In this document: positions 1 to 64,000 of the stretch, one piece after another | Position numbering within the stretch: position 1 is the first letter of the stretch | Layout of the letters: every line of letters starts with the position of its first letter | DNA from: a virus | Reading direction: 5' to 3' (one strand) | DNA length: 64,000 bases | IMG/VR virus record: IMGVR_UViG_3300033485_000002 | Coordinates: 64,001 to 128,000 of that record | Translations under genes and position numbers: made by a program | Notes under the pieces: model-generated | What the model saw: only the letters and a program-made list of their open reading frames with translations | What the model was told of the DNA's origin: nothing | Database searches by the model: none

Positions 1-2
1 TA

Positions 3-1829
3 CTGGACCCGTTTTCGATTCTTGCCTCGGGGGTGATGCGCCAGCATGGAGGGCTGAAGATCACGGGCGATCTGGACTGCCTGCACGGAGAAGCCAGATT
101 CAAACAAGCGTTTGTCAATGCGTGCTACTTCGCTGAGTCGATGACCGTGGTAGGACCGATCGCTCAGCTTATCCAGGAGCATACGGACCCTGCAACGCAC
201 GCAGCGCTGGCATGGCGGGCAACTCCGACGACTGGGGATAACCGTGACTTCTTCAACCAGTTGAAGCAGTTCATGGCCCAGAATAACCTGGACAAGATCC
301 CCTCGGATCTGATCTTCGGTTCCATGTCGGACGTGGACTATCGGCTGCATACGATGCCGGATGTGACGTTGGGGCATAAGCGCAACGACTATGGCTCGGA
401 TGACTTCCAGTCGAGGCTGTTCGAGCAGCTCTTTCAGAGCACGTGGCGGCAGTTCCGGATCGACTCTAGAGCGCGGGCTTTGAGGCCGAATCTGGACCAG
501 TCGTTCTTCACGTATAGACCGGAATCGATCATTAAGGGCAGTCCGGTATCGGCACTGATGGCGGTGATCTTCACCTTCAAGAAGCCGGTGGGGCCTCTGG
601 CGGTGGGAGAGCTGACCAATCTGGCATCGTGGCCACCCGTGGTGTTCCTGCTGCCGGTGTTGGCTCCGGCGTTCGCTTCCATTGATGATGACGATGTCTA
701 CCATAGCCCAGCGGGGGCAGTGGTCCGGAATCAACCGGCGATGATGACCTATCAGCTCCGGATTCCGGAGAGCAACAAGGTGAGGAACCATACGCTGCCT
801 TATGGTCAGCCGTATCGGTTGTCCTCGGTGCATTCGTGGGGCAAGGAGCCGGATACGCTGCGGTCGCTGTCGGACGTGTTCAAGGCTCTGTGGTCGCAGG
901 CCGCGCAGTACTCAGCCTGGAATCTTCGGTATGAGTGGGACGCGAAGGCGACCTCGTTGCCGGTCGGAGAGCTGGCTCTGGATCCGATCGGAGCCGGTCG
1001 GCGTATCCGGAGTCATAACCGGTTCTCCGGCAGGTATCCGCTGCACGCTCCGGCGATGCTGTGGGAGACGGGGATCTATAGCGTATCGGGAGGTAGTGCT
1101 CCGAGGCTGTGGGGTTGGGAACCTGAGCGAGGTGAGAGTCAGTACATGGATTTCGTTCACCGAGCGCATCTGTTCACGAATCAGCTTCGCTCGTATCGTA
1201 GTGGTGGTGGCAAGGAGTTCCTGTTCGTCTTTCCGAGCTACTTCCAAGAGGAAGTGAGCGATCACTTCCTGCCGACTGCTATCACCTTGGCTCGTTGGAT
1301 GCTGGTGAAGCACGCCGGGTTGGAGGACTTCGTGGACGGGCATGTTGTTGCCACGAATAAGCCGGGGGATGGTGGAGCCACAGCGGAAGAGCTGGCGGCT
1401 GACCCGGAGCTGGAGCCTGGGGTTGGCGGACGGTCTCTTGCGGATCGGCTGGCCGATCACCTGGGACAACAGAATATGCAGAACGAGGGTGCGCTGCCGG
1501 TGCATCGGGTGAAAACGCCTATCGGTTTCGATAAGACCGGTGACCCGACTGTGTTCGGGCTGGCGGTTGATACGACTGCCGAAAACGTGATGCACTATCA
1601 CGAAGCGCACAACGGTATCAACATTACCGACGAGAACCTGGAGAAGATGGTCAACGGTGTCCAGGTCCAGGGTAACTTCAAGTTCCTCGATGCTTTCTGC
1701 TCCAAGAGCACGAAGGATCTGACGGACGTGTTCGCCACCGTGAGCAAGAAAGCCGTGTCGAAGATGCGGGCTGGCGAACTCGTGGACGAGAGCATGGTGG
1801 TCGATCTGTTCGACGACATGCTGGACTAA
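3..1829 (+). CDS. Hypothetical phage protein, probably 5'-truncated by the window edge
   Basis: Frame is open from the left edge through the 598-aa ORF; no recognisable motif. Confidence 0.7.
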   Translation: MDPFSILASGVMRQHGGLKITGDLDCLHGEARFKQAFVNACYFAESMTVVGPIAQLIQEHTDPATHAALAWRATPTTGDNRDFFNQLKQFMAQNNLDKIPSDLIFGSMSDVDYRLHTMPDVTLGHKRNDYGSDDFQSRLFEQLFQSTWRQFRIDSRARALRPNLDQSFFTYRPESIIKGSPVSALMAVIFTFKKPVGPLAVGELTNLASWPPVVFLLPVLAPAFASIDDDDVYHSPAGAVVRNQPAMMTYQLRIPESNKVRNHTLPYGQPYRLSSVHSWGKEPDTLRSLSDVFKALWSQAAQYSAWNLRYEWDAKATSLPVGELALDPIGAGRRIRSHNRFSGRYPLHAPAMLWETGIYSVSGGSAPRLWGWEPERGESQYMDFVHRAHLFTNQLRSYRSGGGKEFLFVFPSYFQEEVSDHFLPTAITLARWMLVKHAGLEDFVDGHVVATNKPGDGGATAEELAADPELEPGVGGRSLADRLADHLGQQNMQNEGALPVHRVKTPIGFDKTGDPTVFGLAVDTTAENVMHYHEAHNGINITDENLEKMVNGVQVQGNFKFLDAFCSKSTKDLTDVFATVSKKAVSKMRAGELVDESMVVDLFDDMLD

Positions 1830-1842
1830 GCAGGGGGATAAC

Positions 1843-2751
1843 ATGGACACCTCTCTGGTTCTTGGTCGAACAGGATCGTTTGACGAGGAGACAGGGCTGT
1901 TTGTCCTGACAGGCGGGTATCCCGATTTTGGCTTAACGCCGGAAACGGTGCGTGCTATCGGTAAAAGCCGGGATGGGGTGGAGATGAACTCCACCCTTCC
2001 GTTCATGGACAATAAGCTCCAGACCAAGAACAACGTGATGTTTGTCGATCAGACGCCGGGTGCTTTCAAAGATCCGGTGAAGTTTGCAGGAGGGCTTAAG
2101 ACACTCATCGACCATTGCGAGCGTGTTGCGGTTCATAAGGGAGTTTTTGCACTGGATGTTTCTTCAGACTCGATGTTTTATCGGTGGGGCATCGCGAAGA
2201 TCGCAGAGCGCCGGTACGTGACTGAGTGGATGGGGTTGTTGCCCCCAGAGCATGTACTAAAGGTGATCCTCAAGCAACAGGGGGTGGCAACGAAGCGTAC
2301 CATCCTCTTTGCGACTGGTGTTCCACCGTCAGCCGGTGGCCGGATGTGGTTGGTGTCACCACACGGTTTCCCGTGGTGGGGTGAGCAGTCCAAGGTGGTC
2401 CTCGACATGGGCGGCTCGACTGATATCGAGCAGGCTATGATGATGAATAAGTTCTTGTTCCTGCTTGTCCCACATGCCGTCCCGATGATCTCCGGTCACC
2501 GGAAGCTGCAACAGGATGAGCTAAATCCACGAATCCTCTGCTACGACAGTTTTGACGAAGGGGCTTACCCTCTGGAGGTGGATAGCTTTTTGGCTAAGGT
2601 GATCCAGAGCAGCACGACGTTACAGCAGGGAGCCGATCGCTTGCGGTGGCTGTATGAGAATGCAGCGGCAGGGGCCGGGGTCGCCGCCCAGGCCCAGGAT
2701 TTCGGGGTGGACCACGCCTTGGCCCTGCCCGAGAACGACGAGATGTGGTGA
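1843..2751 (+). CDS. Hypothetical protein (302 aa)
   Basis: Long ORF, GGGGG RBS, tightly packed with neighbours. Confidence 0.75.
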   Translation: MDTSLVLGRTGSFDEETGLFVLTGGYPDFGLTPETVRAIGKSRDGVEMNSTLPFMDNKLQTKNNVMFVDQTPGAFKDPVKFAGGLKTLIDHCERVAVHKGVFALDVSSDSMFYRWGIAKIAERRYVTEWMGLLPPEHVLKVILKQQGVATKRTILFATGVPPSAGGRMWLVSPHGFPWWGEQSKVVLDMGGSTDIEQAMMMNKFLFLLVPHAVPMISGHRKLQQDELNPRILCYDSFDEGAYPLEVDSFLAKVIQSSTTLQQGADRLRWLYENAAAGAGVAAQAQDFGVDHALALPENDEMW

Positions 2752-2754
2752 GGT

Positions 2755-3366
2755 ATGTCCTACGCAAAGACGTATAAGGCTACGTTTCTTGAAGATATCA
2801 GTCAATTCCCCAGGGTTTGGAACTATGGTCAGTACCGGAGCAACAACTACGGTGAGCACACTGTGGCGGTGTCGGTTGGTGGAGTAGACTTTTTCTATAG
2901 CTACAAGACGCTGGTTGCGTTTTCTGATGATAAGACTCTTGTTGTGCATAGCAACAATTGGACCCGAACAACCGGCAAGCACCTGACCTGGATCAAGCGA
3001 GCACGTCCAGCGGGGATGCCTTGCATTACTGCTGATCATCCTACATTCGTAGCGATGCTCTATAACCTGTTGAGAGCAACAGGGTTAGTCGCCCGCAACT
3101 ACGCGAAGAAGGTGCCTTGTAGGGTTCAGGCGTTGGAGACTGGGGAGATTATCGATGGGAATATCCCGTCAGCGGTGACCCTGACCCCTGGGCGAGCGTA
3201 CGTACGAGATCAGGAACGGAAGATGGCGAAGGCAAAGGAGAAGGAGGAGGAGAAGGCGCGTAAGCTGCGCCTTAAGCTCCGGAAGGAACGGCGGTTGGAG
3301 AAGAAGCGACGGGAGGAGATGTTTTCGGGGTTGATGCCCCTTGAGATAGTGGAGGAAATGCTGTGA
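2755..3366 (+). CDS. Conserved-type phage hypothetical protein with basic coiled C-terminus
   Basis: FYSYKTLVA...WTRTTGKHL motif of a type seen in small phage proteins; GAGG RBS. Confidence 0.65.
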   Translation: MSYAKTYKATFLEDISQFPRVWNYGQYRSNNYGEHTVAVSVGGVDFFYSYKTLVAFSDDKTLVVHSNNWTRTTGKHLTWIKRARPAGMPCITADHPTFVAMLYNLLRATGLVARNYAKKVPCRVQALETGEIIDGNIPSAVTLTPGRAYVRDQERKMAKAKEKEEEKARKLRLKLRKERRLEKKRREEMFSGLMPLEIVEEML

Positions 3367-4154
3367 GCCGAGTGGCACTGGCAGAGGCAGTTGAGCAAGG
3401 GCTGGAGAATCCGTTCACGACCGAATATCTGGAAAAGGAAATCCAGTTTTACAACCCGGTGCCGTATGCCAAGGATGGGTTGGTCCTCAAGCTCAAATCG
3501 ATCAAACACCCTGTCCGCATCGATGAGTACCTCAACAAGCAGATGGTGTGTGAGGGACCGGCTATCCCGATCCTTACGTTTGACGGTACGATCTGGATGA
3601 GCCTGACGTGGCTGGAAGTGGAGTCGCATTGGGTACCGTTCCAGACCTTTGGCGGGGATATCCTGGTTGGTGGCCTCGGGATGGGGTATGCGGCGCTTCG
3701 GTTCGCGGCGATGGAGCATGTTGATTCCGTCACCGTGTACGAGACGGACAAGAGGGTGATCGACTTCTTCCAGGCTACCCAAGGAGATCGCCCGGAGCAG
3801 GCTAAGATCCGGGTTATCCACGAGGACATCCACAAGGCCCAGGGCCGCTACGAGTTCGCCTTTATTGATATCTATCCGACGCTATTGCCGGATGAGCTGC
3901 TGAGGGACGCGAGGTTCTTCTGTGAGAGCCGTCCTGGTCTGTCGATCATGGAGACTCCCCACTTCTGGGGGCAGGAGCTTGCGTGGCTGACCCTGATGCA
4001 GCGGCGGGTGTACAAGCCGTTTAGTCTGTCCTATGTCGAGCGTATGTTCTTTGAGTATTGGTGGAAAACAGATAAGCCTGATCTTGCCCGTGAGATCGAG
4101 GATGTTCGCTTCTGTTCATCTTTGGCGAAGGTGATGAGCAGGGTGGAGGACTAA
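3363..4154 (+). CDS. Class I SAM-dependent methyltransferase-like (spermidine-synthase-like fold)
   Basis: ILVGGLGMGY motif I, VTVYETD acidic motif II, FIDIYP. Confidence 0.7.
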   Translation: MSRVALAEAVEQGLENPFTTEYLEKEIQFYNPVPYAKDGLVLKLKSIKHPVRIDEYLNKQMVCEGPAIPILTFDGTIWMSLTWLEVESHWVPFQTFGGDILVGGLGMGYAALRFAAMEHVDSVTVYETDKRVIDFFQATQGDRPEQAKIRVIHEDIHKAQGRYEFAFIDIYPTLLPDELLRDARFFCESRPGLSIMETPHFWGQELAWLTLMQRRVYKPFSLSYVERMFFEYWWKTDKPDLAREIEDVRFCSSLAKVMSRVED

Positions 4155-4155
4155 G

Positions 4156-4356
4156 ATGCCGAATACGTCCAAGCCATGGCGCGTGCAGTATCAGCATCCT
4201 TGTCAGGGTTGTGGTAAACCAACTGAATATGTGTGGTGCCAAGAGTGCTGTGACAAGGGTTTGGCAAAGTGTCCTCATGGGAACAAGGCCGGAGAGTGTG
4301 ATGCCTGTGACCGAGAGGGCGACTTTGCCTATGACTCAGGGAGGGAAAGCCGATGA
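4156..4356 (+). CDS. Small Cys-rich (Zn-binding) protein
   Basis: CxxC pairs (CQGC, CQEC, CPHG, CDAC). Confidence 0.55.
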   Translation: MPNTSKPWRVQYQHPCQGCGKPTEYVWCQECCDKGLAKCPHGNKAGECDACDREGDFAYDSGRESR

Positions 4357-4904
4357 GCAAACGGCAGGTGCTGGTCGAATCGATCACCGAGTGCCTGATC
4401 AAACGTGATCGAGTTGAACTAAACATCAAGCTCTATGATGAGAACCTTGCGACTGTCAATCTTACCAGTAAGAATAATCCTGGTGGAGAAGCATGGGATT
4501 GGGCGCAGGGGAATTGGCCGGAGTTCGTGCCGGAGGAGAAGGAGTTCGAGCTGATCGCCAGTGATGGTAGCCTGGTGAAGGTTAAAGCGCCGGTTAAGTG
4601 GGTGTGCGTGACGGGGGTGGTCGATCCTAAAACTCGCAAGTCCTTGCCGATCGAAGAGTTGCGCGAGAGCCATGCCAGCAACAGAAGGTGGGGGGCGGCC
4701 AAAAGGGGACAGAAGGTCAAGCCGGTCAAGGTCAAGGAGCCAGTCCCACTTCAGGCCCAGAAGACCAAATCAAAGAATTCCCCGAAGGGGAATTCTTTGG
4801 CTAAGACCCCGAATAAGCTGGCCCCGGCGGAGGACGTGGGTGAGGTGGATTTGCAGGCGCTGATTGATGAGAGGGTGCAGGAAGTGATGGGAGAAGAAAA
4901 TTAG
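4353..4904 (+). CDS. Hypothetical protein
   Basis: ATGA-coupled ORF, 183 aa. Confidence 0.65.
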   Translation: MSKRQVLVESITECLIKRDRVELNIKLYDENLATVNLTSKNNPGGEAWDWAQGNWPEFVPEEKEFELIASDGSLVKVKAPVKWVCVTGVVDPKTRKSLPIEELRESHASNRRWGAAKRGQKVKPVKVKEPVPLQAQKTKSKNSPKGNSLAKTPNKLAPAEDVGEVDLQALIDERVQEVMGEEN

Positions 4905-4939
4905 TGACAACAAGAAGAAGGTGATGGTATCCTACGGTT

Positions 4940-6193
4940 ATGGCTAATCTTACTCCCATCTACGATCACAATTGCACGCTCTGCCCCTTACATAAAGTGC
5001 CGGGGGTTACTTGTTTGTCCGGGATCGGCAACCTGGACGACCCGAGCATCCTTATAGTGGGGGATGGGCCGTCGAAGCAGGAGGTGCTGCTTGGTCGGGC
5101 GTTCGGCGATGAGCGGGGTAGGCTGCTCGCTCAGTCGCTCGATGAGATCGGTTTCCCCATCGGGCCTAAAGGCGATGTGTTTGCTACCTACGCCGTTAAG
5201 TGCTTCCCGTCTGGTAAGGTAAAGGTTAAGGATGCCAAGATTTGCGCGGCGAAGTATCTCAACCAGGAGATCGACCTTTTCCGCCCGAAGTTGGTTATAG
5301 CGCTGGGTAAAACCGCCCAATATGCCGTCTTGGGTAGTACTGCACCTATCTCTAAAACTAGGGGCAAGCTGTTCCCCTTAGTTCGTACCGACGCAGCAGG
5401 AAATGAGTGGACAACCCAGGTCATGCCGGTGGATCATCCATTCTCTATCCTCACCACACCGGCCAAGCTGGACCCGTGGCTCGCTGATCTGCGGCGGGCT
5501 AAGGCGGTGTTTTATGGCGACGGAAATCCTTACTGGTCGCCGGAGAAGCTGGAGCGGTTTGACTTTAAAGTGATTGATTCTATCGCGCAGTTCAAAGCAG
5601 TTGCACGGGAGCTTATTGCCAAGCACAGGGGCGAGTACCTAGCTATCGACATTGAAGCTAGTGGTGTTGATGAGGCTATGAACGATGATGACTTTCGGGT
5701 TTTCAGCTTGCAGTTCGGGCTTATAGATTTGGAGGGGCGCGAGGAACATCCGGTCTACTTCCTACCCATCCAGTCGGCGGGGTTCCCGTGGACATCTGAG
5801 GCTAAGTGGCTGGATAATACCGCCCGCCTGCTGAATCGGTTTCTGAGCACGGACTACTTCAAGCTGGTGGGGCATAACCTAAAGTACGATTTGAAAGCGC
5901 TTAGACGGATTGGTGTAACTGAAGCATATGCCGTCTATGACACGCTGATGGCATGGTCAATTGCACATGGTGAAGCACCGTTGTCTCTGAAAACAATTGC
6001 TTACGAGGTTAGTGATTTAGGTGGGTACGAAGTCCTTATGGATCAGTACTTTAAGGAGCACGGTACTTATGACGCCCCCCCCGAAATTCTAATCTCGTAC
6101 AGTTGCCTTGATGTTGTGCTTGTGCGCTACCTTTTTAGTGAGCTGTACAAAACGATCCTTCAAGAGAAAAAGCGTGTTAACATTGGAGTATGA
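4940..6193 (+). CDS. Uracil-DNA glycosylase family 4-like domain fused to DnaQ-like 3'-5' exonuclease (N-terminal half of split DNA polymerase A)
   Basis: CTLCPLH, IVGDGP, AVKCFP...C, LVIALG and HP motifs (UDG-4); ExoI DIEASG, ExoII GHNLKYD, ExoIII YSCLD. Confidence 0.85.
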   Translation: MANLTPIYDHNCTLCPLHKVPGVTCLSGIGNLDDPSILIVGDGPSKQEVLLGRAFGDERGRLLAQSLDEIGFPIGPKGDVFATYAVKCFPSGKVKVKDAKICAAKYLNQEIDLFRPKLVIALGKTAQYAVLGSTAPISKTRGKLFPLVRTDAAGNEWTTQVMPVDHPFSILTTPAKLDPWLADLRRAKAVFYGDGNPYWSPEKLERFDFKVIDSIAQFKAVARELIAKHRGEYLAIDIEASGVDEAMNDDDFRVFSLQFGLIDLEGREEHPVYFLPIQSAGFPWTSEAKWLDNTARLLNRFLSTDYFKLVGHNLKYDLKALRRIGVTEAYAVYDTLMAWSIAHGEAPLSLKTIAYEVSDLGGYEVLMDQYFKEHGTYDAPPEILISYSCLDVVLVRYLFSELYKTILQEKKRVNIGV

Positions 6194-6197
6194 GCTA

Positions 6198-6267
6198 TTG
6201 TCATGGCTGGGTGCGGTGTGGCGAGGCCAGGTAGGGTATGGCATGGTGTGGCTCGGCAAGGCAGGGG
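6198..6267 (+). ncRNA. Orphan gapped-guide (VIPR-like) unit: TTGTC-AT followed by 12 perfect GGY-NN pentamers
   Basis: ggc tg/ggt gc/ggt gt/ggc ga/ggc ca/ggt ag/ggt at/ggc at/ggt gt/ggc tc/ggc aa/ggc ag; same TGTC handle as the array at 32.75-33.4 kb. Confidence 0.75.
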
Positions 6268-6293
6268 AGCCTCGGTTTAGTAAGGGGGTCTAA

Positions 6294-7778
6294 ATGATTC
6301 GGTTCCATTCGGATGCCGAAGGCGGTAGTCCTCGGTGGCTGTGTGATTATCAGTCTCTATTGGTCAATGCTTTTGTCGATATTGAGAGCTGCGGTTTTCC
6401 TTTCGATCCTATTCAACATGCACAGTTTATCGAGAATGCCGAACGTACTTATGCCGAGTACGAACGGCGATTGATGACCAGCCCCCAACTGCAAGCCTAC
6501 ATCCAGCAGAAGGGGCTGCCCGCTACGGGTAAACGGGCGTTTAACCTGTCCTCGGCCACCCAACTCCAGGAGTTCCTCTTCAGCCCGCGTAGTTCAGGGG
6601 GCCTGGAGCTTGTACCCGTAAAGCGCTCTAAGCTGACGGATAAGGCTAGTTCCGACCGAGAGTCCTTGCAGCATTTCGCTCAGGCAGGCAACGCTTTCTG
6701 CTCGGATCTATTGGTGTTACGGAATTTCGGTAAGCTATTGTCGTCGTTTGGTGAGCCGCTCTTAAAGTTCTACTGTCCTCGCACCGGAGCAGTTCACCCG
6801 ACCTACTTCCTGGCCAAGGTGACAGATAGTGCTGGGGTTGCAGGCGGTACTGCGACCGGACGGCTGTCGTGCAAGCACCCCAACATGCAGCAGCTACCGA
6901 AGCGGGATAAAGATGACAAGGGAATTGGGCTGGCGGGGATCGACGTGCGGAAGTCCTTCGTGCCGTTTCCGGGCCACATCCTTATAGAGTGCGACCAGAG
7001 CCAGATCGAGGTGCGGGTCGCCGGGATGTACGCTAAGGATACGACGATGGGTAAGTTCTTCGATGAGGGGGGAGACTTCCACATCCGGGTGGCCTCTCAG
7101 GTGTTCCAACAGGATTTCGATCATATGGTCGAGGTGTTGGCGAATGAGCACCATCCCGAGTACAAGAAGTTCAAGCAATTCCGTACTGCCGCTAAAACCT
7201 TTACCTTTGGTCTGATGTTCGGTATGGGGTTGAATAAGCTGACCAGACAATCCGGGTTGACTGAGGCTGAAGGTAAAGCTTTTATCGATGAGTACTTTGC
7301 TACTTTCCCTCAGTTCGCTTCGTGGCGTGAGGAGATGATTGATTGGGCTACCGAGCACGGATGGGTCCAAACCTTATTCGGGCGTAAAAGAACCATAAAG
7401 ATTAGCGGCTATGAAACGGAGGATGGTCGGGAGGAACGCATTGGCATCAACACTCCGATTCAGAGTGCGGCGGCAGATATTACTCTGTTTGCGCTCAGCC
7501 GGTTGTGGGAGTTCTTGAAGGCCAACGGTTACGGGGCAAAGATTCTTGGCACGGTCCATGACTCTATTATCTTCTCGGTGCCCTACGAGGAGTTCGAGGA
7601 GCTATTACCGGAGATAGCCCGGAGGATGATCCGTCCACCTGGGCTGGAGTGGCTTTTGGATGACGTGCCGATTCCCCTGTCGATTGGCATTGAGGCGGGG
7701 CCTAACCTCAAGGATATGCACAAGTTAGACCTCGATGACGTGCTGACCTGCTCCCTCGACGTAAAGGATTATCTATGA
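6294..7778 (+). CDS. polA: DNA polymerase family A, polymerase domain
   Basis: TATGRLSCKHPNMQQLP, motif A DQSQIEVR, motif B RTAAKTFTFGLMFG, NTPIQSAAAD, motif C TVHDS. Confidence 0.95.
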   Translation: MIRFHSDAEGGSPRWLCDYQSLLVNAFVDIESCGFPFDPIQHAQFIENAERTYAEYERRLMTSPQLQAYIQQKGLPATGKRAFNLSSATQLQEFLFSPRSSGGLELVPVKRSKLTDKASSDRESLQHFAQAGNAFCSDLLVLRNFGKLLSSFGEPLLKFYCPRTGAVHPTYFLAKVTDSAGVAGGTATGRLSCKHPNMQQLPKRDKDDKGIGLAGIDVRKSFVPFPGHILIECDQSQIEVRVAGMYAKDTTMGKFFDEGGDFHIRVASQVFQQDFDHMVEVLANEHHPEYKKFKQFRTAAKTFTFGLMFGMGLNKLTRQSGLTEAEGKAFIDEYFATFPQFASWREEMIDWATEHGWVQTLFGRKRTIKISGYETEDGREERIGINTPIQSAAADITLFALSRLWEFLKANGYGAKILGTVHDSIIFSVPYEEFEELLPEIARRMIRPPGLEWLLDDVPIPLSIGIEAGPNLKDMHKLDLDDVLTCSLDVKDYL

Positions 7779-8128
7779 GCGATGCAGACGAGTTCGAAGC
7801 GACTTTACCCGATGGTAAAGTAGTTGACGATCCAGCCGTGTTCACGAAAGCATGGAAGGAGTTCGCTGCGCTTGTAAGTGAAGAGTTTGATGAGCTTGAG
7901 CTAAAGGCGGTGGCCTTTAACCCAGGTGTTCTCTATGCCTTTGGCCCTGTGGTGAAACAATGGCATAGCCTGGAATTGCCTATGGCTTTTCATAAGGCAT
8001 TGAACGACCGGATCCAGGAGCTTCGACGCCTTCGTGAGTTCTTCTTTGAGATGGTGGAGATCAGCAAGCAGGCTGGTTTCTATACCGAGGTGAAGGACGT
8101 GATCGTGAAGGTGGGAAAGAGGGAGTGA
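7775..8128 (+). CDS. Hypothetical protein
   Basis: ATGA-coupled to polA. Confidence 0.6.
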   Translation: MSDADEFEATLPDGKVVDDPAVFTKAWKEFAALVSEEFDELELKAVAFNPGVLYAFGPVVKQWHSLELPMAFHKALNDRIQELRRLREFFFEMVEISKQAGFYTEVKDVIVKVGKRE

Positions 8129-8129
8129 G

Positions 8130-8552
8130 ATGGCCCATCTGGTGAGCCTCGATAAGTATTTGGTGCAGCACCCGGTTCCGGCATGGGATCATGATAAAAC
8201 TTCGGATGAGAACTTTGCAGCGGAAACAGCCTGGTTAGTAGCTCTGGGCGAGGCTATCCGGCAGGATAACGGTGGGTCGGGAGCTGCTTCTGGGATCATC
8301 GGCGAGGTGGTGAGGTGGCCGCGTGCTGATGGCTATGCCGAGTACATCATCGTGAAAACAAAGCCACTTCAGCTTGCTCATATTCCTCTTGGGGATGGCT
8401 ATATGGTCGAGCCAGCGCTGATCCGAGGGACTACGCTGGCCGAGGTGAAGCGTATGGTAGAGGATGAGCGGCGGTGGAGTAAGCTGTTTGCGGGCAAGGG
8501 CGTTGTCCAGGTTACGATCGATAAGAACGGGGAATTCGTGGAGGCGAAGTGA
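8130..8552 (+). CDS. Hypothetical phage protein
   Basis: Packed ORF with RBS; WPRADGYAEY motif. Confidence 0.65.
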   Translation: MAHLVSLDKYLVQHPVPAWDHDKTSDENFAAETAWLVALGEAIRQDNGGSGAASGIIGEVVRWPRADGYAEYIIVKTKPLQLAHIPLGDGYMVEPALIRGTTLAEVKRMVEDERRWSKLFAGKGVVQVTIDKNGEFVEAK

Positions 8553-8983
8553 AACCGGGACGATTGTTAAAAGGTCGGATTGTGTCAGGTGAGTGGGCCG
8601 GAGAGGACACGCTGGTAACTTACCGTGTACCAGGGCATCTAGTGCTAGAGATTCATGACGCGCTGATATTGGTACTTGGTGATTATCTTTGCCCATACCA
8701 CCAAGAGTCCTTGGGTTGGGACGAGTGCTCGGAAGGTTATGACGGGCGATGTGCTGTGCGTGCTCTCCGCCAGGAACTCTATCGCACCTACAAGTTGCCG
8801 GAGCCGATCTCGTATGGTCCGCCAGACTACGTTAAGGCTGGGGATAGGGCGATGATCCCGTGTCCTTCTTGCAGTAAGCCTCGTGAAGCGGTTCTGTCTT
8901 TGGATGGAGATGGTTGCTTCGAGTTTGAGGTAGGAGCAGCTTGTCCGCACTGTGGGCATCCTGGCGATGAAGAGGAGGATTAG
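8549..8983 (+). CDS. Zn-finger-containing hypothetical protein
   Basis: CPSC and CPHC pairs. Confidence 0.55.
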   Translation: MKPGRLLKGRIVSGEWAGEDTLVTYRVPGHLVLEIHDALILVLGDYLCPYHQESLGWDECSEGYDGRCAVRALRQELYRTYKLPEPISYGPPDYVKAGDRAMIPCPSCSKPREAVLSLDGDGCFEFEVGAACPHCGHPGDEEED

Positions 8984-8986
8984 TCA

Positions 8987-9232
8987 ATGGCCAAGGTTAC
9001 GGTTGATTTCGATTTGGACAACCCCGAAGATCTGAAACGGTTTGGACGGCTGTCTGAGGATTCTACTTGTGCTAACTACGCTAAGTTAGTTGAAGCTCTT
9101 AAACAGTTTGATGCTTGGTTGTTAGCATTGCGGGATGAGATGTCCAATAAGCCAAAGGCCATGCTGGTGGACACGATCCGAACTATGCTTCTCGATAAGG
9201 TCGTGTCGCTTAGCCTGTTCAAGAAAGATTAA
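8987..9232 (+). CDS. Hypothetical protein
   Basis: GGAGG RBS, 81 aa. Confidence 0.6.
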   Translation: MAKVTVDFDLDNPEDLKRFGRLSEDSTCANYAKLVEALKQFDAWLLALRDEMSNKPKAMLVDTIRTMLLDKVVSLSLFKKD

Positions 9233-9254
9233 GGGGGAAAGCCCGGATAGGATC

Positions 9255-9283
9255 TTGACTTTCTTAGTGTTTGGACCTATATT
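9255..9283 (+). promoter_or_regulatory. Sigma70-like promoter for the recombination operon
   Basis: TTGACT-17 nt-TATATT upstream of a GGAGG RBS. Confidence 0.65.
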
Positions 9284-9298
9284 TTCTATGGAGGTGTC

Positions 9299-9775
9299 AT
9301 GAAAGTCCAGATGATCGTGGGGAATGAGCAGCTCGATTTTACCGTCCACACGGAGCTAAACTTCGATCCTGCCAATGTTTTCGATGTGATCGGGGAGCAA
9401 CCCGGCAAGCTGGCATGGTGGACGGCTCTCGTCGCGGTGAAGGAGCAGGAGCTGGCCGACTTCGTGGTGGACATGGAGGCCCGCACTTCCGCTATCGAGC
9501 TGGATATCAGGAAAAACAGCAAGAGCTTGGAGGATCAGTATGGCAAGGTAACCGAAGGTGTGATCAAGGCTGTACTCGCGGCTAATGATGAGGTCGTCCA
9601 GTTGAGTACGAAGATGAACGAGATCAAGCGGGACGCCAACATCCTGCGAGCGATGGCGAAGGGTTTCGACTCTCGCTCGTCGTTGATGGCAACCGCAGGG
9701 TCCATGCACCGGGCCGAACTGGAAGCGGGGTTGCGAGCCTTGACAGGTCGGGCCAAAAAGGGTATGATGGAATAG
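9299..9775 (+). CDS. Helical protein, possibly UvsY-like recombination mediator
   Basis: 158 aa, all-helical pattern, directly upstream of SSB and RecA; function inferred from position and size only. Confidence 0.4.
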   Translation: MKVQMIVGNEQLDFTVHTELNFDPANVFDVIGEQPGKLAWWTALVAVKEQELADFVVDMEARTSAIELDIRKNSKSLEDQYGKVTEGVIKAVLAANDEVVQLSTKMNEIKRDANILRAMAKGFDSRSSLMATAGSMHRAELEAGLRALTGRAKKGMME

Positions 9776-9835
9776 TGTTCGTTACTATCTGTGTTTTCGA
9801 TTAACTTACACGTACACGTAAAAGGAGATAGTAAG

Positions 9836-10915
9836 ATGGATAGACTGAGTGCTGAGCTGAAGCGTGCCGAGAGAGCAACCCGCCAGTTCCTGCCGTTCTT
9901 CAAGTTCCCCATTGGTAAGACGGATCTTAGGATTCTCCCTGCTCCGAAGGGGGAGGATGAAGATGGTTGGTTCGTGCCGGTCGGGTTTCACTACAACTTG
10001 AACGAGAAGCAACCGATCATTTGCCGCGCTGAGACGAATTGGGCGCACGAGGATTGTGCGGTGTGCGCGGCGGTGACCGAGCTTCGGGCGGCGGGGCAGA
10101 ACGATGAGGCGCAGCGCATCGGAGTGCGCCGTCAGTACATCGTTCGCGCCATTGTCCGAGGCCAGGAGGAGAAGGGTATCCAGATGCTGCGACTGCCGAC
10201 CACCGTGTGGCAGTCCATCGGTAAGATCGTGCTGGAGAAGGAGACCTTCGGGGACGTGCTCAGCATGTCACCTAAAGGGCGGGATATCCGGGTGATCAAG
10301 ACCGGGACTGGCTTGGCAACGCAGTACGAGGTGCAAGCCCTGCCACAGACCAAACCGGCTCTGCCGACGCCGGGTGAGGTCAAGGCTGTGATGGAAAAGC
10401 TTGACCCTATCGCCAATCTCGTGAGTATGCCCACGTCAAAGGAAGTGGAGATGTTGGTGAAGGCCAAGCTCGGTTTCGTGGTGAGTACTCCAAGCGTGGG
10501 TGCGGTTGCTACTGTGGATGAGGCCGACGACGAGTGGAACAGCCCGCCCAGCAAGGAAGAGACCGATTGGGACGATGCCGCCGAGGATAAGGCAGCGGAT
10601 GAGGGGGATGATGAGGATTGGGGGGATGAGGGGGGCGATGTCCCTTTTGATGACTCGGAATCTGAGGAAAAGGAAGGTGCCGTTGAGCCGGTGTCGGATG
10701 ACTCGTGGTTGGCAGATGACGATGACGAGGATGACGGCATTGATTACGGCGCGAAGGTGCAGGCGCTGCGGGATGAGCAAAAGAAGAAACAAGCTACGCA
10801 GATGACCGGGCTGACCGAGGGGCTGAGTAAGGAACTGCATAAGACGCACGCTGCCCAGGAACAGGAACCGGAGAGGCGCAAGAAGGGTAAGTCGCGGCAG
10901 CGTTTGGGAGCGTAA
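9836..10915 (+). CDS. Single-stranded DNA-binding protein, T4 gp32-like
   Basis: RILP motif, H...C...CAVC Zn ligands, GRDIRVIKTG.G..T.Y, long acidic tail; AAGGAG RBS before ATG 9836. Confidence 0.75.
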   Translation: MDRLSAELKRAERATRQFLPFFKFPIGKTDLRILPAPKGEDEDGWFVPVGFHYNLNEKQPIICRAETNWAHEDCAVCAAVTELRAAGQNDEAQRIGVRRQYIVRAIVRGQEEKGIQMLRLPTTVWQSIGKIVLEKETFGDVLSMSPKGRDIRVIKTGTGLATQYEVQALPQTKPALPTPGEVKAVMEKLDPIANLVSMPTSKEVEMLVKAKLGFVVSTPSVGAVATVDEADDEWNSPPSKEETDWDDAAEDKAADEGDDEDWGDEGGDVPFDDSESEEKEGAVEPVSDDSWLADDDDEDDGIDYGAKVQALRDEQKKKQATQMTGLTEGLSKELHKTHAAQEQEPERRKKGKSRQRLGA

Positions 10916-10916
10916 A

Positions 10917-11996
10917 GTGCCTAAAGTCAAATCGACTACAACTTCGGGGGCAGCTTCGTCTGCCCCCTCTTCTTCTATCACTTTAGACATTGTCGAACAC
11001 CTTCAAAAGAACAACGAGGCTCATACTGAGCGGATGACGGAAGCTGGTTCCATCGTCACCGTTCCGAAGTATCTGTCCACCGGGTTGCCTATCATCGACA
11101 GTATGCTCGGAGGTGGGGTTCCTGCTGGCCGTATCACGGAGTTGTTCTCCAAGGGTGAAGGCCAAGGCAAGTCCTCGCTTGCTGCCACGCTCATGTACGA
11201 GATGCAGAAGCGAGGCGGTACCGTCGTACTGATGGATACTGAGCATGGTTTCGTTGAAGAACGGTTGAGGATGTTCGGTGTTGACCCGGCCAACGTGATC
11301 TTCGTAGAGCCGAAGCACATCGAGAATGCGTGCGAGGTGATCTCCGACATTCTGAAGTACCTGAAGCAGAAGCCCGAGGTCCAGAGCAACGTCCTTATCA
11401 TCTGGGATAGCGTGACAGCCACACCCAGCAAGGCCGAGTACGAGGCGAGCTATGGTGACCTCCAGATCGCGAGCGCGGCCCGTGCTTGGAGCGCCAGTAT
11501 CAAGAAGTTGAAGGCCGAGATTGCTAGGTCCGAATGTTACGTGGTGATGATCAATCAGACTCGTACCAACATCGGGCAGATGTTCGGGGAGAAGCATCAG
11601 ACGACCGGTGGCATGGCGATCAAGTACTATGCTGATTGCCGACTGGTGCTGTACCGCGAGCAGGCTTCATGGTTGAAAAAGGGTGAGGAGCGGATCGGTT
11701 TCAAGGTCACGATGATGACGGAAAAGTCTCGTGTGGCCGCACCTTTTCAAAAGGCAACCGCGTACTTGTTGTTTGATTCTGGTTTCGACCGGGATCGGGC
11801 ACTCTTTGACCTATTGCTGACGATAGGCGTACTAGAACAGAAGGGTGCGTGGTACGAGTTCGAGGGTGTGAAGTCCTTTCAGCAAAAGGATTTTCTGGAC
11901 GTAGTTAAGAACTTGGATCAGCCTGTAAAAGATAAGATCATAGCGGCGATGAAGAAAGCTCGGGTGACGGACGAGACAATCGCCATGTGGTTCTGA
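10917..11996 (+). CDS. recA: RecA/UvsX-like recombinase
   Basis: STG...D..LGGGVPAGRITELF, P-loop GEGQGKSS, DTEH, IIWDSV, INQTR, TTGG.AIKYYA. Confidence 0.95.
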   Translation: MPKVKSTTTSGAASSAPSSSITLDIVEHLQKNNEAHTERMTEAGSIVTVPKYLSTGLPIIDSMLGGGVPAGRITELFSKGEGQGKSSLAATLMYEMQKRGGTVVLMDTEHGFVEERLRMFGVDPANVIFVEPKHIENACEVISDILKYLKQKPEVQSNVLIIWDSVTATPSKAEYEASYGDLQIASAARAWSASIKKLKAEIARSECYVVMINQTRTNIGQMFGEKHQTTGGMAIKYYADCRLVLYREQASWLKKGEERIGFKVTMMTEKSRVAAPFQKATAYLLFDSGFDRDRALFDLLLTIGVLEQKGAWYEFEGVKSFQQKDFLDVVKNLDQPVKDKIIAAMKKARVTDETIAMWF

Positions 11997-12017
11997 TACC
12001 CTGTAAAGGGGGACAAT

Positions 12018-13151
12018 ATGAGCAAGATCTGCCTAATTGGTGATCCTCACTTCGCCAATCGGAAGCTGTTCGGTTTTCCTACTGCGGTCAAGGGGCGTAA
12101 CACTCGGCTTGACTCTGTCATCCGTGCCTTTGAGTGGATCGATCAGAAGCTGAAGGACGACTACCCCGAGGTCGAGACGGTGTATATCCTGGGCGATATC
12201 ACGCACGACCACGGCATCATGACCCCTGCGGTGTTCGATGCGGTTCAAACTAGTGTGTATGCTCTGACCAAAGGGGGCAATCGGGAAGTCCTGCTACTGA
12301 GCGGCAACCACGATCAGGACATTCACGGGCTGTCGATCATTAAGGTGTTCGGCACCTGTGACGATTGTGAAAGTGCCTCTGTGTTCGACATCGATGAGAT
12401 TTTCCCCAGGCAGTTCGGGGGTATGCAGATCTATCCGGTGTCCTATGGCAGTGATCTTTCACAGCTATGGGTGAAGCTGGCAATTGATAAGGCGAGGAAA
12501 GCTGACCCTGCCATCCTTTTGATGCACCATCATTTCGAGGGCGCGGTTCACGGTCCTCATGAGTTCGAAGTGCCGGGAGGTCTTGCGCTGAAGGATATCC
12601 CCGACAATGTGGCGCTGGTGGTGAGCGGGCATTACCACAAGTGGCAGTGGATCGGGAACCGTGTCCTCTATATCGGTGCGCCCATCCAGCATGACTTTGG
12701 CGAAGCGACTTATCTGCCTGGATTTACGATTTTGACCGTGCATGATGACTCGAAGCGTAAGCCGGATGTGGAGTTTGTCGAGATCCCAGAAGGCGAGGTG
12801 CCGAGGTTCCATATCCTGCCTCATACCCTCACACCTGCTAATTTGCCTGGGATCCCGGCGCTGGACTATTACCGAGTGGATTTGCCGATGGATGTGGACC
12901 CGGCTTCAATTGAGTGGTTGCACAAGGCGGTCCAGCATTTGGCGGTGAAGCCACTTCCGAGCACGACCGAGCTTCGGAGCAGGGTGGAGCAGTATTTCAT
13001 CGAGGCCGGTACCCAGCAGCCAGAAGGACGTGTGGATCTGGGCGAGGTTATTGAGGCGTATACGATGCTCAACGTCGAGGACGAAGGCCGCCAGCAGGAT
13101 CTGATCCGGATCGGGAAAGAAATCGCAAACAAGGTGGTATCAGGATCATGA
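12018..13151 (+). CDS. sbcD: Mre11/SbcD-like nuclease (T4 gp47-like)
   Basis: GDPH, LGD, GNHD and SGHYH metallophosphoesterase motifs; adjacent to Rad50. Confidence 0.85.
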   Translation: MSKICLIGDPHFANRKLFGFPTAVKGRNTRLDSVIRAFEWIDQKLKDDYPEVETVYILGDITHDHGIMTPAVFDAVQTSVYALTKGGNREVLLLSGNHDQDIHGLSIIKVFGTCDDCESASVFDIDEIFPRQFGGMQIYPVSYGSDLSQLWVKLAIDKARKADPAILLMHHHFEGAVHGPHEFEVPGGLALKDIPDNVALVVSGHYHKWQWIGNRVLYIGAPIQHDFGEATYLPGFTILTVHDDSKRKPDVEFVEIPEGEVPRFHILPHTLTPANLPGIPALDYYRVDLPMDVDPASIEWLHKAVQHLAVKPLPSTTELRSRVEQYFIEAGTQQPEGRVDLGEVIEAYTMLNVEDEGRQQDLIRIGKEIANKVVSGS

Positions 13152-13333
13152 GCAGACCTATGAGTATTGCGGAGTTGTTTGAAGAGGCCACTAACTTTAT
13201 AGCTGAGGCTCAGGAGGACTACGAGAACCAAAAGCTGGAAGAAGCTGCGAACGAGGTAGAGGACGCGATGGAGATGCTCACCAAGCTTTTGGAGAAGATA
13301 ACGAAAGAGATCGATGAGGCGGGGGATGCTTAA
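13148..13333 (+). CDS. Small acidic helical protein
   Basis: ORF coupled between sbcD and sbcC. Confidence 0.55.
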   Translation: MSRPMSIAELFEEATNFIAEAQEDYENQKLEEAANEVEDAMEMLTKLLEKITKEIDEAGDA

Positions 13334-15290
13334 GTTCACGAAGCTGACCGCTAAGGATTTTATGGCTCTGGGTGAGGTCGAGTACCTTTTCACGCCGGAT
13401 AAGGTACGCCTGCTGCTTGGCCGCAACGAGGACAGCCTCACCGCTGATGACAATGGAGCCGGGAAGTCGAGCGTGGCCGAGGCGCTTCGTTGGGCGCTGT
13501 ATGGCGAAACGGTGCGACAGTGCTTGGACAAGTCGCTGAGCGTGGACCATGTGATCCGGCGTGGGCAGAAGAAAGCGATGGTGTCCGTTTATTTTGAGGC
13601 ACACGGCAACGAGTATGAGGTGAAGCGCGAGCGGAACACCACTACTCAGAAGCTGACCGTGCAAGTGCTGCGAGGACAGGGACCGTGGCAGGAGTATAGC
13701 GGTAAGGCGGCGCAGGAAATCCTCGATCAGGCGCTTGGTATCAACGTTATCCAGTTCTCCAATTTGGTGTATCTGGACGGCTCGTATCCCCTGTTGTTCG
13801 CTCCGAGCACCGACCGTACCCGGAAGGATATCCTGGCCGATCTGGTGGACGTGGCCATCACGCAGCAGATGGAGGAGGAGGTCAGACAGCAGCTTCTCCC
13901 GATCCAGACTGAGCAGGTTCGGTTGGAGCGGCTTATCGACCATTGTACCCAGGCGATCGAGTACCAGACCGAGTACAAAGGTAGGAAGCATACTCAGGGG
14001 CTGGCATTGACTAAAGAGTGTACCTTGCTGAAAGGCGCAAGCGACCAAGCTCTGCAAGAGGTAGAGGCGCTTCGTCAACAGGTGAATGACTTGCGCAGTC
14101 AGGTCGAAGCTGCGCAATTGAAGCATTTGGATCAGCTCACTAAAAGTGAGAAAGAGCTTGGTATTATCGACCGTAACCTGGAGACGGCTACAGACAATCT
14201 TATGCAGGCGCGTAGCTCATTCCGGGTGGGTGACATCGATCAGGTGCAGAAGCAAATTGATTCTTGTACCAGGGAGATAGTTGCCCGTGAGAAACGGATC
14301 AAAGAGATCCGTTTACTGCAATCCCGAGGTCAGTGTCCTACATGCGGGCAAGCTACGAGTGAGGTCGGCACCAATGAGTGCAACGCCCTGGAGGACCAGA
14401 TCAGGGGGTTTCGAGATGAACTTCAAAAACACCAAGCTGCTCAAGCAGTTCTTGAAACGGAACGAAACGGGTATGTGGATGCCCTTACTACAACCGTCCA
14501 GAGTTTGCGTGAAAAGCGGGTTTTGGCAAACACTGCGCTCCAAGCTATCCGGCAGCAAGGCGCGGGGACGGGTACGCTAACTGATGAATACAATGATCTT
14601 CAGGAGAAATTCAGCGCCAAGCAGAATGAACGTAACGAGCTTCAGTCTGATTTGAAGGCCAAGCGAGCGCTTCTCCAGCAAGCGAAAGAGAACTATATCG
14701 AAGCACGGAAGAAGCTGAAGCAGCTTGTTCAGGACAAGGAGCAAGCAGAAGGAGCGCTGGCTGAGCTGACTAAGCAGGCGGATAAGCTGTCGTTCTGGAA
14801 AACTGGGTTCGGCCCGAAGGGTGTGCCGTCGCTGTTTATCGAGACGGTGCTGCCTCGTATCTCCTCACGTATTCAACATTTTGCTAACATCCTCACGGGT
14901 GGGGATGTGATGGTGCAGTTGAGGGCATACAAGGAGACCAAGAGCAACACGATCCAGGAGGCGATTCAGATTGATGCCGTGAACTCAAAGGGTGCCTCGG
15001 TGTATGGGGCGAACTCTACGGGTGAGCGTAACCGGATCAATCTCGCTGTGACCCTGGGGCTGGTGGATTACTTCCGGTCTACCAAGGTGTTCGCATCCAA
15101 CCTGTTGATCTGCGATGAGGTGTTTGACGGATTGGACAGTATGGGGGTTGAGGCGGCTCTGGAAGCGTTGGGAGAGGCCCACGTGGATCATGTGCTGGTT
15201 GTGTCGCATCACGAGCACCTGAAGCCGCTGTTCCCCGAAATCTTGTACGCCCACAAGAAAAATGGTGTGTCGTCGCTGGTGGAGGTCTAA
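13326..15290 (+). CDS. sbcC: Rad50/SbcC-like SMC ATPase (T4 gp46-like)
   Basis: Walker A NGAGKSS, coiled coil with CPTCGQ zinc hook, signature NSTGE, Walker B LICDEVFDGLD, VSH. Confidence 0.92.
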   Translation: MLKFTKLTAKDFMALGEVEYLFTPDKVRLLLGRNEDSLTADDNGAGKSSVAEALRWALYGETVRQCLDKSLSVDHVIRRGQKKAMVSVYFEAHGNEYEVKRERNTTTQKLTVQVLRGQGPWQEYSGKAAQEILDQALGINVIQFSNLVYLDGSYPLLFAPSTDRTRKDILADLVDVAITQQMEEEVRQQLLPIQTEQVRLERLIDHCTQAIEYQTEYKGRKHTQGLALTKECTLLKGASDQALQEVEALRQQVNDLRSQVEAAQLKHLDQLTKSEKELGIIDRNLETATDNLMQARSSFRVGDIDQVQKQIDSCTREIVAREKRIKEIRLLQSRGQCPTCGQATSEVGTNECNALEDQIRGFRDELQKHQAAQAVLETERNGYVDALTTTVQSLREKRVLANTALQAIRQQGAGTGTLTDEYNDLQEKFSAKQNERNELQSDLKAKRALLQQAKENYIEARKKLKQLVQDKEQAEGALAELTKQADKLSFWKTGFGPKGVPSLFIETVLPRISSRIQHFANILTGGDVMVQLRAYKETKSNTIQEAIQIDAVNSKGASVYGANSTGERNRINLAVTLGLVDYFRSTKVFASNLLICDEVFDGLDSMGVEAALEALGEAHVDHVLVVSHHEHLKPLFPEILYAHKKNGVSSLVEV

Positions 15291-15901
15291 TGGGCAAGAT
15301 GTCGAAGCGTAAGGGGAGCAATACGGAGAACACGCTGGCCAAGATTCTCCGTGAACACTTTATGCCCGACGTTGACCCTAAGACAGCCTACCAGATGGTG
15401 CATCGTACGCCGTTGTCGGGGGGGCATGTGGAGCGGGGCGACCTGATCATCAAGCCCCCCGTCTTGAAGTACTTCCCCTGGTTTATCGAGTGTCGTAACC
15501 GGGAGAACTGGGATTGGCCGCAGATCTGGAAGCAAGCTGAAAAGTCTCTTATCATCAGGTGGTTCTTGGTAGATGCGGTGGAGAAGTGCCACCCTTATGA
15601 TCAGAACGAGAGGTACCAACGGTTGCCGATGCTGGTGTTCACCAAGAACCAGCAGCCGTTGTATTTTGCGGCATGGTTAGAAGATTTGAGCATGCGCGGG
15701 ATTGAAGCTTATCAGTTCGATTCGGTGATGTACGTCCCGATTACAGTTGACAAACAAGTCGAGAAAAAGTATGTTGTTATTGGTGACTTTGAGCGTATGC
15801 TGACGCTTCATCCTGTACCGGATACGAACGTCATGCAGGAGCAGATCAATACGTACCTGGGAGTGACTAATGAGTGCCTTAAAGGTGTTGATTCAGGTTG
15901 A
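15290..15901 (+). CDS. Holliday junction resolvase-like PD-(D/E)xK nuclease
   Basis: SKRKG...E, R.PLSGG, GDLI, IECRN.E. Confidence 0.7.
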   Translation: MGKMSKRKGSNTENTLAKILREHFMPDVDPKTAYQMVHRTPLSGGHVERGDLIIKPPVLKYFPWFIECRNRENWDWPQIWKQAEKSLIIRWFLVDAVEKCHPYDQNERYQRLPMLVFTKNQQPLYFAAWLEDLSMRGIEAYQFDSVMYVPITVDKQVEKKYVVIGDFERMLTLHPVPDTNVMQEQINTYLGVTNECLKGVDSG

Positions 15902-16427
15902 CGTACAGAACGTCTTCTATGGATCACGTAACTTCACGCACGGGCAGAGCCGAGTGGATTACGAAAAGCTGGTTGAGTTTATCAAGCACGCGGTTGTCGA
16001 ACATGCACAAGAGGACAATCGCTTTCTGGCTTCGATAGCGGATGTGGCAACTACAGTATTTGGCTATGTGGTGCAGACGCCACGTTATAAGGGCATGAAC
16101 TTCTTCGCGTTCTTACGTAGGATTGGGTATGTGCTGCGGGTGCGGACCTACCCCGAGGATCTTGAGGTCGAGGATGAGTACTGGCGTGGAACCGTCAGCA
16201 ACATGATCCAAATGGACTATCTCCAGTATGCCCCGGACTTTGACTACGTGGTCATTGTTTCGGGCAGTGGGGTGTATGAACCGGTGTTCAAGGCGTCCCG
16301 ACAGAACTGGCCGAACGTGAAGCGGTGTATCGCGGCGTTTAAGGATACTCTCCACGCCACGTACGGTCGGCGCGAGAATCTTGTATGCTTGGCTATCAGC
16401 TTGGATGAGCAAGTGCTAAGGAGCTAG
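15870..16427 (+). CDS. NYN (LabA/DUF88, PIN-like) domain protein
   Basis: VDVQNV...DYEKL...VVIVSGSG.YEP; some acidic catalytic positions look degenerate. Confidence 0.65.
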   Translation: MSALKVLIQVDVQNVFYGSRNFTHGQSRVDYEKLVEFIKHAVVEHAQEDNRFLASIADVATTVFGYVVQTPRYKGMNFFAFLRRIGYVLRVRTYPEDLEVEDEYWRGTVSNMIQMDYLQYAPDFDYVVIVSGSGVYEPVFKASRQNWPNVKRCIAAFKDTLHATYGRRENLVCLAISLDEQVLRS

Positions 16428-16428
16428 T

Positions 16429-17340
16429 GTGGCAAAACGAGGGGTGTCGAGAACTCGCAAGGACGATGGGCTGTCTCCGGCCCAGGCTAAGAAAGAGCGG
16501 GTGTTGAAGAAGTCCCGTCGTCGTAAGAATCTCCCTGCCTCTCAGCTTCGCACCGTGACAGACCCCACAACTGGGGCCATCACCGTCATGCAGGCGTATG
16601 ATGAATACCCCGACGAGTTTCGTTACATCGCCAAGATGTTGTATCTCACAGGGCAGGCAACGCCAGCCGAAATCTCACAGCGCATGGGCATACCACTAGG
16701 GACTGTTCGATCCTGGTCACAACGGGATAAGTGGACGGCTCTGCGTCGTAACGTTGCTCGTATCGCCAATAAGGACATGGTCAAAGCTGCTCGTAGGGCG
16801 ATGAGCAATTACATGAAGGACATCGACCGTGGGCTGAATACCATCTTGGAAACGCTTAATGCCAGGATGCTAGCCGTGCCTGCGGATAAACAGCTTGATA
16901 ATGAGGGCCAGATCGTTCGTTATCTGCTGGATGTCTGGAGGTTGAAAATCTCCCTTGTCCGTACACTGACTTATGGTGTGCATGGCAAGGCGTTCTTCCC
17001 ACACCCGAGTAACCTTACGTTTGACGATACTGCCGAAGAGCCAACGGCGATGTTGTTCGGCGAGCATGATATCGAGGAGCTGCTGCAAGTTATACCGGCG
17101 TATATGCAGCAGGCGGCCCGCTTGGTCATCGGGGTGGGGCCAGAAGATTTGAGTGAAGAGATGTTGGACGCGGTGCAGATGAGGCTGGACGAGGTGGAGG
17201 AGGAGCAGAAAGAGCGGGAGAAAGAGAGTAAGGAAGCTCGGGCGAAGCAGCGCCGTGAGCAACAAGGTATTGAAGAATGGCCGGAAGGATTAGACCCAGT
17301 CGAGGATGTCATGGACATCGAGGAGGATGATGACGAATGA
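16429..17340 (+). CDS. HTH protein, terminase small subunit-like N-terminus
   Basis: EISQRMGIPLGTVRSWSQRDKW HTH; acidic tail. Confidence 0.5.
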   Translation: MAKRGVSRTRKDDGLSPAQAKKERVLKKSRRRKNLPASQLRTVTDPTTGAITVMQAYDEYPDEFRYIAKMLYLTGQATPAEISQRMGIPLGTVRSWSQRDKWTALRRNVARIANKDMVKAARRAMSNYMKDIDRGLNTILETLNARMLAVPADKQLDNEGQIVRYLLDVWRLKISLVRTLTYGVHGKAFFPHPSNLTFDDTAEEPTAMLFGEHDIEELLQVIPAYMQQAARLVIGVGPEDLSEEMLDAVQMRLDEVEEEQKEREKESKEARAKQRREQQGIEEWPEGLDPVEDVMDIEEDDDE

Positions 17341-18044
17341 GCCGTCCACGAGATTTTAGAGACACGCGCAACCGAGGAGGACGAATTGTTCTTCCTAACG
17401 AAGCGAGGGTAGATGACATGGCCGCACGTAGGGTGGCGGAAGAGCAGGCGGTCGAGAGTAACCCGTTCTTTAAGCTGATTTCCAACGTCCGCAAGGAGCT
17501 GTTGGAGGAGATGGCACGGGTGGCTGAGCAGAATCGACAGCTTACCGTTCGATTGCACGCGCTGTTCGATTACTTGAACTCGATCGGTATTTTGGTGTGG
17601 CACGGCATGGATCAGCAGACCGGCAAGGTGAAGGCAGATGTTCCAACTAAGAGTGAGGACGCCACGCTGCCGGTGTTGAATCTGTTGGTGGATCAGGGTG
17701 CGCTTCCTAATCTTCCACAGCGTGGGTTTGACGCTTACATCGAAGAGCATCTGGCCACCACGGAGATGATCATCAAGCTCCATATCCTGCACGCCAAGCA
17801 GGATGTGCCAATGAAGGAAGTCATTCAAATGGCGCGGGAGTTCAACAACGCCCCTGGTCGCCTGCGTAAGATCAGCGGGGAGCAAATCCCGCTTATCAAG
17901 TATCTTACGGAGAATCCGGACCATCTGGCTGAAGAAGAGTTGGATGCTCTGGCAACTGAGTTCAATCTACGAAAAGAGGAGGAACAGCCAAATGTCGTGG
18001 GAGAGATTCGAGTTACCAGCAACGAGGGATCCAATGTTCACTAA
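17337..18044 (+). CDS. Hypothetical protein
   Basis: ATGA-coupled 235-aa ORF. Confidence 0.65.
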   Translation: MSRPRDFRDTRNRGGRIVLPNEARVDDMAARRVAEEQAVESNPFFKLISNVRKELLEEMARVAEQNRQLTVRLHALFDYLNSIGILVWHGMDQQTGKVKADVPTKSEDATLPVLNLLVDQGALPNLPQRGFDAYIEEHLATTEMIIKLHILHAKQDVPMKEVIQMAREFNNAPGRLRKISGEQIPLIKYLTENPDHLAEEELDALATEFNLRKEEEQPNVVGEIRVTSNEGSNVH

Positions 18045-18411
18045 GAAGGTGCGCCGCTACCGTAGGCAGCAGTGTTGTTTGCGTGCGATCATGAGTCAGC
18101 AGAACCTGAAGCCGATTGATCTTGCTGAGCAGTTGGAAGTTAGCACCAGTACGGTCTGGAATTGGATGCACGGCGTCACGGTCCCCGATGTCTTGATGGC
18201 CGATGATATCTGCCAACTGTTGAAGGTTAAGCTGGTGGATATCTACCCGAGGTGGGATGGTGCTGAGATTGTCGAGGTCGAGGCGGTCCAGCTTCCTCTT
18301 CCGGAAGAGGCGCTTGCTTCTACCACCAATGAAGAGGTGCCGATTACTCCTACTACTACCGTGGACGATGTGAAGGAGGAGCCATGTACGAACCCGGACA
18401 GCGTATCGTGA
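18034..18411 (+). CDS. XRE-family HTH transcriptional regulator
   Basis: LAEQLEVSTSTVWNWMHG...P....ICQLL. Confidence 0.8.
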   Translation: MFTKKVRRYRRQQCCLRAIMSQQNLKPIDLAEQLEVSTSTVWNWMHGVTVPDVLMADDICQLLKVKLVDIYPRWDGAEIVEVEAVQLPLPEEALASTTNEEVPITPTTTVDDVKEEPCTNPDSVS

Positions 18412-18566
18412 TTCGTAAGGATGACGGGACCGAGCAGATGGTGCTGGTCGAGGATGTCCTGGCTGATAACGGTGGACAGAAGCTGCGGGTCAAGGATGTG
18501 GAGACCGGCGTGTCCTCTGTGGTATCCCCGATGGAGACCACCATTGTGGAGCACCTGGAGGATTAG
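18384..18566 (+). CDS. Small hypothetical protein
   Basis: GAGGAG RBS, ends just before a terminator. Confidence 0.6.
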   Translation: MYEPGQRIVIRKDDGTEQMVLVEDVLADNGGQKLRVKDVETGVSSVVSPMETTIVEHLED

Positions 18567-18586
18567 TCGTTTAGTTGCTGCAACTT

Positions 18587-18623
18587 GTAGAAACCCTGGT
18601 CTATACCGGGGTTTTCTACTTTT
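18587..18623 (+). terminator. Intrinsic terminator
   Basis: GTAGAAACCCTGGT-ctat-ACCGGGGTTTTCTAC-TTTT. Confidence 0.7.
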
Positions 18624-18629
18624 AGGGGG

Positions 18630-18658
18630 TTGACAACCGGATCAGAATGTTGTATCTT
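18630..18658 (+). promoter_or_regulatory. Sigma70-like promoter
   Basis: TTGACA-17 nt-TATCTT. Confidence 0.7.
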
Positions 18659-18704
18659 TGCTATGAAATGATGGATGTCAACCACCACAACCAAGGAGTC
18701 GAAC

Positions 18705-20381
18705 ATGGGGACCAAGGTTCGAAGAATCCTATTTGAGGGGCACTTGCTCTTTAGCGTGCCTGATATGACCGAGTACCTAGAGATGGGGGACTTCCGACGC
18801 AAGATGGACAAGGTGGGGCTGATGCCTCTTACCCTGCCTTTGCCCAAGGAACTGAGGACGCAGGCGGGACAGCCCCTTCAGCATGATTGGATGACCTGGG
18901 ACGATGTCTACAAAATGGACCAACGCTTCAAGTGGAGCGGCAGTGAGATCGGCAAGAAGCTGGCGATGGTCCGCATGTGGTCCAGAAACAAGGATGGAGA
19001 TGCGTATCGCCTCACTATGGGGGGCGATATGGTGTTAGTGGAGCAGCGGCCCAAGGTGTTGAAGGATGTTGGGGAGTTCATCGAAACGGTGGTAGATCTG
19101 GAGGTAGCGGACGTGCGTCAGAACAAGGCAAGGGCGAAGGCGAAGCATGAGCAGGATAAGGTAGCAGTGCAACAGTTCCACGATAAGGTCGCCATGCAGA
19201 AGGCAGCCCAGAAGCAGAGCATGGTGCAGGCTATGCGGACGGATAGCCAGCAGGTGGACGAGCACCTCACCCAGGCCAAGCTTGATCTTGGGCAGTTGAT
19301 GGTGGATCTTGATTACATGCCGAAGGTGGATATGTTCGATCATCCGGTGCGGGTGGTGGCGATGGTGATGATCGAGGGAGTGGAGATGCCTCTGCTGCTG
19401 CAACAGGATTTTTGTTTGGCAGTGGGTATCCACCCTACTTCGTCCATGCTCAGTTCGGTACCGGAGACGGATCGTGGCTTTGTGAGTACGACAGGGGAAC
19501 GGAATGCTGGCCCCGCGATGCGGACGATGTGTTGGATCTCACTCCGTGCGGGAGTGGATCTTCTGCGGCGTTCGAATAAGACTAAAGCGCGGGAACTGGC
19601 ACAGCAACTCAATACGGTGGACTGGAGAGTCATCATGACGGGCAAGTATGAACCGAAGGGGATGGGCATTGTCCCGATGCAAGAGCAACAGGCGTTGACG
19701 GTGTCCTCGGATGTCAATTTGGACCTGATGGCAATTGTCGAGAACGTGCAGGTCGAGTCGATCAAGGAACGGCGTGAGATGCGGGCGCAGATGGAGAAGC
19801 TGATCCTTGGTGAGCAGGCCAACACGCAGACGATTGTGCAGGAACTGGCTGGTGTTATCAAGCATATCACCAACAAGTTCGACATGATGTTCCAGGTGGA
19901 TACCACGCAGCAGCCGAAGGTGAACGTGGTGAACTACGAGCCGGAGGTGGTGAAACCCGAGGTTACCCCCGAGGATAACCCGGTCCCAGTCACCACCGAG
20001 CCTGCTGAACCGAAGAAGCGGCGAGTGCGTAAGGGTGGCCCTTTCGTTCCTCAGATCCCGAAGCGTGACCCGCTTCCCGGCCAGCCCAAGATCATCGGGC
20101 AGGATGAGCGTACGCTCAGGTTTGTGCGGGAGAAGGTGGGCAAGGGCTACGACACTACCAAGATGTTCTTGAACAAGCGGGGTAAGCGCACCGACAAGTA
20201 TCAGCTTTCACTGGCACAGCGTGCGAGGGGTGAGCTTGAGCGGCAGGGTAGGCTGCATGAGCTGTACAGCGTCCCTAGCCCGAAGCCGACCAGGGGGCCG
20301 AACCCGAACACCAGCAACGAGAATGCCTATCCTGTTGATGTGTTGGAAAAGGCTTATGCTACTATGGAGTTCGAGGAGTAG
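18705..20381 (+). CDS. Antirepressor-like protein with internal Bro-N-like domain
   Basis: MFDHPVR...PLLLQQDFCLAVG...ISLRAGVDLLRRSNK..A pattern; C-terminal NAYPVDVL; AAGGAG RBS. Confidence 0.55.
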   Translation: MGTKVRRILFEGHLLFSVPDMTEYLEMGDFRRKMDKVGLMPLTLPLPKELRTQAGQPLQHDWMTWDDVYKMDQRFKWSGSEIGKKLAMVRMWSRNKDGDAYRLTMGGDMVLVEQRPKVLKDVGEFIETVVDLEVADVRQNKARAKAKHEQDKVAVQQFHDKVAMQKAAQKQSMVQAMRTDSQQVDEHLTQAKLDLGQLMVDLDYMPKVDMFDHPVRVVAMVMIEGVEMPLLLQQDFCLAVGIHPTSSMLSSVPETDRGFVSTTGERNAGPAMRTMCWISLRAGVDLLRRSNKTKARELAQQLNTVDWRVIMTGKYEPKGMGIVPMQEQQALTVSSDVNLDLMAIVENVQVESIKERREMRAQMEKLILGEQANTQTIVQELAGVIKHITNKFDMMFQVDTTQQPKVNVVNYEPEVVKPEVTPEDNPVPVTTEPAEPKKRRVRKGGPFVPQIPKRDPLPGQPKIIGQDERTLRFVREKVGKGYDTTKMFLNKRGKRTDKYQLSLAQRARGELERQGRLHELYSVPSPKPTRGPNPNTSNENAYPVDVLEKAYATMEFEE

Positions 20382-20589
20382 GCATGCCACGGCGTAATGT
20401 TTATCGTGATCTGTTGATCCGTATCCTGCAACAGACCAGGGCGGGTGCAATTGATTATGATGAAGTACCCAAGGAGCTACTCTCCGAGGCCGCAGAGTTG
20501 TGCGATTTTGACATTGACTCATTGCCCCCCATCATCCTGGGGGCAGATCTATCATCGTTGGGTGCCAAGTGGCATAAGGAAGGTGACGA

Positions 20590-20937
20590 ATGACTGAAAG
20601 AGAGTACCCCAAGACGCCGGAGTTGGACAAGATGCAAGCGTGCAGGGAGGGGGCGCAGACCATCGGGGAGTTCATCGAGTGGCTCCGTGAGGAGCAGAAG
20701 GTGGGCTTTTTCAAGGTGGCGCAAACGGAAGAGGAGGGGGCAGTCCACCTGAGCTACACCCCGTTCTGTGAGGATATCAACGTCCTGCTTGCCAACTTCT
20801 ACAACATCAGCTTGGAAAAGGTTGAGGCGGAACGACAGGAAATCCTTGAGTACATCAGGACTAAGCACGGGGATAAGCCTGCACCTGGGTTCTCCTTGAA
20901 GGCTGAGGGTGAAGAGCTGGGGGATGTGAATGTCTGA
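20590..20937 (+). CDS. Hypothetical phage protein
   Basis: Packed ORF with RBS. Confidence 0.6.
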   Translation: MTEREYPKTPELDKMQACREGAQTIGEFIEWLREEQKVGFFKVAQTEEEGAVHLSYTPFCEDINVLLANFYNISLEKVEAERQEILEYIRTKHGDKPAPGFSLKAEGEELGDVNV

Positions 20938-21378
20938 CAGAGCGGATAGGCGGGGCTGGCACATCTATGCCAGATTGGTGTGCGAGCATCAGCAGTTTAA
21001 CGACTGTGCGAGGCCACAATGGGTGAGGGTGTTGGTGATGTGGCACCCGGTGTTGGGCAAGCTGATATCCGCAAGTGCGGTGTTGCGTTGGGTGCATTGG
21101 GCGTTCCCGGTCCTCATTGGTGGTAGGGCATTGATGTGCGCCAACTGCCACCGGGTGGCGTACCAGAGCAGACTGTCGGAGTGGATCGCTCGTTTCGTAG
21201 CGTTCGTTACGTGTATGGGTGAGGATACCTCTGACGCCATCCTCATGATCGATGAGGATCTGAAACACCTGTCGGAGCGGACGCTGGCTGAGCTTAACCC
21301 TGAAGATATTTAGCTTGACACGCACTACATTTGTGGTGTAATGGTAGATGGGATCAGCTAATTCGAGGGAGCAGAGCA

Positions 21379-21663
21379 ATGAAGATCAAGGAGATCACCA
21401 TTGGTGGTAGCTACACCTACCAACCCGCTGCGTACCACAGCGCGAGGGCAGAGGCTACTTTCACGGTGGAGCTTGATGACGACGAAGATCCGGATGCAGC
21501 TCAGGATGAACTGAGGCAGCAGATCGTGAACTCTATTGTTCACACGCTAGCGGGTGTGGACGAGGTCCACAATCAGGTGTTCAAGAAGGGCATGAACCCG
21601 AAGGACTTGATCAAAGAGTCCAACGAGGGGGATATGTTCGAGGACGAGGAATGGAACCCATAG
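21379..21663 (+). CDS. Hypothetical protein
   Basis: ATG after GAGG; possible TTGACA promoter at 21315. Confidence 0.55.
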   Translation: MKIKEITIGGSYTYQPAAYHSARAEATFTVELDDDEDPDAAQDELRQQIVNSIVHTLAGVDEVHNQVFKKGMNPKDLIKESNEGDMFEDEEWNP

Positions 21664-22398
21664 ACCCCACCAAGCTCAAGCTGGCTGGCGTCAAGGTATG
21701 GGGCGTTATAGCTGAAGGACAATCTTTCGGGCTACGCATCGAAGAGCTTGTGGGTGACGGGCATAAGGTGTTGGCAGTATCAGCGGGTAGAGAAATAGAA
21801 GATGGCTCGTATGAGAGCCTGGACAACCCATCCAAGGAATTCATGATGGGCTTGCTGACTCATATCCTGTACTTCAATTTTGAACCCATGATGACGTTGA
21901 GTGGAGATGCGTTGGCAGCACTTGAAGCGGAGGAAGAAGATAATCTACCACGACAGTAGAAAGGGGACATGAGCATGACGATCTATCTGGACGAGCAGCA
22001 GGAGTACTTCGACGGTGGACAAGGAACGATGGTGCCATCCCCGATGAAAGAGACGCTGAAGACTTATGGCAGGGGATTGGCAGCAGCGGTGGCAGCAGCA
22101 ACCGTCGCGTACACCATCAAGTTTCTGAGTGATGGCTTCATGGCCGACGAGCTTACAGTCTACTACGACGAAGAACCGGATTGAGAGGTAATGCGGGATG
22201 GCTTTCTTGAGCAACTGGCAAATGCGGATCTTCCTTGACGATGAGGAAGAGGTGTCACCTTCCACGCCTACTCCCTCAGCACCCCGTCACACTGGCACCA
22301 GGGGGAAAAGCAGATCCAGTGGAAGGCCATCCCGCCGTTTTCTCACCTCGAAGATCAAGATACTAGAGGATACGGATATGCCCAATGAGGAATCTAAA

Positions 22399-22516
22399 TA
22401 GCAACCCCTGGTCCCGTCAACCATTACCGAGGTTAGGCAGTACCACTGTCTCTGCACATACCTACCTCACATCTCACGCAAATAACAGCCCATCCCACAT
22501 CCACCAGGGGTTGCTA
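22399..22516. repeat. Perfect 14-bp inverted repeat flanking a 90-nt non-coding C/A-rich segment
   Basis: TAGCAACCCCTGGT (22399-22412) ... ACCAGGGGTTGCTA (22503-22516). Confidence 0.8.
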
Positions 22517-22538
22517 ATTCTTCATAAGAACAGGGAGT

Positions 22539-22940
22539 ATGCAATTTATGCCTGAATTACACGCCAAGTTCATAGTCTGGAAAAACAGGATAACAGCGAA
22601 GCTTATCCAAGAGGATAGGTTTGTGTTGATGCCTATTCTGTCTACTCCTCAAGTGATTGATAACAATAGGGTTAGCTGGGCAGCTCATAAACCTGCCTCC
22701 GGAAGTCACTGTATCAACTGCACTTACTACGTAGTGGCAGTAGAGGAAGAGCCAAGTCTTAAGGACGGGGATGACAACCCGTTGCACACAGCCCCCCCAC
22801 AAGTGAATGGGAGCTGTATCTACTTGATGCCCGAGTACCTGATCACCAACGTCAAGGTGACCCAAGGGTGTGAGCTACATGAGAAGCGACCTGATGAGTT
22901 CGTGGACGACGCAATCGAGGACAAGCTGAAGGTGTGGTAA
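22539..22940 (+). CDS. Hypothetical protein (Cys-containing)
   Basis: GGGAG RBS. Confidence 0.55.
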   Translation: MQFMPELHAKFIVWKNRITAKLIQEDRFVLMPILSTPQVIDNNRVSWAAHKPASGSHCINCTYYVVAVEEEPSLKDGDDNPLHTAPPQVNGSCIYLMPEYLITNVKVTQGCELHEKRPDEFVDDAIEDKLKVW

Positions 22941-22944
22941 CAAA

Positions 22945-23631
22945 GTGAACGCGAGAGCAATCAAGAAGCGGATGTTGAAGAATGCCAAGAGGGTGTTCTG
23001 GGGTAGGAGGGCATTCATAGGTCTGAGGTTCCCCCTGGACACCGTACTGCCCCCTAAGCCACCAGATATACAGGTGCCGGATGGGTTCATACCTGATGAT
23101 TGCTTCCCCGGTATCTGGCACCGTAAGAACCAGGATGGCAGTGAGGATTACCTGACTATCCACCATCCTTCGTGTAGCCAACCACCAGACCCGGAAGAGG
23201 GGAGGAGCTATTACCACATGGAGCGTAACAGGTGGGATAGCGCCTACCAATGGTGGGAGGTGTACCAGTCGAGGTCAGTGATTGGTTGTGAGGTAGCGGT
23301 ACAGGTGCCGGTGGACCCCAGCTTGGCAGAGACAATGGCGGGGCAGGCACGTGACCTGGATAGGTGGAGAGACCTGATCATCTTCGGGGATGACGATAAC
23401 ACCTATCCGCTGGTGTGGACCCTCATGGCACCGGAGTGGGCAGCTAAGACTGGCTACCTGTATAAGGACGACACTCACTACTATTGGATCTGGTCGGTGA
23501 AGTACTTCTATGCCTACTTCCTGCGTAGGTTCGTGACCTTGTTCAAGCACAGCTACCTGGAGCTGAAGAAGCAGGGAGTGGACGTTAAGGTGGTGGATAG
23601 CGAGCCAAAGGGCGCTCTCTACCTGTTCTAG
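22945..23631 (+). CDS. Hypothetical protein
   Basis: 228-aa ORF in operon order. Confidence 0.6.
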   Translation: MNARAIKKRMLKNAKRVFWGRRAFIGLRFPLDTVLPPKPPDIQVPDGFIPDDCFPGIWHRKNQDGSEDYLTIHHPSCSQPPDPEEGRSYYHMERNRWDSAYQWWEVYQSRSVIGCEVAVQVPVDPSLAETMAGQARDLDRWRDLIIFGDDDNTYPLVWTLMAPEWAAKTGYLYKDDTHYYWIWSVKYFYAYFLRRFVTLFKHSYLELKKQGVDVKVVDSEPKGALYLF

Positions 23632-23637
23632 GGGGCA

Positions 23638-23871
23638 GTGATGGCTCATGCGAACACAGATGTGTTGAACTCCTATCAGGTGAACACGCTGCTTGAGGCG
23701 CTGTTGGATCTGGTCCAAAACGGGGATGACATCTTCATTCAGCAACAGGAACGGACTGCCCAGTTAAACGAGGATTTGCTTGCTTGTAGAATGCTTATCG
23801 AGCAGCAGCAGAAGCAGATCGAGATGCTGATTAAACGGGTGGATAGCCTGGAAGTACCGGACATGCTCTGA
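23638..23871 (+). CDS. Coiled-coil protein ending EVPDML
   Basis: ORF sharing its 3' end sequence with the next gene. Confidence 0.6.
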   Translation: MMAHANTDVLNSYQVNTLLEALLDLVQNGDDIFIQQQERTAQLNEDLLACRMLIEQQQKQIEMLIKRVDSLEVPDML

Positions 23872-24392
23872 TGAAAGCCGTAAAGAAGCCAGCCACGAAG
23901 CGTACACCTAAGTCTGAGGATTACAGACTTACTACGGAGATATCACCGGAGCTGTCAGCATTATCAGAGCCGGAATTGGATGAGCCGTTCCTTCGCGAGT
24001 TGTTAAAGGAAGCTGTAACCTTCAACAACACTCTGCCTGCCCCTGGTACCTATCACGCAAGCACTGACCCACAGATAGATGGGCCAGTGTTGAAGAAGTG
24101 GGTGCAACTGATACAGCAGCAGCAACAGGCAGAGGCCGAGAAGTCGGCAGCAGTCAATGTGGCCGTGACCCGGTCAGAGGCAGAGCGGCTCATCTTTCAG
24201 CAGATCAACGAGCTACGGTCGGACATGAAAGACGTGCTCCGTTGTCTGATGAAGGTTGAGAACCTCGTACAGTCGATGTTGGATAAGAGCCAGCCTATCG
24301 GGGAGCTGGTTACAGGGCTGAATAAGCTGGTAGACCGCATGGACGATCTTGACCATCGTGTGAAGTCAATCGAAGTACCGGACATGCTCTAA
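23871..24392 (+). CDS. Coiled-coil protein ending EVPDML
   Basis: TGATG-coupled ORF; 19-bp repeat shared with the previous gene. Confidence 0.65.
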   Translation: MKAVKKPATKRTPKSEDYRLTTEISPELSALSEPELDEPFLRELLKEAVTFNNTLPAPGTYHASTDPQIDGPVLKKWVQLIQQQQQAEAEKSAAVNVAVTRSEAERLIFQQINELRSDMKDVLRCLMKVENLVQSMLDKSQPIGELVTGLNKLVDRMDDLDHRVKSIEVPDML

Positions 24393-24408
24393 GAAAGGGG
24401 ATGAGCAA

Positions 24409-24648
24409 ATGGCAACCAAGCGAGTGACGAAGCAAGTGGATAAGAATGTCATTGATACGATTGATCCTGACGTGCATTGCACGGTGAGCGTGGAGATCAC
24501 CATAGAGGATCTGTTGAAGCTGCTGGCCCCCAAGTACCCGATTCTGGATGTTATTGTCCAGGAGGCGAGGAAGGGGGCGGTGCTTGGTGTAGACAACTGT
24601 GACACCGAGTATGGCACCCTGTTGCTCGACATCAGCGTGGAGGATTAA
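24409..24648 (+). CDS. Hypothetical protein, paralog of 25575-25787
   Basis: MATK...VEIT(I/L)..L...LA...P...G....D..V.D shared pattern. Confidence 0.6.
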   Translation: MATKRVTKQVDKNVIDTIDPDVHCTVSVEITIEDLLKLLAPKYPILDVIVQEARKGAVLGVDNCDTEYGTLLLDISVED

Positions 24649-24649
24649 G

Positions 24650-24934
24650 ATGGCCAAGAAGAAGAACACCCGGTTGCTTATCAACGATGACATCTACAAC
24701 CCGGCTGACGGTAAAGGGTATCGCTTGCAGATCACGAGGCTCGATGATGAGGGTACGCGGCTGGACTATGCGCTGTATGTGCAGCACGAGGACTCGTTCG
24801 GCACCGAGTACTGGGAAAAGATCGATGAAACGGCTGACTATGAGGATTTTCCAACTACTCTCGTCCGGGTGTTGAGCTATCTCCTGTTTGAGAGCCGAGG
24901 CATCAACCTGGGCATGGGTGACTTGGAGAAGTGA
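24650..24934 (+). CDS. Hypothetical protein
   Basis: GGAGG RBS. Confidence 0.55.
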   Translation: MAKKKNTRLLINDDIYNPADGKGYRLQITRLDDEGTRLDYALYVQHEDSFGTEYWEKIDETADYEDFPTTLVRVLSYLLFESRGINLGMGDLEK

Positions 24935-25137
24935 TGAAGAACAACAAAGTGGTTGATGAAACTTGGGACCGGGTATTGGATGACTTCGAGGTGTGGTACG
25001 AGAAGGAGAGCCAATCGAAGTACTGTGCGGTGTGCGAGAACACGGAGTATCCCCACCCTGAGTGGGAGGATCAACTGGACCAGTTGTTCAAGCTGGTGAA
25101 GAAGCACTTCATCCTCACTCCGAAAGGTAAGAAGTAG

Positions 25138-25575
25138 ATGTTCACCCTTGATGCTATGGATGGCCGGGAAAAGTATGACACCATCGTGTCTACTATCAAG
25201 CAGCGTAAGCGACAGATCGAGATCGAGGTGGACGAATGGCTCACCCACATCGACTCGGAGGACATCAGTAGGATCGCGCAGCGTCTGGAGTTCAGCACCG
25301 AGGTGGTGCGTGCGGCAGCTTATGGGCAGGTATACACCCAGGTACTGAAAGGGCTGGAAGAGAACGATGAGAAGCCGAAGTACACCTGGGATCTCAGGGT
25401 GCCGCACGTATTCCAGTATGCGCTGCAAGAGGTGTTGAGCAGGTCGCAGAATCCGAGGTTCTCGACCAGCCCGATGGGTAACCTCATCCACCAGTTCACT
25501 TTGTCCGCATGGGCTGATGTGGTAACCCTTATCGATGATGTGTGCCACGTTATCTACAAAGGAGCGAAGAAGTAA
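25138..25575 (+). CDS. Hypothetical protein
   Basis: Packed ORF. Confidence 0.55.
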   Translation: MFTLDAMDGREKYDTIVSTIKQRKRQIEIEVDEWLTHIDSEDISRIAQRLEFSTEVVRAAAYGQVYTQVLKGLEENDEKPKYTWDLRVPHVFQYALQEVLSRSQNPRFSTSPMGNLIHQFTLSAWADVVTLIDDVCHVIYKGAKK

Positions 25576-25787
25576 TGGCGACCAAGAAGGAAGTTTCGGT
25601 TAAGCCCACGGGTATCACCATCACCCACTCCATGATCGTGGAGATCACGTTGGACGAGCTGGTGGACATCCTAGCGCAGCGGGATCCAGCGATCAAGACA
25701 CTACTTGATAATGACAAGCATTTCGAGGTAAATGATGTGACCGCTGATCTGGGTGCCATTCAGATCGACCTGTTGGTGGTTGACTAG
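25575..25787 (+). CDS. Hypothetical protein, paralog of 24409-24648
   Basis: Same shared pattern as 24409-24648. Confidence 0.55.
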   Translation: MATKKEVSVKPTGITITHSMIVEITLDELVDILAQRDPAIKTLLDNDKHFEVNDVTADLGAIQIDLLVVD

Positions 25788-28108
25788 GAGATTCTTGATG
25801 ATGTGGTGGAAGAAGCTCAAAGTCCGCTTTGAGTGCTGGCGTTGGGGCCACGATTGGTGGTACAGCCGGGACTACGATCGAACGTATCGTAACATCGGCA
25901 TGTTCTACATAAATCGTACGTGTCACACCTGTGGTCGGCGTGAGGTGGGGATGCCCAAGCTGGGCGAGACCGCCTATCAGGATGTATATGGAGACCCTGA
26001 CCGCAGCAAGTTCTTCTGGGTGAAGGAGTCAATAAAGTGAGCGATATGGTGAATGCGTTCTTTGCCAGCCAAGTAGGCTCACTCATCGTGGGCATACTGC
26101 TCGGTATTGCGACCTATCGGTTCATCAAGCTGTGGCGGCGGTGGAGGGTACGGGATGACTGAGTGGGTGCTGAAAGAATGTCCAGGTTGTGGCCGTAAAC
26201 AACCCCCTTTTCTCTATGACGAGGGGGTTGAGTTGTGTATGGGGTGCGCGGATAAGGGCACCACCTATACCGACAAGATGCGGAAGCCAAAATTGGCAAA
26301 AAAGAAGTTGACACTCGAAAGCAAGGACACTATCATTGATTCCGTGAAGAAGCGGAAGTACACCAAGCGAACCAAAGTGCTTGAGGTGGGGGAGCTTGAC
26401 CAGACTGCATTGACTCGTTCGCGGATGATGAAGGAGCTGGACGATGAGTGATGCTGGATGGGTGGTACAGATAATGACCAGCATTAACGGCGGCAATGGG
26501 CAGTGGGTGACTATCTGGAATACTGCAAACTGCCACCGGACTGGTGCGATTGCCGAATGGGACAGGTTGTATGGGGCTTATGACGGTGAATGGGAGTATT
26601 GCCGCAAGAGAAAGCTCTTGCGCTGCGTGCGGTGTGAGGTGAAGCCATGAGTGAGCTTACAGAGCGGCTTATCTCCTGGGCGCAGAACGAGGAGATGATC
26701 GACCAGTACTACACGGACCACGGTAAGGATTGTATGGATGCGGTTGATCAGCTTGAGCGGATGCAAGCGCTGCTCCATGAGGTCGCGTGTTGCGGCGTTG
26801 AGTTTGAAGACGAGCGAGTCAGGTACGTGACCATCCAGATTGACAAAGAAACGCTCGACGCCATCCGTGCTCTGGACGGTGTTGATGTTTCAAACTTGTA
26901 ACATCTACCAGGATTCGGAGATCAATAGCCATGTTTCACGGGTCAACGGATAAGCAGACTACGTGGTGTGGTGAGAGCGTCCACTATGTCAGTGGGTGGC
27001 AGGAAGACGCGAACTACGTGGAGTGCATCGAGTGTCTGAGGGCGAAACTTCATGCCCAGCAGCAAGTGGTGGACGAGGTGTTGCGGGTGATCAGAGAGGA
27101 AGTCTACGGTTTGCAGGATCTGCGGAACGCGCTGCGTGAGGGCGGGTTTCTGGAGGTGAAGCATGAGTAGTTTTAAAACTGCTTGGGTTAAGGCTTGTAA
27201 GGGTTATGAGCCACCGGATCTAGAGGCTGAGATCGCCCGCCTCACCGTAGAGAACAAGCGCCTGCTAGCGGTGGTAGACGTAGCGGTGGAGGCTGTTGAG
27301 AACTGGAAGTACGAAGATGACATGGCTGCTTGGGAGAGCATGAAGAAACTGCATGACATCCTCCGCACCATTGGACGTGGGGTGTATCGTGAGTGACCGG
27401 AGCCAATGATGGACACCTTTCAAATCGTTGTGCTGTTTATCTTCCTCCTCGGCTTTGCTTTTGTGGGTGGCATATGGGTAGAGCGGCACACCACGGAGTT
27501 CAATATTTATCGTAGTTTATCGCGTCCTGATAGGCCGTGTCCGACGTGTGGGAGGAAAAATACTCGCCATGAGTGACTGGACTCGCGATGAGATCGTGTC
27601 GGTGTTGAAGGTGGGCCATGAGGCCGAGATCAAAGAGGCCGACGAGTGGCGACCATTGGCGCAGCACGTATTGGACCTGTTGAAGCTGCACGACAGGAAG
27701 TACGAGAAGCTGGTGGCAGTGGCCCACAATGCCAGCCAGAATGTAGGTATCTGGGCGGATAAGCTGGACCGTGCTCTCAAGGAGCTGGAAGGCAAAGACC
27801 CAAGGGTGTGCCCGAAGTGTCAAAGCCAGCCACCACCGTATACGCTGCCGGATCTGTGGCCGGTGAGAGTCATCCCGGTCACCTGTACGGGTTGTGGAAA
27901 GACGTGGGTGTGGGAGGGTCAACGATGGGAGGGGAACTATGACGCAGAATAACGACTATGTGGTGCAGCTCCAGAAGCTGCTCGCTGCCATCGACTGGTT
28001 GCTCCAGTCGCCGACCAACAAGGACGGGGCTATCCCTGGGGATAGCAAGGCATTTAGAAATCTCATCGAAGTGACTGATAAGGTCACGAAGTTCCTGGTG
28101 GGTAAGTC

Positions 28109-28591
28109 ATGAGTAAGGCGTTCTTTGAGGGCTTGGTAGGGAGCACGATGCTGGCGCTTCAGAAGCAGAATGACGCCTTGAAAGTGGAACTTGCCGCAGT
28201 GGTCAAGGAGCGGGATTTAGTCAAGTCGCAGTATGCGCGGGCGATGGAGCTGGGCCAGCAGTCGATGCGGGTGATGGACGCAGCCTGCCGCACCATTGAC
28301 GCCCATAAGAAGGCCCTGGGAGCGATTGCGGAGATCTACCCCATCAGGGCCACCCCTAGCTTGACCAGCGTGTTGGAGGGGCTGCTGGACCAGGAAGAAT
28401 GCGAACTGTGCGAGGGCAAGGGCAGGGTGCCAGCGTCGATGCACGCGGAGTCCATCATGTCGCCCACCTATGACGGTAGGAACTGCGAGTGTCCACTGTG
28501 TAAGGGTAGCGGCATCAAGTACGACGCAGATGGCTATGTGGCGGCTGACTATCTCTGTAAGATGTGCAAGGGCACGGGGAGGGTCAAGTGA
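28109..28591 (+). CDS. Protein with DnaJ-type CxxCxGxG zinc-finger repeats
   Basis: CELCEGKG, CPLCKGSG, CKMCKGTG. Confidence 0.65.
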   Translation: MSKAFFEGLVGSTMLALQKQNDALKVELAAVVKERDLVKSQYARAMELGQQSMRVMDAACRTIDAHKKALGAIAEIYPIRATPSLTSVLEGLLDQEECELCEGKGRVPASMHAESIMSPTYDGRNCECPLCKGSGIKYDADGYVAADYLCKMCKGTGRVK

Positions 28592-30469
28592 TCCATCAGA
28601 TTAGCTTGGAAGTGGGAGATAAGGTCAAGCTTAACCCGGACATCACAAAGCGCATGAGGTGCATCCAGGACCGAACGTTCAAGCTAGTGATCCCTACTGA
28701 TGTGAAGGAGTGGACGGTCAAGTCGTTGGGGGAAACCATGGTGTCGCTGACTGCCCCAGGGTATGGGGAAAGACCCTATGGCAGCGGGTGTATCACGATG
28801 AACAAGATCGACCTGATCATGGCGATGGAGGACTAATGACCGCAAAAGCTGACGTGCTGGAGTGGCTGACTGAGTGTGCTGAGCAGTATGAGGATGGATT
28901 GTCCAGGGAGGAGCGCAAGAACAAGCGCAAGGTGGCGGCGATGAAAGATAACGTATACCGCGCTGCCATCAAGGAGATCAAGGGGTTGAGGAGGGAGATC
29001 GAGCGCACCGACCTCACCCTGTCCGCGCTGATCACTAAGAACCTCAAGATCCTGGGCATGCTCCGCCTGAATGCTAAGAGCATGGATAAGGTAGACCAGG
29101 AGCTGGAGCACCTGAAGAAGTGGAGCAAGGTGGGCAACTGTTTGATCAGGGTGAGGCAGTCAGATCCTCCGATCCTGGTCAAGCACGAGAACGGAATTAT
29201 TACTGCAAACCTTGATGGCTACGCTATTATCCCAAGGGAGGAGATGTTGTATGGCAGCCCCGATGAACCTGCTGTTTGAGCATCAGGCAAAGGATAAGAT
29301 CTGCCCCATCATCTACATCGGCCAAACCCCAGGGGGATACTGTGTTGGGTCAAGCTGCATGATGTGGCGGTGGGCGGGTGAGCGGGCCGAGGGTGACGCA
29401 GACGTGAAGCACCCGGTGGGCTACTGTGGTCTGTCTGAACTGTCCGAGAGGATTGAATGTCATGAGTAGGGAGAACTTGCTCGAACGGTTGGATAAGAGC
29501 CGGATAGAGGTGGACGACTACTGGAGCTACCTATACGACACGATAGGGGAAGTTCAGGAAGACATCACCACTTTGCGGGAACTGGTGTATGATCTGGTGA
29601 TGCAAACCTGTGCGAGCACCACGGTGCCGGATAAGTTGGACAGCATGGCAATCAGCGCTTATGCGGATGCGATGCGTTACCTGGATACTATCGGGAAGAT
29701 CGTGATCACCGAGGAGCGGGGACGGAGAGTTATTGCCCATCTGCCGGGGGATGACAATGGGGATGCCAATCAAGTCGAAGGGCCACACGACGGAGCATGA
29801 TCTCGGGTGCCTGTGGTGTGTCGTCATATTCTTAGTGCTGGTTGCTGTAGGTGCAGTCATCTACTCGATCATGGGGGTAATGTGAGCGAGTTCGTGCAGG
29901 CGCTGTGGGGTGGCTTCGTGGTCGGGGCGATGATGGGGATGTGCATCGGCATGGTGATGGGCTACAAGCTGGGAAGGGACGACCAATGAGTAAGACGCGG
30001 TTGTGCGATCTATGCGCCTGTCCTATCAAGGACACCAGGAAGAGGATTCGAGTGGTGCCTAAGTTCATCTGGCATCTCCCAACGATAAACGGGGATTTTG
30101 AGGGTAAGCTGGACGTGTGCTATGACTGTTGGTCCTGGTTCAAGCGGTTCATCCAAGAGGGCAAGAAGATCCAGTTTAACCCGGTGGAAGGAGCATTCGA
30201 TGGATCATAAGTCGGTTATGATCGAAAAGGTGGATAATGGCTACGTTATCAGGCTTAATGTGGACGGGCCGATATCGAGTGATTCGGTCACGTATGTTGA
30301 GAAGTTGTGGCTTCAAGCGGCGTGTACGGTGACGGAGTTCTTTGACGAGCAGCTTGCCATCAGCCCGGTAGCGCCACCTATTGTCTCTACCTGGAAGGGT
30401 GAGCCGATCACTGGTCCTCCGGTGTATTCGATTGAGCGGGATGACACGGATCGTTGTTGAGGGGGAGAG

Positions 30470-30664
30470 ATGCCTGATATCACCTGTTGTACGGGGGAAG
30501 GTTGTCCGTTGAAGGATAGCTGTTGGCGCTACACTGCGCCCAAGAATGACTATTGGCAGTCGTATTTCGACTCACCACCATGGGACGAAGAGACATACGA
30601 TTGCAAATACTACTGGCCCCTTGACCCACCGAAGAAGAATGGCACGAAGGTTCCGAAAGGATAG
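30470..30664 (+). CDS. Small Cys-rich phage protein
   Basis: MPDITCC.G..CPLK..C.RY...WQSYF...C.YYW pattern. Confidence 0.65.
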   Translation: MPDITCCTGEGCPLKDSCWRYTAPKNDYWQSYFDSPPWDEETYDCKYYWPLDPPKKNGTKVPKG

Positions 30665-30670
30665 GGGCGT

Positions 30671-30964
30671 ATGAGCGCAGATAACGGCGTGTACATCCTT
30701 TGCACCGAGGGGCCGGAGTACCGGGTTCGCCATCTTCAGGCGGTCGAGAACGTGTACTGGGACGATGAGAAGAAGGAAGAGTGTGACAACCCTGATGTCC
30801 ACATCAAGAACGCTAGGGAGATGTGGAACAATTGTAAGGTATTCACTGATCGCATGCAGGTTTTCGAGGAAGCGAGAAGGATCTATAACGAGATCATGAG
30901 TGACGACTTCTGCCCGGTTTGTGAATACGGCATCTGCACTATTTTGGTCCCGAGGAAGTTTTAA
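30671..30964 (+). CDS. Hypothetical phage protein
   Basis: MSADNGVYIL...EYRV...EYGI pattern. Confidence 0.6.
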   Translation: MSADNGVYILCTEGPEYRVRHLQAVENVYWDDEKKEECDNPDVHIKNAREMWNNCKVFTDRMQVFEEARRIYNEIMSDDFCPVCEYGICTILVPRKF

Positions 30965-31330
30965 GAGGAGGGGGAGTTATGCTGTGGTTTATCCTGGGTA
31001 TTGCCGTGGGCATCATCGCTTATCAGTACTTTCTCGAACATCCTGATAAGGTCAAGGCTACCTTCAGCAAGCTGTGGCAGATCATCAAGGCTCCCTTCCA
31101 GAAGAAACGCTGATGATCTGGCTCATTTACTTCGTTGGAGTCGGGGTAGCGTTGATCGCGTGTCTGTACTGCATAAGTGTCGTTTTTGACATGGGTCCGC
31201 TGCAAGCTGAAGACACTCTGATGGCTATGATTGCCGCAGTAGTTTGGCCGGTCATTCTTGTGGTCTTCGTGTTCTGGGCCTTCTGTGAGGGGATTGCGAT
31301 AACGTGGAACATGCTCAGTGCGTACTATCG

Positions 31331-31406
31331 GGGCCGTTAGCTCAGTTGGTAGAGCATTTGTCTTACACGCAAGTGGTCGCTGGTTCAAGTCCAGCACGGC
31401 CCACCA
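31331..31406 (+). tRNA. tRNA-Val(TAC)
   Basis: GGGCCGT/ACGGCCC acceptor stem, CT-TAC-AC loop, GTTCAAGTC T-arm, encoded CCA. Confidence 0.95.
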
Positions 31407-31427
31407 AAAATATTTTCTAAGAACCCC

Positions 31428-31456
31428 TTGACAACATCGACCACTTCACCTATCTT
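31428..31456 (+). promoter_or_regulatory. Sigma70-like promoter of the Cas7-like/array operon
   Basis: TTGACA-17 nt-TATCTT, then AGGAGG RBS. Confidence 0.75.
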
Positions 31457-31476
31457 AGGTACAGGAGGACAATACA

Positions 31477-32259
31477 ATGGTACGTAAGAAGAAAGAAGCG
31501 GTCGCCGAAAACGAAGAGATCCAGGTGTTTAAGGTCGAAAGGGGGGAAGTGTCGTACTGTGTTTTGGGTCTTACTCCACTGATCACGGAAGCGATGAGCG
31601 AGAAGGTGAAGCGGGAGCTGTTGCTGCCCAAGGGCCGTAAGACCGCTGCCGACAAGGCGGGCACGGCCAAGCACGATGTGCTGGAGGAGTACCGCAACAG
31701 CACCTATCAGGCGAAGGACGATACGTCTCCGACTCGGATCGTGATTCCGTCTACTGCCTTCAAGGGTGCGCTCAGGGACGTGGCGACCGATATCCCCGGT
31801 GCCGCAAAGGCGCAGATCGGTCGGTTGGCGTTTGTTAAGGGCTACCATATCCCCGTGTTCGGGGTGCCGCAGCTCATCATGTCGGTGGTTCGTAACTCGG
31901 ACCAGAACCATACTCCTGACATTAGGACTCGGGCGATCCTGCCTCGGTGGGCCTGCTATCTCACGATCGAGTACACGATCCCGCTGTTGAATGATGTTGT
32001 CGTGACCAACCTGCTGGCCGCTGCTGGCCTGATGCGGGGTATTGGTGGTTGGCGTCCGCAGAAGGGGGCTGGTGACTTCGGGCAGTTCACGCTCGTTGAC
32101 CAGGACAACCCCGAGTTCTTGGACATCGTTGCCACTGGTGGGCGTGAGCCGCAGGATCTGGCGCTGGCCGATCCTGAGTGTTTCGATAGCGAGACGGTGA
32201 ACATGCTGTCGTGGTTCATGGCGGAAACCAAGCGGCGTGGTCTCAAGGTTGTGAGCTAG
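31477..32259 (+). CDS. Cas7/RAMP-like (Vipr-like) RNA-guided effector protein
   Basis: RAMP hallmarks: G.TPL in the first strand, IPSTAFKGALRD, C-terminal G-rich loop AG..RGIGGWRPQKG.G.FGQF; directly upstream of the pentamer array. Confidence 0.8.
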   Translation: MVRKKKEAVAENEEIQVFKVERGEVSYCVLGLTPLITEAMSEKVKRELLLPKGRKTAADKAGTAKHDVLEEYRNSTYQAKDDTSPTRIVIPSTAFKGALRDVATDIPGAAKAQIGRLAFVKGYHIPVFGVPQLIMSVVRNSDQNHTPDIRTRAILPRWACYLTIEYTIPLLNDVVVTNLLAAAGLMRGIGGWRPQKGAGDFGQFTLVDQDNPEFLDIVATGGREPQDLALADPECFDSETVNMLSWFMAETKRRGLKVVS

Positions 32260-32267
32260 GAGGAATA

Positions 32268-32747
32268 ATGGAACACGAGCGGACGAAGATCATTCGGGAA
32301 GAGCTGATCCGCCTTGAGAACTCGCTGGGGACGTTGACCCCGGACAAGGTGGTCGAAGCAGCTACTCCTGTGAAGAGTCCAATCCACCCTTGCTTCGATT
32401 GGGACAATACCTCGGCAGGGCACAAGTACCGATTGGAGCAGGCGCGTGGTCTTATCCAGTCGGTGAAGTACCGGGTTACGACCGAGAAGAAGGTGTTTAC
32501 GGTGGCTCGGTATGTGCGTGACCCGAGGGTGGACCCTCAAACGCAGGGGTATGTCTCGGTGCCGAAGCTGAAGGAAGATCCTGCTGCGGCCCTGAAGGCG
32601 GTACAGTGGGAGTTTTCCAGAGTGCAGCAGGCACTGGAGCGTTTGGAGATCTTGGCCACGGTGCTGGAAGCCAAGTCGGTGGTTACGGCAGCCCGTAAGC
32701 ACATGAAGCGGGTGCAGGCTAAGGTGGAAAAGTCTTTTGCGATCTAG
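32268..32747 (+). CDS. Accessory protein of the Cas7-like locus (159 aa)
   Basis: GGAGG RBS; LTP..VV.AA....SPIHPCFDWD...A..YRLEQAR.LI motif; lies between effector and array. Confidence 0.75.
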   Translation: MEHERTKIIREELIRLENSLGTLTPDKVVEAATPVKSPIHPCFDWDNTSAGHKYRLEQARGLIQSVKYRVTTEKKVFTVARYVRDPRVDPQTQGYVSVPKLKEDPAAALKAVQWEFSRVQQALERLEILATVLEAKSVVTAARKHMKRVQAKVEKSFAI

Positions 32748-32752
32748 CCGAC

Positions 32753-33404
32753 ATTGTCACGGTTTAGCTGTCAAGGTACGATCGGGATTGTTCGGGTTTG
32801 TCAAGGAAAGTCAAGATCTGGCGCGGTCGGGTGAGGCTGTCGTGGTTCGGTCAGATCCGTTCAGGGATGTTAGGGAAAGATATGGTGTGTTCTGGTGGGG
32901 GAAGATTCGGATGGGCAAGGTGAGGCTGTCCAGGTAAGGTTCGGTGGGATGGGGCGTGTTACGGCGACTTAGGGTTAGTCATGGGCAGGTTCGGCTGTCA
33001 CGGTATGGCACGTTAGTTTCGGGTTAGTCAAGGACGGGAACGGTGCGATCAGGTCTGATCCGGTCTGACTGTCACGGTACGTGTCGTAGGGTAGGAAAAG
33101 GCAAGGCTCAGCATGTTAGGGTTCGGTGAGGCTAGGCTGTCACGGTGTCGTGAGGATGGGACCGGCAGGGCCGGGTTCGTTGCTGGCGTGGCATATTTTG
33201 GCGGGGCTTGGCTGTCATGGTGATTTTTGCGTTCAGGCGTGATTGGGCCTGACAGGATTCGATTAGGCAGGGCCGGGTAAGGTTTGGCTGTCACGGTGGG
33301 ATATGGACGGATCCGGAAGGGAGAGATGCGTTCTGGCGGGGTCTGGTGGGGCTGGGTGAGACCGGGTGGGACGAGATTTGGTAAGATCCGGTCAGGTCTG
33401 ACTG
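32753..33404 (+). ncRNA. Gapped-guide (VIPR-like) array: 8 units of (G/A)(G/A)CTGTC-NN handle plus G-led pentamers
   Basis: Handles at 32766, 32835, 32924, 32993, 33067, 33135, 33210 and 33286 (spacings 69, 89, 69, 74, 68, 75, 76, i.e. 9+5n with small indels); 5-nt periodic G between handles. Confidence 0.85.
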
Positions 33405-33411
33405 GTATGTT

Positions 33412-33487
33412 GGGGGAGTAGCCCAACGGTAGAGGCGGAGGACTTAAAATCCTTTCAGTGTGGGTTCGAATCCCACCTTCCCCACCA
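33412..33487 (+). tRNA. tRNA-Leu(TAA), short variable arm
   Basis: GGGGGAG/CTTCCCC acceptor stem, GAGGA-CT-TAA-AA-TCCTT, GTTCGAATC, CCA. Confidence 0.9.
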
Positions 33488-33497
33488 ATGTGCTAAG

Positions 33498-33568
33498 GGG
33501 GGTATCACTCAGTGGCCGAGTAGCGGGCTTTTAACCCGCCTACCAGGGTTCGATTCCCTGTGCCCCCA
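33498..33568 (+). tRNA. tRNA-Lys(TTT)
   Basis: GGGGGTA/TGCCCCC acceptor stem, GCGGG-CT-TTT-AA-CCCGC, GTTCGATTC; no encoded CCA. Confidence 0.85.
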
Positions 33569-33708
33569 CTTTTGGAGCTAATATGGACGAGCTTAATCAA
33601 AATGTTGAACGGTTGCTGTGGATCTGGAGTCTGCTCTGCCTCAGCGTAACTGTAGTGGGTTTGTTTATTTGGTGGATAGGGAGATATCGTGATAAGTAGG
33701 AGATAGGA

Positions 33709-33912
33709 ATGGCTTCGACTACGGCACTGGATAAGCGACTCACGGAGCTGGAGAACCTCATGAAGGAGGTTATCCGTGCCTCTGAGACAGCGACTCGTGT
33801 TTATGCTGAGAATCAAGAGCCGATCGAGCGCCGCTTCCATACTTTGGAAGCGAGAGTCAGTGCCGAGATCAACGGGGTCATTGAGCGACTGAATAAGTTA
33901 GAGGGCCGTTGA
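33709..33912 (+). CDS. Small coiled-coil protein
   Basis: AGGAG RBS; coupled to the next gene. Confidence 0.55.
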   Translation: MASTTALDKRLTELENLMKEVIRASETATRVYAENQEPIERRFHTLEARVSAEINGVIERLNKLEGR

Positions 33913-36155
33913 TGGCTACATACTACATGCGGGCTGATGGTAGCGCGACGAAAGCTAATGCTACTGGGCCGTCTTCTGATCCCACCAAGTGCATGAACAA
34001 GACCACGCATGACGCGGCCACGTTTTCCCCTGATGACTTCATCATATGCTCCGGGCTGGGTGGGATCTATCGAGGCTACTTCAGACCACCGTCAAGCGGG
34101 ACGGATGGGCATCCCATCACGTACATCGGAAGCGATTCTCCCCATTTTACGGCGAAAGAGTTAGCGACTGGGTGGACGCTCCATGCCGGGAATGTCTGGA
34201 AAGTAGCGTGGACACGGGGCGGTGATGTTAATGCCCAACACCTTTTTATCGACGGGGTAGATCAGGGATTAGGTCAGTCTGCGCTGGTGAATGTTGATGC
34301 CGAGGGTGAGTGGTTTCTTGATGACCCCGGCAACATGTTGTACTTATATGACAGCGGTGGAGATCCTGACGGGCACGTTGCTCCAGGGATTGAGATTAAC
34401 TCCGTTGAGCGCATCATAGAAGCCGGTAAGTCCTATACCATCTTCGATGGTTTGCACTTATCATGGGCGTCCTACGCACAGATCAGGTCGGATAACGCAG
34501 GAAGTCATGTCACTATCCGGAACTGTACTTGTGAGTACGGTAACCGTGGAATCAGTGCAACGACTACTGCGGGTACTTATACTGACTGGGAAATCTATGA
34601 TAATACGCTGCGTTACTTCTGGAACTCTGGGATTGAGTTTCTTCACGGAGGACGAGAGTCGCGCATCTACAGGAATCACATCCATGACGTTGACCATGAC
34701 TCGTTCGCCATTGGTTCAACTTATACGAACGGGATCAAGCTGTGGGATGACGGTGCCCTCACTGGATCTGTCGAAATCTTTGAAAATCTGATTTATGACA
34801 TTGGCCCAGGTGGTGCAGCGTCTGGCCCTGGTCAAGGATCTGGTATCTGGTTTGACCGTATCCAACCTGAAGCTGGTGACGAGTGTGTGGCGTACCACAA
34901 CTTCCTCTACAACTGCTCGGGGACCGGGGTCTTCATCGAGATCTCAAGGCATTGCATTGCCTACTCCAACGTGATGTACAACTGCGGTTATCACTCTGGA
35001 GGAACCGATGAGTTCAGTCCTTCCGGCATGAGAATCGATACTAGGACCGGGTACAATAGTGAATACAATTATGTGTATAACAACACCGTGTATGGGGGCC
35101 GTTGTGGGATGGTTGTGGCCGGTTACTATGATCATACTGCCGTCATTAGCTATAACGAGGTGAAGAACAACATCTTCATCGGCTGGACGGAGCACGGTCT
35201 TATCGCTCGTAACGGTGGGGATAACACTACGCTTCACGGGACCGGGGTTGGCAACGTCTACGAGCACAATTGCCTGGGGCCGGAATCCAATGCGCTTGTG
35301 CAGTGGAACTACCATCATGTTGGAACCCATGATGGGTGGGAAGCGATTGCTGACACTGCACATCATGTCGTTTTGCAGGATTACTGGCTGGATAATACAT
35401 CTCAGCCAGTTGACGGTAGTGGTGGCTATTGGTGGGGCATTGAAGTCCCGCTGAGTGGTACAGGTACAGTCAATGTTAAGCGGATATTTGCAAGGTTGTG
35501 TCGCGTTGGTACTCCTTCGAACAGCACCGCGAGGATGAGGATCTATGACAACAATGCCGGTGCGCCAGGGACCAGCATTGCGGAGACGACGCTTAATATT
35601 TCTGCCGTCACAACCGACAGCGTTGATGGTGATTGGTATGAGTTCGTCTTCTCTAGTTCGGTTACCCTGACCAAAGGTAGTACTTACTACTTTGTGATGG
35701 TTGGAGACTGGACTCACGATAACAACAACTGCGTTAAGATGTTTGGCAGAACCAGTGGTTACACCGGGGTTCATCATTCTTGGCGCTATAGTGGAACCTG
35801 GACAGAGACGACTGCGGCCACATTTGCTTTTATTGCTTTAGACGATACTTATGTCCCTGGGTGGATGCATAACGTCGAAGGAGATCCGCTTCTTGCAGAT
35901 GTTGAGGCCCACCAGTTCTGGCTCACAGAAACCTCTCCCTGCCTTGAAGCTGGAGTGGACCTTGGAGCGGATTACCGGTCTGGACTTCATCCATCGAGCG
36001 TTTGGCCAGATGGTGTAGTGACGGCCAATCAGAGTGGGGATTGGGATATGGGGGCATATATCTTTCCCTCTTCCGGGGGGCATTCAGCACTCCCACTCGG
36101 TCAAGCTTTTGACCAGGATGTCTTTTTCCCATCGTCAATAACTTGGATCGTATGA
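33912..36155 (+). CDS. Right-handed beta-helix (pectin-lyase-like) protein with C-terminal beta-sandwich; probable virion/tailspike-like protein
   Basis: Repeated I.N N.I/V.. turns (YNNTVYG, KNNIF, YRNHIHD); SPCLEAG...DMGAY motif. Confidence 0.7.
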   Translation: MATYYMRADGSATKANATGPSSDPTKCMNKTTHDAATFSPDDFIICSGLGGIYRGYFRPPSSGTDGHPITYIGSDSPHFTAKELATGWTLHAGNVWKVAWTRGGDVNAQHLFIDGVDQGLGQSALVNVDAEGEWFLDDPGNMLYLYDSGGDPDGHVAPGIEINSVERIIEAGKSYTIFDGLHLSWASYAQIRSDNAGSHVTIRNCTCEYGNRGISATTTAGTYTDWEIYDNTLRYFWNSGIEFLHGGRESRIYRNHIHDVDHDSFAIGSTYTNGIKLWDDGALTGSVEIFENLIYDIGPGGAASGPGQGSGIWFDRIQPEAGDECVAYHNFLYNCSGTGVFIEISRHCIAYSNVMYNCGYHSGGTDEFSPSGMRIDTRTGYNSEYNYVYNNTVYGGRCGMVVAGYYDHTAVISYNEVKNNIFIGWTEHGLIARNGGDNTTLHGTGVGNVYEHNCLGPESNALVQWNYHHVGTHDGWEAIADTAHHVVLQDYWLDNTSQPVDGSGGYWWGIEVPLSGTGTVNVKRIFARLCRVGTPSNSTARMRIYDNNAGAPGTSIAETTLNISAVTTDSVDGDWYEFVFSSSVTLTKGSTYYFVMVGDWTHDNNNCVKMFGRTSGYTGVHHSWRYSGTWTETTAATFAFIALDDTYVPGWMHNVEGDPLLADVEAHQFWLTETSPCLEAGVDLGADYRSGLHPSSVWPDGVVTANQSGDWDMGAYIFPSSGGHSALPLGQAFDQDVFFPSSITWIV

Positions 36156-36803
36156 CACTAATTCATAAGGAGCCGTTGATGTGTCCTCGGGATTGATCAC
36201 TGCCTTGGCGATTATTGGAATATGGCTCGCAGCGGGTGGGCTATTCGCTTTGGCAGTGGGTTGGGTCATTCAACGAGAAAGAGAGAAGTGACATGGGTGA
36301 CATGACCGTAGCCAATGACGCTAGCGTGATTTTCTCCAACAACAGTAACGACACGTACTCCATCAGCGACTCCACGACATGGCCGGGAACGACAGGGAGC
36401 TGTTGCCCGGACTGCGGGATGTCCCAGTCAAACGGGTACGGGATCCACTACGCCGGGTGCCCACGGTTGAACCCTGCGTGGCAGCCGTATGGCACCTACA
36501 TCAACTCTCCCTCCAACTATGAGCAAAAGCTCGATGAGATCCATGCGACACTGAAGGAACTTCTGGTAACGGTTCAACGACTCGTGCGCGAACTCTAGAA
36601 GGGAGCAAGGAGCATGACCGTTGGTGATCTGAAGCGGGAGCTATTACGGTGGGACGACGAGGACAAGGTGATGGTTAGGACAGCGTTTCGTCCGTACAGG
36701 ACATACAAGACGCAGCGGGTGGAGATGGCTGACTATCACAAAGATAAACACACTGTCAGGCCACGAAGGGTGTTAGTCTTGGTTGGAGAAGAGGAGTCAC
36801 GCA

Positions 36804-37277
36804 ATGTCTGAGGACACGCTCGCAATGCACCCAGGACCGGATCTGATCATCCGGCACTATCGCACTCCCGATGTCCAGGGGCTGTTCCAATACGGCTTCG
36901 TCCCGTGCTCCGAGAAGGAAGCGCACTTCATGCTCGAAAAGATCGGGAAGCTGGGACGCAGGAACCGGGAGAGTTATGGCGGATTTACACTTGTCATCGA
37001 CACCAAGCGCCGGGTGATGGGTATTGCCCTCTGCTCCCTCAAGGACCAGTACAACAAGAAGAAGGGCATTCAGCAGGCGATGGAGAAGCTCCTGGCCGCG
37101 TGCTCGGATACTACTGCTGTGTTGGTGCCCGAGGCGAAGAGCCGGGTTGCCAAGGGGCTGTGCAAGGCGGCGGTGTGGGCGGCATGGTCTGAGTACATGA
37201 AGCGGGACTGGCCGCTGGACGAGTTTCACATTGACACCATCAATAACTGTTGGACGCTAACTGAGGTGGTGGAGTAG
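36804..37277 (+). CDS. Hypothetical phage protein
   Basis: G.A.CS.KDQYNKKKG...A motif; GAGGAG RBS. Confidence 0.6.
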   Translation: MSEDTLAMHPGPDLIIRHYRTPDVQGLFQYGFVPCSEKEAHFMLEKIGKLGRRNRESYGGFTLVIDTKRRVMGIALCSLKDQYNKKKGIQQAMEKLLAACSDTTAVLVPEAKSRVAKGLCKAAVWAAWSEYMKRDWPLDEFHIDTINNCWTLTEVVE

Positions 37278-37306
37278 CTTAGGGCTTTATTGAGCGTGGG
37301 GAGAGT

Positions 37307-37702
37307 ATGGCTGAAGTAGATCCGTTTCCGACTTGCTATCTGGAGTTCATGGGGCATACCATCACCGTGATGTTCACCCCGGAACGGCCTATCAGGGATA
37401 ACAAGCCGGGAGAGCTGCTGGACGGTTACCTCGATCCAGGCTCGGAGATCATCTTCATCTACAACGAGCTGCCGGAAGACAGGAAACGCGAGGTGCTCGC
37501 CCATGAGCTGACGCACCTCGTGGACATCGACACCTCCCCCACCAAGCACCTCACCGAGAATCAGATTGGGCGGATCAGTCGTGGGTTCCAGGGTATCTTG
37601 GCAGATAACCCTGATCTGGCCATGTACTTTGCCCGTAAGCTCAAGACAGGCACGCTTATCAAAAGATTGGAGAAGCGCCGCTATGCTGAAACTGACGTTT
37701 GA
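37307..37702 (+). CDS. ImmA/IrrE-like zinc metallopeptidase domain protein
   Basis: IFIY......R...VLAHELTH...E. Confidence 0.65.
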   Translation: MAEVDPFPTCYLEFMGHTITVMFTPERPIRDNKPGELLDGYLDPGSEIIFIYNELPEDRKREVLAHELTHLVDIDTSPTKHLTENQIGRISRGFQGILADNPDLAMYFARKLKTGTLIKRLEKRRYAETDV

Positions 37703-38088
37703 GTTCGAGACCCCACAGGAAGCGGTTGTCGTACTCAAGGCGCAGGAAATGGCTTCGGCGCTCTATGACTTTGATACCTACCTGCGTAACATGTTGAAGT
37801 ATCACCTGGATGAAGCCTCACCAGAGATCGTGGCGAAAGTGGAAGAGATCCGTAAGGAGTTGGCGGAACTTATGAACGACGCGGGCATTATCGAGGTAGT
37901 CTTCAATACATGAACATGAGCAAGTGGTACGTGACGCATCCCCATGACAAAAAAGAAGTACCCGAGACACGCGGCAAGTCCAAGCAGGAGTCGCAAGAAT
38001 TATTTCTGCTCAGGATGTCGATGCTCAAGGGAGTTCACCAGCCGTGGGTCTGGTGGGAGAAGCAGGGGTATAAGGTCCGACGAAGTAC

Positions 38089-38117
38089 TTGACACGGACG
38101 GCAATTCCACCTATTTT
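38089..38117 (+). promoter_or_regulatory. Sigma70-like promoter
   Basis: TTGACA-17 nt-TATTTT. Confidence 0.55.
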
Positions 38118-38147
38118 GGGTATGGGGATAGGAAAGGAGAGTCAATC

Positions 38148-38537
38148 ATGGCCGTGAAGCAGATGAAGCAGCAGAAGTTCAAGAAGGGCCAGAAGGTTGC
38201 CTGGGGATCACAGGCGGGGGGCATCCGTACCACCAAGAAGGGCACGGTTGTCGCGGTAGTGAATACGCCGATGATTGATTTGCCCAAGACCGAGAAGCTG
38301 GCGATCCTTCGAGAGCTTCACCCGGAGTTGTCGAAGAAGGAGCTTGAGCGGAAGGCGATGTTCGTCACCACGGAGCAGGCGTTGAGTGAACAGTACCATC
38401 TGAAGTTTTCTCCGCTTGAGGGCTGGCGGGATAAGAGGAAGGAGCCGGTCCACTATCTGGTGGCTGTGGACCGAGGGCCGAAGCGCAAGAAGGCGCTGTA
38501 CCATCCGGTGACCAAGCATCTGACTCCGATCAAGTAA
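38148..38537 (+). CDS. Basic SH3/KOW-like hypothetical protein
   Basis: FKKGQKVAW.SQAGG....K.G.VV...Y.P; AAGGAG RBS. Confidence 0.6.
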   Translation: MAVKQMKQQKFKKGQKVAWGSQAGGIRTTKKGTVVAVVNTPMIDLPKTEKLAILRELHPELSKKELERKAMFVTTEQALSEQYHLKFSPLEGWRDKRKEPVHYLVAVDRGPKRKKALYHPVTKHLTPIK

Positions 38538-38560
38538 CTGGAAGAGGGAGAGTGTGGTGC

Positions 38561-38596
38561 GCCCCCATGGTTTCGGCCATGGGGGCTTTGTCTTTC
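38561..38596 (+). terminator. Intrinsic terminator
   Basis: GCCCCCATGG-tttcgg-CCATGGGGGC-TTTGTCTTT. Confidence 0.75.
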
Positions 38597-39238
38597 AAGG
38601 GTGCATAGTTAATTGTGGATAGAATGGGTTTTATTTAAGGAGTCTATTCGCCAGGATAACCTATTAGTAGGTGAGTTATATCACGCAATATAAATCATAA
38701 GTGCATCATATGTCGCCACCATGTATATGAGATAACATAACGCAGCATTGACAGATGGGGTGAGACGCAATATGAGCCAGTATGATAGACGATATGACGG
38801 CCCCCCTGCTGGTGAGCTGCGCCGGTATCCGACGCCTCCCATGCCCCAGGACTTCCATGTAAATCTGCCTTCTCCCAAGGGGGCAGTGCATCCGAAGCAG
38901 CTATATTCTTTAACTAGAGGGAAATGGGACGCCAAATCGTACTCTCCGTTCGTTGGGAGAGCGTTGAGGCTGTGGACTCGGGAGTTCGCTGCGGATCACG
39001 TTATCAAAAGACTTAAAGCGTTATTGATGATCGATGATCGGACGGGTGTGGTGTGGGTGGAGGAGCAGGCAACCAAATGTCAACTTAGCCCCGAGTTTTC
39101 CAACCCCTGGTGCTTATTGAACTGGTTGGAGTATGTGGGGCTGACCCGAGGGTGGCTGATGGTCCACTCGTGGGAGAACCGTTATAAGGAACGAGGCGAG
39201 GAAGTTACTCGCCGTGTATTTGAACTTCGGAGGATTTG

Positions 39239-40078
39239 ATGTCTAAAGTGATCCATCTCAGTGACTTGCATGTCGGAAAGGAGGATAAGGATTACCGTAA
39301 GTGGCGCAAAGTCATGTATTACATCCAGGAGATGCATCCGCATGTCCCGGTGCTTATTACTGGCGATATCACTGATAGTGGCTCGGAGTTCCAGTTCGAG
39401 ATGGCGCGGGAGTGGGTGGGTGAGTTGGCGGTTTCAAACCCGGTGCTGATGGTTCCCGGCAACCATGACTATGCCTTCAAAGGCATGTTTCCCTTCCACT
39501 GTGCAGCTACCAACTTCGACAAGTGGTACAAGTACTGCGGCGATCCGCTCGGGTTTCGGTATGCCCCCGACATCCTGAACATGTGGAGGCCCGCAGAGCC
39601 TGCTTTTGAGGGCTATGGCTGCTTTCAGCTTGACGACCACATGATGGCCTTCTATGTGGACTCGGGCGATCCTAGACGGCGTGCAGGCTGTGCCAAGGGG
39701 TGGATTAGCCCCGGCATGTGCAGCACGCTGGCAAATGAGCTGCCCCAGTACGTGTCCTACACCCGGATCGTGATGCTGCACCATCACCCGTTCAGCCACA
39801 CCTTTTATCGTGGGCTGGAGGGATGGGCTAACTTCATGCAGGTGTTACGGGGCAATTGTGAGCTGTTGCTGTTTGGTCATGAGCATCGTTTCGGTGTGTG
39901 GCAGCAGTCGTATCTGCAAAATTATGAAGATTGGGGTATCGAGTGTATTGTCTCGTCCCATCGCACTTTGAACAAGGTATCCGGCACTTTCGGGGTGATC
40001 ACGGTCATCGAGATTGACAACCCCGGTACCCCGCATGTGAAGTTCCGCCCGGTGCTCGAAACGGTAGATTTCAGCTAA
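39239..40078 (+). CDS. Calcineurin-like metallophosphoesterase (CpdA/Icc-like)
   Basis: HLSDLH, TGDITD, PGNHD, LHHHP, GHEH. Confidence 0.85.
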   Translation: MSKVIHLSDLHVGKEDKDYRKWRKVMYYIQEMHPHVPVLITGDITDSGSEFQFEMAREWVGELAVSNPVLMVPGNHDYAFKGMFPFHCAATNFDKWYKYCGDPLGFRYAPDILNMWRPAEPAFEGYGCFQLDDHMMAFYVDSGDPRRRAGCAKGWISPGMCSTLANELPQYVSYTRIVMLHHHPFSHTFYRGLEGWANFMQVLRGNCELLLFGHEHRFGVWQQSYLQNYEDWGIECIVSSHRTLNKVSGTFGVITVIEIDNPGTPHVKFRPVLETVDFS

Positions 40079-42076
40079 TGGTGTGAACTATTGACAACAT
40101 CGATATGTTCATTGACAATAGGAGAAGGAGAGCTAGTGCGGGAAAAGAGGCCACCATGCCGTTAAAGGGAAAGCTAGTTGTAGCTATGCGTTTCGAGGTG
40201 CCGGTGAGCGAGCGGATGTACGCTGCCACACTGCGGGACAAGGGTGCCGTGACGGTGGAGGACATTCTGTCGGTGGAAGAGCAGAACTACCTCGCGGACA
40301 ATGACACCTACCTGTCGGCGATCCTGGAGCATGTGACCGAAGTGTCGTTCAGCTTCGAGCCTACAAAGGAGCGGTGGGATGATAGACCTTCAAGCGAACG
40401 GTGACATCATCATGATGGACGACATCGAGGAGGATAGCGCGGCTGCTCGGGTGGCTACCCTGCTGAAGCAGGTGAACGATCTGGAACGCAGGATGGAGAA
40501 CATGACCCTGCTGCACCAGCAAGCGATGCAACGTCAGGAGCTGGAGCACAAGAAGCAGATCGGGGAGCTGTACGATGAGTTGCTGGCGAAGACCAAGCAC
40601 TTGAGCAGGGTGCAAGAGAGCGTGTTCGCGCTGCGGCGGAAGATCACCGAGTTGTTCGGTGAGGTGTTCAATACTTTGGAGATCCCGACTCCTCCCGCTA
40701 CAAACAACATGAATACATTTACTGTAGAGACAACTAAAGATATCCGGTTAGATGACCGATAGGTGTTTCTGCATCTAATAGGAGTATTGGGTGGTATACC
40801 ATGTATTGTTCATTTACACTCCTTACAAAGAGCCGGAACGTTGGGTGCAGGGGCACAAATCCTTTGAGTGGGACACTCGGCCTGTAACATGGGAGGAGAT
40901 GCAACTTGTGTATCGCTTTCTAAAGTTACATAAGCAAGCGAGTCATGTGTACATCTATGGCATCAAGACAGATGCAGAGTACCAAGCACATCCACATAGG
41001 TGCGTATACAGCAAAGGACCACGTAAGCTGAATAAGGAGGAGGAAGGGGAATATGGCGACGTTGCGTGCGGCTCAGGTTCAGAAAATTAGGAGCCAATGG
41101 CGAGGCAACGGAGGGGATAAGACACTGTATGAGCTTAAGCAACTTTACGAGATGACGGTCAACGAGATGTATTGCATTCTGTCCACATGTGATTTCGAGG
41201 CGATGCGGCGAGCGAACAGTAGGCACGGGTGGAAGGTCCACTCGTACCGAGAGGTGGCATAATGGTCCGATTCCGTGGTGTTCCACGTACGAGGGTCAAG
41301 TATGAGCCTCGTTACAAGACGAAGCGGCAACCAGTAGGTGCAGCAACAAAGTCAACAGTGCTGGCCAGATCGGTGAGAAGAGCCATGGACGCATATCAGA
41401 AGTTGCATTCAGACCCGGACAAGATGCCTATGCGCGGGCGGACTCTTTGGACCGCCTATTACGGGGGGCAACAGGTCTCCATTCGGGCGTCGGCAGTGTC
41501 GCCCCATCAGACCATTCGCCGGATGCTGATCGAGCACCTGGGCTACAATCCGGGGGAGATTATGCTCGTGCAGGCTGGTGGCCTGGGGCAGTACTACGAC
41601 GAGGCCGATAGCCAGTGTGAGGTGGATATCGACCTGTTGCATGAGGACGAGCAGACAGAAAGTTCTCCGTGATTTAGGCTGTCTTGTAAAGTTTTGCGCA
41701 GCTACCTCTTTATTTCTTAGAGGTGCGCAATATGAGCCTTTATGCGTTAACTCAAAATGGTAATCGTGCTCTACTCTTCAGTTTCCTAAAAACCGCTGTA
41801 GTCATCGTTGTTTTCGGTATGATCGTCATAGGGTTTTTAGGAACGCTTTAGTTCCTCTCATGCTTCGCACCTATCCTTTTTCTACAGGGTGCGCCCACCT
41901 ACAAGCGTGAGCTTTACTCCGTTTCAACATAGTCCTTGATCTTGACACCCTTGCCCTTTATTGGTGTGGAAAGGGTGCGTTGAGTTCCGGAAAAAGAAAG
42001 GGCAGTAGCCGACCACGGTTAAGGTCGAGGGTTTTGTCCAAGTTATGTAGTAACAAGCTCCTTTATTTCCTGGAGG

Positions 42077-43945
42077 ATGACCGCCAGGATGGCTAAGCGT
42101 CTAACCGAAATTGCCGTAGACCGCATCACCCCGGCTATGGAGAAGACTGTCAAAATGCTTGACCGCATTATGCGGAACAAGGTCAAGAAGTATGGTGCTT
42201 CTCAGCTTGTGACAAAGAGTAAGCGGTTTGGTAAGGATGCCTTTTTCAACGAGTATAAGGGTAGGGTCATTCGTTTAGGCGGGGGCACTGGCCCGACTGT
42301 TCATGTAACTCGTCTTAGAAAGCCAGCTAAGCTGCGTAAGCATAGGGAAATCCCCGGAGGACAGTTTGACGATTTGAACAATGCGGTAACTATCAATCCG
42401 TCAATTTTTCGGGGCAGCCCAGAGTCGTCACAAAATACTATTGCTCATGAGCTATTTCATAGTACAGATCCTGGTGCTTTGATATCAAGAAGTTACAAAT
42501 TAGGGTCAAAGGGGTACTATCAAGACCCTGCGGAAGTCTCAGCCATAGCTGCAACTGGTTCATTAAGAACTGTTCGCCATTTTCATCAAAACGATATACC
42601 TGACAAAGTTGCCAGGATGAAGATTTCCAGTCGGAACCGAGACGATTGGAGAGATCCCCATCTGTGGATGCTAATGCAGAAGAATAGTGGAAGTTCTAAA
42701 GTAGAGAGGAAGATCCGTCAAAAGGTGGGGAAGAACCTTCATCGAGCTTATGAGCGGGTATACCGCCCCGAGACGTATGTGCCTCGGGCGGTTAAACGGG
42801 CGAAGCTGCCCGAGGGGTTGGCTGAAGCCGTTTCCAAGTGGACTCGGCAGGGGTTGCGTCAGAAGTGGAGCATTTCTCCGACTGTTGATACCCATGTTCC
42901 TAATCCGGAATTCGATCAAGTGTTCTCCTTGTGGCAGATGCAGCACCCTCACAAGAAGGTTGTGGGGAATACTTTGAAGATGGCTAACGAACGTCGTGCG
43001 GCTGTGAGTAAACGTAAGAAACTACCGGAGGATATGAACATGCCCGAGCGTGAAGAGCTGTTAGAGCGTGCCCATGCTTTCTTGAACGAGGGACCAGGAG
43101 CCTATGTGAACTCATTGATTGGTATGGCTCCTCATCAGGAGAATCGGGGGCCAACGTATGAGAAAGCCTACAAAACGTACCAGCACCGGGCAAGAAAAGG
43201 AGCGGTGATCGGGGCTGTGACTGGTGCCGCTGCGGGGTTTGCTGGTGGGGCGCTTGCTGGTGGGATAACTGCGCCTTTTGGAGCTGTGGTTGGGGCACTC
43301 GGTGGTGGTGCTGCTGGGAGTGCAATGGGGCAATATTCTGCTTATCGGAAGATAAAAAAAGCTTCTTACCCGAAACCCGTTAAGCCCACTACCGAAGAGC
43401 TTCTCGACCGTGCCGCTGAGTTTTTGAATGAGGTTGTATCTCGGAAGACTAGAGCCGAGTTGAGTGGGCCGTGGGATGAGCCAGAGGGCAATTACTCATC
43501 TCGGGACCATTTGGCATTGTTAGCTAGTAACCCAGGGGACTGGATGGGGTCAAGGGAGCAACAAGCGGCTCAGAACACCTTACAGATGAACAAAGAACGA
43601 ATGGACGCTTATTCTGCTCAGACTGACGCTGCTATTAAGGGTGATTGGTTTAAGGAGCGTCTTTCGGGTAAAACTCGTAAAGAGATAAAGAATGCTTTTA
43701 AACGTTCGGGAGTAGCTTATCCCCATGGACGGCATCCTCGTAAAGATCGTAGAGGTGGTAGTCTTGACACGCTTATGACCCAATGGCGGAAAGAGCATCC
43801 AACGGAAGAGCTATTAACCCAAGCTCGTGCTTTCTTGGATGAAATTGTTGCCCCTCAACCATCTCTTTCGCAAAGGGTGGAACGGGCAAAAAAGAAGGGG
43901 CCATTGGGTCAGATGTTGGACCCCTACGCCCATGTTAAGTTTTAA
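42077..43945 (+). CDS. Basic modular protein (HExxH module, Gly-rich hydrophobic hairpin, three EELL.RA..FL.E-type linkers); putative head-internal protein
   Basis: IAHELFH; GAVIGAVTGAAAGFAGGALAGG; EELLERAHAFLNE, EELLDRAAEFLNE, EELLTQARAFLDE. Confidence 0.6.
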   Translation: MTARMAKRLTEIAVDRITPAMEKTVKMLDRIMRNKVKKYGASQLVTKSKRFGKDAFFNEYKGRVIRLGGGTGPTVHVTRLRKPAKLRKHREIPGGQFDDLNNAVTINPSIFRGSPESSQNTIAHELFHSTDPGALISRSYKLGSKGYYQDPAEVSAIAATGSLRTVRHFHQNDIPDKVARMKISSRNRDDWRDPHLWMLMQKNSGSSKVERKIRQKVGKNLHRAYERVYRPETYVPRAVKRAKLPEGLAEAVSKWTRQGLRQKWSISPTVDTHVPNPEFDQVFSLWQMQHPHKKVVGNTLKMANERRAAVSKRKKLPEDMNMPEREELLERAHAFLNEGPGAYVNSLIGMAPHQENRGPTYEKAYKTYQHRARKGAVIGAVTGAAAGFAGGALAGGITAPFGAVVGALGGGAAGSAMGQYSAYRKIKKASYPKPVKPTTEELLDRAAEFLNEVVSRKTRAELSGPWDEPEGNYSSRDHLALLASNPGDWMGSREQQAAQNTLQMNKERMDAYSAQTDAAIKGDWFKERLSGKTRKEIKNAFKRSGVAYPHGRHPRKDRRGGSLDTLMTQWRKEHPTEELLTQARAFLDEIVAPQPSLSQRVERAKKKGPLGQMLDPYAHVKF

Positions 43946-43960
43946 TGAGGTAATAAGAAG

Positions 43961-44557
43961 ATGAACCCGAACATCGTTAGAGCCGCAGTGACTGCCGTGA
44001 AGTCGGGTTCGCATACGCCGAATCATGTGATTGCCCTGCGTAAGGCGCATACCTTCTTGTCGGCTAACAAGTCCCACGCTTGGAACAAAAGTCCCTCACT
44101 CCATCAGGCTTTCAACAAGGTTGGGTTAGGCATAAAGACGGAGAGTGCTATGAGCAAGGATAAGGCATTGTTTGCCCAGGTTGTTAACCATCTGATTGAG
44201 GAAGAGGGCAAGAAGAAAGCCCGTAAGCCTTGGCCGATCCGGCCCAGTGAGTTGAGCGGGATGATCAAAGCCAGCCGTGATAAGAAATGGGGTTATGGGC
44301 TTTCGGTGGCGGTGAACCATCCAGAGGTGGGGCAGGTGACCTTCGACAAGTTCTTCAATAAGCCGAACCAAGTGGGGCACCGGTTGGATACGCGCTCCTT
44401 CAGTGATCAGGAGCGGCTTGTGAACTTTCTCAGACGGTATGGAGTGGAGCCTACGATCAAGGGGCCATCCGCAGGTGGGGAAGCTGCTCCGGTCGGCAAG
44501 AAGACCAAGAAGACCAAGAAGCTGAAGGAAACGCTTGATGAGGACCGCGAGTTCTAA
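43961..44557 (+). CDS. Basic hypothetical protein
   Basis: GAGG RBS; AQVVNHLIEE linker-like motif. Confidence 0.6.
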   Translation: MNPNIVRAAVTAVKSGSHTPNHVIALRKAHTFLSANKSHAWNKSPSLHQAFNKVGLGIKTESAMSKDKALFAQVVNHLIEEEGKKKARKPWPIRPSELSGMIKASRDKKWGYGLSVAVNHPEVGQVTFDKFFNKPNQVGHRLDTRSFSDQERLVNFLRRYGVEPTIKGPSAGGEAAPVGKKTKKTKKLKETLDEDREF

Positions 44558-44559
44558 GC

Positions 44560-47238
44560 ATGGGCAAGTGGTCGCTTCTTGAGGTTCGAGGCTTCCCGAG
44601 CATCACCGGGGAGGAGCTGTTGCAGCTTGTCCAGGATGCTCGGTTCAGGGGCGGGAACACACTCAGCTTCAGGGTGGACATCGATGACCCGGTCAAGGGT
44701 TTGTTGTCCTTTCGGCGTTTCCTTGGTAACGGTACCAGTCGAGTCGAGATCCGATCTTTTGCTAACCGGGACAAGCTGATCGCGTTCCTCGGTGAGCATG
44801 GCGTACGTTATAACGTACGGCACCATGTACATGAGGATGTGGGCCACACCTTTACCAGACAGGCTACTGGGATTCCTTTCTACGTTAACGGCAACTTTGA
44901 AGTTTGTATCGGAAAGCCGGGGCAGTTCCACGCCACGATGAAGGGCTATGAAGCTGATGAGCGTACCAAGGGCGTGTTCGCCCGTGGTTACTATCATTCG
45001 GCAAGGCCGATTCAGGATGTGCCATCTGCGTTGCAGTGGTGGACAGAACATCTGCATGATGCCGCAACAATGCAGGAGTTAGAGAGAATAGCGACAGAGG
45101 CTTTTGAGAAAAAGGGATACAGGGTGGAAGAGCCTAACTGGTCCAAGTGGTTGAAGAGGCGCAAAGAGCAAGAGTTTGTGGCACTGCGCAGAGCGGGGAA
45201 GGTCATGCAGCGAGAGGGAGCTATCGAACGAGCTGTTGACCAGCTACTCCATGAACATGAAGCAAAATATACCGGTTATTCTCCATTTGGTGGGGGGATT
45301 AGATCTAAAGAAGCACAATCTCATATGAAAAGACTTGGAGGAGAACTTCGTAAGGAGAAGGGGTTATCATATCTTTTATACCCTGAGTATTACGGCCACT
45401 GTGCTCACTGTCGTCAAGATGACAGTAAAATGTGGTTAACGTCGCATAGACAGTGGAGTAAACTTCCTTTAGAACATCGAGATAAAGTGTTATGTGTGAA
45501 TTGTTTTCGCAAATTAAGTAATCTAAAAGAAGTACATGATATTACCCAAAAGGTTTATAGCGAAGCGGTTGACCATTTGCTTGAGGGGGTTCAGGTGACA
45601 TCAGGTCAAGCTCGACGAGTGGCTGAGCGTATCGGGGCGAATAAGGTTGACCTGGAGCAGCTCCGTCGAGGGCTTGAGGTTGAGCAGGAGCACGGGGACA
45701 AGGACAAGCAGACGGATGTGGTCCCTGGCAAAGATGCTAAAAACCTTGACACCTTCGGCAAGATCGCCTTGGCTCACCTGAAAGAGATTCCGGACTACTA
45801 CACCCGGCTCGCCAAGATGGAGAAGGTAGGCAAGAAGGCGGTCAAGGAAGCGGTAGAGCATCTGCTTCGTGAAGATTCTATAGCTGACACTCTTCAGACT
45901 ATGCTTGCGAAACATCGTAGTACAAAGGTTCGGATCAAAAATCGTCCACCGGTACGAGTAGTTGTCCGTCATAAAGCAACATCTAGATCTCTTACAGGGG
46001 CTTATTATCACCCTGGGGAGCAACAGGTATACGTTGGTAAAAAGGGGAAGAAATTTTCGCCTTTTGAGCGAACAATTTTAGCGCATGAGCTGGGACATCA
46101 CCGGAATTGGAGCCATGTCCCACTTTCTCCGCAGGGGAAAATGAAAATGGCATCAACTGCTCAGGCAGCGTACCAAGCTGGGGCGCTTGCAGGTACGGTA
46201 GGAGCGCTTGGTGCAAAGACTGATAAACAGGCGAAGGCAGCGGCGACTATTGGCACGGTGGCGGCATTACCTCGTTATGGGGATGAGGCGTTGGCTAATG
46301 CACGTGCGCTTGGGCGTACTGTAGCGAAACACGGAGCGCGGGGGCTTTTAGCAGGTAAAGCAGGCCCATTACGTGCTGTTGGTGTGAGTATGGCTAGTTA
46401 TAGCATGTTGCCTGCTATGCCTTGGTTAGCTTATGCCCATCGTCGAGCAATTAGAAAGTCGGCAAACTATCATGCTCTTCAATCAAGAACCCGGAAACAA
46501 ATTCAACATGCTGTTCAACATGGGGAGAGCACAAGGCGTTTAGCTAAAAAGTATGATGTGACGCGGCGGTCTGTGCGGGCGATGGGCAAGAGTACTCGGA
46601 CACCTAAGCCATCGTGGCATAGTCATTCTCCTTACTATGGTTATTTTCTTCAAACAGCTAAAAAGCAACGTCATGGGGTCAAGGAAGCGGTAGAGCATCT
46701 GCTTCGTGAAGGCAGGTTCGATTACAAGTCCTCGGTGGGGGTACAGAGTCAGTTTGCCCCGCAGCAGAAGATGACGTTGCAGAGAGCGGTTAACACGAAT
46801 AAGTATTCGGCACCGAAGGCTTCACAGCAAGCGGTTAAGCCGCAGGTATCGAAGCAACAGGAAGTCAAAGAAGCTGCGGATCAGATGCTTGCCGAGGGGT
46901 TCTTCAAAGATATGTTGTTCTACGACCTGTCCCGACATCACCCTCGTGCCGGTAGGCGGGCTGAGCACATGCGTCCAGCGTCTTCAAAGCCTAAGCCAGC
47001 TTATGAGCCTATGGGGCGGTATAACCCGGCTACGGTGTATCCGGAAGGGCACCCGATGCATCCAGGTACGGTGAAGGCTCCTAGCCCGATAGCAACAACG
47101 GCAAGTAGTTCAGCAAAAGCAGGTACGGCAAAGAAGCTTTTTACGCGACGGAGTGCAGCGGTTTTGGCAGTTCCGCTATTAGCTGTAGGCGGCACGAAAG
47201 CGTATGAGGCATGGGCGACTCGTCGTAAGAAAAAGTAG
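44560..47238 (+). CDS. Modular protein with DUF5661-like module, HExxH peptidase-like module and Zn-finger module, separated by EAV(E/D)HLL.E linkers
   Basis: GLEVEQEH...KIALAHLKEIPDYYTRLAKME; ILAHELGH...EA.A; CAHC...CVNC; five linker copies. Confidence 0.65.
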   Translation: MGKWSLLEVRGFPSITGEELLQLVQDARFRGGNTLSFRVDIDDPVKGLLSFRRFLGNGTSRVEIRSFANRDKLIAFLGEHGVRYNVRHHVHEDVGHTFTRQATGIPFYVNGNFEVCIGKPGQFHATMKGYEADERTKGVFARGYYHSARPIQDVPSALQWWTEHLHDAATMQELERIATEAFEKKGYRVEEPNWSKWLKRRKEQEFVALRRAGKVMQREGAIERAVDQLLHEHEAKYTGYSPFGGGIRSKEAQSHMKRLGGELRKEKGLSYLLYPEYYGHCAHCRQDDSKMWLTSHRQWSKLPLEHRDKVLCVNCFRKLSNLKEVHDITQKVYSEAVDHLLEGVQVTSGQARRVAERIGANKVDLEQLRRGLEVEQEHGDKDKQTDVVPGKDAKNLDTFGKIALAHLKEIPDYYTRLAKMEKVGKKAVKEAVEHLLREDSIADTLQTMLAKHRSTKVRIKNRPPVRVVVRHKATSRSLTGAYYHPGEQQVYVGKKGKKFSPFERTILAHELGHHRNWSHVPLSPQGKMKMASTAQAAYQAGALAGTVGALGAKTDKQAKAAATIGTVAALPRYGDEALANARALGRTVAKHGARGLLAGKAGPLRAVGVSMASYSMLPAMPWLAYAHRRAIRKSANYHALQSRTRKQIQHAVQHGESTRRLAKKYDVTRRSVRAMGKSTRTPKPSWHSHSPYYGYFLQTAKKQRHGVKEAVEHLLREGRFDYKSSVGVQSQFAPQQKMTLQRAVNTNKYSAPKASQQAVKPQVSKQQEVKEAADQMLAEGFFKDMLFYDLSRHHPRAGRRAEHMRPASSKPKPAYEPMGRYNPATVYPEGHPMHPGTVKAPSPIATTASSSAKAGTAKKLFTRRSAAVLAVPLLAVGGTKAYEAWATRRKKK
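45840..46711 (+). repeat. 35-bp exact direct repeat (45840-45874 and 46677-46711) flanking an in-frame module
   Basis: GGTCAAGGAAGCGGTAGAGCATCTGCTTCGTGAAG occurs twice, 837 bp apart. Confidence 0.9.
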
Positions 47239-47295
47239 TTTATCTTGTTGGGACTAGCGATGTAGCTTTATTCTAGGGAGTATAGGAGACTTAAA

Positions 47296-48099
47296 ATGGC
47301 TAAGCAAAAAACTGTATCCTCTAAAGAACATGCAGCGCAAAGTAGAAGGTGGTTAGCCCAAGTTGGAACAGGGGGACTTGGTGGCTATATGGGGGGGCGT
47401 GCTATTGGGTCTGCTATCCCTACTAGTAGTATGACTGCGAAAGCTGCACTTATGACTGCTGGTGGAGTTGGTGGGGCAGTTGGTGGGTATTATGCTGCCA
47501 AATCTCATTTAGGACAGGACTTAAAGCAAATGGAGCGAAGTCCTAATAAGCCAAAGGCAGCTAAAGCTTTTGCTGCTAATCATCCGGTTGCAGCGGTAAT
47601 GATCCTGCCGAAGAATAAGTTTCAACAGCAAAAGTTAGCTTCTCGTGGTACTGGTGGGCACATAGGGCATGCTCTCCTCCGAAATATGGGGGGCGGCCCA
47701 ATGAATATTATCCGGTATGGGGCAAAATCCCATTACGCTAAAGCCGGATATTATCGAGAGGAAGATATGCTTAGAGATGAGCTGATTGAGCAGATTCTAG
47801 TAGCTGCTTTAGACGAAGGTAAGCTCCAGGATCTCGATCAAGCGCTTCATCGTCAGCGGAAGTTTAAGAGCAGGGGGCTTCAGAAGGCTGACAAGTTCTT
47901 ACACCGCCGCCCAGCACAGGATGTTGGACGAGCTGCCCGTCGTGTGAAGCGTGTTGCTAGTGGTGCGGCGCATAAGGCTGTCCGTGGGCTGAAACGAACG
48001 GATCGTAAGCTGCACCGTTCTTATCAATTTAAGAATAAGGGATTGAAGAAGGTGGACAGGTTCCTGCATCGGAAGATTGCCGAGGCTGAACTTGCATGA
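47296..48099 (+). CDS. Basic Gly-rich protein, putative head-internal protein
   Basis: Gly-zipper-like segments; RDELIEQILVAALDE; internal KF(K/Q)..GL.K.D.FLHR-type repeat. Confidence 0.6.
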   Translation: MAKQKTVSSKEHAAQSRRWLAQVGTGGLGGYMGGRAIGSAIPTSSMTAKAALMTAGGVGGAVGGYYAAKSHLGQDLKQMERSPNKPKAAKAFAANHPVAAVMILPKNKFQQQKLASRGTGGHIGHALLRNMGGGPMNIIRYGAKSHYAKAGYYREEDMLRDELIEQILVAALDEGKLQDLDQALHRQRKFKSRGLQKADKFLHRRPAQDVGRAARRVKRVASGAAHKAVRGLKRTDRKLHRSYQFKNKGLKKVDRFLHRKIAEAELA

Positions 48100-48209
48100 G
48101 CGGTAAAGAGTAGTATATTACCTTTTGAAGGTAAGGCAGGTGGGTGTTGGCACAACTGCCACCCCGGCCCCCCATATCACCAACACGGGGACCGGGGCCT
48201 TCTTTTTTT

Positions 48210-48281
48210 AGGGGCATGGTGTAATCGGTAGCACGCAACACTTTGGATGTTGTGGTTGGGGTTCAAGTCCCTGTGCCCCTG
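48210..48281 (+). tRNA. tRNA-Gln(TTG)
   Basis: AGGGGCA/TGCCCCT acceptor stem, CAACA-CT-TTG-GA-TGTTG, GTTCAAGTC. Confidence 0.85.
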
Positions 48282-48745
48282 TTTCGGATTTAGTGTGGGG
48301 GTCTTTTACTATGGAAAGTGGCAAGATGCTTTACCTTCTTGTGCAACGCACGGAAGTTCTTCATGGGCATAATGATATCTACGCTGGTGTTTTCGAACTG
48401 CGCTCAGATGCGGAAGCGGCTATTGCCCAACAACCTATCAACTTGCGTTGGCAGTTCGTGATCTATCCGGTCATGTTTAAGCGGCTACGTACTCCGGAGT
48501 ATTCGCCTCCGTAGTCTTTATTGCATGGGGTGGGATGACCAGTTTACTGTACCTCGGGGCGCTGTTGTTGCTGCTGCTGGTCTGTATCGCTGTCACGAAT
48601 ACCCGCTCCAGTGTTCGTTGCCCTGCTTGTGGGACAATGATGCGGCGGATGGCGAATGCTGGATGGGGCATGACGCTGTATATCTGTCCTATTTGCAAGA
48701 AGTACTTCTATGAAGACGAGGTTGGATAGTTGCGGTTGCACGGGC

Positions 48746-48774
48746 TTGACAAAGATGCTCACGTCATCTACGAT
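48746..48774 (+). promoter_or_regulatory. Sigma70-like promoter
   Basis: TTGACA-17 nt-TACGAT. Confidence 0.6.
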
Positions 48775-48863
48775 TTAGGGGTCATGGGGATGCCCGTTAA
48801 CGCAGCTAAGAGACCTTGAACCGGCCCGCCGTCAGGCGGGTCTTATCATGAAAGGATGACATT

Positions 48864-49223
48864 ATGAATGTTTATGTGTTGTTTGCGCAACGGAAAGAAC
48901 GTTTCCCTGGGCAGTACGCCCCGGAAGCCTTGGCAGTGGTGGACGAGTACGTGTTGAACGATGACGGGGTCTCTCTCGAAGAGATTCAGAAGCGCACGCT
49001 CGAACAGGACAACCCGGATGACTTCGTGTCGGTGAAGTGGGTGATGGTGAAGCTGACGGCTACTCCCGCTGATATCCGGGAGATGTTGGTCGGCATGCCG
49101 ACTATCACGGGGGATGTGCCGGTGCCCCCGGAGCACAAAGGGAACCACCCCTCCTATCAGGGGATGACCGTGACTCAGGGGCGCAAGGGCGGAAAGATCG
49201 AAGATTCCGAGATCATTGACTAG
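48864..49223 (+). CDS. Hypothetical phage protein
   Basis: AAGGA RBS; LFAQRKERFPGQYAPEAL. Confidence 0.6.
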   Translation: MNVYVLFAQRKERFPGQYAPEALAVVDEYVLNDDGVSLEEIQKRTLEQDNPDDFVSVKWVMVKLTATPADIREMLVGMPTITGDVPVPPEHKGNHPSYQGMTVTQGRKGGKIEDSEIID

Positions 49224-49538
49224 GTATCGCTATGGCACAGTATCGACGATATGGCTATGTGACGACTGTTCGGGTTGAAAGAGATGGGGAATTGGTCGAG
49301 GATGCAAACATTGCATTTGACCTCAATCCGGGCTTAGCGAACGATAAGCTTGATGCCGTCATCAACAACCGAGTGCATGCAGATGCACACAATAAAGTAC
49401 TCGAAAATAACATACTTAAGCCTAATGGCGATCTTCAAGGCCAGGAGATTCGTACCGTCTTAATTCGATGTGCGGATGGTGTGACCCTCCGGTTTTCCAT
49501 CCAGAGATGGTACGTGGTTGTCGGGAGGGAGTAACACC

Positions 49539-49934
49539 ATGGGGAGCGGGTACTATGAGAGTGCTTTGCTACGCCTCCGCCGCATCGTGACGTATCTGAA
49601 CGCGAGGTACAATGATGTTTTCGAGGGGCAAGACATCACGCCAACTCAATTCGAAATTCTCCTGTTCGTCGAATCCAATGCGCCATGCAGCGTGTCTGCC
49701 ATAGCGGAGTTCATGCTCGTGGATAAGTCTACCTCGTCGCGAGTTCTCGGGGGCATCCAGGACAAAGGGCTGGTTCAGATAGAGCGGGATACGGTGGACC
49801 GTCGCCGGAATCGAGTGAGTCTGACCCATATGGGGCAGGATGCCGTCACGAGCTTCAAAGCTGCATGGTTCGAGGTGGAAAAGGGCGTCAAGGGCCAGTA
49901 CGATAAGGCAATTGAGCATTTGGAACGTTTCTGA
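49539..49934 (+). CDS. MarR-family winged-HTH regulator
   Basis: ITPTQFEIL...SVSAIAE....DKSTSSR.L......GLV......DRRR..V.LT..G. Confidence 0.85.
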   Translation: MGSGYYESALLRLRRIVTYLNARYNDVFEGQDITPTQFEILLFVESNAPCSVSAIAEFMLVDKSTSSRVLGGIQDKGLVQIERDTVDRRRNRVSLTHMGQDAVTSFKAAWFEVEKGVKGQYDKAIEHLERF

Positions 49935-50461
49935 CCGATAGGAGGCTACTGTGTCCGTACCGATTGATGTGGTATTCGAGAAGCAGGTGGATAATCATTG
50001 GCAACCAGTTCGGAGCGCAGAGTTACGGCCAGGGGACATAGCCAGGATGCGGATGCTCAGTGGCGAGGTTCTACGGGATGACGCAGGGCGGGAGACGTTT
50101 CAAGTAGCCGGGGTGAATGGTCGGGATCCAGATTCTAAGTCACAATTCGATGTCAGTCTCGAACCAATGGTATAGGGGGCACAATGGTAGTTGATCCAAT
50201 AGAGCGTATCCGGGAGCTGTATGGGGACGAAATAGCTGAACGGATGCAGGTGTTCGCTGAGCGTGCTGAAAAAGAGAAGGCTGTAAAAGGTGCCTCGTTC
50301 TCGATTGACCCTCGCCCCATCTTTGTAATCATGACAACAACGGCTCTTTTGTGGGGTAAAGATCCTCGGCAAATACTTACCGCTGAAGTGTACGGTAAGG
50401 TGATGGACCTCATGAATATGTTCTTCAAAGATAAGTAACCACTCCCAAGATGGGATTTAGG

Positions 50462-50492
50462 GCCGAGTCTTTTGACTCGGCTTCTTTATTTT
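50462..50492 (+). terminator. Intrinsic terminator
   Basis: GCCGAGTC-tttt-GACTCGGC-TTCTTTATTTT. Confidence 0.7.
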
Positions 50493-50512
50493 GCGATGGG
50501 AGGCGGCTTTAG

Positions 50513-51961
50513 ATGTCTCTGACCAAAGATGAGCTGCTTGCTTATGTTAGGAATCGTCAGCGGCCAGGGCATCGAGCCGCCGTGTTGAAGAAATATCAGT
50601 CAATGGCACTTTCACCTGCGATGTTGGAACGGGGGAAGAAAGCTAAAGAAGTGGCTGATAAACTTCGTGATAACGTTTTAGTCCGTGCTGCTGTGAAGAA
50701 AACATTTGAAACTGGAGAAGAAGATATGCCCATGAATAGGCTAGATGAGCTACATTTCGATTTAACTAAAACGCGCCAAAGAGAACGGTTAGTTCGTGGC
50801 TCAAGTGATGCTCAAGATGCCTATAAGCGGCGTTATAAGGTAGCCCGAGTCGGACAGGCTGCAACACGACTTGCTGCTCATACGGGAGTAGGATTAGCGG
50901 TTGGGGGTACTGTTGGTGGCCCAATTGGGGCAACTATTGGCGGCGGGCTTGGGTTAGCGTCGGGACTTCATTCAATTAAGTACCCGAGTATGCATCTGAT
51001 GAAACTGCGGCATAAGTATGCGTTGAAGAAGGGGCTTCGGGATGTGAAAAAGAGTGAGAGGCTCCAGCGATGGGGTGAGCGTCGAATGGAAAAGTTTCGG
51101 CGGCAGGGAGAGCGGCAGCAGGCTATTCAGAATTATAAGCGAGAATTTCGTGAGGGGTTGTATGAAGCTCCGATTGTGACTGGACCTGCTGCTGCGGCAA
51201 TTTCTGCTCTTGAGCGGAGTGTTGCTAAGAAAGGCGCTGCCTCGGCTGTTCAGAAAGTTGGTAGACTTGCTGCGGCTAAGAATAAGTTTTTAGCCTCGAA
51301 GTTTGGGCAGTCAAAGTACGTACAGTCGAGTCTTCCGCGTCTTAAGAAGACAGGTGAGTTTTTCGGTGATGTTCGGCATATGCCTAAAACCGCTCGGGAT
51401 CTTGTGTTTGCCCCGAAAGGACCGAAGGGGTTTCGTAGTGGTCTTGCAAAGCGGTTAGGAAGACAGGCGCTGGCCGGTGAGGTGATGCTGACTGGTGGAG
51501 TTATGGCCCATCATAAGATTAAAAAGATGGCCGATCAACATTACGCTCATAAGGCGTATCAGCAGCAAGCAGAGTCTGATGAGTTGTTTAACGCAATTGT
51601 GCCAGGGTTAGATCTGCAAGAATTAGCTATGCGCCGAGACTTGATCAATGAGGCTTGGGGTGCAGCTATCGGTGGTGCTGTTAAGTCTGCTGGTAGTTGG
51701 CTTGGTAGGTCAACGGGTGTGTTTACTGGTGCTGCAAATGTTGTAAGATCAGGTGGTATTAAGGACGTTATGAGAGCACGTGGTATGGCAAAAATTAACC
51801 ACCCGATAGCTGGCCGAGTAAGACAAATTGGTTTAAATAAGATGGCTCCTGGTTTGGCACAGATTAAAGGTGGTTTGGCTCCTGCGGCTACGATAGCTGG
51901 AGCTGCGGGGGCTTATAAACTTGGTCAGCGATCTGGTCGTCGATCGCAGCAAAACTACTGA
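50513..51961 (+). CDS. Basic Gly/Ala-rich protein, putative head-internal protein
   Basis: Gly-zipper hairpin GLAVGGTVGGPIGATIGGGLG; L.E-type junctions (GLYEA, DLINEA). Confidence 0.6.
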   Translation: MSLTKDELLAYVRNRQRPGHRAAVLKKYQSMALSPAMLERGKKAKEVADKLRDNVLVRAAVKKTFETGEEDMPMNRLDELHFDLTKTRQRERLVRGSSDAQDAYKRRYKVARVGQAATRLAAHTGVGLAVGGTVGGPIGATIGGGLGLASGLHSIKYPSMHLMKLRHKYALKKGLRDVKKSERLQRWGERRMEKFRRQGERQQAIQNYKREFREGLYEAPIVTGPAAAAISALERSVAKKGAASAVQKVGRLAAAKNKFLASKFGQSKYVQSSLPRLKKTGEFFGDVRHMPKTARDLVFAPKGPKGFRSGLAKRLGRQALAGEVMLTGGVMAHHKIKKMADQHYAHKAYQQQAESDELFNAIVPGLDLQELAMRRDLINEAWGAAIGGAVKSAGSWLGRSTGVFTGAANVVRSGGIKDVMRARGMAKINHPIAGRVRQIGLNKMAPGLAQIKGGLAPAATIAGAAGAYKLGQRSGRRSQQNY

Positions 51962-51990
51962 AACTAAAGAGATAAGGAGTGAGGTGAACT

Positions 51991-52401
51991 ATGACTCATG
52001 AGGAAATGCGGCAGGAACTGATCGAGGCGATTATTGACGAGGCCCTCAAGGACAAGGCCAAGGCAGCGGCTGGTTGGGTTGGCAGTAAGGCTAAGGCTGG
52101 CGCAAAGGGTGTTGGCCGTGGGGCTAAGTGGGTTAGTCGTAAGACTGGCGCAACTGCTGCCGGTAAGTGGCTTGGTAGCTCCAAGGAAGCGTGGAAGGGA
52201 GCAAAGGGCCTGCGGCGAGCGCGTAAGATGGCGAAGCTTGGTCACCCGGTAGCAGGGGAAGTCCGAGCGGCTGCGATTAAGGCGCTGCGGAAGGGTGCTC
52301 CTCCTGCGGCTGTAGCATCGATGCTTGGTGCCGGTGCTGTTGCTGGTGGGTATGCTGGTGGCAAGAGCCTGCTCCGTCGTCGGCGCGAGGGTAAGTCCTA
52401 G
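51991..52401 (+). CDS. Basic Ala/Gly/Lys-rich protein with acidic N-terminal leader
   Basis: MTHEEMRQELIEAIIDEA leader followed by a K/R/A/G-rich body. Confidence 0.65.
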   Translation: MTHEEMRQELIEAIIDEALKDKAKAAAGWVGSKAKAGAKGVGRGAKWVSRKTGATAAGKWLGSSKEAWKGAKGLRRARKMAKLGHPVAGEVRAAAIKALRKGAPPAAVASMLGAGAVAGGYAGGKSLLRRRREGKS

Positions 52402-52405
52402 TCAC

Positions 52406-53116
52406 ATGGCTTTCTCGTCTTCCACTACCCCAGAGGCGACGTGGAAGCGCATGAAGCGTCACATCGCCAAAAGTGCTCGTCGTCTCGGTAAACGGGGCGA
52501 CGAGTACCGGCGTTATGTCTACGGCGCGTTGAGAGCCAGGGGTTGGAAGCCGAAGCGGGAACGAGTGCATGAGAATGAGCATGCTCGGGTACGTCAAGAT
52601 ATTGACACCGATTATGCTCATCATGCATTGAGGGGTAGCCGGAATCGGGACTTCAAGCACATTGAAAATAGGCGGCGAGGTGTGGTGAAGTTCTCGGTAG
52701 CTACAGAGGGACTTTTAGCTCGGGCTGACCATTGGTTGAACGAAGTGTACGGTGTAGATATTGTTCCTACTTTCCCTCCTGAACCATTAGCGGGGAAGCT
52801 TGCTAAAAACCTTACAAAAAAAGTGCATAAAGAGTTACAGCGTGAAGCTTTTTCTCCTACGCGAAATGTAAAGCGAGCTTTGAGATATCGCCGTAAGGCC
52901 CTGAAAATTAGAAAAACAAATGCCCCTAGAGCAGAAACAATGTTACGTCGAGCGAACGCGGTGTTAAAAAACCGGGTGCCAACATTGGCTGTTACAGGAG
53001 CTGGTTGGGTAGCGGGGCCAGGGTTTGGCACAGGGGAAGTTATGGCCGCGAGTGCTGCAAAAGGAATGAATCGCTACACACGAATGAGACGTGCTCGTTT
53101 TATGAGACGTAAGTAG
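52406..53116 (+). CDS. Basic modular protein
   Basis: EGLLARADHWLNE linker like those in 42077-43945. Confidence 0.55.
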   Translation: MAFSSSTTPEATWKRMKRHIAKSARRLGKRGDEYRRYVYGALRARGWKPKRERVHENEHARVRQDIDTDYAHHALRGSRNRDFKHIENRRRGVVKFSVATEGLLARADHWLNEVYGVDIVPTFPPEPLAGKLAKNLTKKVHKELQREAFSPTRNVKRALRYRRKALKIRKTNAPRAETMLRRANAVLKNRVPTLAVTGAGWVAGPGFGTGEVMAASAAKGMNRYTRMRRARFMRRK

Positions 53117-53125
53117 GAGGGTATA

Positions 53126-53788
53126 ATGCCCGAGCTGAGTTTACCTGCGCCGAGTCTTGTTGTTGGGCGAGATCACTACATGAGCCGTGCGAAAGCATGG
53201 ACTAGCATTCTGAGCGCTCAGTTGACGGTAACGGTTCAAGCCGCAACGCTGCGTTCCTTACTAGAGAGCGTTACGGTTAGCCTTACCGATCAGGCGACTG
53301 GGTGCTACCCGGTTCCGAATAGCTCGGTTAAGAGCTTTTCGGGGACTATCGTTCTGCCAAAGGCGTATACTCAGATTCTTGATGATACCTCTGTGACGTT
53401 CACAGCGACAGTGGGTACAAACCCGGTATCAATCACGGATGACGGGGATGGTGCCCTTACTGGGACGAATGTGACCGGTACGATTGACTATGCGACCGGT
53501 GCGTGGACGTTGGTGTGGTCAACTGGGGCACCGGATACTGGTTCAACCATTACGGTGGACTACACCTACTACTATGTGTTTGGGGCAGAGGATATCCAAG
53601 GAGTTTGGTTATACCCGGCTGGTGACCTTCGAGCCACGTTTGACGGGGTGACGGCACCGACTGCGGGCACAGGTATTGTGCTCAAGGGTGAAGAGGGGCT
53701 TTTCCTGGCGGCACAGCCCGGTCTTATCGGGCAGATGCAGCTTATCGCTGGGGGTAGTGTTCTCCTTGACGTGGAAGTGCTGATGTAA
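53126..53788 (+). CDS. Virion structural protein (beta-rich)
   Basis: TDDGDG.L.G....GTIDYATG motif typical of phage structural proteins. Confidence 0.6.
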   Translation: MPELSLPAPSLVVGRDHYMSRAKAWTSILSAQLTVTVQAATLRSLLESVTVSLTDQATGCYPVPNSSVKSFSGTIVLPKAYTQILDDTSVTFTATVGTNPVSITDDGDGALTGTNVTGTIDYATGAWTLVWSTGAPDTGSTITVDYTYYYVFGAEDIQGVWLYPAGDLRATFDGVTAPTAGTGIVLKGEEGLFLAAQPGLIGQMQLIAGGSVLLDVEVLM

Positions 53789-55476
53789 TGTGGAGACAGG
53801 ACGAGCTTTATCTGCCTCCTTATCCTGGCGCGGGTGAAACCGGTTTAGCTCCGGCATTCCGACAAGCTGGTTTCTTTGGTGGGGAAGATCTCCCATACGA
53901 GGAAGCGTCGTGGAGTCCGACTACCGTGACTCGCCTCGTGGATGGGAATACCGCAAGTGGGTATATCTGGGATCCAAACTCAAGGCATCAGGGCGGGTAT
54001 CTTGCTCCGAGGATGTGGCGTACGTTCCAATGGTGGATGTTTGTACGCACCAATTGGAACTCTACTCCTGGTTTGCGTTACGTTTATGAACCTTCTAGCA
54101 CAAGTGGAGCGCTGTACATTCAGTACAACGCGAATACTGGAACTGGTGCTGGGACATGGCGCATTGGACGTGTTATTACCATTGCGAGCGGATATGTCGA
54201 GTTCACCCATCTTATTACCCGAGGTGAATGGCACCATATTACCGTTGTTTACGATGATAGCGAGCTTCGCTTCTACGTCGATGGCGAATTGGAGTATACC
54301 AACACGTCACGTCGATGGTTTGCGGAGAACCACGAAGGTAATACGACGCTCGGTAATCAGACGACGGTAGCGGTCCAGGGGCATTCTGCCGGTGGTATCC
54401 AACCTGCGTTTACGCATGGGGGAGTGTTCAGAGCCTTTAGCCAAGCCATGGAAGATGCTGAAGTTGCCTCTACTTGGAACAAGGTTTTGTGGCCCGGTTA
54501 TCCTGGGATGACGTATCAGATTGTCGGTCTCGACAATATTGATAGTAGAAACTCAACTTATCAGGATAACTATTGCTGGAATTCGCGCTACGAAGCAGTA
54601 GCTGTCAGTGAGGCGTTGTTCAACCAGACTCCGCCAGTGGCGTTTCCTGAGATATTACATCAGACCGTGTCTAACGTTTCGATTCCTGAAACAGTCCATA
54701 ATATCAATATCAACACATGGACGACTGGGAATGTCAGTGCATGGCCCGAGAATACGCTGAAGACATTTCCTGGTGTTACAACTGATGCGGTTTTTGGCGC
54801 TGTCGTAGACCCAGGTGGGGGTAACCCGAAGTATATGTCGGTTAAACCGGTGGCATCTGGGTTTAAAGCGATGTATTGCTATATTGACCCAGCCGGTGTT
54901 GAGGAGTGGAATACCCAACATGTTGCCAAGGGCGGGTTGTCCATTATTGTTCTTACAAAGGACTTCTACCAGAGTAACAACAGACTTTACTTGTCTTTCG
55001 GTAAGCGACCTGGGTATGTAGACTTCGGTCATTTTGCTTGGAAAATGTCTGATACCTACACTCTTTACGGACTGGATGCCACTGGTTCCCCGGCAGACTC
55101 ATTGGCGACTGCTACTCCAGGTACCGGGGTTACGCGAAATTGGTACTTCCATGAGTTACAGTGGGTTCCAAGTGTACGAAGAAGGGATGGCTGTAGCACA
55201 GGAACGCTGCGTGCCCGTTGGTGGGCAGAGGCAACCGGTATTGATAATCCTCCTGGTTCATGGAATCTGAGTGTCGATGTTTCGGCTAACTCTACGCATA
55301 AAAGGTATCTCGTCGGTGGTGTTGGCAAAGAGTTCTTGAACGCTAATTATCTGGAATATTCAGGATACGAACAAGTGATTCAGCCAAACTTCTTGTTGGA
55401 TTTCCAGTTGAATAATGGCGAGACCGGGTACATTAAGTATATTCGGGTCAAAGAGCTTGCGTACACTGCTTCGTAA
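53788..55476 (+). CDS. LamG/ConA-like domain protein, probable tail/receptor-binding protein
   Basis: GEWHHITVVYD...LRFYVDG motif. Confidence 0.7.
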   Translation: MWRQDELYLPPYPGAGETGLAPAFRQAGFFGGEDLPYEEASWSPTTVTRLVDGNTASGYIWDPNSRHQGGYLAPRMWRTFQWWMFVRTNWNSTPGLRYVYEPSSTSGALYIQYNANTGTGAGTWRIGRVITIASGYVEFTHLITRGEWHHITVVYDDSELRFYVDGELEYTNTSRRWFAENHEGNTTLGNQTTVAVQGHSAGGIQPAFTHGGVFRAFSQAMEDAEVASTWNKVLWPGYPGMTYQIVGLDNIDSRNSTYQDNYCWNSRYEAVAVSEALFNQTPPVAFPEILHQTVSNVSIPETVHNININTWTTGNVSAWPENTLKTFPGVTTDAVFGAVVDPGGGNPKYMSVKPVASGFKAMYCYIDPAGVEEWNTQHVAKGGLSIIVLTKDFYQSNNRLYLSFGKRPGYVDFGHFAWKMSDTYTLYGLDATGSPADSLATATPGTGVTRNWYFHELQWVPSVRRRDGCSTGTLRARWWAEATGIDNPPGSWNLSVDVSANSTHKRYLVGGVGKEFLNANYLEYSGYEQVIQPNFLLDFQLNNGETGYIKYIRVKELAYTAS

Positions 55477-55479
55477 CCC

Positions 55480-55508
55480 TTGACAAATTCAAAGTCAGTC
55501 TATATATT
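55480..55508 (+). promoter_or_regulatory. Sigma70-like promoter
   Basis: TTGACA-17 nt-TATATT. Confidence 0.6.
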
Positions 55509-55593
55509 GTTTTTATGCGACTCGTTCTAGATGACGTGCAAGTTCACGTTACGGTCATTGACAAAAGTACTGTTATCACGTATCCTTTCTCTG

Positions 55594-56214
55594 ATGAGTA
55601 CACGTCTTTTTTGTCGCTTCCTCATCCTCGTAATTTTGCTCGTAACCTCTCCCGTGTTCGGGCAGTTCTGGGAGGTCACGCCGACACCAACGACACCCAT
55701 ATGGTGGCAGACCCCTACTGCTACCAAAACCCCCACCCCACGGCTCACCAATACTCCCACCCGTCCGCCTTCCACAACTCCCCCGACTCGGACACCAACG
55801 AGAACGCCAACGAGAACGCCAACGAGAACACCTACAAGAACGTCAATAATGACGCCCACAATAACTCCGACACCAACAATAACTCCGACACCAACCCCGT
55901 ATCCATGCAACTCCGAAGTAACTTTCAATGCTGCACCCGAAGGTACCGTACACGTCATGGAGTGGTACAAAGCAACCGGGAGCGCACCGTATCCTACTGC
56001 CCCTAGTGGATACGGTTTTGCGTTCCCGGTTGTCCTAGATCGACATCGGGTACGGGTTCAATATATTGGACGTTACCAACATGAAATAGCCCCCGGAGTC
56101 CTGTACACAGATGAACAGGACTTCGTGCTTTTCACAAAATGCCCAGTAGGCTTTATTTTTGGAGATGGTTTCGAGTCTGGTACAACGTCTGCGTGGTCTA
56201 CGACTAACCCGTAA
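55594..56214 (+). CDS. Secreted Pro/Thr-repeat protein with C-terminal IFGDGFESG motif
   Basis: Signal-peptide-like N-terminus, (TPTR)n tandem repeats, IFGDGFESGTTSAWS. Confidence 0.65.
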   Translation: MSTRLFCRFLILVILLVTSPVFGQFWEVTPTPTTPIWWQTPTATKTPTPRLTNTPTRPPSTTPPTRTPTRTPTRTPTRTPTRTSIMTPTITPTPTITPTPTPYPCNSEVTFNAAPEGTVHVMEWYKATGSAPYPTAPSGYGFAFPVVLDRHRVRVQYIGRYQHEIAPGVLYTDEQDFVLFTKCPVGFIFGDGFESGTTSAWSTTNP

Positions 56215-56232
56215 CCCAAGGAGGATGGCACT

Positions 56233-56862
56233 ATGGTAAATCTGGAAAGGGAAATCGCTTTAATGCAAGTTGGTGCGACGTTCCTGGAGATGCTTCAGGA
56301 GCGGCTGGATGGCCGTACTTCAATCGGTGCCTCGACGTGGTTCGAGGATATGGCCTGGGGTATCCGGCTGTTCGTGGAGCAGAAGCTCCCCTTCTTTGGT
56401 GGCGGGAATGCGGCAAGCTGGCTGACTGTGGCGGAGCAGTTCGAGCTGCGTGCCGAGTTCTACAAGACCAAGATGAACTTGCTTGTTCCGGTGGAGGAAG
56501 ATGACGAGGCGTCTGCGATTATCGTAGCCCTCAATAACATCGAGCGTTTCAAGCGTCTTGTCGAGTTCATGATCGGCCTGACTCAGACGGAGGCGTCTGA
56601 CCTCAGTGGTCTGTTGCCGTCTGGGGAGAAGGGGATCACTGTGGGCGAGGCGGTGAAGCTTTCGCGGCAGTTCACGGCGAAGTTCTGGAACTACTCGTAT
56701 AACATGAGCAGCAAGAACCCCAATAAGCCGTGGCTGAAGGCGGTGGTGGACGATCTGATGACCGCGCAACAGACGCTTGGTGAGCCGATGCATGCTGGTG
56801 ATCTGGGTGGGCCTGGGACGGGTGGTACTGGTCCGTTCCCCTGGTCGATGCCAGGGCAGTAG
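56233..56862 (+). CDS. Hypothetical protein
   Basis: GGAGG RBS, 209 aa. Confidence 0.65.
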   Translation: MVNLEREIALMQVGATFLEMLQERLDGRTSIGASTWFEDMAWGIRLFVEQKLPFFGGGNAASWLTVAEQFELRAEFYKTKMNLLVPVEEDDEASAIIVALNNIERFKRLVEFMIGLTQTEASDLSGLLPSGEKGITVGEAVKLSRQFTAKFWNYSYNMSSKNPNKPWLKAVVDDLMTAQQTLGEPMHAGDLGGPGTGGTGPFPWSMPGQ

Positions 56863-57458
56863 GGTTGGATAGAAGCCCCTTCCATGGGGATTTTGTCGGG
56901 CGGGGGCGGGGAGAAATCCCGCCCCTTTTTTGATATACTAGTGAAGACGGGGGCACTGTCATGGAAATCACCCCACAAGTAGCCATCGAACAGTATACGG
57001 ACGCGCTGAAACGTACCGGGGAAAACCCTGATGGGTACCAGTTTCGGTGTGAGTATGGACGGGTTTGTATTGGTGTCCCTAGCCCGCAACTTCCAGGTGG
57101 AGTGCAGTGGGGGATGGACTGGCATACGCCCGAGACTTTGGCTAAAATGGCCAAGATGCGGGTGCTTTTGCACAACTCCCCGGAGTTTGACATCAGAACA
57201 CGGTGATGTTATCTTTAGTTTCGAAAGGAGGAGATGTGAACACGCGACAGCCGACATCCAAGTTAGAGAAGTTTTATGAGGGGCTGAGGATCATCAAGCA
57301 GCACCAGCCTGCTGCTTCCTTGGCTGCTGCGGAGGGTAAACTCTTCGTAGGGAACACGGAAGACGTGCATATTTCTCCGGGAGCGCGTGAGTATCTCAAG
57401 GGGCTGGGGTTTACTGAGGATAAAGATCGGATGATGTTCGTGTTTTCCACACAGAAAA

Positions 57459-57848
57459 ATGAGCGATAAGTATCGTGACCTGAAGCGCTTGGCGCAACAG
57501 AAGCACTTCCGCTTGCGGGCACAGGAGCGGCTAGGATATGCACTGCGAGAGGAAGAGATCGCGGAGTTGCTTCGAAAGATCCAAGCTGGGGAAGCGGAGC
57601 TGATAACTCGTCCTTCAGCACGGTTGGTGCTTTGGCGAGTACTGGTGAATGGACGTTCAATGGTTGCTGTCTATGACCTGGAAACGGATGAACTGGTCAC
57701 GCTCATGGGTGAGACGATCTGGCAGAATCAGGAGATGAGCAAGTCCCCCCATGTGCGGGATGACGGTGTTCTTCGTTCTACTTTAGCGGAAACGCAGGCA
57801 GGAAGAGTGCTTGCGGAACTGTTGGAGAAGAAAAATGGGAACAGGTGA
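57459..57848 (+). CDS. Possible RelE/BrnT-like fold protein
   Basis: KHFRLRAQER....VAVYD.....LVT pattern. Confidence 0.4.
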   Translation: MSDKYRDLKRLAQQKHFRLRAQERLGYALREEEIAELLRKIQAGEAELITRPSARLVLWRVLVNGRSMVAVYDLETDELVTLMGETIWQNQEMSKSPHVRDDGVLRSTLAETQAGRVLAELLEKKNGNR

Positions 57849-58059
57849 TTTGGATGAAGAGGAGAGGCGCTACTGGGGTACGGGAGACTTTGAGCCGACT
57901 GTTTACAATACGGATATTGTGGACAGATCAATAGCGTATTTGCAGCAAGAGTATAAGCGCCCTTATTTGCGCCCAGAGCGAGATCTCGGGCTTGATGAGT
58001 CTTTAGTGGTAAACCTAAAAATGGTTGCGGACACAATGTTTTAGGAGAAGGAGAGCGGT

Positions 58060-58560
58060 ATGAAGAGTTCTAGAGAGCTGAAGGACATGATTCTGCGCCG
58101 GATGGAGGAGCGTCAACAGGAACAGGAGCGGGAGGAGCTTGTAGAGCCTTCCTTCGCGGAAGATGAAGTGAAGATCCCGGAGTTAGATGAATTGGACGCA
58201 GAGGAACTGGTTTGGCAGGAAGAAGAGGACGATATTAACCACACCTTGATTGCGATCGAGGAAGAGGGTTTCGCTAGCTATGTAACGGGTAAACAGAGCG
58301 AGGAAAACCCGTACATGGCGGAAAACGAGATCCTGGCTGAAGCCTGGAATGAGGGCTGGATTAGCGCCCATGTGCAGACCTGCACTACGAACATTCTGTT
58401 GACAGCCAAGCGACTGGTGGAAGCAGAAACCCCCGAGGTTGCAGAGCAGGAAATGGCCAATCTCGAAGAGGCGGTTAATCTTGCTAAGGAAGCCCTCGAT
58501 TTCGAAGAGGCCGAGATGTTTTGGAAGGCTGTCCTCGAAGGTGGAGAGACTTCAGAGTGA
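58060..58560 (+). CDS. Acidic protein with Rmf/CrpP-like motif
   Basis: EEGFASYVTGKQSEENPY......AWNEGW. Confidence 0.55.
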   Translation: MKSSRELKDMILRRMEERQQEQEREELVEPSFAEDEVKIPELDELDAEELVWQEEEDDINHTLIAIEEEGFASYVTGKQSEENPYMAENEILAEAWNEGWISAHVQTCTTNILLTAKRLVEAETPEVAEQEMANLEEAVNLAKEALDFEEAEMFWKAVLEGGETSE

Positions 58561-58938
58561 CCAAGTGGAGCCGTTCTGTTGGTCTGAGCATCGTTCTGGC
58601 GATTTGCGCTGCATTTGCGTGGGCTGGAACCCCGCAAAGCCGCATGTATACCGTGACTTCAAAGAGTTCGGTCACGATCCCGGAACAGTATCGCCAGCCA
58701 ACCCCCCTGTGGGATATTCACGTCGGTAGCTGGTTGAATGAGGCCCGTCACCAAACTGGAGACTTGTATCTACACCGAATCGAGAAACTCGGATGGAAAT
58801 ACAAGATAAAGGATGATAGGGGCCGGATTTTCACATTGTACGCGGGACGAGACTGGAATCTCAGTCCCGGTACGATTTTGATTATCAGTGGTGAACCAGA
58901 CCGTACCGGTGTGTTTATTCCACAGGGGGAACGGTATT

Positions 58939-59379
58939 ATGCCAAATAAGTTTACTCCCCAAGAGTTACTCCAGCGTGCGCTCGTATTGCTTGGGGAAGA
59001 TTATGATGCAGAGAATGATTCGTTTTTCGTTGTGATTACGAAAGACGGCAAGCTTCCAGAGGCGCTGGTGGGTGACCAGCAGATTATCGGGGAACTGAAT
59101 CTCAAGACCGTTATTGCTTTCATCAACGAAGCTATCACTCAACTGTGTGCGACATTCGGAAGGCACCCTTACACTTTTATCGTGCGGCATATCCTCAGCC
59201 ATTTCATCGACCAAGAGCGGGTAGTACTCAACGAAGTACTAATGTCCCGAGCCACGCTGGGTGACATGTCCCCAGGCGAGGTGCTTGCCTTGCAAGCTCT
59301 AGAAGATGAGGGTGAGGATGTAGATACCGGCGCTAGAGCCTTTATCGTTAACCCGGCTATGGACGAGGTGAACAACTAG
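58939..59379 (+). CDS. Hypothetical protein
   Basis: Packed ORF. Confidence 0.55.
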   Translation: MPNKFTPQELLQRALVLLGEDYDAENDSFFVVITKDGKLPEALVGDQQIIGELNLKTVIAFINEAITQLCATFGRHPYTFIVRHILSHFIDQERVVLNEVLMSRATLGDMSPGEVLALQALEDEGEDVDTGARAFIVNPAMDEVNN

Positions 59380-59459
59380 TCGTAGTCAGCGTAGGACGAT
59401 CCTGGCGTTATCCCTCGGGTTTGCTCCCCCCGAGTAGGTAGCTCCCGCACTTCTATCTA

Positions 59460-59487
59460 CCCCCGGTGGCCACCGGGGGTCTTTTTT
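59460..59487 (+). terminator. Intrinsic terminator
   Basis: CCCCCGGTGGCCACCGGGGG-TCTTTTTT. Confidence 0.7.
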
Positions 59488-59514
59488 GCTATAGTGACCG
59501 GGCAGGAGGAGTAT

Positions 59515-59754
59515 ATGCCTAACGTAACCCTTGATAACGTCGTGGAATGTTTTACTTATCATCCGCCTGACGGTGAACAGCAGGTGCTCTATCACACCAT
59601 CCAGGAAGAGACCGTTCGGTTGGCAAAAACAATCTTGGAGTTGTGCCCGGAGTCCAGGGAAAAGGCACTGGCGATCACGAAGCTGCAAGAGGCTCGGATG
59701 TGGGCGAATGCGTCGATTGCGCTGAAGGGTGTGAAGACTAGCGACCTTAGCTAA
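59515..59754 (+). CDS. Acb2/Tad1-like nucleotide-signal sponge (anti-CBASS/anti-Thoeris-type) protein
   Basis: FTYHPP...Q...Y..I......LA..I...CPESREKALAITKLQEARMWANASIA; AGGAGG RBS. Confidence 0.7.
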   Translation: MPNVTLDNVVECFTYHPPDGEQQVLYHTIQEETVRLAKTILELCPESREKALAITKLQEARMWANASIALKGVKTSDLS

Positions 59755-59832
59755 TTAGCACCATCACTTAGCTGAGAGCGAGCTGCCGTCATTTATTGGG
59801 TGGCTCGCTTTTTGTGTGCCCGGAGGTTGTGC

Positions 59833-60417
59833 GTGGCGCTAGTCTACCGAAACATCCTTGGCCCCATTGCAGGACCGGATGGGACGGTACTTGCATCGGG
59901 TGAGTTGCGCGTGAAGCCCCTTGCCCCAATCGTTGATGGCACCACCTTTATCTCACCGGATGAGCTGGTACTGTCGATTGTAGACGGGCTGTTTACGCTC
60001 ACGTTGGCCGCTCCTGCAAACTATGAGTTCCTGGTGATCGATCAGTACAATGAGACGCTATGGAACTTTCAGGCGGGGCTGAGCGGGGAGTCGGCAGCCG
60101 ACATTCGGTTGTCGGAATTGTACTTGCTGTCGGGGGTGGAAGTAGATGATGTTGTCGATCTTTCCTTTACTTTCCCCCAGCTTCTCGATGTTCCGGGGAC
60201 GTATGTCGATCAGGCTAATAAGCTGGTAAAGGTCAACGAGGCCGAAGACGGCTTGGTTTTTACGACGCCACTCCCAATTACAACTGGGAGTGGTAGCCCG
60301 GAAGGGGCTGTGACGGCTGCAATTGGTTCTCTGTTTTTGCGTCTTGATGGTGGTGTAGGTACAACTTTGTACGTCAAAGAATCCGGCACGGGGAATACCG
60401 GCTGGGCAGCTAAGTAG
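59833..60417 (+). CDS. Virion structural protein
   Basis: C-terminal GSGSPEGAVTA.IGSL.LR.DGG..TTLYVKESGTGNTGW motif of tail proteins. Confidence 0.7.
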   Translation: MALVYRNILGPIAGPDGTVLASGELRVKPLAPIVDGTTFISPDELVLSIVDGLFTLTLAAPANYEFLVIDQYNETLWNFQAGLSGESAADIRLSELYLLSGVEVDDVVDLSFTFPQLLDVPGTYVDQANKLVKVNEAEDGLVFTTPLPITTGSGSPEGAVTAAIGSLFLRLDGGVGTTLYVKESGTGNTGWAAK

Positions 60418-60428
60418 GAGGTTTTTCT

Positions 60429-62099
60429 ATGGCTATTGGTGACGACTTCAGCGTTTCTGTTGCTGGTGATATCCGGCACGTAAGCGGGGCAACAACTTAC
60501 ACGGTGCTAGAGTTGCACCGATGGCTCCAGAATCTTGCTGATGACCCGGCAGCTTCTGGCAATGATTATCTTGACATCACGAGTGCTACTCCGTCAGAGC
60601 GGTCAACGGATAACATTATTACGCTTAATAGCCCGTATAACATCGACGCGACCGCTGCCGAGTACCTCTACGACGGCTCGATCTCGCAGGGCGGTGGAGC
60701 CGAGATGTACAGCGGGCTGGTCGTCGTGGGATCGCTTGCTGGTACCACCACCCTCCAGGTGGTGCAGGACAACGCGCTCTATGACACCGACACTCCGTTC
60801 TGGGGCACTGGGCTGAATGCCGATGCCACTCAGAACATTCTGATGCGCTGTTTGATCCTGACCCGTACCGGAAGTGCCGACATCGACGGCAAGCGTATCC
60901 GTGTGTATGCCCGTGAATGGGGCGATACCTACGCGGAGTTCTCGGTGACCATGGGTCTCGGCAACTCGGTCGCGGCTATCTTCACCAACGATGACCTGAA
61001 CAACACCACTGGTTCAGGTACGGTTGCCACCTGGACCGAGATCACCAACGTCGAGGGTTACCAGACTATCGACCTGGGTAACGGCAACGGTGCCCGTCCG
61101 TACTACTCGCAGTGGAACAGGGCTTCTTACACCATCAATCAGCTCTATGAGCGTGCCAAGTACATTACTCGCCGTGGAACCAGTGAAACCATCCACGGGA
61201 TGGACGGAGAACTGTTCCGGGGCATCACGCACCAGTGGGCTTATGACGGAGAGACCGGTACTGCATTCGTTGAGGACGAGGAGCTGTCGTGGGGGACGGG
61301 TGCGACGGCTGGTACGGGCACGTTGCTCGCACTCAAGGATGATGGGAACGCCGGTACGGTGTGGATCCAGCTTCTTACCGGTGTTCCACCGACCGACGAT
61401 CTTGCCTTCGCGGGTGCTACCGCGCAAGCGGTGGTCAACGGCACTGTGACTTCCCGCTCCCTCCCGGCTGTGTTCATCGGGCAGTCCACGGGTTCAGCCA
61501 TCATCGGTGGTTTTGGTATCGGTATCGAATCGGGTGATCTGACCGTTAATGACAAGCTTTTCGACCTGACCAACACCCAGCAGACTCCTCCGAACAACGT
61601 CATCTTCTACGTGTACGGGTTAATCAGTGGTCAGGATCGTCTGTTGGTGACCAACGACAACGGTTCCGTGGGTATCGATACGGATCAGATGTTACTGGCT
61701 ACCACTTTGAACGGTGCCACTGAAACGTCAGTGGTTGTGGGTGCCGCGAGTATTCCGGCTGATACCCCCCAGACTGGTACACTTCGGATTGTGTTGGATG
61801 ATGGACGCCACCGAGCTGTTGCCTACACAGCGCACGATAGTGACGATACCTTCACCATTGCCAGTACTGACTTTACTGACCCGAACGACGCAACTGCCGG
61901 AAACGGTGTTTATATCGCGTACCTCGATAAGGAGGCAACGGCTGCGACCGAGTCGTTCACCGTGGTCTACTCCGCTCCCAGAACTCTGTTTGTACGGGTG
62001 CGTGACGGTGGTGCAACTCCAATCAAGACCTTCCAGACTACTGCTGGGTTAGGTGCTGGCGGTGGTTCGGCGACCGCGATTCGTACTCCGGATGCGTAA
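60429..62099 (+). CDS. Virion structural (tail/baseplate-associated) protein
   Basis: T/G/D-rich 556-aa protein with YTVLELHRWLQ.LADD N-terminus; AGGAGG RBS. Confidence 0.65.
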   Translation: MAIGDDFSVSVAGDIRHVSGATTYTVLELHRWLQNLADDPAASGNDYLDITSATPSERSTDNIITLNSPYNIDATAAEYLYDGSISQGGGAEMYSGLVVVGSLAGTTTLQVVQDNALYDTDTPFWGTGLNADATQNILMRCLILTRTGSADIDGKRIRVYAREWGDTYAEFSVTMGLGNSVAAIFTNDDLNNTTGSGTVATWTEITNVEGYQTIDLGNGNGARPYYSQWNRASYTINQLYERAKYITRRGTSETIHGMDGELFRGITHQWAYDGETGTAFVEDEELSWGTGATAGTGTLLALKDDGNAGTVWIQLLTGVPPTDDLAFAGATAQAVVNGTVTSRSLPAVFIGQSTGSAIIGGFGIGIESGDLTVNDKLFDLTNTQQTPPNNVIFYVYGLISGQDRLLVTNDNGSVGIDTDQMLLATTLNGATETSVVVGAASIPADTPQTGTLRIVLDDGRHRAVAYTAHDSDDTFTIASTDFTDPNDATAGNGVYIAYLDKEATAATESFTVVYSAPRTLFVRVRDGGATPIKTFQTTAGLGAGGGSATAIRTPDA

Positions 62100-62107
62100 G
62101 GTGAGTA

Positions 62108-62596
62108 ATGACAGATGATGCGGTTAATCGTTGTGGAGGTTGTACTTTATGCTGTGACCTGTTAGAGGTCAAAGCCTTAGACAAACCTACACATACGGCA
62201 TGTAAATACTGTAGCTATGGCGTGGGGTGTTCCATCTATGGAGATGAGCAACGCCCCATCGCCTGCTCAGCCTATCAATGTGCCTACCTTTTCAATAAGA
62301 GTTGGCCGGAGTCCTTACGCCCTGATCGTTGTGGGGTTGTTTTCGAACCATTTAACGAAGATGAAAAACTCTGCTTCACAGCCTGTGTTTCTTTAGATTG
62401 GCCGAATGCTTGGCAGGAGGGGGCTGCGGCGGCTGCCATTGACCGCATGATGCGGGAAGATTGCGCTGTGATCGTTGTAGTTGGAGAAAAAAACCACGTT
62501 CTACTGCCCCCAGGTCAAACCCCAGAAATGGTTTGGGCGAGGTATGAACGTGTCGTGAGGCAGCTATGGCCGCACCGACTTACGCAACCGACTTAG
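62108..62596 (+). CDS. YkgJ-like Cys-cluster (Zn/Fe-chelating) protein
   Basis: CGGCTLCC...C.YC...GCSIY...RP.AC..YQC.YL...RPDRCG. Confidence 0.75.
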   Translation: MTDDAVNRCGGCTLCCDLLEVKALDKPTHTACKYCSYGVGCSIYGDEQRPIACSAYQCAYLFNKSWPESLRPDRCGVVFEPFNEDEKLCFTACVSLDWPNAWQEGAAAAAIDRMMREDCAVIVVVGEKNHVLLPPGQTPEMVWARYERVVRQLWPHRLTQPT

Positions 62597-64000
62597 CCGA
62601 TATCACACTGTGTGAGTCGGGGAGTTTTACCGAGTTTACTGGCTATACGGCTGGTACTATCCAGACCGTACCTGAAACCGACTACTTCATCCAAGGTTCT
62701 GGTTGCGTCAGTTCTACTTGCAAAACTACCCTTAACAGCATTGCTTTCAACTATGGTAGTGGGGTAACCGTTCCATCCAATGGGGCTGTCCTCTACTGGC
62801 AAGCTTGCTGGGTGCCCAACTCGATGAACACGTTCACCAGTGGTGGTCAACGTTGTTTCATTGGTACAGATGTTAGTAATTTCAAAGCATGGATATCCGG
62901 TGGTAGCGATTTTCCGCCAAACCCGTATGGTGGTTGGAAGAACGTTGCTATTGACCCAACTGTAACAAATGATTACTCAGCAGGGACACTTACCACCTAT
63001 CAGTACTTCGGGGTTGGGCTTAACCTGCCAACCACCTACCCTGGCAAAGGTGCGATGTTCGGCATGGATGCCATCAGATATGGCCGTGCTGAATTTCGAG
63101 TCTATAACGGTGAGAGTGGAACCCCCGCAACTTTTGCGGGGATGGCGTCCAAGAACGACGCAAATGATGCGACGAATGGCTACAATCGATGGGGGCTGTT
63201 CCAGTCCGTTGCTGGTGGTTATCTGTGGAAAGGGCTGATCACATTAGGCTATTCCGCTGCTGTTTACTTCAGCGATTCGAACAAGACCATCCTGATTGAC
63301 GACTGCCCACGGGTGGGGTCAGCGTTTACCACGTTGGATATCAAGCAGTCGGGCAGTACGGTCATCATGACCAACTGTTCGTTCACAGCGTTAGGGACCA
63401 CTACTCGGGGCACCTGGACGACGACTGATAACGCAACGGTGACGCTGACGAACTGCGTGTTCACCGATATGGGCACCTTCGGTTTCTTGTCGAACACAAC
63501 GGCCACCGGTTGCACCTTCCGTCGTACCGACCAGATCACAGCTCCAGGATCGGATCTGACCGCTTCTAGAGTTGAGCTTAGCCGAGTTGCGGCTGATACA
63601 TCAGCGGTCGTGTGGAACGTAAACACGGATACTGATGGCTATCTAGATGACATGTACTTCAGCAAGGGTACGAATGCCCACCATGCTATCGAATTGGGTA
63701 CATCCAGCCCAACTGAAGTAACCCTTCGTGGCATCACGTTTTCCGGATTCAATGGTTCGAATGCGCAAAATGACTCGGTAATTCATGTTAAACGAACGAC
63801 TGGTGCAGTAGTCATTAACGCATCAGGGTGCAACGGCACCGTCAGCTACAAGACGGATGGTGCTACGGTTTCCGTTGTCAGTGATCCGGTCACTATTACG
63901 ATCACCGTGCAGGAAGTAGACGGCACCAAGATCCAGAGCGCTCGGGTACTGTTAACAGCCTCTGACGGTACCGGGCCTTTCCCCTTTGAAGAGACGGTGA
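62566..64000 (+). CDS. Probable virion structural protein, 3'-truncated by the window edge
   Basis: ATG 62566 after GAGG (MAAPTYATDL...); T/G-rich frame appears open to the end; absent from the ORF track, consistent with no stop in the window. Confidence 0.6.
   Translation, partial: MAAPTYATDLADITLCESGSFTEFTGYTAGTIQTVPETDYFIQGSGCVSSTCKTTLNSIAFNYGSGVTVPSNGAVLYWQACWVPNSMNTFTSGGQRCFIGTDVSNFKAWISGGSDFPPNPYGGWKNVAIDPTVTNDYSAGTLTTYQYFGVGLNLPTTYPGKGAMFGMDAIRYGRAEFRVYNGESGTPATFAGMASKNDANDATNGYNRWGLFQSVAGGYLWKGLITLGYSAAVYFSDSNKTILIDDCPRVGSAFTTLDIKQSGSTVIMTNCSFTALGTTTRGTWTTTDNATVTLTNCVFTDMGTFGFLSNTTATGCTFRRTDQITAPGSDLTASRVELSRVAADTSAVVWNVNTDTDGYLDDMYFSKGTNAHHAIELGTSSPTEVTLRGITFSGFNGSNAQNDSVIHVKRTTGAVVINASGCNGTVSYKTDGATVSVVSDPVTITITVQEVDGTKIQSARVLLTASDGTGPFPFEETV

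Follow-up and report, generated by a model that had tools for sequence, protein, structure and literature searches.

Introduction

Why does a large uncultured phage carry a run of perfectly phased GGY-NN pentamers in the short gap between two of its replication genes? The run lies in a 64,000-nucleotide stretch of phage DNA (the window: positions 64,001 to 128,000 of the IMG/VR record IMGVR_UViG_3300033485_000002, numbered here from its first base), between a gene for a UDG-family protein with a 3'-5' exonuclease domain (exo) and the gene for a PolA-family polymerase (pol).

A frame for this question is given by VIPR, a silencing system akin to CRISPR whose first description dates from 2026 (bioRxiv 10.64898/2026.04.26.720920 and 10.64898/2026.04.26.720927). 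In the available text of these two preprints, Vipr proteins are phage-encoded RAMP-fold relatives of Cas7 that polymerise on a vrRNA of 9-16 GGY/NN repeats, each repeat taking one protomer. Through its NN pairs the vrRNA reads double-stranded DNA on either strand, with one base skipped per pair (NNxNNx...), and in natural targets the skipped base is usually the codon wobble position. Binding of Vipr silences transcription, and silencing is abolished when the NN pairing is disturbed. The same text gives a threshold of 80% NN match for a target, and reports no self-target at or above 80%. As far as the available text of the three 2026 VIPR preprints goes, the targets of vrRNAs are mostly satellites and prophages, including a satellite recombinase, and experiments to date have covered two clades, in E. 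coli and Pseudomonas. Solo vrRNAs, defined in the available text of a further preprint as having no Vipr within 20 kb (bioRxiv 10.64898/2026.10.15.759431), are a kind of guide that is already published.

Results

A perfect GGY-NN tract occupies most of the exo-pol gap

The tract and its immediate neighbours are as follows.

4940..6193, + strand: UDG-family and 3'-5' exonuclease gene (exo), 417 aa, upstream of the tract (Pfam PF03167, E 3.9e-20; PF01612, E 1.7e-11)
6197..6204, + strand: lead-in ATTGTCAT (ATTGTC at 6197-6202, AT at 6203-6204), containing the TGTCAY boundary motif common to the array units
6205..6264, + strand: twelve perfect GGY-NN pentamers with the guide dinucleotides TG GC GT GA CA AG AT AT GT TC AA AG
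6265..6269, + strand: 13th pentamer GGGAG, third base not a pyrimidine; end of the tract
6282..6296, + strand: ribosome-binding site AAGGGGG and ATG of the polymerase gene, 13 nt past the tract, assigned from the sequence
6294..7778, + strand: catalytic gene of the PolA-family polymerase (pol), 494 aa (Pfam PF00476, E 2.8e-74)

The exo gene ends with a TGA at 6191-6193 and the pol ATG begins at 6294, leaving a gap of exactly 100 nt, as a first-pass annotation of the window had it, and the tract takes up most of this gap. From the lead-in through the first units the tract opens with ATTGTCATGG. The make-up described in that annotation, ATTGTC-AT followed by twelve perfect GGY-NN pentamers, was confirmed on the + strand at 6197-6264, and the accompanying list of NN pairs (AT TG GC GT GA CA AG AT AT GT TC AA AG) is correct. 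The tract is thus real, but the limits of 6198-6267 given for it were inexact, with the start one base off and the end falling inside the 13th pentamer. As the AY after TGTC is constant it was counted as part of a handle, and the guide was taken as twelve units. Ten different dinucleotides occur among the twelve NN pairs. That the units are not identical argues against slippage, which would yield identical units.

With the base composition used for the estimate (G=0.308, C+T=0.453, giving P(GGY)=0.043), twelve in-phase GGY have a chance of approximately 4e-17 per site. Approximately 5e-12 such runs are expected in the window on both strands, which excludes a chance origin. A whole-genome scan for tracts of this kind, proposed in the first-pass annotation, found a perfect 12/12 only at 6205-6264. 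Elsewhere in the 168 kb, this genome-wide GG scan at period 5 showed in-phase enrichment only in the main array described below and in one weak G-run that lies outside the window; every enrichment was on the + strand. The weak G-rich run (G000:C1:46760-46805, approximately 17.2 kb before the window start) can be read as seven GGNNN units, only the last four of which are GGY. It has no TGTCAY lead-in and is probably not a guide. An identical tract is present in L032, a second, independent assembly of the same phage.

No RNA structure or tail was found in the gap (fold z-score of -0.64 against shuffles), neither tract nor gap matched an Rfam family, and the 3' flank of the tract has no sequence in common with the array units. 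Between exo and pol, no promoter-like or terminator-like site was found next to the tract. In the polymerase frame, a 61-aa ORF with a TTG start (window 6108-6293) runs across the tract up to a TAA that directly precedes the pol ATG; it shows no sign of being a gene and is a side effect of the G-rich repeat.

The genome holds a VIPR locus

The main array of the phage, approximately 25 kb from the tract, lies behind two genes.

31477..32259, + strand: vipr-like gene, 260 aa, with a Cas7-fold model; homologue loci are flanked by GGYNN arrays
32268..32747, + strand: vap-like partner gene, 159 aa, with 42% identity to the 160-aa gene that follows a vipr homologue in contig L016
32753..33411, + strand: main pentamer array of approximately 10 units with TGTC-NN boundaries, running straight into a tRNA-Leu gene

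The vipr-like protein has more than 1272 metagenomic homologues, none of them named. In a PDB fold search with its AF2 (AlphaFold) model (pLDDT 79.7), the best among the matches listed were Cas7-family RAMP complexes (Csm, Cmr, type VII and Cas7-11) with E ~1e-5, and the matches include Csm3, Cmr4, type VII Cas7 and Cas7-11 subunits. At three homologue loci, GGC/GGY (GGYNN) pentamer arrays are found on both sides of the vipr homologue. The 160-aa partner gene also stands directly after the vipr homologue in contigs L014 and L015, and the 159-aa vap-like protein has no Pfam match. The presence of a Cas7-fold gene, a partner gene and an array indicates that the genome holds a VIPR locus, and the product of the vipr-like gene is the presumed effector that loads the tract. 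A tblastn search of a phage collection with the 260-aa protein gave matches only in Mycobacterium and Gordonia phages, and SUSP1 was absent from the 30 matching records.

The array is approximately 650 nt long and its first unit reads ATTGTCACGG. Its units are parted by a 4-nt register break (...GGC-TG / TCAY / GGY-NN...), and 7 of the 10 boundaries have the sequence TGTCA[C/T]GG. Both tract and array open with ATTGTCAYGG, and the internal array units with GGCTGTCAYGG, all on the + strand. The first-pass annotation had remarked that the ATTGTC lead-in also starts the main array, where we find it at 32753-32758. Approximately six such 8-mers are expected by chance per genome strand, making it unlikely that one should stand in register right before the tract.

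The pentamers of the array are less regular than those of the tract, GGY accounting for 46-58% of pentamers in the four in-register array units and for 100% in the tract. The non-GGY array pentamers are mostly G-led (GAT, GTT, GGA and GAC), with CTT and TTT as exceptions, and GGY falls within this looser set. Array units reach 16-23 pentamers, and are longer and looser than published vrRNAs. Because the pentamers of the array are so much looser than GGY, it is less than certain that the same Vipr serves both tract and array. The order at the locus is vipr-like gene, vap-like gene, array, tRNA-Leu and tRNA-Lys, with a tRNA-Val (31331-31406) just upstream of vipr. The array adjoins the tRNA-Leu (33412), and RNase P could set the last 3' end of the array.

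Set beside the published description of vrRNAs as 9-16 tandem GGY/NN pentamers, the tract has 12 perfect units plus GGGAG, and the genome has a RAMP-fold Vipr candidate in the 260-aa ORF with its Cas7/Csm3/Cmr4 matches. The tract start (6205) is 25.2 kb from vipr (31477), beyond the 20 kb of the solo definition. The suggestion of the first-pass annotation that guides can be dispersed is supported by this distance from a Cas7-fold vipr-like gene, together with the array-type strand and the TGTCAY lead-in. Taken together, these sequence features make it very probable that the tract is a solo guide, that is, a candidate vrRNA gene of the phage's own VIPR system.

The exo-pol junction is a variable slot

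The exo gene has 30 relatives with 44-70% identity. Seven related contigs were examined, which represent six phages, since L011 and L026 carry an identical exo site and were counted as one. Exo and pol are separate genes in each of the seven, and in none is there a tract at the exo-pol junction. An ORF of 142-149 aa sits between exo and pol in L008 (genome G001), L010, L011 and L026, and a 65-aa ORF in L028; the two genes abut in L027 and in the P0122 contig, the closest relative (70% identity). The ORFs located at the junction are the following.

L008:3551-4000: junction ORF
L011:2595-3023: junction ORF
L026:5092-5520: junction ORF
L028:5187-5384: junction ORF

The product of the 142-149-aa ORF is predicted to be a membrane protein and has a Cys-x-Cys-x-x-Cys motif in its C-terminal part, and no Pfam family was found for the junction ORFs of the relatives. 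A homing endonuclease was considered for the junction ORF and rejected, as the ORF falls into no Pfam family and its product resembles a small membrane protein.

A comparison of related polA loci had been suggested in the first-pass annotation, together with the idea that insertion of the tract caused the polymerase to be split. The locus is split in all of the relatives and the tract is present in none, which refutes the causal idea: seven related contigs have the split with no tract there. Since the split is seen in relatives without the tract, it is an ancestral state, and the junction is a site of variable insertion that holds the membrane-protein ORF, the 65-aa ORF, nothing, or the guide tract.

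In L010 (contig Ga0164313_10202513, 1638-1676) at least seven GGYNN units follow directly after the pol stop, truncated where the contig ends. They form a second solo tract in the replication module, at a junction other than exo-pol, and indicate that solo tracts recur in the replication module of this lineage. In G001, the sole near-whole-genome relative (81% complete), neither vipr nor any tract was found.

The best match of the guide is an exo site in related phages

Targets were sought under the 1-nt-skip rule by counting, on either strand, how many of the informative NNxNN... positions agree, with a maximum of 24 for the 12-unit guide. In the phage's own genome and in each relative tested, the top match fell on one homologous exo site, the codons of the ExoIII motif, in antisense and with the skipped base on codon position 3. 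The scores at this site were as follows.

Own genome: 18/24
G001 (L008): 19/24
L011 = L026: 20/24 (83%)
L027: 18/24
L028: 17/24

Second-best matches in the tested loci scored 14-16/24. Shuffled guides were run against a 372-kb database of the own genome, G001 and the relatives' loci, which is small and partly built around this locus. A score of at least 20/24 was reached by 2 of 1000 base-shuffled guides, by 1 of 1000 unit-permuted guides and by 1 of 1000 position-specific shuffles, and the reversed guide scored 16/24 in the same 372 kb. The p of ~0.001-0.002 that these shuffles give for the exo match is good but not overwhelming. Five control guides (four from the main array, and the L010 tract) scored no higher than their own shuffles, and in the search for targets of the four main-array guides and the seven-unit L010 guide all matches were within the null range. 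In L028, pol motif B matched the L010 tract at 12/14, and this match was discarded, the homologous sites in other relatives scoring only 9-10/14.

Decoded in antisense the guide gives L-[F/L]-[D/E]-T-[I/M]-[I/M]-L-[C/W]-S-T-A-[H/Q], and the exo family consensus at the site is x-W-D-T-M-M-L-W-[A/S]-N-x-H. No match above 20/24 was found in the sampled sequences and, judged from their proteins, 30 of the 30 relatives cannot exceed 20. The guide therefore has a candidate target at or above 80% NN with a self-match below 80%, as for published vrRNAs, although marginally so, with no match above 83%. On these matches we lean towards the exo gene of sister phages as the predicted target of the tract.

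The first-pass annotation had instead decoded the tract on the sense strand to the integrase motif WAVExxxIxxNP. This decoding is mechanically correct, but the integrase reading finds no support, as the last residue fails (AG gives R/S, not P), and the significant match of the guide is antisense, to the ExoIII motif in homologues of the adjacent gene and not to an integrase. Pattern scans of viral and genome collections were also made, which demand exact matches. With the full 13-unit pattern and 9- and 10-unit sub-patterns, the skip-rule scans of IMG/VR viral contigs and of 185,579 species genomes gave nothing real. The core pattern with unit 3 left free had no match in the viral contigs and three chance matches in the genome contigs. 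The single partial match from the scans, in L013, was rejected since its further extension agreed at 3 of 8 positions, the chance level.

The phage's own exo copy is interrupted in the matched core

The corresponding site in the phage's own exo gene is the following.

5933..5967, - strand: own near-target, ExoIII-motif codons VYDTLMAWSIAH; 18/24 read positions, skipped bases at codon position 3

This is the best site for the 12-unit guide in the whole 168-kb genome, and lies 235 bp from the guide gene. Self-targeting was considered and rejected, the best own-genome score being within the range of shuffled guides. The own match of 75% is below the published 80% threshold and the 83% of L011/L026 is above it. 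At the site the own exo peptide reads V-Y-D-T-L-M-A-W-S-I-A-H. In the own copy no more than 2 perfect units follow one another, compared with 6-7 in the relatives, covering the D-T-M-M-L-W codons.

Residues L336 and A338 of the own exo depart from the family in columns with a conservation of at least 90%, and both departures are unique. Such columns number 117; the own exo deviates in 10 of them, and 2 of these deviations fall in the footprint's four conserved columns (p=0.036). Judged from protein sequences, the possible totals of the 30 relatives run from 12 to 20, which places the own total of 18 at about the median. As own and rival totals overlap, the contrast between self and rival rests on the interrupted core and not on the total score. 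The core divergence of the own copy, as read from the sequences, is suggestive of such a contrast and not decisive, and that it is adaptive self-avoidance we consider somewhat less likely than not.

Alternative explanations

The tract may be a functional solo vrRNA with its true target in some unsampled element, for example the recombinase of a satellite or prophage, in which case the match to exo would be coincidental. Published vrRNAs, in the available text of the VIPR preprints, do mostly aim at satellites and prophages, a satellite recombinase among them, and with the host and its satellites outside the data searched and the best exo match at only 83%, such a target has some appeal. However, the exact scans of IMG/VR and of the 185,579 species genomes gave nothing real for either the full guide or the sub-guides, the partial match in L013 extends at chance level, and the sense peptide leaves the proposed integrase motif incomplete. 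The exo match, for its part, has a p of ~0.001-0.002 and the wobble register that is expected, and is found again and again at the homologous site across five genomes. We consider an unsampled target unlikely, if the most serious of the alternatives.

Action in cis or on self is less probable again. Here Vipr bound to the GGY tract would tune pol translation or mRNA processing, or the guide would partly repress its own exo-pol genes as a timing switch. Relatives express exo-pol without any tract, and the own site matches at 75%, its core holding mismatches; the available text of the VIPR papers reports no self-target at or above 80%, and the loss of silencing when NN pairing is disturbed. These points weigh against a position that would otherwise suit such a role, with the tract ending 13 nt before the pol ribosome-binding site, in an operon whose genes are not parted by any promoter-like or terminator-like site, and the best own-genome match 235 bp away. 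The least probable alternative, and a very improbable one, is that there is no working guide, the tract being a repeat that has decayed or merely hitch-hikes, a result of slippage, or a G-rich element forming a G-quadruplex or R-loop. Although the tract is without a tail and quadruplexes of two tetrads are conceivable for (GGNNN)n, GGY is kept in 12 of 12 units while NN varies, the signature of selection on a scaffold; the lead-in is common to tract and array, and the skip-rule match is significant and in the correct codon register. Two first readings of the tract, as an operator for a ring-shaped TRAP-like RNA-binding protein and as a G-quadruplex or R-loop element, were dropped, since VIPR together with the Cas7-fold gene explains the GGY/NN period and the strand bias.

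Discussion

A possible mechanism

The reading that we prefer, in which the tract is a vrRNA and its target the exo gene of sister phages, stands at about an even chance when both parts are taken jointly. It would operate as follows. The tract would be transcribed together with the exo-pol operon, as we infer from the lack of a promoter or terminator next to it, and the 5' end of the guide RNA would be set at the TGTCAY lead-in, as between array units. Approximately 12 Vipr protomers from the gene at 31477-32259 would coat the guide RNA, one per GGY, and the NN pairs would read, in antisense, the codons ...D-T-M-M-L-W-S-x-A-H, which in the exo gene of sister phages make up the segment with the ExoIII catalytic motif. 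Going by the VIPR papers, R-loop-triplex binding and transcriptional silencing would follow. In a co-infection, the exo gene of the rival would be shut down by the complex, and with it, through polarity, the polymerase gene downstream. In the phage's own copy, M336L and L338A would break the matched core. As this copy lies 235 bp from the guide gene and its core is broken, guide and resistant allele would be inherited together. Support for the preferred reading also comes from co-occurrence, in that G001, the near-whole relative, is without vipr and also without the tract.

That a solo guide is kept beside a resistant allele of its own target as a linked 'weapon plus immunity' cassette is a more speculative proposal, and we offer it as a possibility with some doubt. 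If true, the guide and the M336L/L338A exo allele would exclude sister phages by silencing their replication operon and would spread by recombination as one unit, an RNA-guided analogue of the marker exclusion by homing endonucleases, with variable intergenic junctions such as exo-pol as landing sites.

Marker exclusion is known from the free-standing homing endonuclease genes (seg/mob) of T-even phages. The likeness to the tract is that of a weapon gene wedged between conserved essential genes that hits the rival's allele of the neighbouring gene, with the linked own allele resistant, and of a cassette that spreads or excludes rivals in co-infections. The seg/mob products are, however, protein nucleases that cut DNA and so lead to gene conversion, whereas here an RNA guide would act with a silencing complex encoded 25 kb off, and our reading of the tract implies neither cleavage nor conversion.

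Comparison with published VIPR systems

Solo vrRNAs, in the available text of the preprint that describes them (bioRxiv 10.64898/2026.10.15.759431), resemble the tract in several respects. They too are GGYNN guides apart from vipr (25.2 kb here, more than 20 kb by the rule) and have a lower self-match than rival match, and those of SUSP1-family phages and F5 satellites are likewise used in conflict between close relatives, a use that for the tract is predicted. They differ in their setting, the published solos lying in VIPR-null phages at a former VIPR locus or in satellites, whereas the tract is in a VIPR-positive phage with a Vipr of another clade. The published solos also keep a conserved tail of approximately 40 nt, in place of which the tract has a short 5' lead-in, and they target vipr genes, other vrRNAs, satellites and host REP elements, whereas the predicted target of the tract is a core replication gene. 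Unlike the solos described in that text, the tract is inside a replication operon, and the adjacent gene is the phage's own diverged copy of the predicted target.

The type II VIPR system of SUSP1, as far as the available text describes it, shares with this phage a RAMP-fold effector, a small partner gene and GGY/NN vrRNAs, and shares with the tract 1-nt-skip targets on either DNA strand with the skipped base on the wobble position. Type II guides are separate and have pseudoknot tails, whereas the array here is continuous with 4-nt register breaks (TCAY), resembling the 'staggered arrays' of other VIPR types in the available text of the first VIPR paper; a further difference is that about half of the array pentamers here (in the four in-register units) are not GGY. 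The hallmark of type II, an invariant structured 3' tail (pseudoknot), is not found in the tract, and with no conserved 3' tail or significant fold (z -0.64) the tract is not a type II (SUSP1-like) vrRNA.

The locus thus extends solo guides to a large uncultured phage and a different Vipr clade, to a placement inside an essential replication operon, and, for the predicted target, to the catalytic motif in the proofreading exonuclease of a rival. An arrangement in which a guide neighbours a diverged version of what it targets is not described in the available text of the VIPR papers. If this arrangement is true, it would offer a simple rule to predict the targets of solo guides and would explain their scatter through phage genomes. 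It would also mean RNA-guided exclusion between sister phages that acts on core genes, with escape through the recoding of conserved motifs.

The second assembly of the phage also bears on the size of the genome. In L032 (JGI 3300009167, 167,635 bp, range 159973-167151) the exo-pol locus is near the end, and in this record it is at approximately 69-72 kb. The two are circular permutations, which suggests that the genome may be complete at approximately 168 kb despite a completeness estimate of 77%.

What the first reader, a model, noticed from the sequence alone, without database searches (positions are those of the whole stretch)
31428..33404. Phage-encoded Cas7-like effector + accessory gene + pentamer-coded guide array (VIPR-like RNA-guided system)
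Seen in sequence: a promoter (TTGACA-17-TATCTT), a 260-aa protein with RAMP/Cas7 hallmarks (G.TPL, IPSTAFKGALRD, G-rich loop GIGGWRPQKGAGDFGQF), a 159-aa accessory gene, then 650 nt of non-coding DNA. That DNA has 8 (G/A)(G/A)CTGTC handles spaced 9+5n nt apart, with 5-nt periodic G-led triplets alternating with variable dinucleotides. Example, unit 1: ggt AC gat CG gga TT gtt CG ggt TT gtc AA gga AA gtc AA gat CT ggc GC ggt CG ggt GA. No cas1/2/3/5/6 or CRISPR repeats are present in the window. The layout matches what I recall of the recently reported VIPR systems (GGY/NN guides recognising gapped DNA targets), which I cannot verify here. Inference: each unit is a processed guide, with one effector protomer bound per pentamer.
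Basis: partly seen in the sequence, partly recalled or inferred. Interest (0 to 1): 0.97.

Follow-up and report, generated by a model that had tools for sequence, protein, structure and literature searches.

The report
Phage VIPR locus aimed at integrases
This stretch of a large uncultured phage is a genuine example of the recently described VIPR system (a Cas7-like protein plus guide RNAs made of five-base repeats), and at least three of its guides spell the conserved catalytic motifs of tyrosine integrases, so it probably silences rival integrating elements.

Summary
Window 31477-33411 carries a 260-aa protein, a 159-aa partner gene 8 nt downstream, and 664 nt of non-coding DNA with strong 5-nt periodicity.

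- **Protein:** a confident model (pLDDT 95.7) matches only Cas7/Csm3/Cmr4-type RAMPs. Its glycine-rich loop aligns with the validated Vipr of phage SUSP1 (hhalign 97%).
- **Conservation:** 79 of 80 related viral loci keep the partner gene. 50 of 74 keep a same-strand pentamer array just downstream.
- **Classification:** this is a member of the VIPR family published in 2026 preprints. It is not new in kind, and the scan had already noted it here and on the solo guide.
- **Array layout:** there is no 3' tail. Units abut through a 4-nt TGTC step, where relatives use AGGC. The scaffold is G-[G/A/T]-Y, not strict GGY.
- **G-loop residue:** the Asp that SUSP1 needs is Gly here.
- **Targets:** under the published 1-nt skip rule, units 6, 7 and 8 spell integrase motifs NPKI.SERLGHSTV, RLYDLRHT and TGMRPSEALGL. 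All 40 exact sub-pattern hits in public contigs lie in frame in tyrosine integrase genes.
- **Open:** no natural target above 86% was found, units 1-4 have no target, and expression is untested.

The parts
31428..31456 (+). Promoter-like site TTGACA-17-TATCTT in front of vipr, just after tRNA-Val
   Evidence: Consensus scan, 10 of 12 positions. Not shown to be active.
31477..32259 (+). vipr: 260-aa Cas7-like RAMP protein (Vipr)
   Evidence: The AlphaFold2 model has pLDDT 95.7. Foldseek and VIA-align top hits are all Cas7/Csm3/Cmr4. hhalign against SUSP1 Vipr gives 97% probability over the G-loop. The exhaustive representative search found 1560 proteins at E<=0.001, and none of the homologues for which Pfam domains were listed carries a Pfam family.
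32268..32747 (+). vap-like accessory gene, 159 aa, function unknown
   Evidence: A homologue lies directly downstream of vipr in 79 of 80 related IMG/VR loci. No Pfam, NCBIfam, PADLOC or PDB match. Only phrog_15946, of unknown function. No profile match to SUSP1 vap1.
32755..32768 (+). Mini-unit: TGTC plus two repeats, opening the array 7 nt after the vap stop
   Evidence: Sequence.
32769..32837 (+). vrRNA unit 1: TGTC plus 13 NN/scaffold repeats, in register
   Evidence: Parse. No target found.
32838..32926 (+). vrRNA unit 2: 17 repeats, in register
   Evidence: No target found.
32927..32995 (+). vrRNA unit 3: 13 repeats, in register
   Evidence: No target found.
32996..33069 (+). vrRNA unit 4: 14 repeats, in register
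   Evidence: The sub-pattern scan gave only one chance hit, multiplied 52 times by near-identical proviruses.
33070..33137 (+). vrRNA unit 5: 13 repeats with a 1-nt deletion
   Evidence: The decode is only loosely integrase-like and is not supported by matches.
33138..33212 (+). vrRNA unit 6: 14 repeats with one 3-nt variable slot. The reverse complement of its NN code spells NPKI.SERLGHSTV
   Evidence: Decode. All 3 IMG/VR and all 23 metagenome exact sub-pattern hits are in frame in tyrosine integrases. The best full-unit match is 12 of 14.
33213..33288 (+). vrRNA unit 7: 14 repeats with a 2-nt irregularity. The reverse complement of its NN code spells (K/N)(F/L)RLYDLRHT(C/W)A
   Evidence: Decode. 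All 10 exact hits in genome contigs are in frame at RLYDLRHT[CW]A of integrases.
33289..33411 (+). vrRNA unit 8: 23-24 repeats, possibly two units with a decayed border near 33350. Its NN code spells TGMRPSEALGLGW... It ends at the first base of tRNA-Leu
   Evidence: Decode. All 4 exact IMG/VR hits are in frame at integrase box I. Cross-matches of 10-12 of 23 occur in loci picked with other units, none of 100 shuffled guides (p<0.01).
6199..6271 (+). Solo vrRNA: TGTC plus 13-14 near-perfect NNGGY repeats, in the gap between the two DNA-polymerase ORFs. Same TGTC 5' border as the array
   Evidence: It is the only other 5-nt G-periodic tract in the 168-kb record. Sequence, parse, flanking polymerase halves.
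31331..31406 (+). tRNA-Val directly upstream of the cassette
   Evidence: ARAGORN and Rfam.
33412..33569 (+). tRNA-Leu and tRNA-Lys directly downstream. The tRNA-Leu 5' end abuts the last repeat
   Evidence: tRNA flanking is peculiar to this phage: 1 of 57 related loci has any tRNA.

Best explanation
This is a VIPR (Viral Interference Programmable Repeat) locus carried by a large uncultured phage.

**Proposed mechanism**
1. A promoter behind tRNA-Val drives vipr, vap and, on the same strand, an array of about nine guide RNAs (vrRNAs).
2. Each guide is a run of 13-24 five-base repeats. Three scaffold bases (G, then G/A/T, then a pyrimidine) are gripped by one Vipr protomer. Two free bases are left exposed.
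3. Units abut without a tail. Each starts with a 4-nt TGTC step that breaks the 5-nt register by one base. This probably marks where one Vipr filament ends and the next begins, and where the transcript is cut or trimmed.
4. The last unit ends at the 5' end of tRNA-Leu, where RNase P would cut.
5. By the published rule, the exposed dinucleotides pair with double-stranded DNA while skipping every third base, which is the codon wobble position.
6. Read that way, units 6, 7 and 8 match three conserved motifs of tyrosine integrases.

The likely job is to bind and silence the integrase genes of satellites, prophages or other integrating elements that compete with this phage. A solo guide elsewhere in the genome uses the same border and presumably the same protein.

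**Shown here:** the fold, the homology to SUSP1 Vipr, the conserved gene-plus-array layout, the repeat statistics and the in-frame integrase matches.

**Taken from the papers:** one protomer per repeat, the 1-nt skip rule, and silencing as the outcome.

**Inferred:** transcription, processing at TGTC and by RNase P, and the biological target.

The confidence given (0.85) is for membership of the VIPR family with a working guide array. The integrase-silencing role on its own I put at about 0.55.
For: **Fold.** pLDDT 95.7. Foldseek's best hits are type VII Cas7 and Csm3 chains (E about 6e-6, probability 1.0). All 95 hits with E<=0.001 that are listed are RAMPs. An independent aligner gives Csm3 9g9a_D at Z 9.7 with 150 residues aligned, Cmr4 6s6b_I at Z 9.0 and Csm3 6ae2_B at Z 8.8.

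**Homology to a validated Vipr.** The family profile against SUSP1 Vipr gives hhalign probability 97%, E 9e-11. The alignment matches GVGDWRP..FGRF to GIGGWRPQKGAGDFGQF and the SUSP1 thumb Arg to R152.

**Family.** 1272 and 1560 homologues, none with a Pfam domain.

**Locus conservation.**
- vap follows vipr in 79 of 80 loci.
- A G-period-5 tract on the vipr strand lies within 2 kb downstream in 50 of 74 eligible loci.
- By contrast, 0 of 45,016 windows in far flanks and 5 of 115,754 on the other strand show it.
- Relatives use the same one-base register step: GGCAGGY spacing is 4 mod 5 in 200 of 293 intervals.

**Repeat anatomy.**

**Targets.**
- Exact sub-patterns of units 8, 6 and 7 hit 4, 3+23 and 10 contigs. 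All 40 are in frame at integrase box I, PKI.SERLGHSTV or RLYDLRHT.
- Pfam PF00589 was confirmed on the three hit ORFs that were scanned.
- Guides not used for selection match the same genes better than any of 100 shuffled guides in L093, L094, L098 and L090.
- No self-target: every unit scores at shuffled-guide level on the phage's own 168 kb. No integrase is found there either.

**No CRISPR.** No CRISPR-like array and no Cas1.
Against: - Nothing shows that the array is transcribed, processed or bound.
- The G-loop Asp that reads the first G in SUSP1, and whose loss abolishes silencing there, is Gly191 here.
- Only 53% of scaffolds are strict GGY. GGY-to-GAY changes abolish repression in SUSP1 (paper, fig. 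S12 legend).
- Units 5-7 carry indels.
- No natural target reaches the paper's 80% threshold except for unit 6 (12 of 14), and those loci were picked with part of unit 6. Unit 8 reaches 12 of 23 and unit 7 reaches 11 of 15.
- Units 1-4 have no target.
- The accessory protein has no detectable relation to SUSP1 vap1 and no predicted function.
- The VIPR type (I-VII) could not be assigned, because the paper's figures and data files are not held.
Confidence: 0.85

Rival explanations
1. The locus is a decaying or disabled VIPR. The protein has lost the Asp that reads the first scaffold G, and the array is drifting. The locus is then a relic, not a working weapon.
For: - Gly191 sits where 93 of 102 family representatives and SUSP1 have Asp.
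- The second scaffold base is G in only 62-67% of repeats. That is below the 10th percentile of Asp-type relatives.
- Units 5-7 have register slips.
- The best natural matches for units 7 and 8 are only 73% and 52%.
Against: - Both ORFs are intact, with good ribosome-binding sites.
- 'GGWR' recurs in six diverged representatives, including the closest one at 54% identity. It therefore looks like a retained lineage variant.
- Those relatives still carry long arrays.
- The other contact residues (W192, R193, thumb R152) are conserved.
- Four units and the solo guide are in perfect register.
- Asp-type relatives also show relaxed second positions, ranging 50-97%.
Confidence: 0.1
2. The system works, but the guides regulate something other than integrases, for example host genes or the phage's own programme. 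On this reading the integrase resemblance of units 6-8 is incidental or ancestral.
For: - Units 1-4 show no integrase match.
- No target at or above 80% was found for units 7 and 8.
- The host is unknown.
Against: - Three neighbouring guides decode to three different hallmark motifs of one enzyme family.
- 40 of 40 exact hits are in frame in that family.
- No guide matches the phage's own record above shuffled level.
Confidence: 0.08
3. The G-rich pentamer tract is a DNA-level element, such as G-quadruplex-prone DNA or a replication or packaging signal. It would then be merely adjacent to a RAMP-like gene, not a guide array.
For: GG every five bases on one strand could form two-tetrad quadruplexes (inference). 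Transcription is not shown.
Against: - The association with vipr is strand-specific and conserved in 50 of 74 loci, against zero in far flanks.
- Two of five positions are hypervariable and carry protein-motif information in frame.
- Published small-RNA sequencing and cryo-EM of homologous systems show such tracts are RNAs bound by Vipr.
Confidence: 0.02

Closest known systems
VIPR systems in general (Vipr + vap + vrRNAs; bioRxiv 10.64898/2026.04.26.720920 and 10.64898/2026.04.26.720927)
   Same: - A phage-borne, minimal two-gene locus.
- A single-RRM RAMP with G-loop and thumb.
- Adjacent arrays of five-base repeats with three conserved and two hypervariable bases.
- No cas genes or CRISPR repeats.
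- Guides that match coding DNA of other mobile elements with the skipped base on the wobble position.
- No self-targets.
   Different: - This locus comes from an uncultured metagenomic phage, so it was probably not in the paper's NCBI-derived set.
- The scaffold is G-[G/A/T]-Y, not GGY.
- The G-loop Asp is Gly.
- The cassette sits between tRNA genes.
- The type (I-VII) could not be assigned.
Type II VIPR of Escherichia phage SUSP1 (NC_028808; vipr at 28474-29061, vap1 at 28031-28471, minus strand, as I read the record)
   Same: - Gene order is vipr, then vap, then a downstream vrRNA array.
- The G-loop motif GxG(D)WR..G.F is alignable (hhalign 97%).
- The thumb Arg is conserved.
   Different: - Only 53 columns align. 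The protein here is 260 aa against 195 aa.
- SUSP1 vrRNAs end in a roughly 40-nt structured tail. Here units abut with a 4-nt TGTC step and no tail.
- The vap here shows no profile similarity to vap1.
Staggered vrRNA arrays (fig. S18 of the first preprint), as seen in this protein's own clade, e.g. Mycobacterium phage Mattes gp52 and about 40 IMG/VR loci
   Same: - Head-to-tail units whose borders shift the 5-nt register by one base.
- Unit length is 5n+4.
- The same vipr-vap pair is present.
   Different: - Relatives use GGC-AGGC borders and units of 44-64 nt. Here the border is GGC-TGTC and units are 69-123 nt.
- I could not see fig. S18, so equating the two layouts rests on its legend.
Cas7 family backbone subunits of class 1 CRISPR effectors (Csm3, Cmr4, type VII Cas7)
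   Same: Same fold and the same RNA-gripping elements (Z 8-9.7).
   Different: - No CRISPR repeats, no Cas1, and no other cas genes were noticed.
- Periodicity is 5 nt, not 6 nt.
- The guide is discontinuous.
- Sequence identity is only 10-17%.
Phage-encoded CRISPR-Cas of Vibrio phage ICP1, aimed at the PLE satellite (from my own knowledge, not checked here)
   Same: A lytic phage carrying an RNA-guided system aimed at a parasitic integrating element.
   Different: - ICP1 has a full CRISPR-Cas system with target cleavage and spacer acquisition.
- Here the published outcome is binding and silencing.
- How VIPR guides are acquired is unknown.

Membership tests
VIPR | Vipr protein: a RAMP with RRM core, glycine-rich loop and thumb, and no second RRM | tested here: met
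   The model has pLDDT 95.7 with a single beta-alpha-beta core, a long beta-hairpin at 132-155 and the G-loop at 188-204. All top structural matches are Cas7/Csm3/Cmr4.
VIPR | Detectable homology to an experimentally validated Vipr | tested here: met
   hhalign of the 102-sequence family profile against SUSP1 Vipr: probability 97%, E 9e-11, 53 columns covering thumb base, last strand and G-loop.
VIPR | Residues that grip the GGY scaffold in the cryo-EM structure (thumb Arg, G-loop Asp-Trp-Arg). This is a functional hallmark, not a formal criterion | tested here: inconclusive
   R152, W192 and R193 are conserved. The Asp is Gly191 here and in 6 of 102 representatives.
VIPR | Minimal locus: vipr plus one accessory (vap) gene | tested here: met
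   The 159-aa ORF starts 8 nt after vipr. It is syntenic in 79 of 80 related loci.
VIPR | Adjacent tandem YNNGG (GGY/NN) repeats or a related consensus, at least four units, on the vipr strand | tested here: met
   About 120 repeats in nine units. The region is one of only two such tracts in 168 kb. The consensus is relaxed: G 95%, then G 67% / A 18% / T 15%, then Y 88%.
VIPR | Hypervariable NN between conserved scaffold bases | tested here: met
   All 16 dinucleotides are used at near-even base composition.
VIPR | No CRISPR array and no cas operon | tested here: met
   No CRISPR-like tandem array in the window. No Cas1 in the 168-kb record. PADLOC gives only a marginal Csm3 hit on Vipr itself. 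Other cas families were not searched one by one.
VIPR | Targets follow the 1-nt skip rule, mostly with the skip on the codon wobble base, in other mobile elements and not in self | tested here: met
   This holds for units 6-8 only: 40 of 40 exact sub-pattern hits are in frame in tyrosine integrases. No self-match exceeds shuffled guides. Units 1-5 remain unassigned.
VIPR | vrRNAs are expressed, processed to about 100 nt and co-purify with Vipr | not testable with these tools
   Needs small-RNA sequencing and pull-down.
VIPR type II (SUSP1-like) | Each vrRNA ends in an invariant structured 3' tail; accessory gene is vap1 | tested here: not met
   There is no tail: units abut through TGTC, whereas SUSP1 has tails. 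The vap profile against SUSP1 vap1 gives probability 0.1%. The locus is therefore not filed under type II.
CRISPR-Cas class 1 (type III-like) | Cas7 backbone together with CRISPR repeats and other cas genes | tested here: not met
   Only the Cas7-like fold is shared.

The most novel reading that the evidence does not exclude
The array is a broad-spectrum anti-integrase weapon. Its guides are written against catalytic motifs that tyrosine recombinases cannot change (box I TGxRxSE..L.W, HxLRHT, LGHS). Because Vipr skips the wobble base, one guide could then silence a whole family of integrases in satellites and prophages, not just one rival.

A lineage-specific G-loop variant (Gly in place of the Asp that reads the scaffold) may go with a relaxed G-[G/A/T]-Y scaffold. 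The 4-nt TGTC step plus a flanking tRNA may define guide ends without any dedicated processing enzyme.
Probability: 0.3. Interest if true: 0.7.

Novelty: new member of a known kind. Interest (0 to 1): 0.5.

Why it matters
VIPR was described only in 2026, and few loci have been dissected. This one adds four things.

- **A target class.** The guides point at the catalytic motifs of tyrosine integrases. That fits the published picture of inter-element warfare. It also suggests how wobble-skipping can give one guide reach over many diverged genes.
- **Natural test cases for the scaffold rules.** The Gly variant of a residue that is essential in SUSP1, the relaxed scaffold, and a relative with GGA scaffolds all bear on which bases Vipr really needs.
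- **A tail-less array.** Its borders are a one-base register slip, which bears on how guides are measured and cut.
- **Cultured relatives.** The same clade includes Mycobacterium phage Mattes gp52 and Gordonia phage Pipp gp42. These infect laboratory hosts, so the predictions could be tested at the bench.

It does not change what is known about the kind of system.

Tried and rejected
**Structure and family searches**
- Single-sequence AlphaFold2 of Vipr gave pLDDT 40 and was useless. It was replaced by the alignment-based model.
- phmmer of Vipr against PDB sequences gave nothing meaningful.
- Pfam and NCBIfam returned nothing for either protein.
- PADLOC gave only a marginal Csm3 hit, E 0.037.
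- Rfam found only the tRNAs in 31000-34000.
- Tandem Repeats Finder does not see the pentamer array, which is too variable.

**Accessory protein (vap)**
- A pairwise BLAST hint to SUSP1 vap1 (E 6e-4) was not upheld by the profile comparison.
- The PDB profile search returned only coiled-coil noise.
- A Pfam scan of 43 members returned only scattered chance hits.
- The protein atlas returned only viral hypothetical clusters.
- Both structure-prediction jobs had gone to Vipr, so vap was not folded.

**Target scans that found nothing**
- Unit 8, 13 dinucleotides, viral contigs.
- Unit 8, dinucleotides 7-16, viral contigs.
- Unit 8, 16 dinucleotides, metagenomes.
- Unit 7, viral contigs.
- Unit 2, viral contigs.
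- Unit 4 gave 52 hits. They are one near-identical provirus sequence, out of frame, with no extension beyond the 9 dinucleotides searched. I rejected them as one chance hit.

**Ideas tested and not supported**
- Gly191 explains the relaxed second scaffold base. Two Gly-type loci are relaxed (62%, 66% G) and two are not (96%, 79%). Asp-type loci range 50-97%.
- tRNA flanking is a family trait. Only 1 of 57 related loci has any tRNA.
- The extra base in unit 6 keeps a target wobble base. The Ser codon opposite it is AGC in 17 and AGT in 9 of 26 hits, which is undecided.
- Units 5-7 tile one integrase collinearly. This holds for units 6 and 7: same strand, same order, a five-codon gap in every locus where both matched. 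Two units in order could be chance (about 1 in 4). Unit 5's assignment is unsupported.

**Not available**
- The preprint's supplementary data and figures are not held, so the VIPR type could not be assigned.
Full report
**1. What is there**

The finding sits in an IMG/VR virus record of 168,260 bp, estimated 77% complete. The window is bases 64001-128000 of that record. The phage has no close cultured relative: its DNA polymerase is below 31% identical to anything in the phage collection. Most large ORFs have no PHROG match.

In order on the + strand, the region holds the following:
- tRNA-Val, 31331-31406.
- A promoter-like site, 31428-31456 (10 of 12 consensus positions).
- A 260-aa ORF, 31477-32259, behind AGGAGG.
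- A 159-aa ORF, 32268-32747, behind GGAGG, starting 8 nt after the first stop.
- 664 nt without a credible gene.
- tRNA-Leu at 33412, then tRNA-Lys at 33498.

**2. The array is real and non-random**

The heptamer is not enriched in the window as a whole, so the signal is the clustering. Spacings are 69, 89, 69, 74, 68, 75 and 76 nt.

Base autocorrelation peaks at every multiple of 5. A scan of the whole record for 5-nt periodicity of G picks out only this tract and one other, at window 6161-6320.

The conserved core of each border is TGTC, a 4-nt step between pentamers that are otherwise in phase. A register-aware parse gives nine units:
- A two-repeat mini-unit (32755-32768).
- Four units in perfect register, with 13, 17, 13 and 14 repeats.
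- Three units with slips of -1, +1 and +2 nt.
- A last unit of 23-24 repeats, which may hide a decayed border near 33350.

Over 120 repeats, scaffold position 1 is G in 95%. Position 2 is G 67%, A 18%, T 15% and never C. Position 3 is a pyrimidine in 88%. The two variable positions use all 16 dinucleotides. Only 53% of scaffolds are strict GGY.

TGTC precedes the first unit and the solo guide but does not follow the last unit. It therefore behaves as a 5' border.

**3. The protein is a Cas7-like RAMP related to a validated Vipr**

Sequence libraries say little. Pfam and NCBIfam return nothing. PHROGs gives phrog_4652, of unknown function. PADLOC gives a marginal Csm3 hit over 24 residues.

The family is large. 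The word-indexed collection yields 1272 homologues. The exhaustive search yields 1560 representatives, and none has a Pfam domain.

A single-sequence fold failed. With a 102-sequence alignment the model reached pLDDT 95.7 and pTM 0.89. Foldseek against the PDB returns only RAMPs at the top: type VII Cas7, Csm3, Cmr4 and Cas7-11, with E down to 6.5e-6. An aligner that does not depend on Foldseek agrees (Csm3 Z 9.7, Cmr4 Z 9.0, Csm3 Z 8.8, then Cas7-11, Cmr6, Csf2, Cas6).

I then located the published reference system in the Escherichia phage SUSP1 record. Two small minus-strand genes there are flanked by about 500-nt unannotated gaps full of GGT/NN repeats with hairpin tails. The family profile aligns to the SUSP1 195-aa protein with 97% probability (E 9e-11). 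The alignment covers the end of the thumb, the last strand and the G-loop.

I mapped the contacts reported in the cryo-EM preprint:
- The thumb Arg corresponds to R152, conserved in 98 of 102 representatives.
- The G-loop Trp and Arg correspond to W192 and R193. R193 is invariant.
- The Asp whose Ala substitution abolishes silencing in SUSP1 is Gly191 here.

Gly at that site occurs in 6 of 102 representatives, always as GGWR, including the closest one. It therefore looks like a lineage variant, not a lesion.

**4. The layout is conserved across the family**

In 80 related IMG/VR loci:
- A homologue of the 159-aa protein lies directly downstream of vipr in 79.
- A strong G-period-5 tract lies within 2 kb downstream on the same strand in 50 of 74 loci with enough sequence, and upstream in 9.
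- Not one of 45,016 windows in distant flanks passes the same threshold. Only 5 of 115,754 windows do on the opposite strand.

Relatives use NNGGC repeats whose units are separated by GGC-AGGC. This is again a 4-nt step. GGCAGGY spacing is 4 mod 5 in 200 of 293 intervals, and typical units are 44-64 nt. By its legend, this matches the 'staggered arrays' of the preprint's fig. [quoted passage not shown] I could not see the figure.

This phage differs from its relatives in border (TGTC), unit length (69-123 nt) and scaffold (mostly GGT, and more relaxed). Its second-position G content of 62% is below the 10th percentile of Asp-type relatives, whose median is 79%.

The same clade includes cultured actinophages:
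- Mycobacterium phage Mattes gp52 has an NNGGC array in the gap just upstream.
- Gordonia phage Pipp gp42 is followed by a pentamer tract that is annotated as a protein gene.

**5. The accessory gene**

It has no Pfam, NCBIfam, PADLOC or PDB relative. It shows no profile similarity to SUSP1 vap1. Its atlas neighbours are all viral hypothetical proteins. Its strict synteny is the only evidence that it belongs to the system.

**6. What the guides point at**

The preprint shows that the NN bases pair with DNA while one base is skipped, and that the skipped base usually falls on the codon wobble position.

Earlier notes of this scan suggested that some units decode to integrase motifs. I tested that independently. 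Decoding NN as codon positions 1-2 gives:
- Unit 8, forward: T-G-(I/M)-R-P-(R/S)-(D/E)-A-L-G-L-G-(C/W)...
- Unit 7, reverse complement: (K/N)-(F/L)-R-L-Y-(D/E)-L-(R/S)-(H/Q)-T-(C/W)-A.
- Unit 6, reverse complement: (K/N)-P-(K/N)-(I/M)-T-S-(D/E)-R-L-G-(H/Q)-S-T-V.

These are box I, the HxLRHT box and the LGHS box of tyrosine recombinases.

I then scanned public collections with exact sub-patterns, with N at every skipped base:

| Unit | Sub-pattern | Collection | Hits | Where they fall |
|---|---|---|---|---|
| 8 | 10 dinucleotides | IMG/VR | 4 | TGMRPSEALGL |
| 6 | 9 dinucleotides | IMG/VR | 3 | SERLGHSTV |
| 7 | 10 dinucleotides | species-representative genomes | 10 | RLYDLRHT[CW]A |
| 6 | 12 dinucleotides | JGI metagenomes | 23 | PKI.SERLGHSTV |

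All 40 hits are in frame. Of the 23 metagenome hits, all are followed by the catalytic-Tyr region and 21 are preceded by HDLRH. All three hit ORFs that I scanned (of the 40) pass Pfam PF00589.

The cross-checks are not circular:
- In loci picked with unit 7, unit 8 matches box I at 10-12 of 23 and unit 6 matches its site at 7-9 of 14.
- In a locus picked with unit 6, unit 8 reaches 10 of 23.
- Each of these exceeds nearly all of 100 dinucleotide-order shuffles (p<=0.02).

Units 6 and 7 bind neighbouring sites on the same strand, five codons apart, in the same order as in the array.

No guide matches the phage's own 168 kb above shuffled level. No integrase is detectable there.

The limits are plain:
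- The best full-length matches are 12 of 14 (unit 6), 11 of 15 (unit 7) and 12 of 23 (unit 8).
- The true target element was not found, and longer exact patterns returned nothing.
- Units 1-4 have no target.

**7. How it most likely works**

*Shown here:*
- A Cas7-fold protein homologous to a validated Vipr.
- A conserved vipr-vap-array cassette.
- Repeat anatomy with three constrained and two free bases.
- One-base register steps between units.
- Three guides that encode integrase motifs in frame.

*Taken from the two preprints:*
- One Vipr protomer per repeat, assembling into a helical filament.
- The scaffold bases are flipped out and gripped, and the NN bases are presented.
- DNA is read with every third base skipped.
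- Binding represses transcription.

*Inferred:*
- The cassette is transcribed from the 31428 promoter, and perhaps from a weaker site at 32754.
- The 4-nt step interrupts the filament register and so defines guide ends.
- Exposed RNA between filaments is cut or trimmed by host nucleases.
- RNase P at tRNA-Leu sets the last 3' end.
- The complexes sit on integrase genes of satellites or prophages in the host and block their excision or integration during infection.

I put about 0.9 on membership of the VIPR family and about 0.55 on the integrase-silencing role.

**8. Novelty and score**

The kind of system is already known from preprints of April-June 2026. The scan had already flagged this stretch and the solo guide. 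The locus is a new member.

Its specific features are the TGTC border, the long units, the relaxed scaffold, Gly191, the tRNA flanks and the integrase-motif guides. These are variations inside the diversity the preprint already describes (seven types, staggered arrays, alternative consensus repeats). They are useful leads, not a new category.

Noticed in passing
window 6199-6271 (+): A solo vrRNA lies in the 100-nt gap between the two DNA-polymerase ORFs (4940-6193 and 6294-7778). It consists of TGTC followed by 13-14 near-perfect NNGGY repeats. It is the only other 5-nt G-periodic tract in the 168-kb record and shares the array's 5' border. Its target was not studied here, because an earlier follow-up of the scan covers it.
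   Followed up: partly
L186 2119-2375 (Mycobacterium phage Mattes, NC_051681) and L185 about 3231-3320 (Gordonia phage Pipp, MN234179): Two cultured actinophages carry Vipr homologues (gp52 and gp42, about 28% identity) with adjacent pentamer arrays. In Pipp the array is annotated as protein gene 43, which is probably a mis-call. Both phages infect laboratory hosts.
   Followed up: partly
L103 1311-1600: A relative has the G-loop GLGGWR and an array whose scaffold is GGA, not GGY (A at position 3 in 73% of repeats). The cryo-EM paper describes a pocket in SUSP1 that excludes purines at that position.
   Followed up: no
window 31331-31406 and 33412-33569: The VIPR cassette sits inside a small tRNA cluster (Val | cassette | Leu, Lys). 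Only 1 of 57 related loci has any tRNA, so the cassette may have been inserted into a tRNA cluster in this phage.
   Followed up: partly
L133-L184: Fifty-two IMG/VR proviruses from isolate genomes share one near-identical sequence that matched a 9-dinucleotide piece of unit 4. The match is out of frame and does not extend. It shows how database redundancy can inflate pattern-hit counts.
   Followed up: yes
window 4940-7778: The phage's family A-type DNA polymerase is split into two ORFs, an exonuclease-side half and a polymerase half, both matching phrog_17. The solo guide lies between them.
   Followed up: no

What the first reader, a model, noticed from the sequence alone, without database searches (positions are those of the whole stretch)
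32924..33404. Guide dinucleotides decode to tyrosine-integrase catalytic motifs when the codon wobble base is skipped
I read each NN as codon positions 1-2 (target = NNx NNx...). Four units independently give motifs of tyrosine recombinases: unit 8 gives the catalytic-Arg box, unit 7 the HxxR box, unit 6 the 'ERLGH' box and unit 3 the catalytic-Tyr box. Some read in sense and some in antisense, consistent with a dsDNA target. The skipped base falls on the third codon position in each case, so synonymous mutations could not escape and one guide could cover a whole integrase family. No tyrosine recombinase is encoded in this window. Inference: the phage uses the system against prophages, satellites or ICEs that depend on integrase. 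Caveat: degenerate decoding in two orientations inflates chance matches, but repeated hits to one protein family are hard to explain by chance.
Basis: inference. Interest (0 to 1): 0.98.

Follow-up and report, generated by a model that had tools for sequence, protein, structure and literature searches.

The report
Phage VIPR guides aimed at integrases
A large freshwater or wetland phage carries a CRISPR-related VIPR system, and three of its eight guide RNAs, read with the published skip-every-third-base rule, spell the catalytic motifs of phage-type tyrosine integrases, so the phage probably silences the integrase of rival mobile elements in a way that silent mutations cannot escape.

Summary
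The stretch is the guide array of a VIPR system, a kind first described in 2026 preprints. The system consists of a Cas7-like gene, a conserved accessory gene, and 8 units of G-[G/A/T]-Y-NN pentamers.

Read as NNx, the guides decode as follows:
- Unit 8 (first 13 pentamers, sense) gives GMRPSEALGLGW[D/E].
- Unit 7 (antisense) gives [KN][FL]RLYDLRHT[C/W]AS.
- Unit 6 (antisense) gives NPKITAERLGHST.

Real integrase genes carry all three sites in codon phase. A Gemmatimonadales MAG gene matches at 26/26, 22/26 and 21/26 NN bases. A metagenomic island integrase beside tRNA-Ser matches at 23/26, 22/26 and 23/26. Thousands of shuffled guides never reached these values. Only a 1-nt skip gives these matches.

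Unit 3, the claimed tyrosine box, is not supported. Units 1, 2, 4 and 5 and the tail of unit 8 have no target.

Coverage is one phage-type integrase subfamily, not all tyrosine recombinases. No perfect target and no host were found.

An October 2026 preprint already shows a VIPR guide on a satellite's serine-recombinase active site. This case is therefore a new member of a known kind, notable for three guides on tyrosine-integrase motifs. The same scan has noted integrase-spelling VIPR guides in another genome.

The parts
31331..31406 (+). tRNA-Val(tac), left flank of the locus
   Evidence: ARAGORN and Rfam
31428..31456 (+). promoter-like site (TTGACA-17-TATCTT) upstream of vipr
   Evidence: Consensus scan, 10 of 12 positions; not evidence of function.
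31477..32259 (+). vipr: 260-aa Cas7-like RAMP protein (P0001)
   Evidence: No Pfam family. 1,272 homologues. AF2 model with pLDDT 80; Foldseek PDB gives 95 hits at E<=0.001, and the listed ones are Csm3, Cmr4, type VII Cas7 and Cas7-11. 80 related IMG/VR loci nearly all carry pentamer arrays downstream.
32268..32747 (+). vap-like accessory gene (159 aa from the ATG; the ORF as listed starts at GTG 32211)
   Evidence: A homologue lies directly downstream of vipr on the same strand in 79 of 80 related loci. Matches phrog_15946, function unknown. AF2 pLDDT 91, no significant fold match.
32755..33409 (+). vrRNA array: 8 units separated by (G)GCTGTCAC-type boundaries, plus one short leading copy of the boundary at 32755
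32775..32834 (+). unit 1, 12 pentamers, target unknown
32844..32923 (+). unit 2, 16 pentamers, target unknown
32933..32992 (+). unit 3, 12 pentamers; the claimed Tyr-box guide; no target found
   Evidence: Best 15-16/24 on integrase loci, equal to shuffles. No exact 9-NN hit in IMG/VR.
33002..33066 (+). unit 4, 13 pentamers, target unknown
   Evidence: The 9-NN core hits one repeated non-coding 38-mer only.
33076..33134 (+). unit 5, 12 NN with one 4-nt unit, target unknown
33144..33209 (+). unit 6, 13 NN (one 6-nt unit); antisense guide to the NPK(I/V)..ERLGHS(T) codons, which include the conserved His of LGH
   Evidence: 21/26 on L006 and 23/26 on L012; 12/13 at protein level; shuffles never reach these values.
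33219..33285 (+). unit 7, 13 NN (one 7-nt unit with a TTTTT scaffold); antisense guide to the R(L/P)YDLRHTCA(S/T) codons (box II, second catalytic Arg)
   Evidence: 22/26 on L006 and L012, 23/26 on L010 and L011. In 401 Gemmatimonadota genomes there were 2 hits at <=3 mismatches, both at this motif, and 0 for the reversed control pattern.
33295..33359 (+). unit 8, first 13 pentamers; sense guide to the GMRPSEALGLGW(D/E) codons (box I, first catalytic Arg)
   Evidence: The exact 10-NN core gives 4 IMG/VR hits, all in phase at TGMRPSEALGL of integrase genes. 26/26 on L006 and 23/26 on L012.
33360..33409 (+). unit 8, last 10 pentamers; no target found
33412..33569 (+). tRNA-Leu(taa) and tRNA-Lys(ttt); the first starts 2 nt after the array

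Best explanation
This is a VIPR locus: vipr, vap and a vrRNA array. By analogy with the characterised systems, the + strand array is transcribed and cut into guide RNAs. Vipr protomers polymerise on each guide, hold the G-[G/A/T]-Y triplets and present the NN pairs. The filament then binds double-stranded DNA whose sequence reads NNxNNx, and represses transcription.

Three guides are complementary, under the 1-nt skip rule and in codon phase, to the coding sequence of the three most conserved catalytic motifs of a phage-type tyrosine integrase subfamily. These are unit 8 (first 13 pentamers), unit 7 and unit 6, and the motifs are box I Arg, box II (Y/H)xLRH and LGH.

The most likely role is to silence the integrase gene of a resident or co-infecting integrative element, whether prophage, satellite or island. 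That would block its excision or integration during infection. Because only codon positions 1-2 of catalytic residues are read, silent mutations cannot escape.

Shown here, all in silico: the locus anatomy, the RAMP fold, the conserved synteny, the decoding, the statistics, the skip rule, the phase and the lack of self-targets.

Inferred: transcription and processing of the array, RNP formation, repression, and the identity of the natural target and host.
For: - System membership. P0001 has a Cas7-like fold. vap synteny holds in 79 of 80 loci. Pentamer arrays lie downstream of vipr in nearly all 80 relatives. The pentamer grammar is regular.
- Matches to real genes. L006 integrase scores 26/26, 22/26 and 21/26; L012 and L013 score 23/26, 22/26 and 23/26.
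- Nulls. p<2e-4 per guide under three nulls, and p<=5e-4 at protein level.
- Skip rule. Skip 1 gives 21-26/26, against 14-17/26 for skips of 0, 2 or 3.
- Phase. 46 of 46 hits at >=80% lie in phase on the expected motif and strand.
- Conservation. The footprints rank 16th, 23rd and 46th of 362 windows by conservation in 120 homologues.
- DNA rather than mRNA. Guide 8 has mRNA sense and guides 6 and 7 are antisense, so only DNA can be the common target.
- Target context. The matched integrases sit beside tRNA-Ser at the edge of an island with HTH_17, small-terminase-like and capsid-like genes.
- No self-target above shuffles in the phage's 168 kb.
- Literature. The 1-nt skip rule, wobble alignment and repression are published, as is a VIPR guide on a satellite recombinase's active-site codons that blocks excision.
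Against: - No integrase with near-perfect identity to all three guides was found. The best candidates have GC 66-68% against 52.5% for the phage. They use CGN where guide 7 implies AGR, so they are probably relatives of the target and not the target itself.
- Exact 10-NN cores of U6 and U7 have no hit in IMG/VR.
- Five of the eight units and the tail of unit 8 have no target.
- How many mismatches this Vipr tolerates is unknown.
- This array has only a 9-nt boundary between units in place of the roughly 40-nt 3' tail of the characterised type II vrRNAs. That boundary is not shared by relatives, so processing is unknown.
Confidence: 0.72

Rival explanations
1. The guides regulate the phage's own integrase, encoded in the part of the genome missing from this record. 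VIPR would then act as a lysis/lysogeny switch, not as a weapon.
For: The record is estimated to be 77% complete and is linear, so an integrase could lie in the missing part.
Against: No PF00589 match above the cut-off and no self-target above shuffles in 168 kb. The published surveys found no self-targeting guides at >=80%. None of 2,178 guide windows from 80 related loci matches this integrase subfamily, so integrase targeting is not a built-in trait of the clade.
Confidence: 0.08
2. The guides aim at integrases of host defence islands or integrative conjugative elements, not at phage-like rivals. Blocking them would keep islands from excising or moving during infection.
For: The same subfamily occurs as several copies per genome, including two adjacent copies on one contig of G240. 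An integrase-level guide cannot tell element types apart.
Against: The one island whose content is visible (L012) carries terminase-like and capsid-like genes. The published natural targets are satellites and prophages.
Confidence: 0.15
3. Chance: degenerate decoding in two orientations over eight units throws up integrase-like peptides.
For: Holds for unit 3 and for the weak unit 4 and unit 1 resemblances, which are at the level of shuffles.
Against: For units 6, 7 and 8, no shuffle of 5,000 under each of three nulls reached the observed DNA identity. Two of the guides were confirmed on a gene found with the third, and all three on a gene found by protein homology alone.
Confidence: 0.01

Closest known systems
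VIPR systems (Vipr + vap + vrRNA), bioRxiv 10.64898/2026.04.26.720920 and 10.64898/2026.04.26.720927; the characterised type II is from Escherichia phage SUSP1
   Same: - A minimal Cas7-like RAMP gene followed by an accessory gene and non-coding arrays of GGY/NN pentamers.
- Phage-borne.
- The 1-nt skip rule.
- Targets in coding sequence on either strand, with the skipped base at the wobble position.
- No self-targets.
   Different: - P0001 gave no tblastn match to SUSP1 in the phage collection. Its only hits there, in Gordonia and Mycobacterium phages, are at 27-29% identity.
- The scaffold is looser: GGY in 56 of 111 units, with GAY, GTY and GGA common.
- Units are separated by a 9-nt GGCTGTCAC boundary, not a roughly 40-nt structured tail.
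- One guide has 23 pentamers.
- Which of the seven published types it belongs to could not be determined.
SUSP1 vrRNA4 on the F5 satellite excision recombinase, bioRxiv 10.64898/2026.10.15.759431
   Same: A phage guide reads codon positions 1-2 of active-site residues of a rival element's recombinase. Escape would therefore need changes to the catalytic core. The published outcome is a block of satellite excision.
   Different: The published target is a serine recombinase, hit by one 6-unit footprint, with experimental proof. Here the target is a tyrosine integrase, hit by three 13-unit guides on three separate catalytic motifs, with no experiment and no exact target.
Class 1 CRISPR backbones (Cas7/Csm3/Cmr4 on crRNA)
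   Same: The predicted fold of P0001 matches Cas7-family RAMPs. Both involve periodic protein binding along a guide.
   Different: No CRISPR repeats, no cas1/cas2 or other cas genes, a 5-nt guide period with only 2 read bases, and a 3-nt target period.

Membership tests
VIPR system | Vipr protein: small RAMP (RRM core, G-loop, thumb) related to Cas7 | tested here: met
   AF2 pLDDT 80. 95 Foldseek PDB hits at E<=0.001; the listed ones are all Cas7-type RAMPs, best E 5e-6. The G-loop and thumb were not inspected residue by residue.
VIPR system | Adjacent vap accessory gene | tested here: inconclusive
   A conserved 159-aa gene follows vipr in 79 of 80 related loci. Homology to published vap1-6 could not be tested. 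The fold search gave only weak winged-helix-like rows.
VIPR system | vrRNA of tandem pentamers with a constant GGY-like triplet and a hypervariable NN (at least 4 units) | tested here: met
   8 units of 12-23 pentamers. Position 1 is G in 95%, position 3 is a pyrimidine in 86%, and NN composition is even.
VIPR system | Targets follow the 1-nt skip rule | tested here: met
   21-26/26 at skip 1 against 14-17/26 at skips 0, 2 and 3 on two integrase genes.
VIPR system | Targets lie in coding sequence on either strand with the skip at the wobble position; no self-targets | tested here: met
   phase and strand; own genome.
VIPR system | Conserved structured 3' tail on each vrRNA (type II) | tested here: not met
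   Only a 9-nt boundary separates units, and relatives do not share it. The discovery paper describes other array architectures, including staggered arrays without such tails. This speaks against type II, not against VIPR.
VIPR system | vrRNAs expressed, bound by Vipr, and repressing the target | not testable with these tools
   No RNA run holding the locus is listed.
Tyrosine recombinase (as the target family) | Guide footprints cover codons of catalytic residues: box I Arg, box II Arg in (H/Y)xLRH, His of LGH, and the Tyr nucleophile | tested here: met
   Met for three of the four. R204, Y318/R321/H322 and H344 of P0003 lie inside the U8a, U7 and U6 footprints. The Tyr box (Y354) is not covered by any guide.

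The most novel reading that the evidence does not exclude
The three guides are not copies of one rival's gene. They are family-level guides tuned to the amino-acid-determining bases of catalytic motifs. One phage array would then disable integration and excision of many unrelated elements that use this integrase subfamily, while sparing housekeeping Xer-type recombinases. That would make it a broad-spectrum, escape-proof anti-mobile-element weapon.
Probability: 0.3. Interest if true: 0.7.

Novelty: new member of a known kind. Interest (0 to 1): 0.5.

Why it matters
VIPR was described only in 2026. Its natural targets are known for a few Escherichia and Pseudomonas clades. The one worked-out case hits a serine recombinase with a single short footprint.

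Here an uncultivated 168-kb phage from freshwater and wetland samples points three long guides at three catalytic motifs of tyrosine integrases, the enzymes that most prophages, satellites and islands depend on. This suggests that disabling a rival's recombinase at its catalytic codons is a recurrent VIPR strategy across recombinase classes.

It also gives concrete sites for testing how many mismatches a Vipr filament tolerates, and therefore how broad one guide can be.

Units of 4, 6 and 7 nt occur in the guides without shifting the 3-nt target register. That is a testable structural point.

Tried and rejected
- **Unit 3 as a Tyr-box guide.** No support in L006, L012 and L013, 80 metagenomic integrase loci, or 26 PF00589 loci of five genomes. 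No exact 9-NN hit in IMG/VR.
- **Exact-core scans that found nothing.** U7 10 NN, U6 10 NN and U8 positions 12-21 in IMG/VR. U8 12 NN in metagenome contigs.
- **An earlier U7 9-NN core.** It gave two IMG/VR hits that are not in integrases and contain stops, so they are chance hits.
- **U4 9-NN core.** 52 IMG/VR hits, all the same 38-nt non-coding sequence in isolate proviruses. It is not a tRNA and not in Rfam, and overall identity is 20/26. I counted it as one chance locus.
- **Guides against the vipr loci of 80 relatives.** All at the level of shuffles.
- **Guides of 80 related arrays against this integrase subfamily.** None of 2,178 windows reached 9/10.
- **Weak best hits of U3 and U1 on the tRNA-Ser next to the integrases.** At chance level.
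- **Proteins of the L012 island against the phage genome.** No tblastn hit, so there is no sign of shared structural genes.
- **Contigs of four runs that hold the phage, laid on the L006 integrase.** Only tRNA-Ser and short motif pieces aligned; no close relative.
- **RNA evidence.** No RNA holder is listed for the locus.
- **Other searches with no result.** Rfam finds nothing in the array. Pfam finds nothing in P0001 or P0002. The PDB sequence search gives nothing. The phage has no close relative in the phage collection.

Full report
**What is there.** Between a 159-aa ORF that ends at 32747 and tRNA-Leu at 33412 lies a 655-nt non-coding stretch. It is made of eight units, each opened by (G)GCTGTCAC-type sequence and followed by 12-23 five-base repeats.

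In 111 pentamers, position 1 is G in 106, position 2 is G, A or T (72/21/18), and position 3 is a pyrimidine in 95. Positions 4-5 have even base composition.

Units 1-4 and 8 are in perfect register. Unit 5 has one 4-nt unit, unit 6 one 6-nt unit and unit 7 one 7-nt unit.

Upstream on the same strand are a 260-aa ORF (P0001, 31477-32259) and the 159-aa ORF. tRNA-Val precedes the locus, and tRNA-Leu and tRNA-Lys follow it.

The window is part of a 168,260-bp IMG/VR virus record estimated at 77% complete. GC is 52.5%. The DNA is held by freshwater and wetland metagenome runs of four studies.

**What kind of system.** VIPR systems consist of a phage-borne RAMP protein (Vipr), an accessory gene (vap) and vrRNAs of alternating GGY/NN. 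The guides recognise dsDNA with one skipped base between NN pairs, the skip mostly falls on the codon wobble position, and the outcome is transcriptional repression.

The locus fits this description:
- P0001 has no Pfam family but 1,272 homologues.
- Its AlphaFold model (pLDDT 80) gives 95 Foldseek PDB hits at E<=0.001. The listed ones are all Cas7-type RAMPs: Csm3, Cmr4, type VII Cas7 and Cas7-11.
- In 80 related IMG/VR loci, + strand pentamer runs cluster about 500 nt downstream of the gene.
- A homologue of the 159-aa ORF follows the gene in 79 of the 80 loci.

The accessory protein folds confidently (pLDDT 91) but has no significant structural match. The weak rows are mostly winged-helix regulators.

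**The decoding.** I read each NN as codon positions 1-2. For units 6 and 7, I treated the odd-length unit as a longer scaffold.
- Unit 8 in sense gives G[IM]RP[RS][DE]ALGLG[CW][DE]...
- Unit 7 in antisense gives [KN][FL]RLY[DE]L[RS][HQ]T[CW]AS.
- Unit 6 in antisense gives [KN]P[KN][IM]TA[DE]RLG[HQ]ST.
- Unit 3 in sense gives [KN]SGGVT[DE][RS]Y[IM][HQ]S.

**Are real genes hit?**
- The exact 10-NN core of unit 8 occurs four times in IMG/VR, each time in phase at TGMRPSEALGL of an integrase gene.
- The 12-NN core occurs once in 185,579 species genomes, in an integrase of a Gemmatimonadales MAG (L006).
- On that gene the two other guides, which played no part in finding it, match at 22/26 (unit 7) and 21/26 (unit 6). 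Unit 8's first 13 pairs match at 26/26. All are in phase.
- A relative found by protein homology alone (P0005, 68% identical; loci L012 and L013) matches at 23/26, 22/26 and 23/26.
- In 401 Gemmatimonadota genomes, unit 7 with up to 3 mismatches hits twice, both times at RLYDLRHTCAT-type codons of integrases. The reversed control pattern hits nowhere.

**Controls.** On the L006 gene I ran 5,000 guide shuffles under each of three nulls: NN order, NN drawn from the array's pool, and base shuffle. They reached at most 18-21 of 26. At protein level, against 120 homologous integrases, the observed scores are 12/13, 11/13 and 13/13, against shuffle maxima of 9-10. Only the 1-nt skip works: 21-26/26, against 14-17/26 for skips of 0, 2 or 3. 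The phage's own 168 kb has no match above shuffles and no PF00589 match above the cut-off.

**Where on the protein.** In P0003 the footprints are residues 202-214, 314-326 and 334-346. They contain the box I Arg, the (Y/H)xLRH Arg/His and the LGH His. Among 362 windows of 13 residues they rank 46th, 23rd and 16th by conservation across 120 homologues. The fourth conserved peak, around the Tyr nucleophile, is not covered by any guide.

**Unit 3 and the rest.** Unit 3 never exceeded shuffled guides on any integrase set, and its core has no exact hit in IMG/VR. Units 1, 2, 4 and 5 and the last ten pentamers of unit 8 likewise have no target, including in the vipr loci of 80 relatives. The 52 IMG/VR hits of a unit 4 core are a single identical non-coding 38-mer.

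**Breadth.** In 80 metagenomic integrases only 34-45% identical to P0003, >=80% NN identity is reached by unit 6 in 30, unit 7 in 13 and unit 8a in 3. Shuffled guides reach it in at most 0.06% of trials. All 46 hits are in phase on the expected motif and strand.

These loci were fetched with peptide patterns that overlap the unit 6 and unit 7 sites, so those two rates are inflated. In five Gemmatimonadota genomes, the guides hit only the Phage_int_SAM_3-type subfamily and not the highest-scoring PF00589 members. Coverage is therefore a subfamily, not all tyrosine recombinases.

Integrase targeting is not a trait of the Vipr clade. None of 2,178 guide windows from 80 related arrays matches this subfamily.

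**What the target element may be.** The matched integrases lie next to tRNA-Ser(tga). In L012 the integrase is followed by an HTH_17 gene, small ORFs, a weak small-terminase match and a weak capsid match. That is a small prophage or capsid-forming satellite-like island. Its proteins have no tblastn match in the phage.

These genes are probably relatives of the true target. Their GC is 66-68%, and they encode the Arg of DLRHT with CGN where guide 7 implies AGR.

**Mechanism and its rivals.** Guide 8 has the sense of the mRNA and guides 6 and 7 are antisense, so the common target must be DNA.

The best reading is repression of a rival element's integrase gene at catalytic codons. This parallels the published SUSP1 guide, which sits on active-site codons of a satellite's serine recombinase and blocks excision.

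Self-regulation of an integrase in the missing 23% of the genome cannot be excluded, but nothing supports it. Chance is excluded for units 6-8.

**Novelty.** The system type, the skip rule, the wobble logic and recombinase targeting are all in print. New here are the tyrosine-integrase target, three long guides on three separate catalytic motifs, a looser scaffold with a 9-nt boundary between units, and odd-length units that keep the target register. I did not test that.

Noticed in passing
window 33184; 33224-33228; 33086-33089: Odd-length units occur inside guides: 6 nt in unit 6, 7 nt with a TTTTT scaffold in unit 7, and 4 nt in unit 5. In units 6 and 7 the NN pairs on both sides still match integrase codons at uniform 3-nt spacing, so the extra bases seem to be absorbed by the scaffold.
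   Followed up: partly
window 31331-31406 and 33412-33569: The VIPR locus is bracketed by tRNA genes, and the array ends 2 nt before tRNA-Leu. tRNA processing might define the 3' end of the last guide. Only 1 of 80 related loci has any tRNA.
   Followed up: partly
G000:C1:3855-3929 (outside the window; locus L001): A small open frame carries a box-I-like peptide, HLGMRYSEIMSL (13.8 bits to PF00589). It is not an integrase and is not matched by guide 8.
   Followed up: partly
L174:4783-4808 and 51 other IMG/VR loci: An identical 38-nt non-coding sequence recurs in 52 proviruses of isolate genomes and matches the 9-NN core of unit 4. It is not a tRNA and not in Rfam. Its nature is unknown.
   Followed up: partly
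L012:7037-16385: An island next to tRNA-Ser(tga) carries an integrase, an HTH_17 gene, a weak small-terminase match and a weak capsid match. It may be a small prophage or a capsid-forming satellite in a high-GC bacterium.
   Followed up: no
L028, L033, L036, L046, L057, L068 (upstream of vipr): Several related loci carry a second pentamer array upstream of vipr as well as the downstream one, as described for SUSP1.
   Followed up: no

Follow-up and report, generated by a model that had tools for sequence, protein, structure and literature searches.

A long terminal guide unit in a staggered VIPR array of a large phage and its correspondence to the integrase Box I motif

What purpose could be served by a guide RNA that reads like the catalytic-arginine motif of tyrosine integrases, when it is encoded in a staggered array by a large phage that apparently has no integrase? 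This question is raised by a locus located in the window analysed here, a stretch of 64,000 nucleotides from the 168-kb IMG/VR record IMGVR_UViG_3300033485_000002 (all positions below are those of the window). The locus resembles VIPR, a system that combines guide RNAs (vrRNAs) composed of GGY/NN pentamers with a small RAMP protein (Vipr) and an accessory gene (vap) (bioRxiv 10.64898/2026.04.26.720920; two 2026 bioRxiv preprints). Each repeat is bound by one Vipr protomer, with the GGY hidden, and the NN dinucleotides pair with double-stranded DNA in such a way that every third target base is skipped (NNxNNx...), usually the wobble position of the codon; binding silences transcription, and rival phages and satellites are targeted in nature (2026 bioRxiv preprints). 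The protein polymerises along the guide RNA, flipping bases out at a fixed period; the reported guide length is 9-16 repeats, natural targets were called when at least 80% of the NN matched, and self-targeting was found in none of the systems surveyed (2026 bioRxiv preprint). Staggered vrRNA arrays with 1-nt overlaps have also been described (bioRxiv 10.64898/2026.04.26.720920, fig. S18 legend), and relaxed repeats ('a related consensus') are allowed. VIPR has been described only recently, and most of what is known about it comes from two type II systems, so that any natural locus that can be resolved well is informative.

Organization of the locus and of unit 8

The features of the locus are listed in Table 1. 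The array occupies a non-coding region that is rich in G and poor in C (271 and 109 residues, respectively), and its eight units measure, in order, 69, 89, 69, 74, 68, 75, 76 and 119 nt. All of them start at the sequence G(G/A)CT|GTC, in which the lattice of pentamers is displaced by 1 nt through a 4-nt element. Units 1-4 and 8 are regular, and in the first four of these the first base of the pentamer is G in 55 of 57 cases; small indels of the lattice are present in units 5-7. The pentamer GACTG closes both unit 8 and unit 4.

Table 1. Features of the VIPR locus and of the solitary unit, with their positions in the window
Feature	Position	Strand	Basis or remark
Sigma-70-like promoter candidate, TTGACA-17-TATCTT	31428-31456	+	Consensus scan 10/12; pattern match only; upstream of vipr
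vipr (P0001), 260-aa Cas7-like RAMP protein	31477-32259	+	Fold model and family profile
vap-like accessory gene (P0002), 159 aa	32268-32747	+	Conserved neighbour of vipr in related loci
Staggered vrRNA array, 8 units	32766-33404	+	Period-5 G runs, unit starts, base composition
Junction GGCT|GTCAC, opening of unit 8	33286-33294	+	GGCTG is the closing pentamer of unit 7; its G is common to GTCAC
Guide body of unit 8 (23 G-R-Y-N-N pentamers)	33290-33404	+	Variable NN at 33293+5i
Unit 8 portion in register with integrase Box I (NN 0-18)	33293-33384	+	Pattern scans and tblastn
Linker GTATGTT, 7 nt, from the end of unit 8 to tRNA-Leu	33405-33411	+	Sequence
tRNA-Leu(UAA)	33412-33487	+	ARAGORN and Rfam
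tRNA-Lys(UUU)	33498-33569	+	ARAGORN and Rfam; after tRNA-Leu
Solitary vrRNA-like ninth unit, GTCAT and 13 GGY-NN pentamers	6200-6269	+	Period-5 G scan

The array region was compared with Rfam, which returned the tRNAs and no further RNA family, and with the GenBank phages by blastn, in which only the tRNAs were matched. The tract also differs from a CRISPR array, for which identical direct repeats of 25-40 nt between contiguous spacers and nearby cas1/cas2 would be expected: the only recurring element is the junction of approximately 12-18 nt, which is in phase with the pentamer lattice, and the genes found around the array are vipr, vap and tRNAs. A tRNA-Val is found at 31331-31406, just upstream of the vipr promoter candidate, and tRNA-Leu and tRNA-Lys (33412-33569) directly follow the array. 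The presence of tRNA genes at both sides of the VIPR locus suggests that they are co-transcribed with it, and that tRNA processing helps to release the last guide.

Unit 8 had been singled out in the initial annotation as the longest guide, with 22 dinucleotides read at a fixed spacing, and both statements are borne out by the sequence. Its 119 nt compare with 68-89 nt in the other seven units, and the 22 listed dinucleotides are all present at period 5 from position 33293, whereas the next-best combination of offset and period recovers 6 of 22. A G occupies each fifth base from 33290 to 33405, and this run of 24 is the longest of its kind in the 168-kb record. Among the 23 pentamers, position 1 is always G, position 2 is G in 13, A in 8, T in 2 and never C, and position 3 is T in 14, C in 6, A in 3 and never G; positions 4 and 5 are near-random, with entropies of 1.88 and 1.93 bits. 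Unit 8 thus consists of 22-23 repeats in which the constant triplet is relaxed to G-(G/A/T)-(T/C/A). Folding of the unit 8 RNA was somewhat better than that of shuffled sequences (z -2.8). The 8-mer GATCCGGN, which contains a GGATCC-like palindromic sequence, occurs twice in this unit (33308-33315 and 33386-33393), and the two copies account for most of its predicted self-pairing.

The vipr and vap genes and their relation to known systems

A Pfam search with the 260-aa product of vipr and the 159-aa product of the vap-like gene gave no match for either of them. However, 1272 homologs of the vipr product were found in metagenomes, and the AF2 model obtained from an alignment with 41 homologs had a pLDDT of 80.6. 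When this model was compared with the PDB using Foldseek, 99 matches with E<=1e-3 were obtained, and the best of them were Csm3, the type VII Cas7, Cas7-11 and Cmr4 (E about 1e-5). The family profile of the vipr product had a single match among the PDB sequences, 36pp ('SUSP1 Vipr protein'); its alignment with SUSP1 Vipr by hhalign (92.7% probability, E 4e-7) spans the last beta-strand and the G-loop GVGDWRP. From the model and the profile, the vipr product is predicted to be a small stand-alone RAMP protein related to Vipr, with an RRM core, a G-loop and a thumb.

In SUSP1 Vipr, the GGY bases are read by D177, W178 and R179; D177 contacts the first G, and its substitution by alanine caused the loss of silencing (2026 bioRxiv preprint). 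The G-loop of the vipr product conserves W192 and R193, and a glycine (Gly191) is located at the equivalent position of D177, which in 42 relatives is occupied by Asp in 36 and by Gly in 6. Residue 191 makes the G-loop GIGGWRP instead of the GVGDWRP of SUSP1 Vipr and of these 36 relatives. Gly191 may go together with the relaxed second position, G-(G/A/T), of this array.

The product of the vap-like gene is 30-47% identical to that of the gene adjacent to vipr in nine related loci, including those of the actinophages Ecliptus, Pipp and Mattes. We examined 11 related loci, three from actinophages and eight from metagenomic contigs, and in all of them G(G/A)C-NN pentamer arrays were found beside a vipr-like gene, often with the same one-base stagger. 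The NN of these arrays are hypervariable while the pairing of gene and array stays conserved, and none of the 11 arrays includes a guide similar to unit 8.

These characteristics indicate a staggered-array VIPR with an architecture other than type II, the one found in Escherichia phage SUSP1 (vipr agp039, vap1 agp038, vrRNA1-4; PDB 36pp). With the staggered-array systems it shares, in a phage, a RAMP gene, an accessory gene and tandem pentamer guides, the overlap of one nucleotide between guides (here GGCT|GTC, with a shared G), and variable NN that follow a coding sequence and skip the wobble base. It differs from them in the triplet, here G-(G/A/T)-(T/C/A) versus GGY, in the number of repeats of unit 8 (22-23 versus 9-16), in that the array stops 7 nt before a tRNA gene, and in that its putative target, the catalytic motif of an integrase, belongs to a class unnamed in the main text of the preprint. 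The order vipr-vap-array, the guides made of G-rich pentamers and the alignment of the G-loop, GxG(D)WRP, and its flanking beta-strand are common to SUSP1. In contrast, SUSP1 Vipr has 195 aa versus 260 aa here, with a similarity that is seen only by profile, and the SUSP1 guides are separate, follow a strict GGT/GGC and end in a 3' hairpin/pseudoknot tail, whereas the units of the present array have no tail and abut by the 1-nt overlap. A type II guide comprises 9-16 repeats and an invariant structured 3' tail, and unit 8 departs from it in both respects.

The locus was also compared with the Cas7 backbone proteins of Class 1 CRISPR-Cas (Csm3, Cmr4 and Cas7-11). The RAMP fold with thumb and G-loop is common to both, as are the polymerisation on a guide RNA and the flipping of bases at a fixed period (for VIPR, as reported in the preprint). 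However, the VIPR locus has no repeat-spacer array, cas1/cas2 or other cas genes, and the VIPR guide is non-contiguous, with two of every five bases pairing versus five of every six. Because the locus fits the description of VIPR, reading its dinucleotides as codons follows a published rule rather than numerology.

The closest known systems also include the vipr-like loci of the actinophages, namely Mycobacterium phage Mattes (gp52-53) and Gordonia phages Ecliptus (gp19-20) and Pipp (gp42-44), whose products are 27-29% identical to that of vipr and which also have the conserved partner gene and adjoining GGC-NN arrays with GGCA|GGC staggers. In contrast to the present phage, Mattes, Ecliptus and Pipp are temperate and encode an integrase and repressors of their own, and their arrays are shorter, strictly GGC and unrelated in guide content. 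The vipr-like genes of Mattes (gp52), Ecliptus (gp19) and Pipp (gp42) are unannotated; vap-like genes are also present, together with staggered GGC-NN arrays at 2631-2883 (Mattes), 3632-3849 (Ecliptus) and 3659-3880 (Pipp) of the examined loci, and the annotated protein-coding gene gp43 of Pipp covers part of its array region.

Correspondence of unit 8 and other units to integrase motifs

Under the rule by which one base is skipped, the coding-sense reading of unit 8 is TGMRP(S/R)EALGLGW(E/D)RG(E/D)(F/L), followed by (K/N)-P-(Q/H)-L. On re-reading, the decoding proposed in the initial annotation was found to be correct; over the 22 dinucleotides it is T-G-[IM]-R-P-[RS]-[DE]-A-L-G-L-G-[CW*]-[DE]-R-G-[DE]-[FL]-[KN]-P-[HQ]-L. 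This peptide was compared in frame with the consensus of Box I, the motif of the tyrosine integrases that includes their first catalytic arginine, TG(M/L)R-x2-E(A/L)L-x-L-x-W-x2-(V/I)D(L/F). The match to this consensus that had been claimed was observed at 11 of the 12 constrained positions; however, there is a single deviation and not two, which corresponds to GG in place of the usual V/I at NN 15. With the dinucleotide composition of the array itself, the chance of matching at least 11 of the 12 positions is about 7e-11 per start and, over roughly 260 starts and strands, about 2e-8 per motif. The wobble alignment and the register with Box I hold for approximately 19 codons. At the ends of the unit, the AC at NN 0 belongs to the semi-constant junction GTC-AC, which is common to four of the eight units, and the closing CC CA CT, and in part the AA, fit no integrase consensus.

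It had also been anticipated that integrase genes would carry the gapped pattern above background, and this was supported by the gapped scans and by a peptide search. The exact scan of IMG/VR with NN 0-10 (the first 11 dinucleotides, that is, 22 specified bases) gave four matches, all of them in frame on the integrase sequence TGMRPSEALGL, and that of the JGI metagenomes with NN 1-10 gave 10, nine of which were in-frame Box I sequences. When IMG/VR was scanned with a pattern anchored only on NN 6-10, 12-13 and 16-17, the 98 matches were all Box I sequences, TG.R..EALGL.W(E/D)..DF. The unanchored NN 0-3 (TGMR), and often NN 18 (K), were matched in these sequences as well, hence the two ends of the guide corroborate each other. 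In a tblastn search of 50,697 GenBank phage genomes, the decoded 22-aa peptide was placed at 23 sites, of which 20 are under annotated integrases, two are in unannotated records and one is in a duplicate record where the same gene is called hypothetical; none is under any other named gene, and the individual E-values were weak (4-10). Two actinobacterial genomes provided 19 integrase loci, which were selected regardless of the guide. The three best scores (11, 10 and 9 of 22) were all located on Box I, and shuffled guides in the same loci had a mean maximum of 8.85.

The full pattern that had been proposed fared less well than its first half. The first-half patterns match integrases, but TG.GA at NN 12-13 was present in none of the 14 first-half matches. 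No match to the whole guide was found in IMG/VR, the JGI metagenomes or 185,579 species genomes; the best totals were 13 of 22 NN in the metagenomes and 14 of 22 (64%) in IMG/VR, below the 80% of the preprint. Exact scans gave no matches with NN 10-19 in viral sequences or with NN 4-15 in metagenomes, and NN 6-15 in the 185,579 species genomes gave 10 GC-rich chance matches, none of which was an integrase or could be extended. No match was obtained by tblastn of the unit 8 peptide against plasmids. The decoded 24-aa peptide of unit 8 and those of two other units had no match in a Pfam scan because these peptides are too short. The mismatches of unit 8 fall where integrases vary (NN 4-5, 11, 14-15 and 19-21), and P-S at NN 4-5, R at NN 14 and K at NN 18 are each found in individual integrases. 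This variation makes it plausible that the target is an unsampled integrase with the sequence TGMRPSEALGL(G/R)W(E/D)R(G/V)(D/E)(F/L)(K/N). Taken together, these data support the idea that unit 8 spells the conserved catalytic-arginine motif of the tyrosine integrases.

Other units also point to integrases. Read antisense, unit 6 (33135-33209, + strand) contains nine consecutive NN, GC GA CG CT GG CA TC AC GT, with one exact match in IMG/VR, which corresponds to the integrase sequence AERLGHSTV. Unit 7 (33210-33285, + strand), also antisense, reads (K/N)(F/L)RLY(D/E)L(R/S)(H/Q)T(C/W). Among 133 integrase-bearing loci, its two best sites were RLYDLRHLC and RLYDLRHTC, and this HxLRH box also contained many of the next-best sites; the highest score did not exceed that of the shuffled controls, and exact scans of IMG/VR with 11 NN and with 9 NN gave no matches. 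The lattice is broken by a 1-nt insertion in unit 6 (T at 33184) and shows an irregularity, TTTTTGC, in unit 7 (33224-33230). For unit 3, the exact 9-NN scan of viral sequences gave no matches, which leaves its integrase reading unconfirmed, and in 114 integrase-bearing loci units 1-4 did not score above shuffled guides. None of the other units matched the integrases found with unit 8, and no single integrase was matched by several units. At least two further units therefore point to integrase motifs, and this supports the integrase reading of unit 8.

Possible targets of unit 8

Given that the variable bases of unit 8 follow Box I in register, we consider it most likely that this last and longest guide of the array is aimed at an integrase gene carried by a competitor, which may be a temperate phage, a satellite or another integrating element. 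From what the preprints describe, the operon and the array would be transcribed together and the RNA cut at the staggered junctions, and RNase P, by cleaving at the 5' end of tRNA-Leu 7 nt downstream, may define the 3' end of unit 8. By analogy with SUSP1, 22-23 Vipr protomers would coat the unit 8 RNA as a helical filament, with one protomer per G-R-Y triplet, and each of them would expose two variable bases for gapped pairing with double-stranded DNA, placing the skipped base on the codon wobble. The filament would then pair with the template strand of the integrase gene and block its transcription, so that the integration or excision of the rival prophage or satellite would be hindered.

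Several characteristics count against this interpretation: the match below 80%, the unmatched 3' end, the AC shared with the junction, the Gly at the D177 equivalent, the relaxed triplet, the 22-23 repeats beyond the range of 9-16, and the self-folding of unit 8, which is unneeded for a protein-coated linear guide. If the interpretation is confirmed, the integrases of competing elements would become a named class of VIPR targets, and phages would be aiming a code that skips the wobble base at sites that the rival cannot mutate without losing the function of the enzyme. Unit 8 exceeds the maximum reported length by half, and its array is followed almost immediately by a tRNA gene; this guide also offers a ready-made test of the mismatch tolerance and the length limits of the Vipr filament.

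The alternative that survives best is that unit 8 is a genuine guide acting at the level of the family, against the protein-conserved Box I; by skipping the wobble base and tolerating some mismatches, it would be able to bind a large number of unrelated integrases, and units 6, 7 and 8 would make up a pan-integrase silencing set. As the VIPR code ignores the wobble base, guides would recognise conservation at the protein level, and targeting could be directed at a family rather than at a sequence. In favour of it, unit 8 matches the portion of the integrase family that is best conserved, 12-14 of the 22 NN are matched in each of several integrase lineages, two other conserved motifs of the integrases correspond to units 6 and 7, and no one gene is matched by several units. 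However, in SUSP1, the disturbance of NN pairing abolished silencing and natural targets were called at 80% or more of the NN (2026 bioRxiv preprint), and a match of 55-64% is not known to be sufficient; in addition, the 3' third of unit 8 fits no consensus. For these reasons, a family-level guide seems to us a possible but unlikely explanation, and we regard as similarly doubtful the broader proposal that units 8, 7 and 6, and possibly unit 3, form a weapon against separate catalytic motifs of the tyrosine recombinases (the Box I Arg, the HxLRH box and the LGH box) that silences the integrases of many unrelated prophages and satellites simultaneously.

It is improbable that the resemblance to Box I is a coincidence and that unit 8 has another target or is a decayed guide without one. 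The lack of a full-length target in IMG/VR, the JGI metagenomes and the 185,579 species genomes, the lattice indels of units 5-7, which suggest decay, and the empty exact 9-NN scans of units 3 and 7 would agree with this possibility. It is opposed by the very low chance calculated above for the motif match, by the observation that the integrases recovered with a pattern anchored on one portion of the guide match its other portion as well, and by the peptide search, in which only integrase-annotated or unannotated sites were obtained from the phage genomes.

Even less probable is that unit 8 regulates an integrase or another gene of the phage itself, located in the unsequenced part of its genome, which would make it a case of self-regulation and not of conflict between elements. 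The record is estimated to be 77% complete, hence such a gene could be missing from it. However, the available 168 kb include no PF00589 gene and no site that matches any guide above the shuffled controls; the best self-match of unit 8 was 10 of 22, equal to that of shuffled guides (mean 9.0, maximum 11), and, as mentioned, no self-targeting was found in the systems surveyed in the preprint.

We give almost no weight to the notion that the tract is a repetitive DNA or RNA with another role (TRAP-like protein wrapping, two-layer G-quadruplexes, an origin or a packaging site), since, although TRAP-type proteins bind triplets with 2-nt spacers and a G-rich period-5 GGNNN could form G-quadruplexes, the adjoining gene encodes a Cas7-like RAMP protein related to SUSP1 Vipr, its pairing with an array of hypervariable NN is conserved in every relative examined, and many pentamers begin with GA or GT and not with GG. 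TRAP-like triplet binding, two-layer G-quadruplexes, R-loop origins and CsrA sponges had been considered as candidates, and were dropped on account of the RAMP gene and the conserved array pairing.

Outside the locus, the solitary ninth unit is the sole other period-5 G array across the 168-kb record, and its pentamers are canonical GGY-NN. It is located 25 kb from vipr, in a gap of 100 nt within a split family-A DNA polymerase, between a UDG/3'-5' exonuclease gene (4940-6193) and a polymerase-domain gene (6294-7778).
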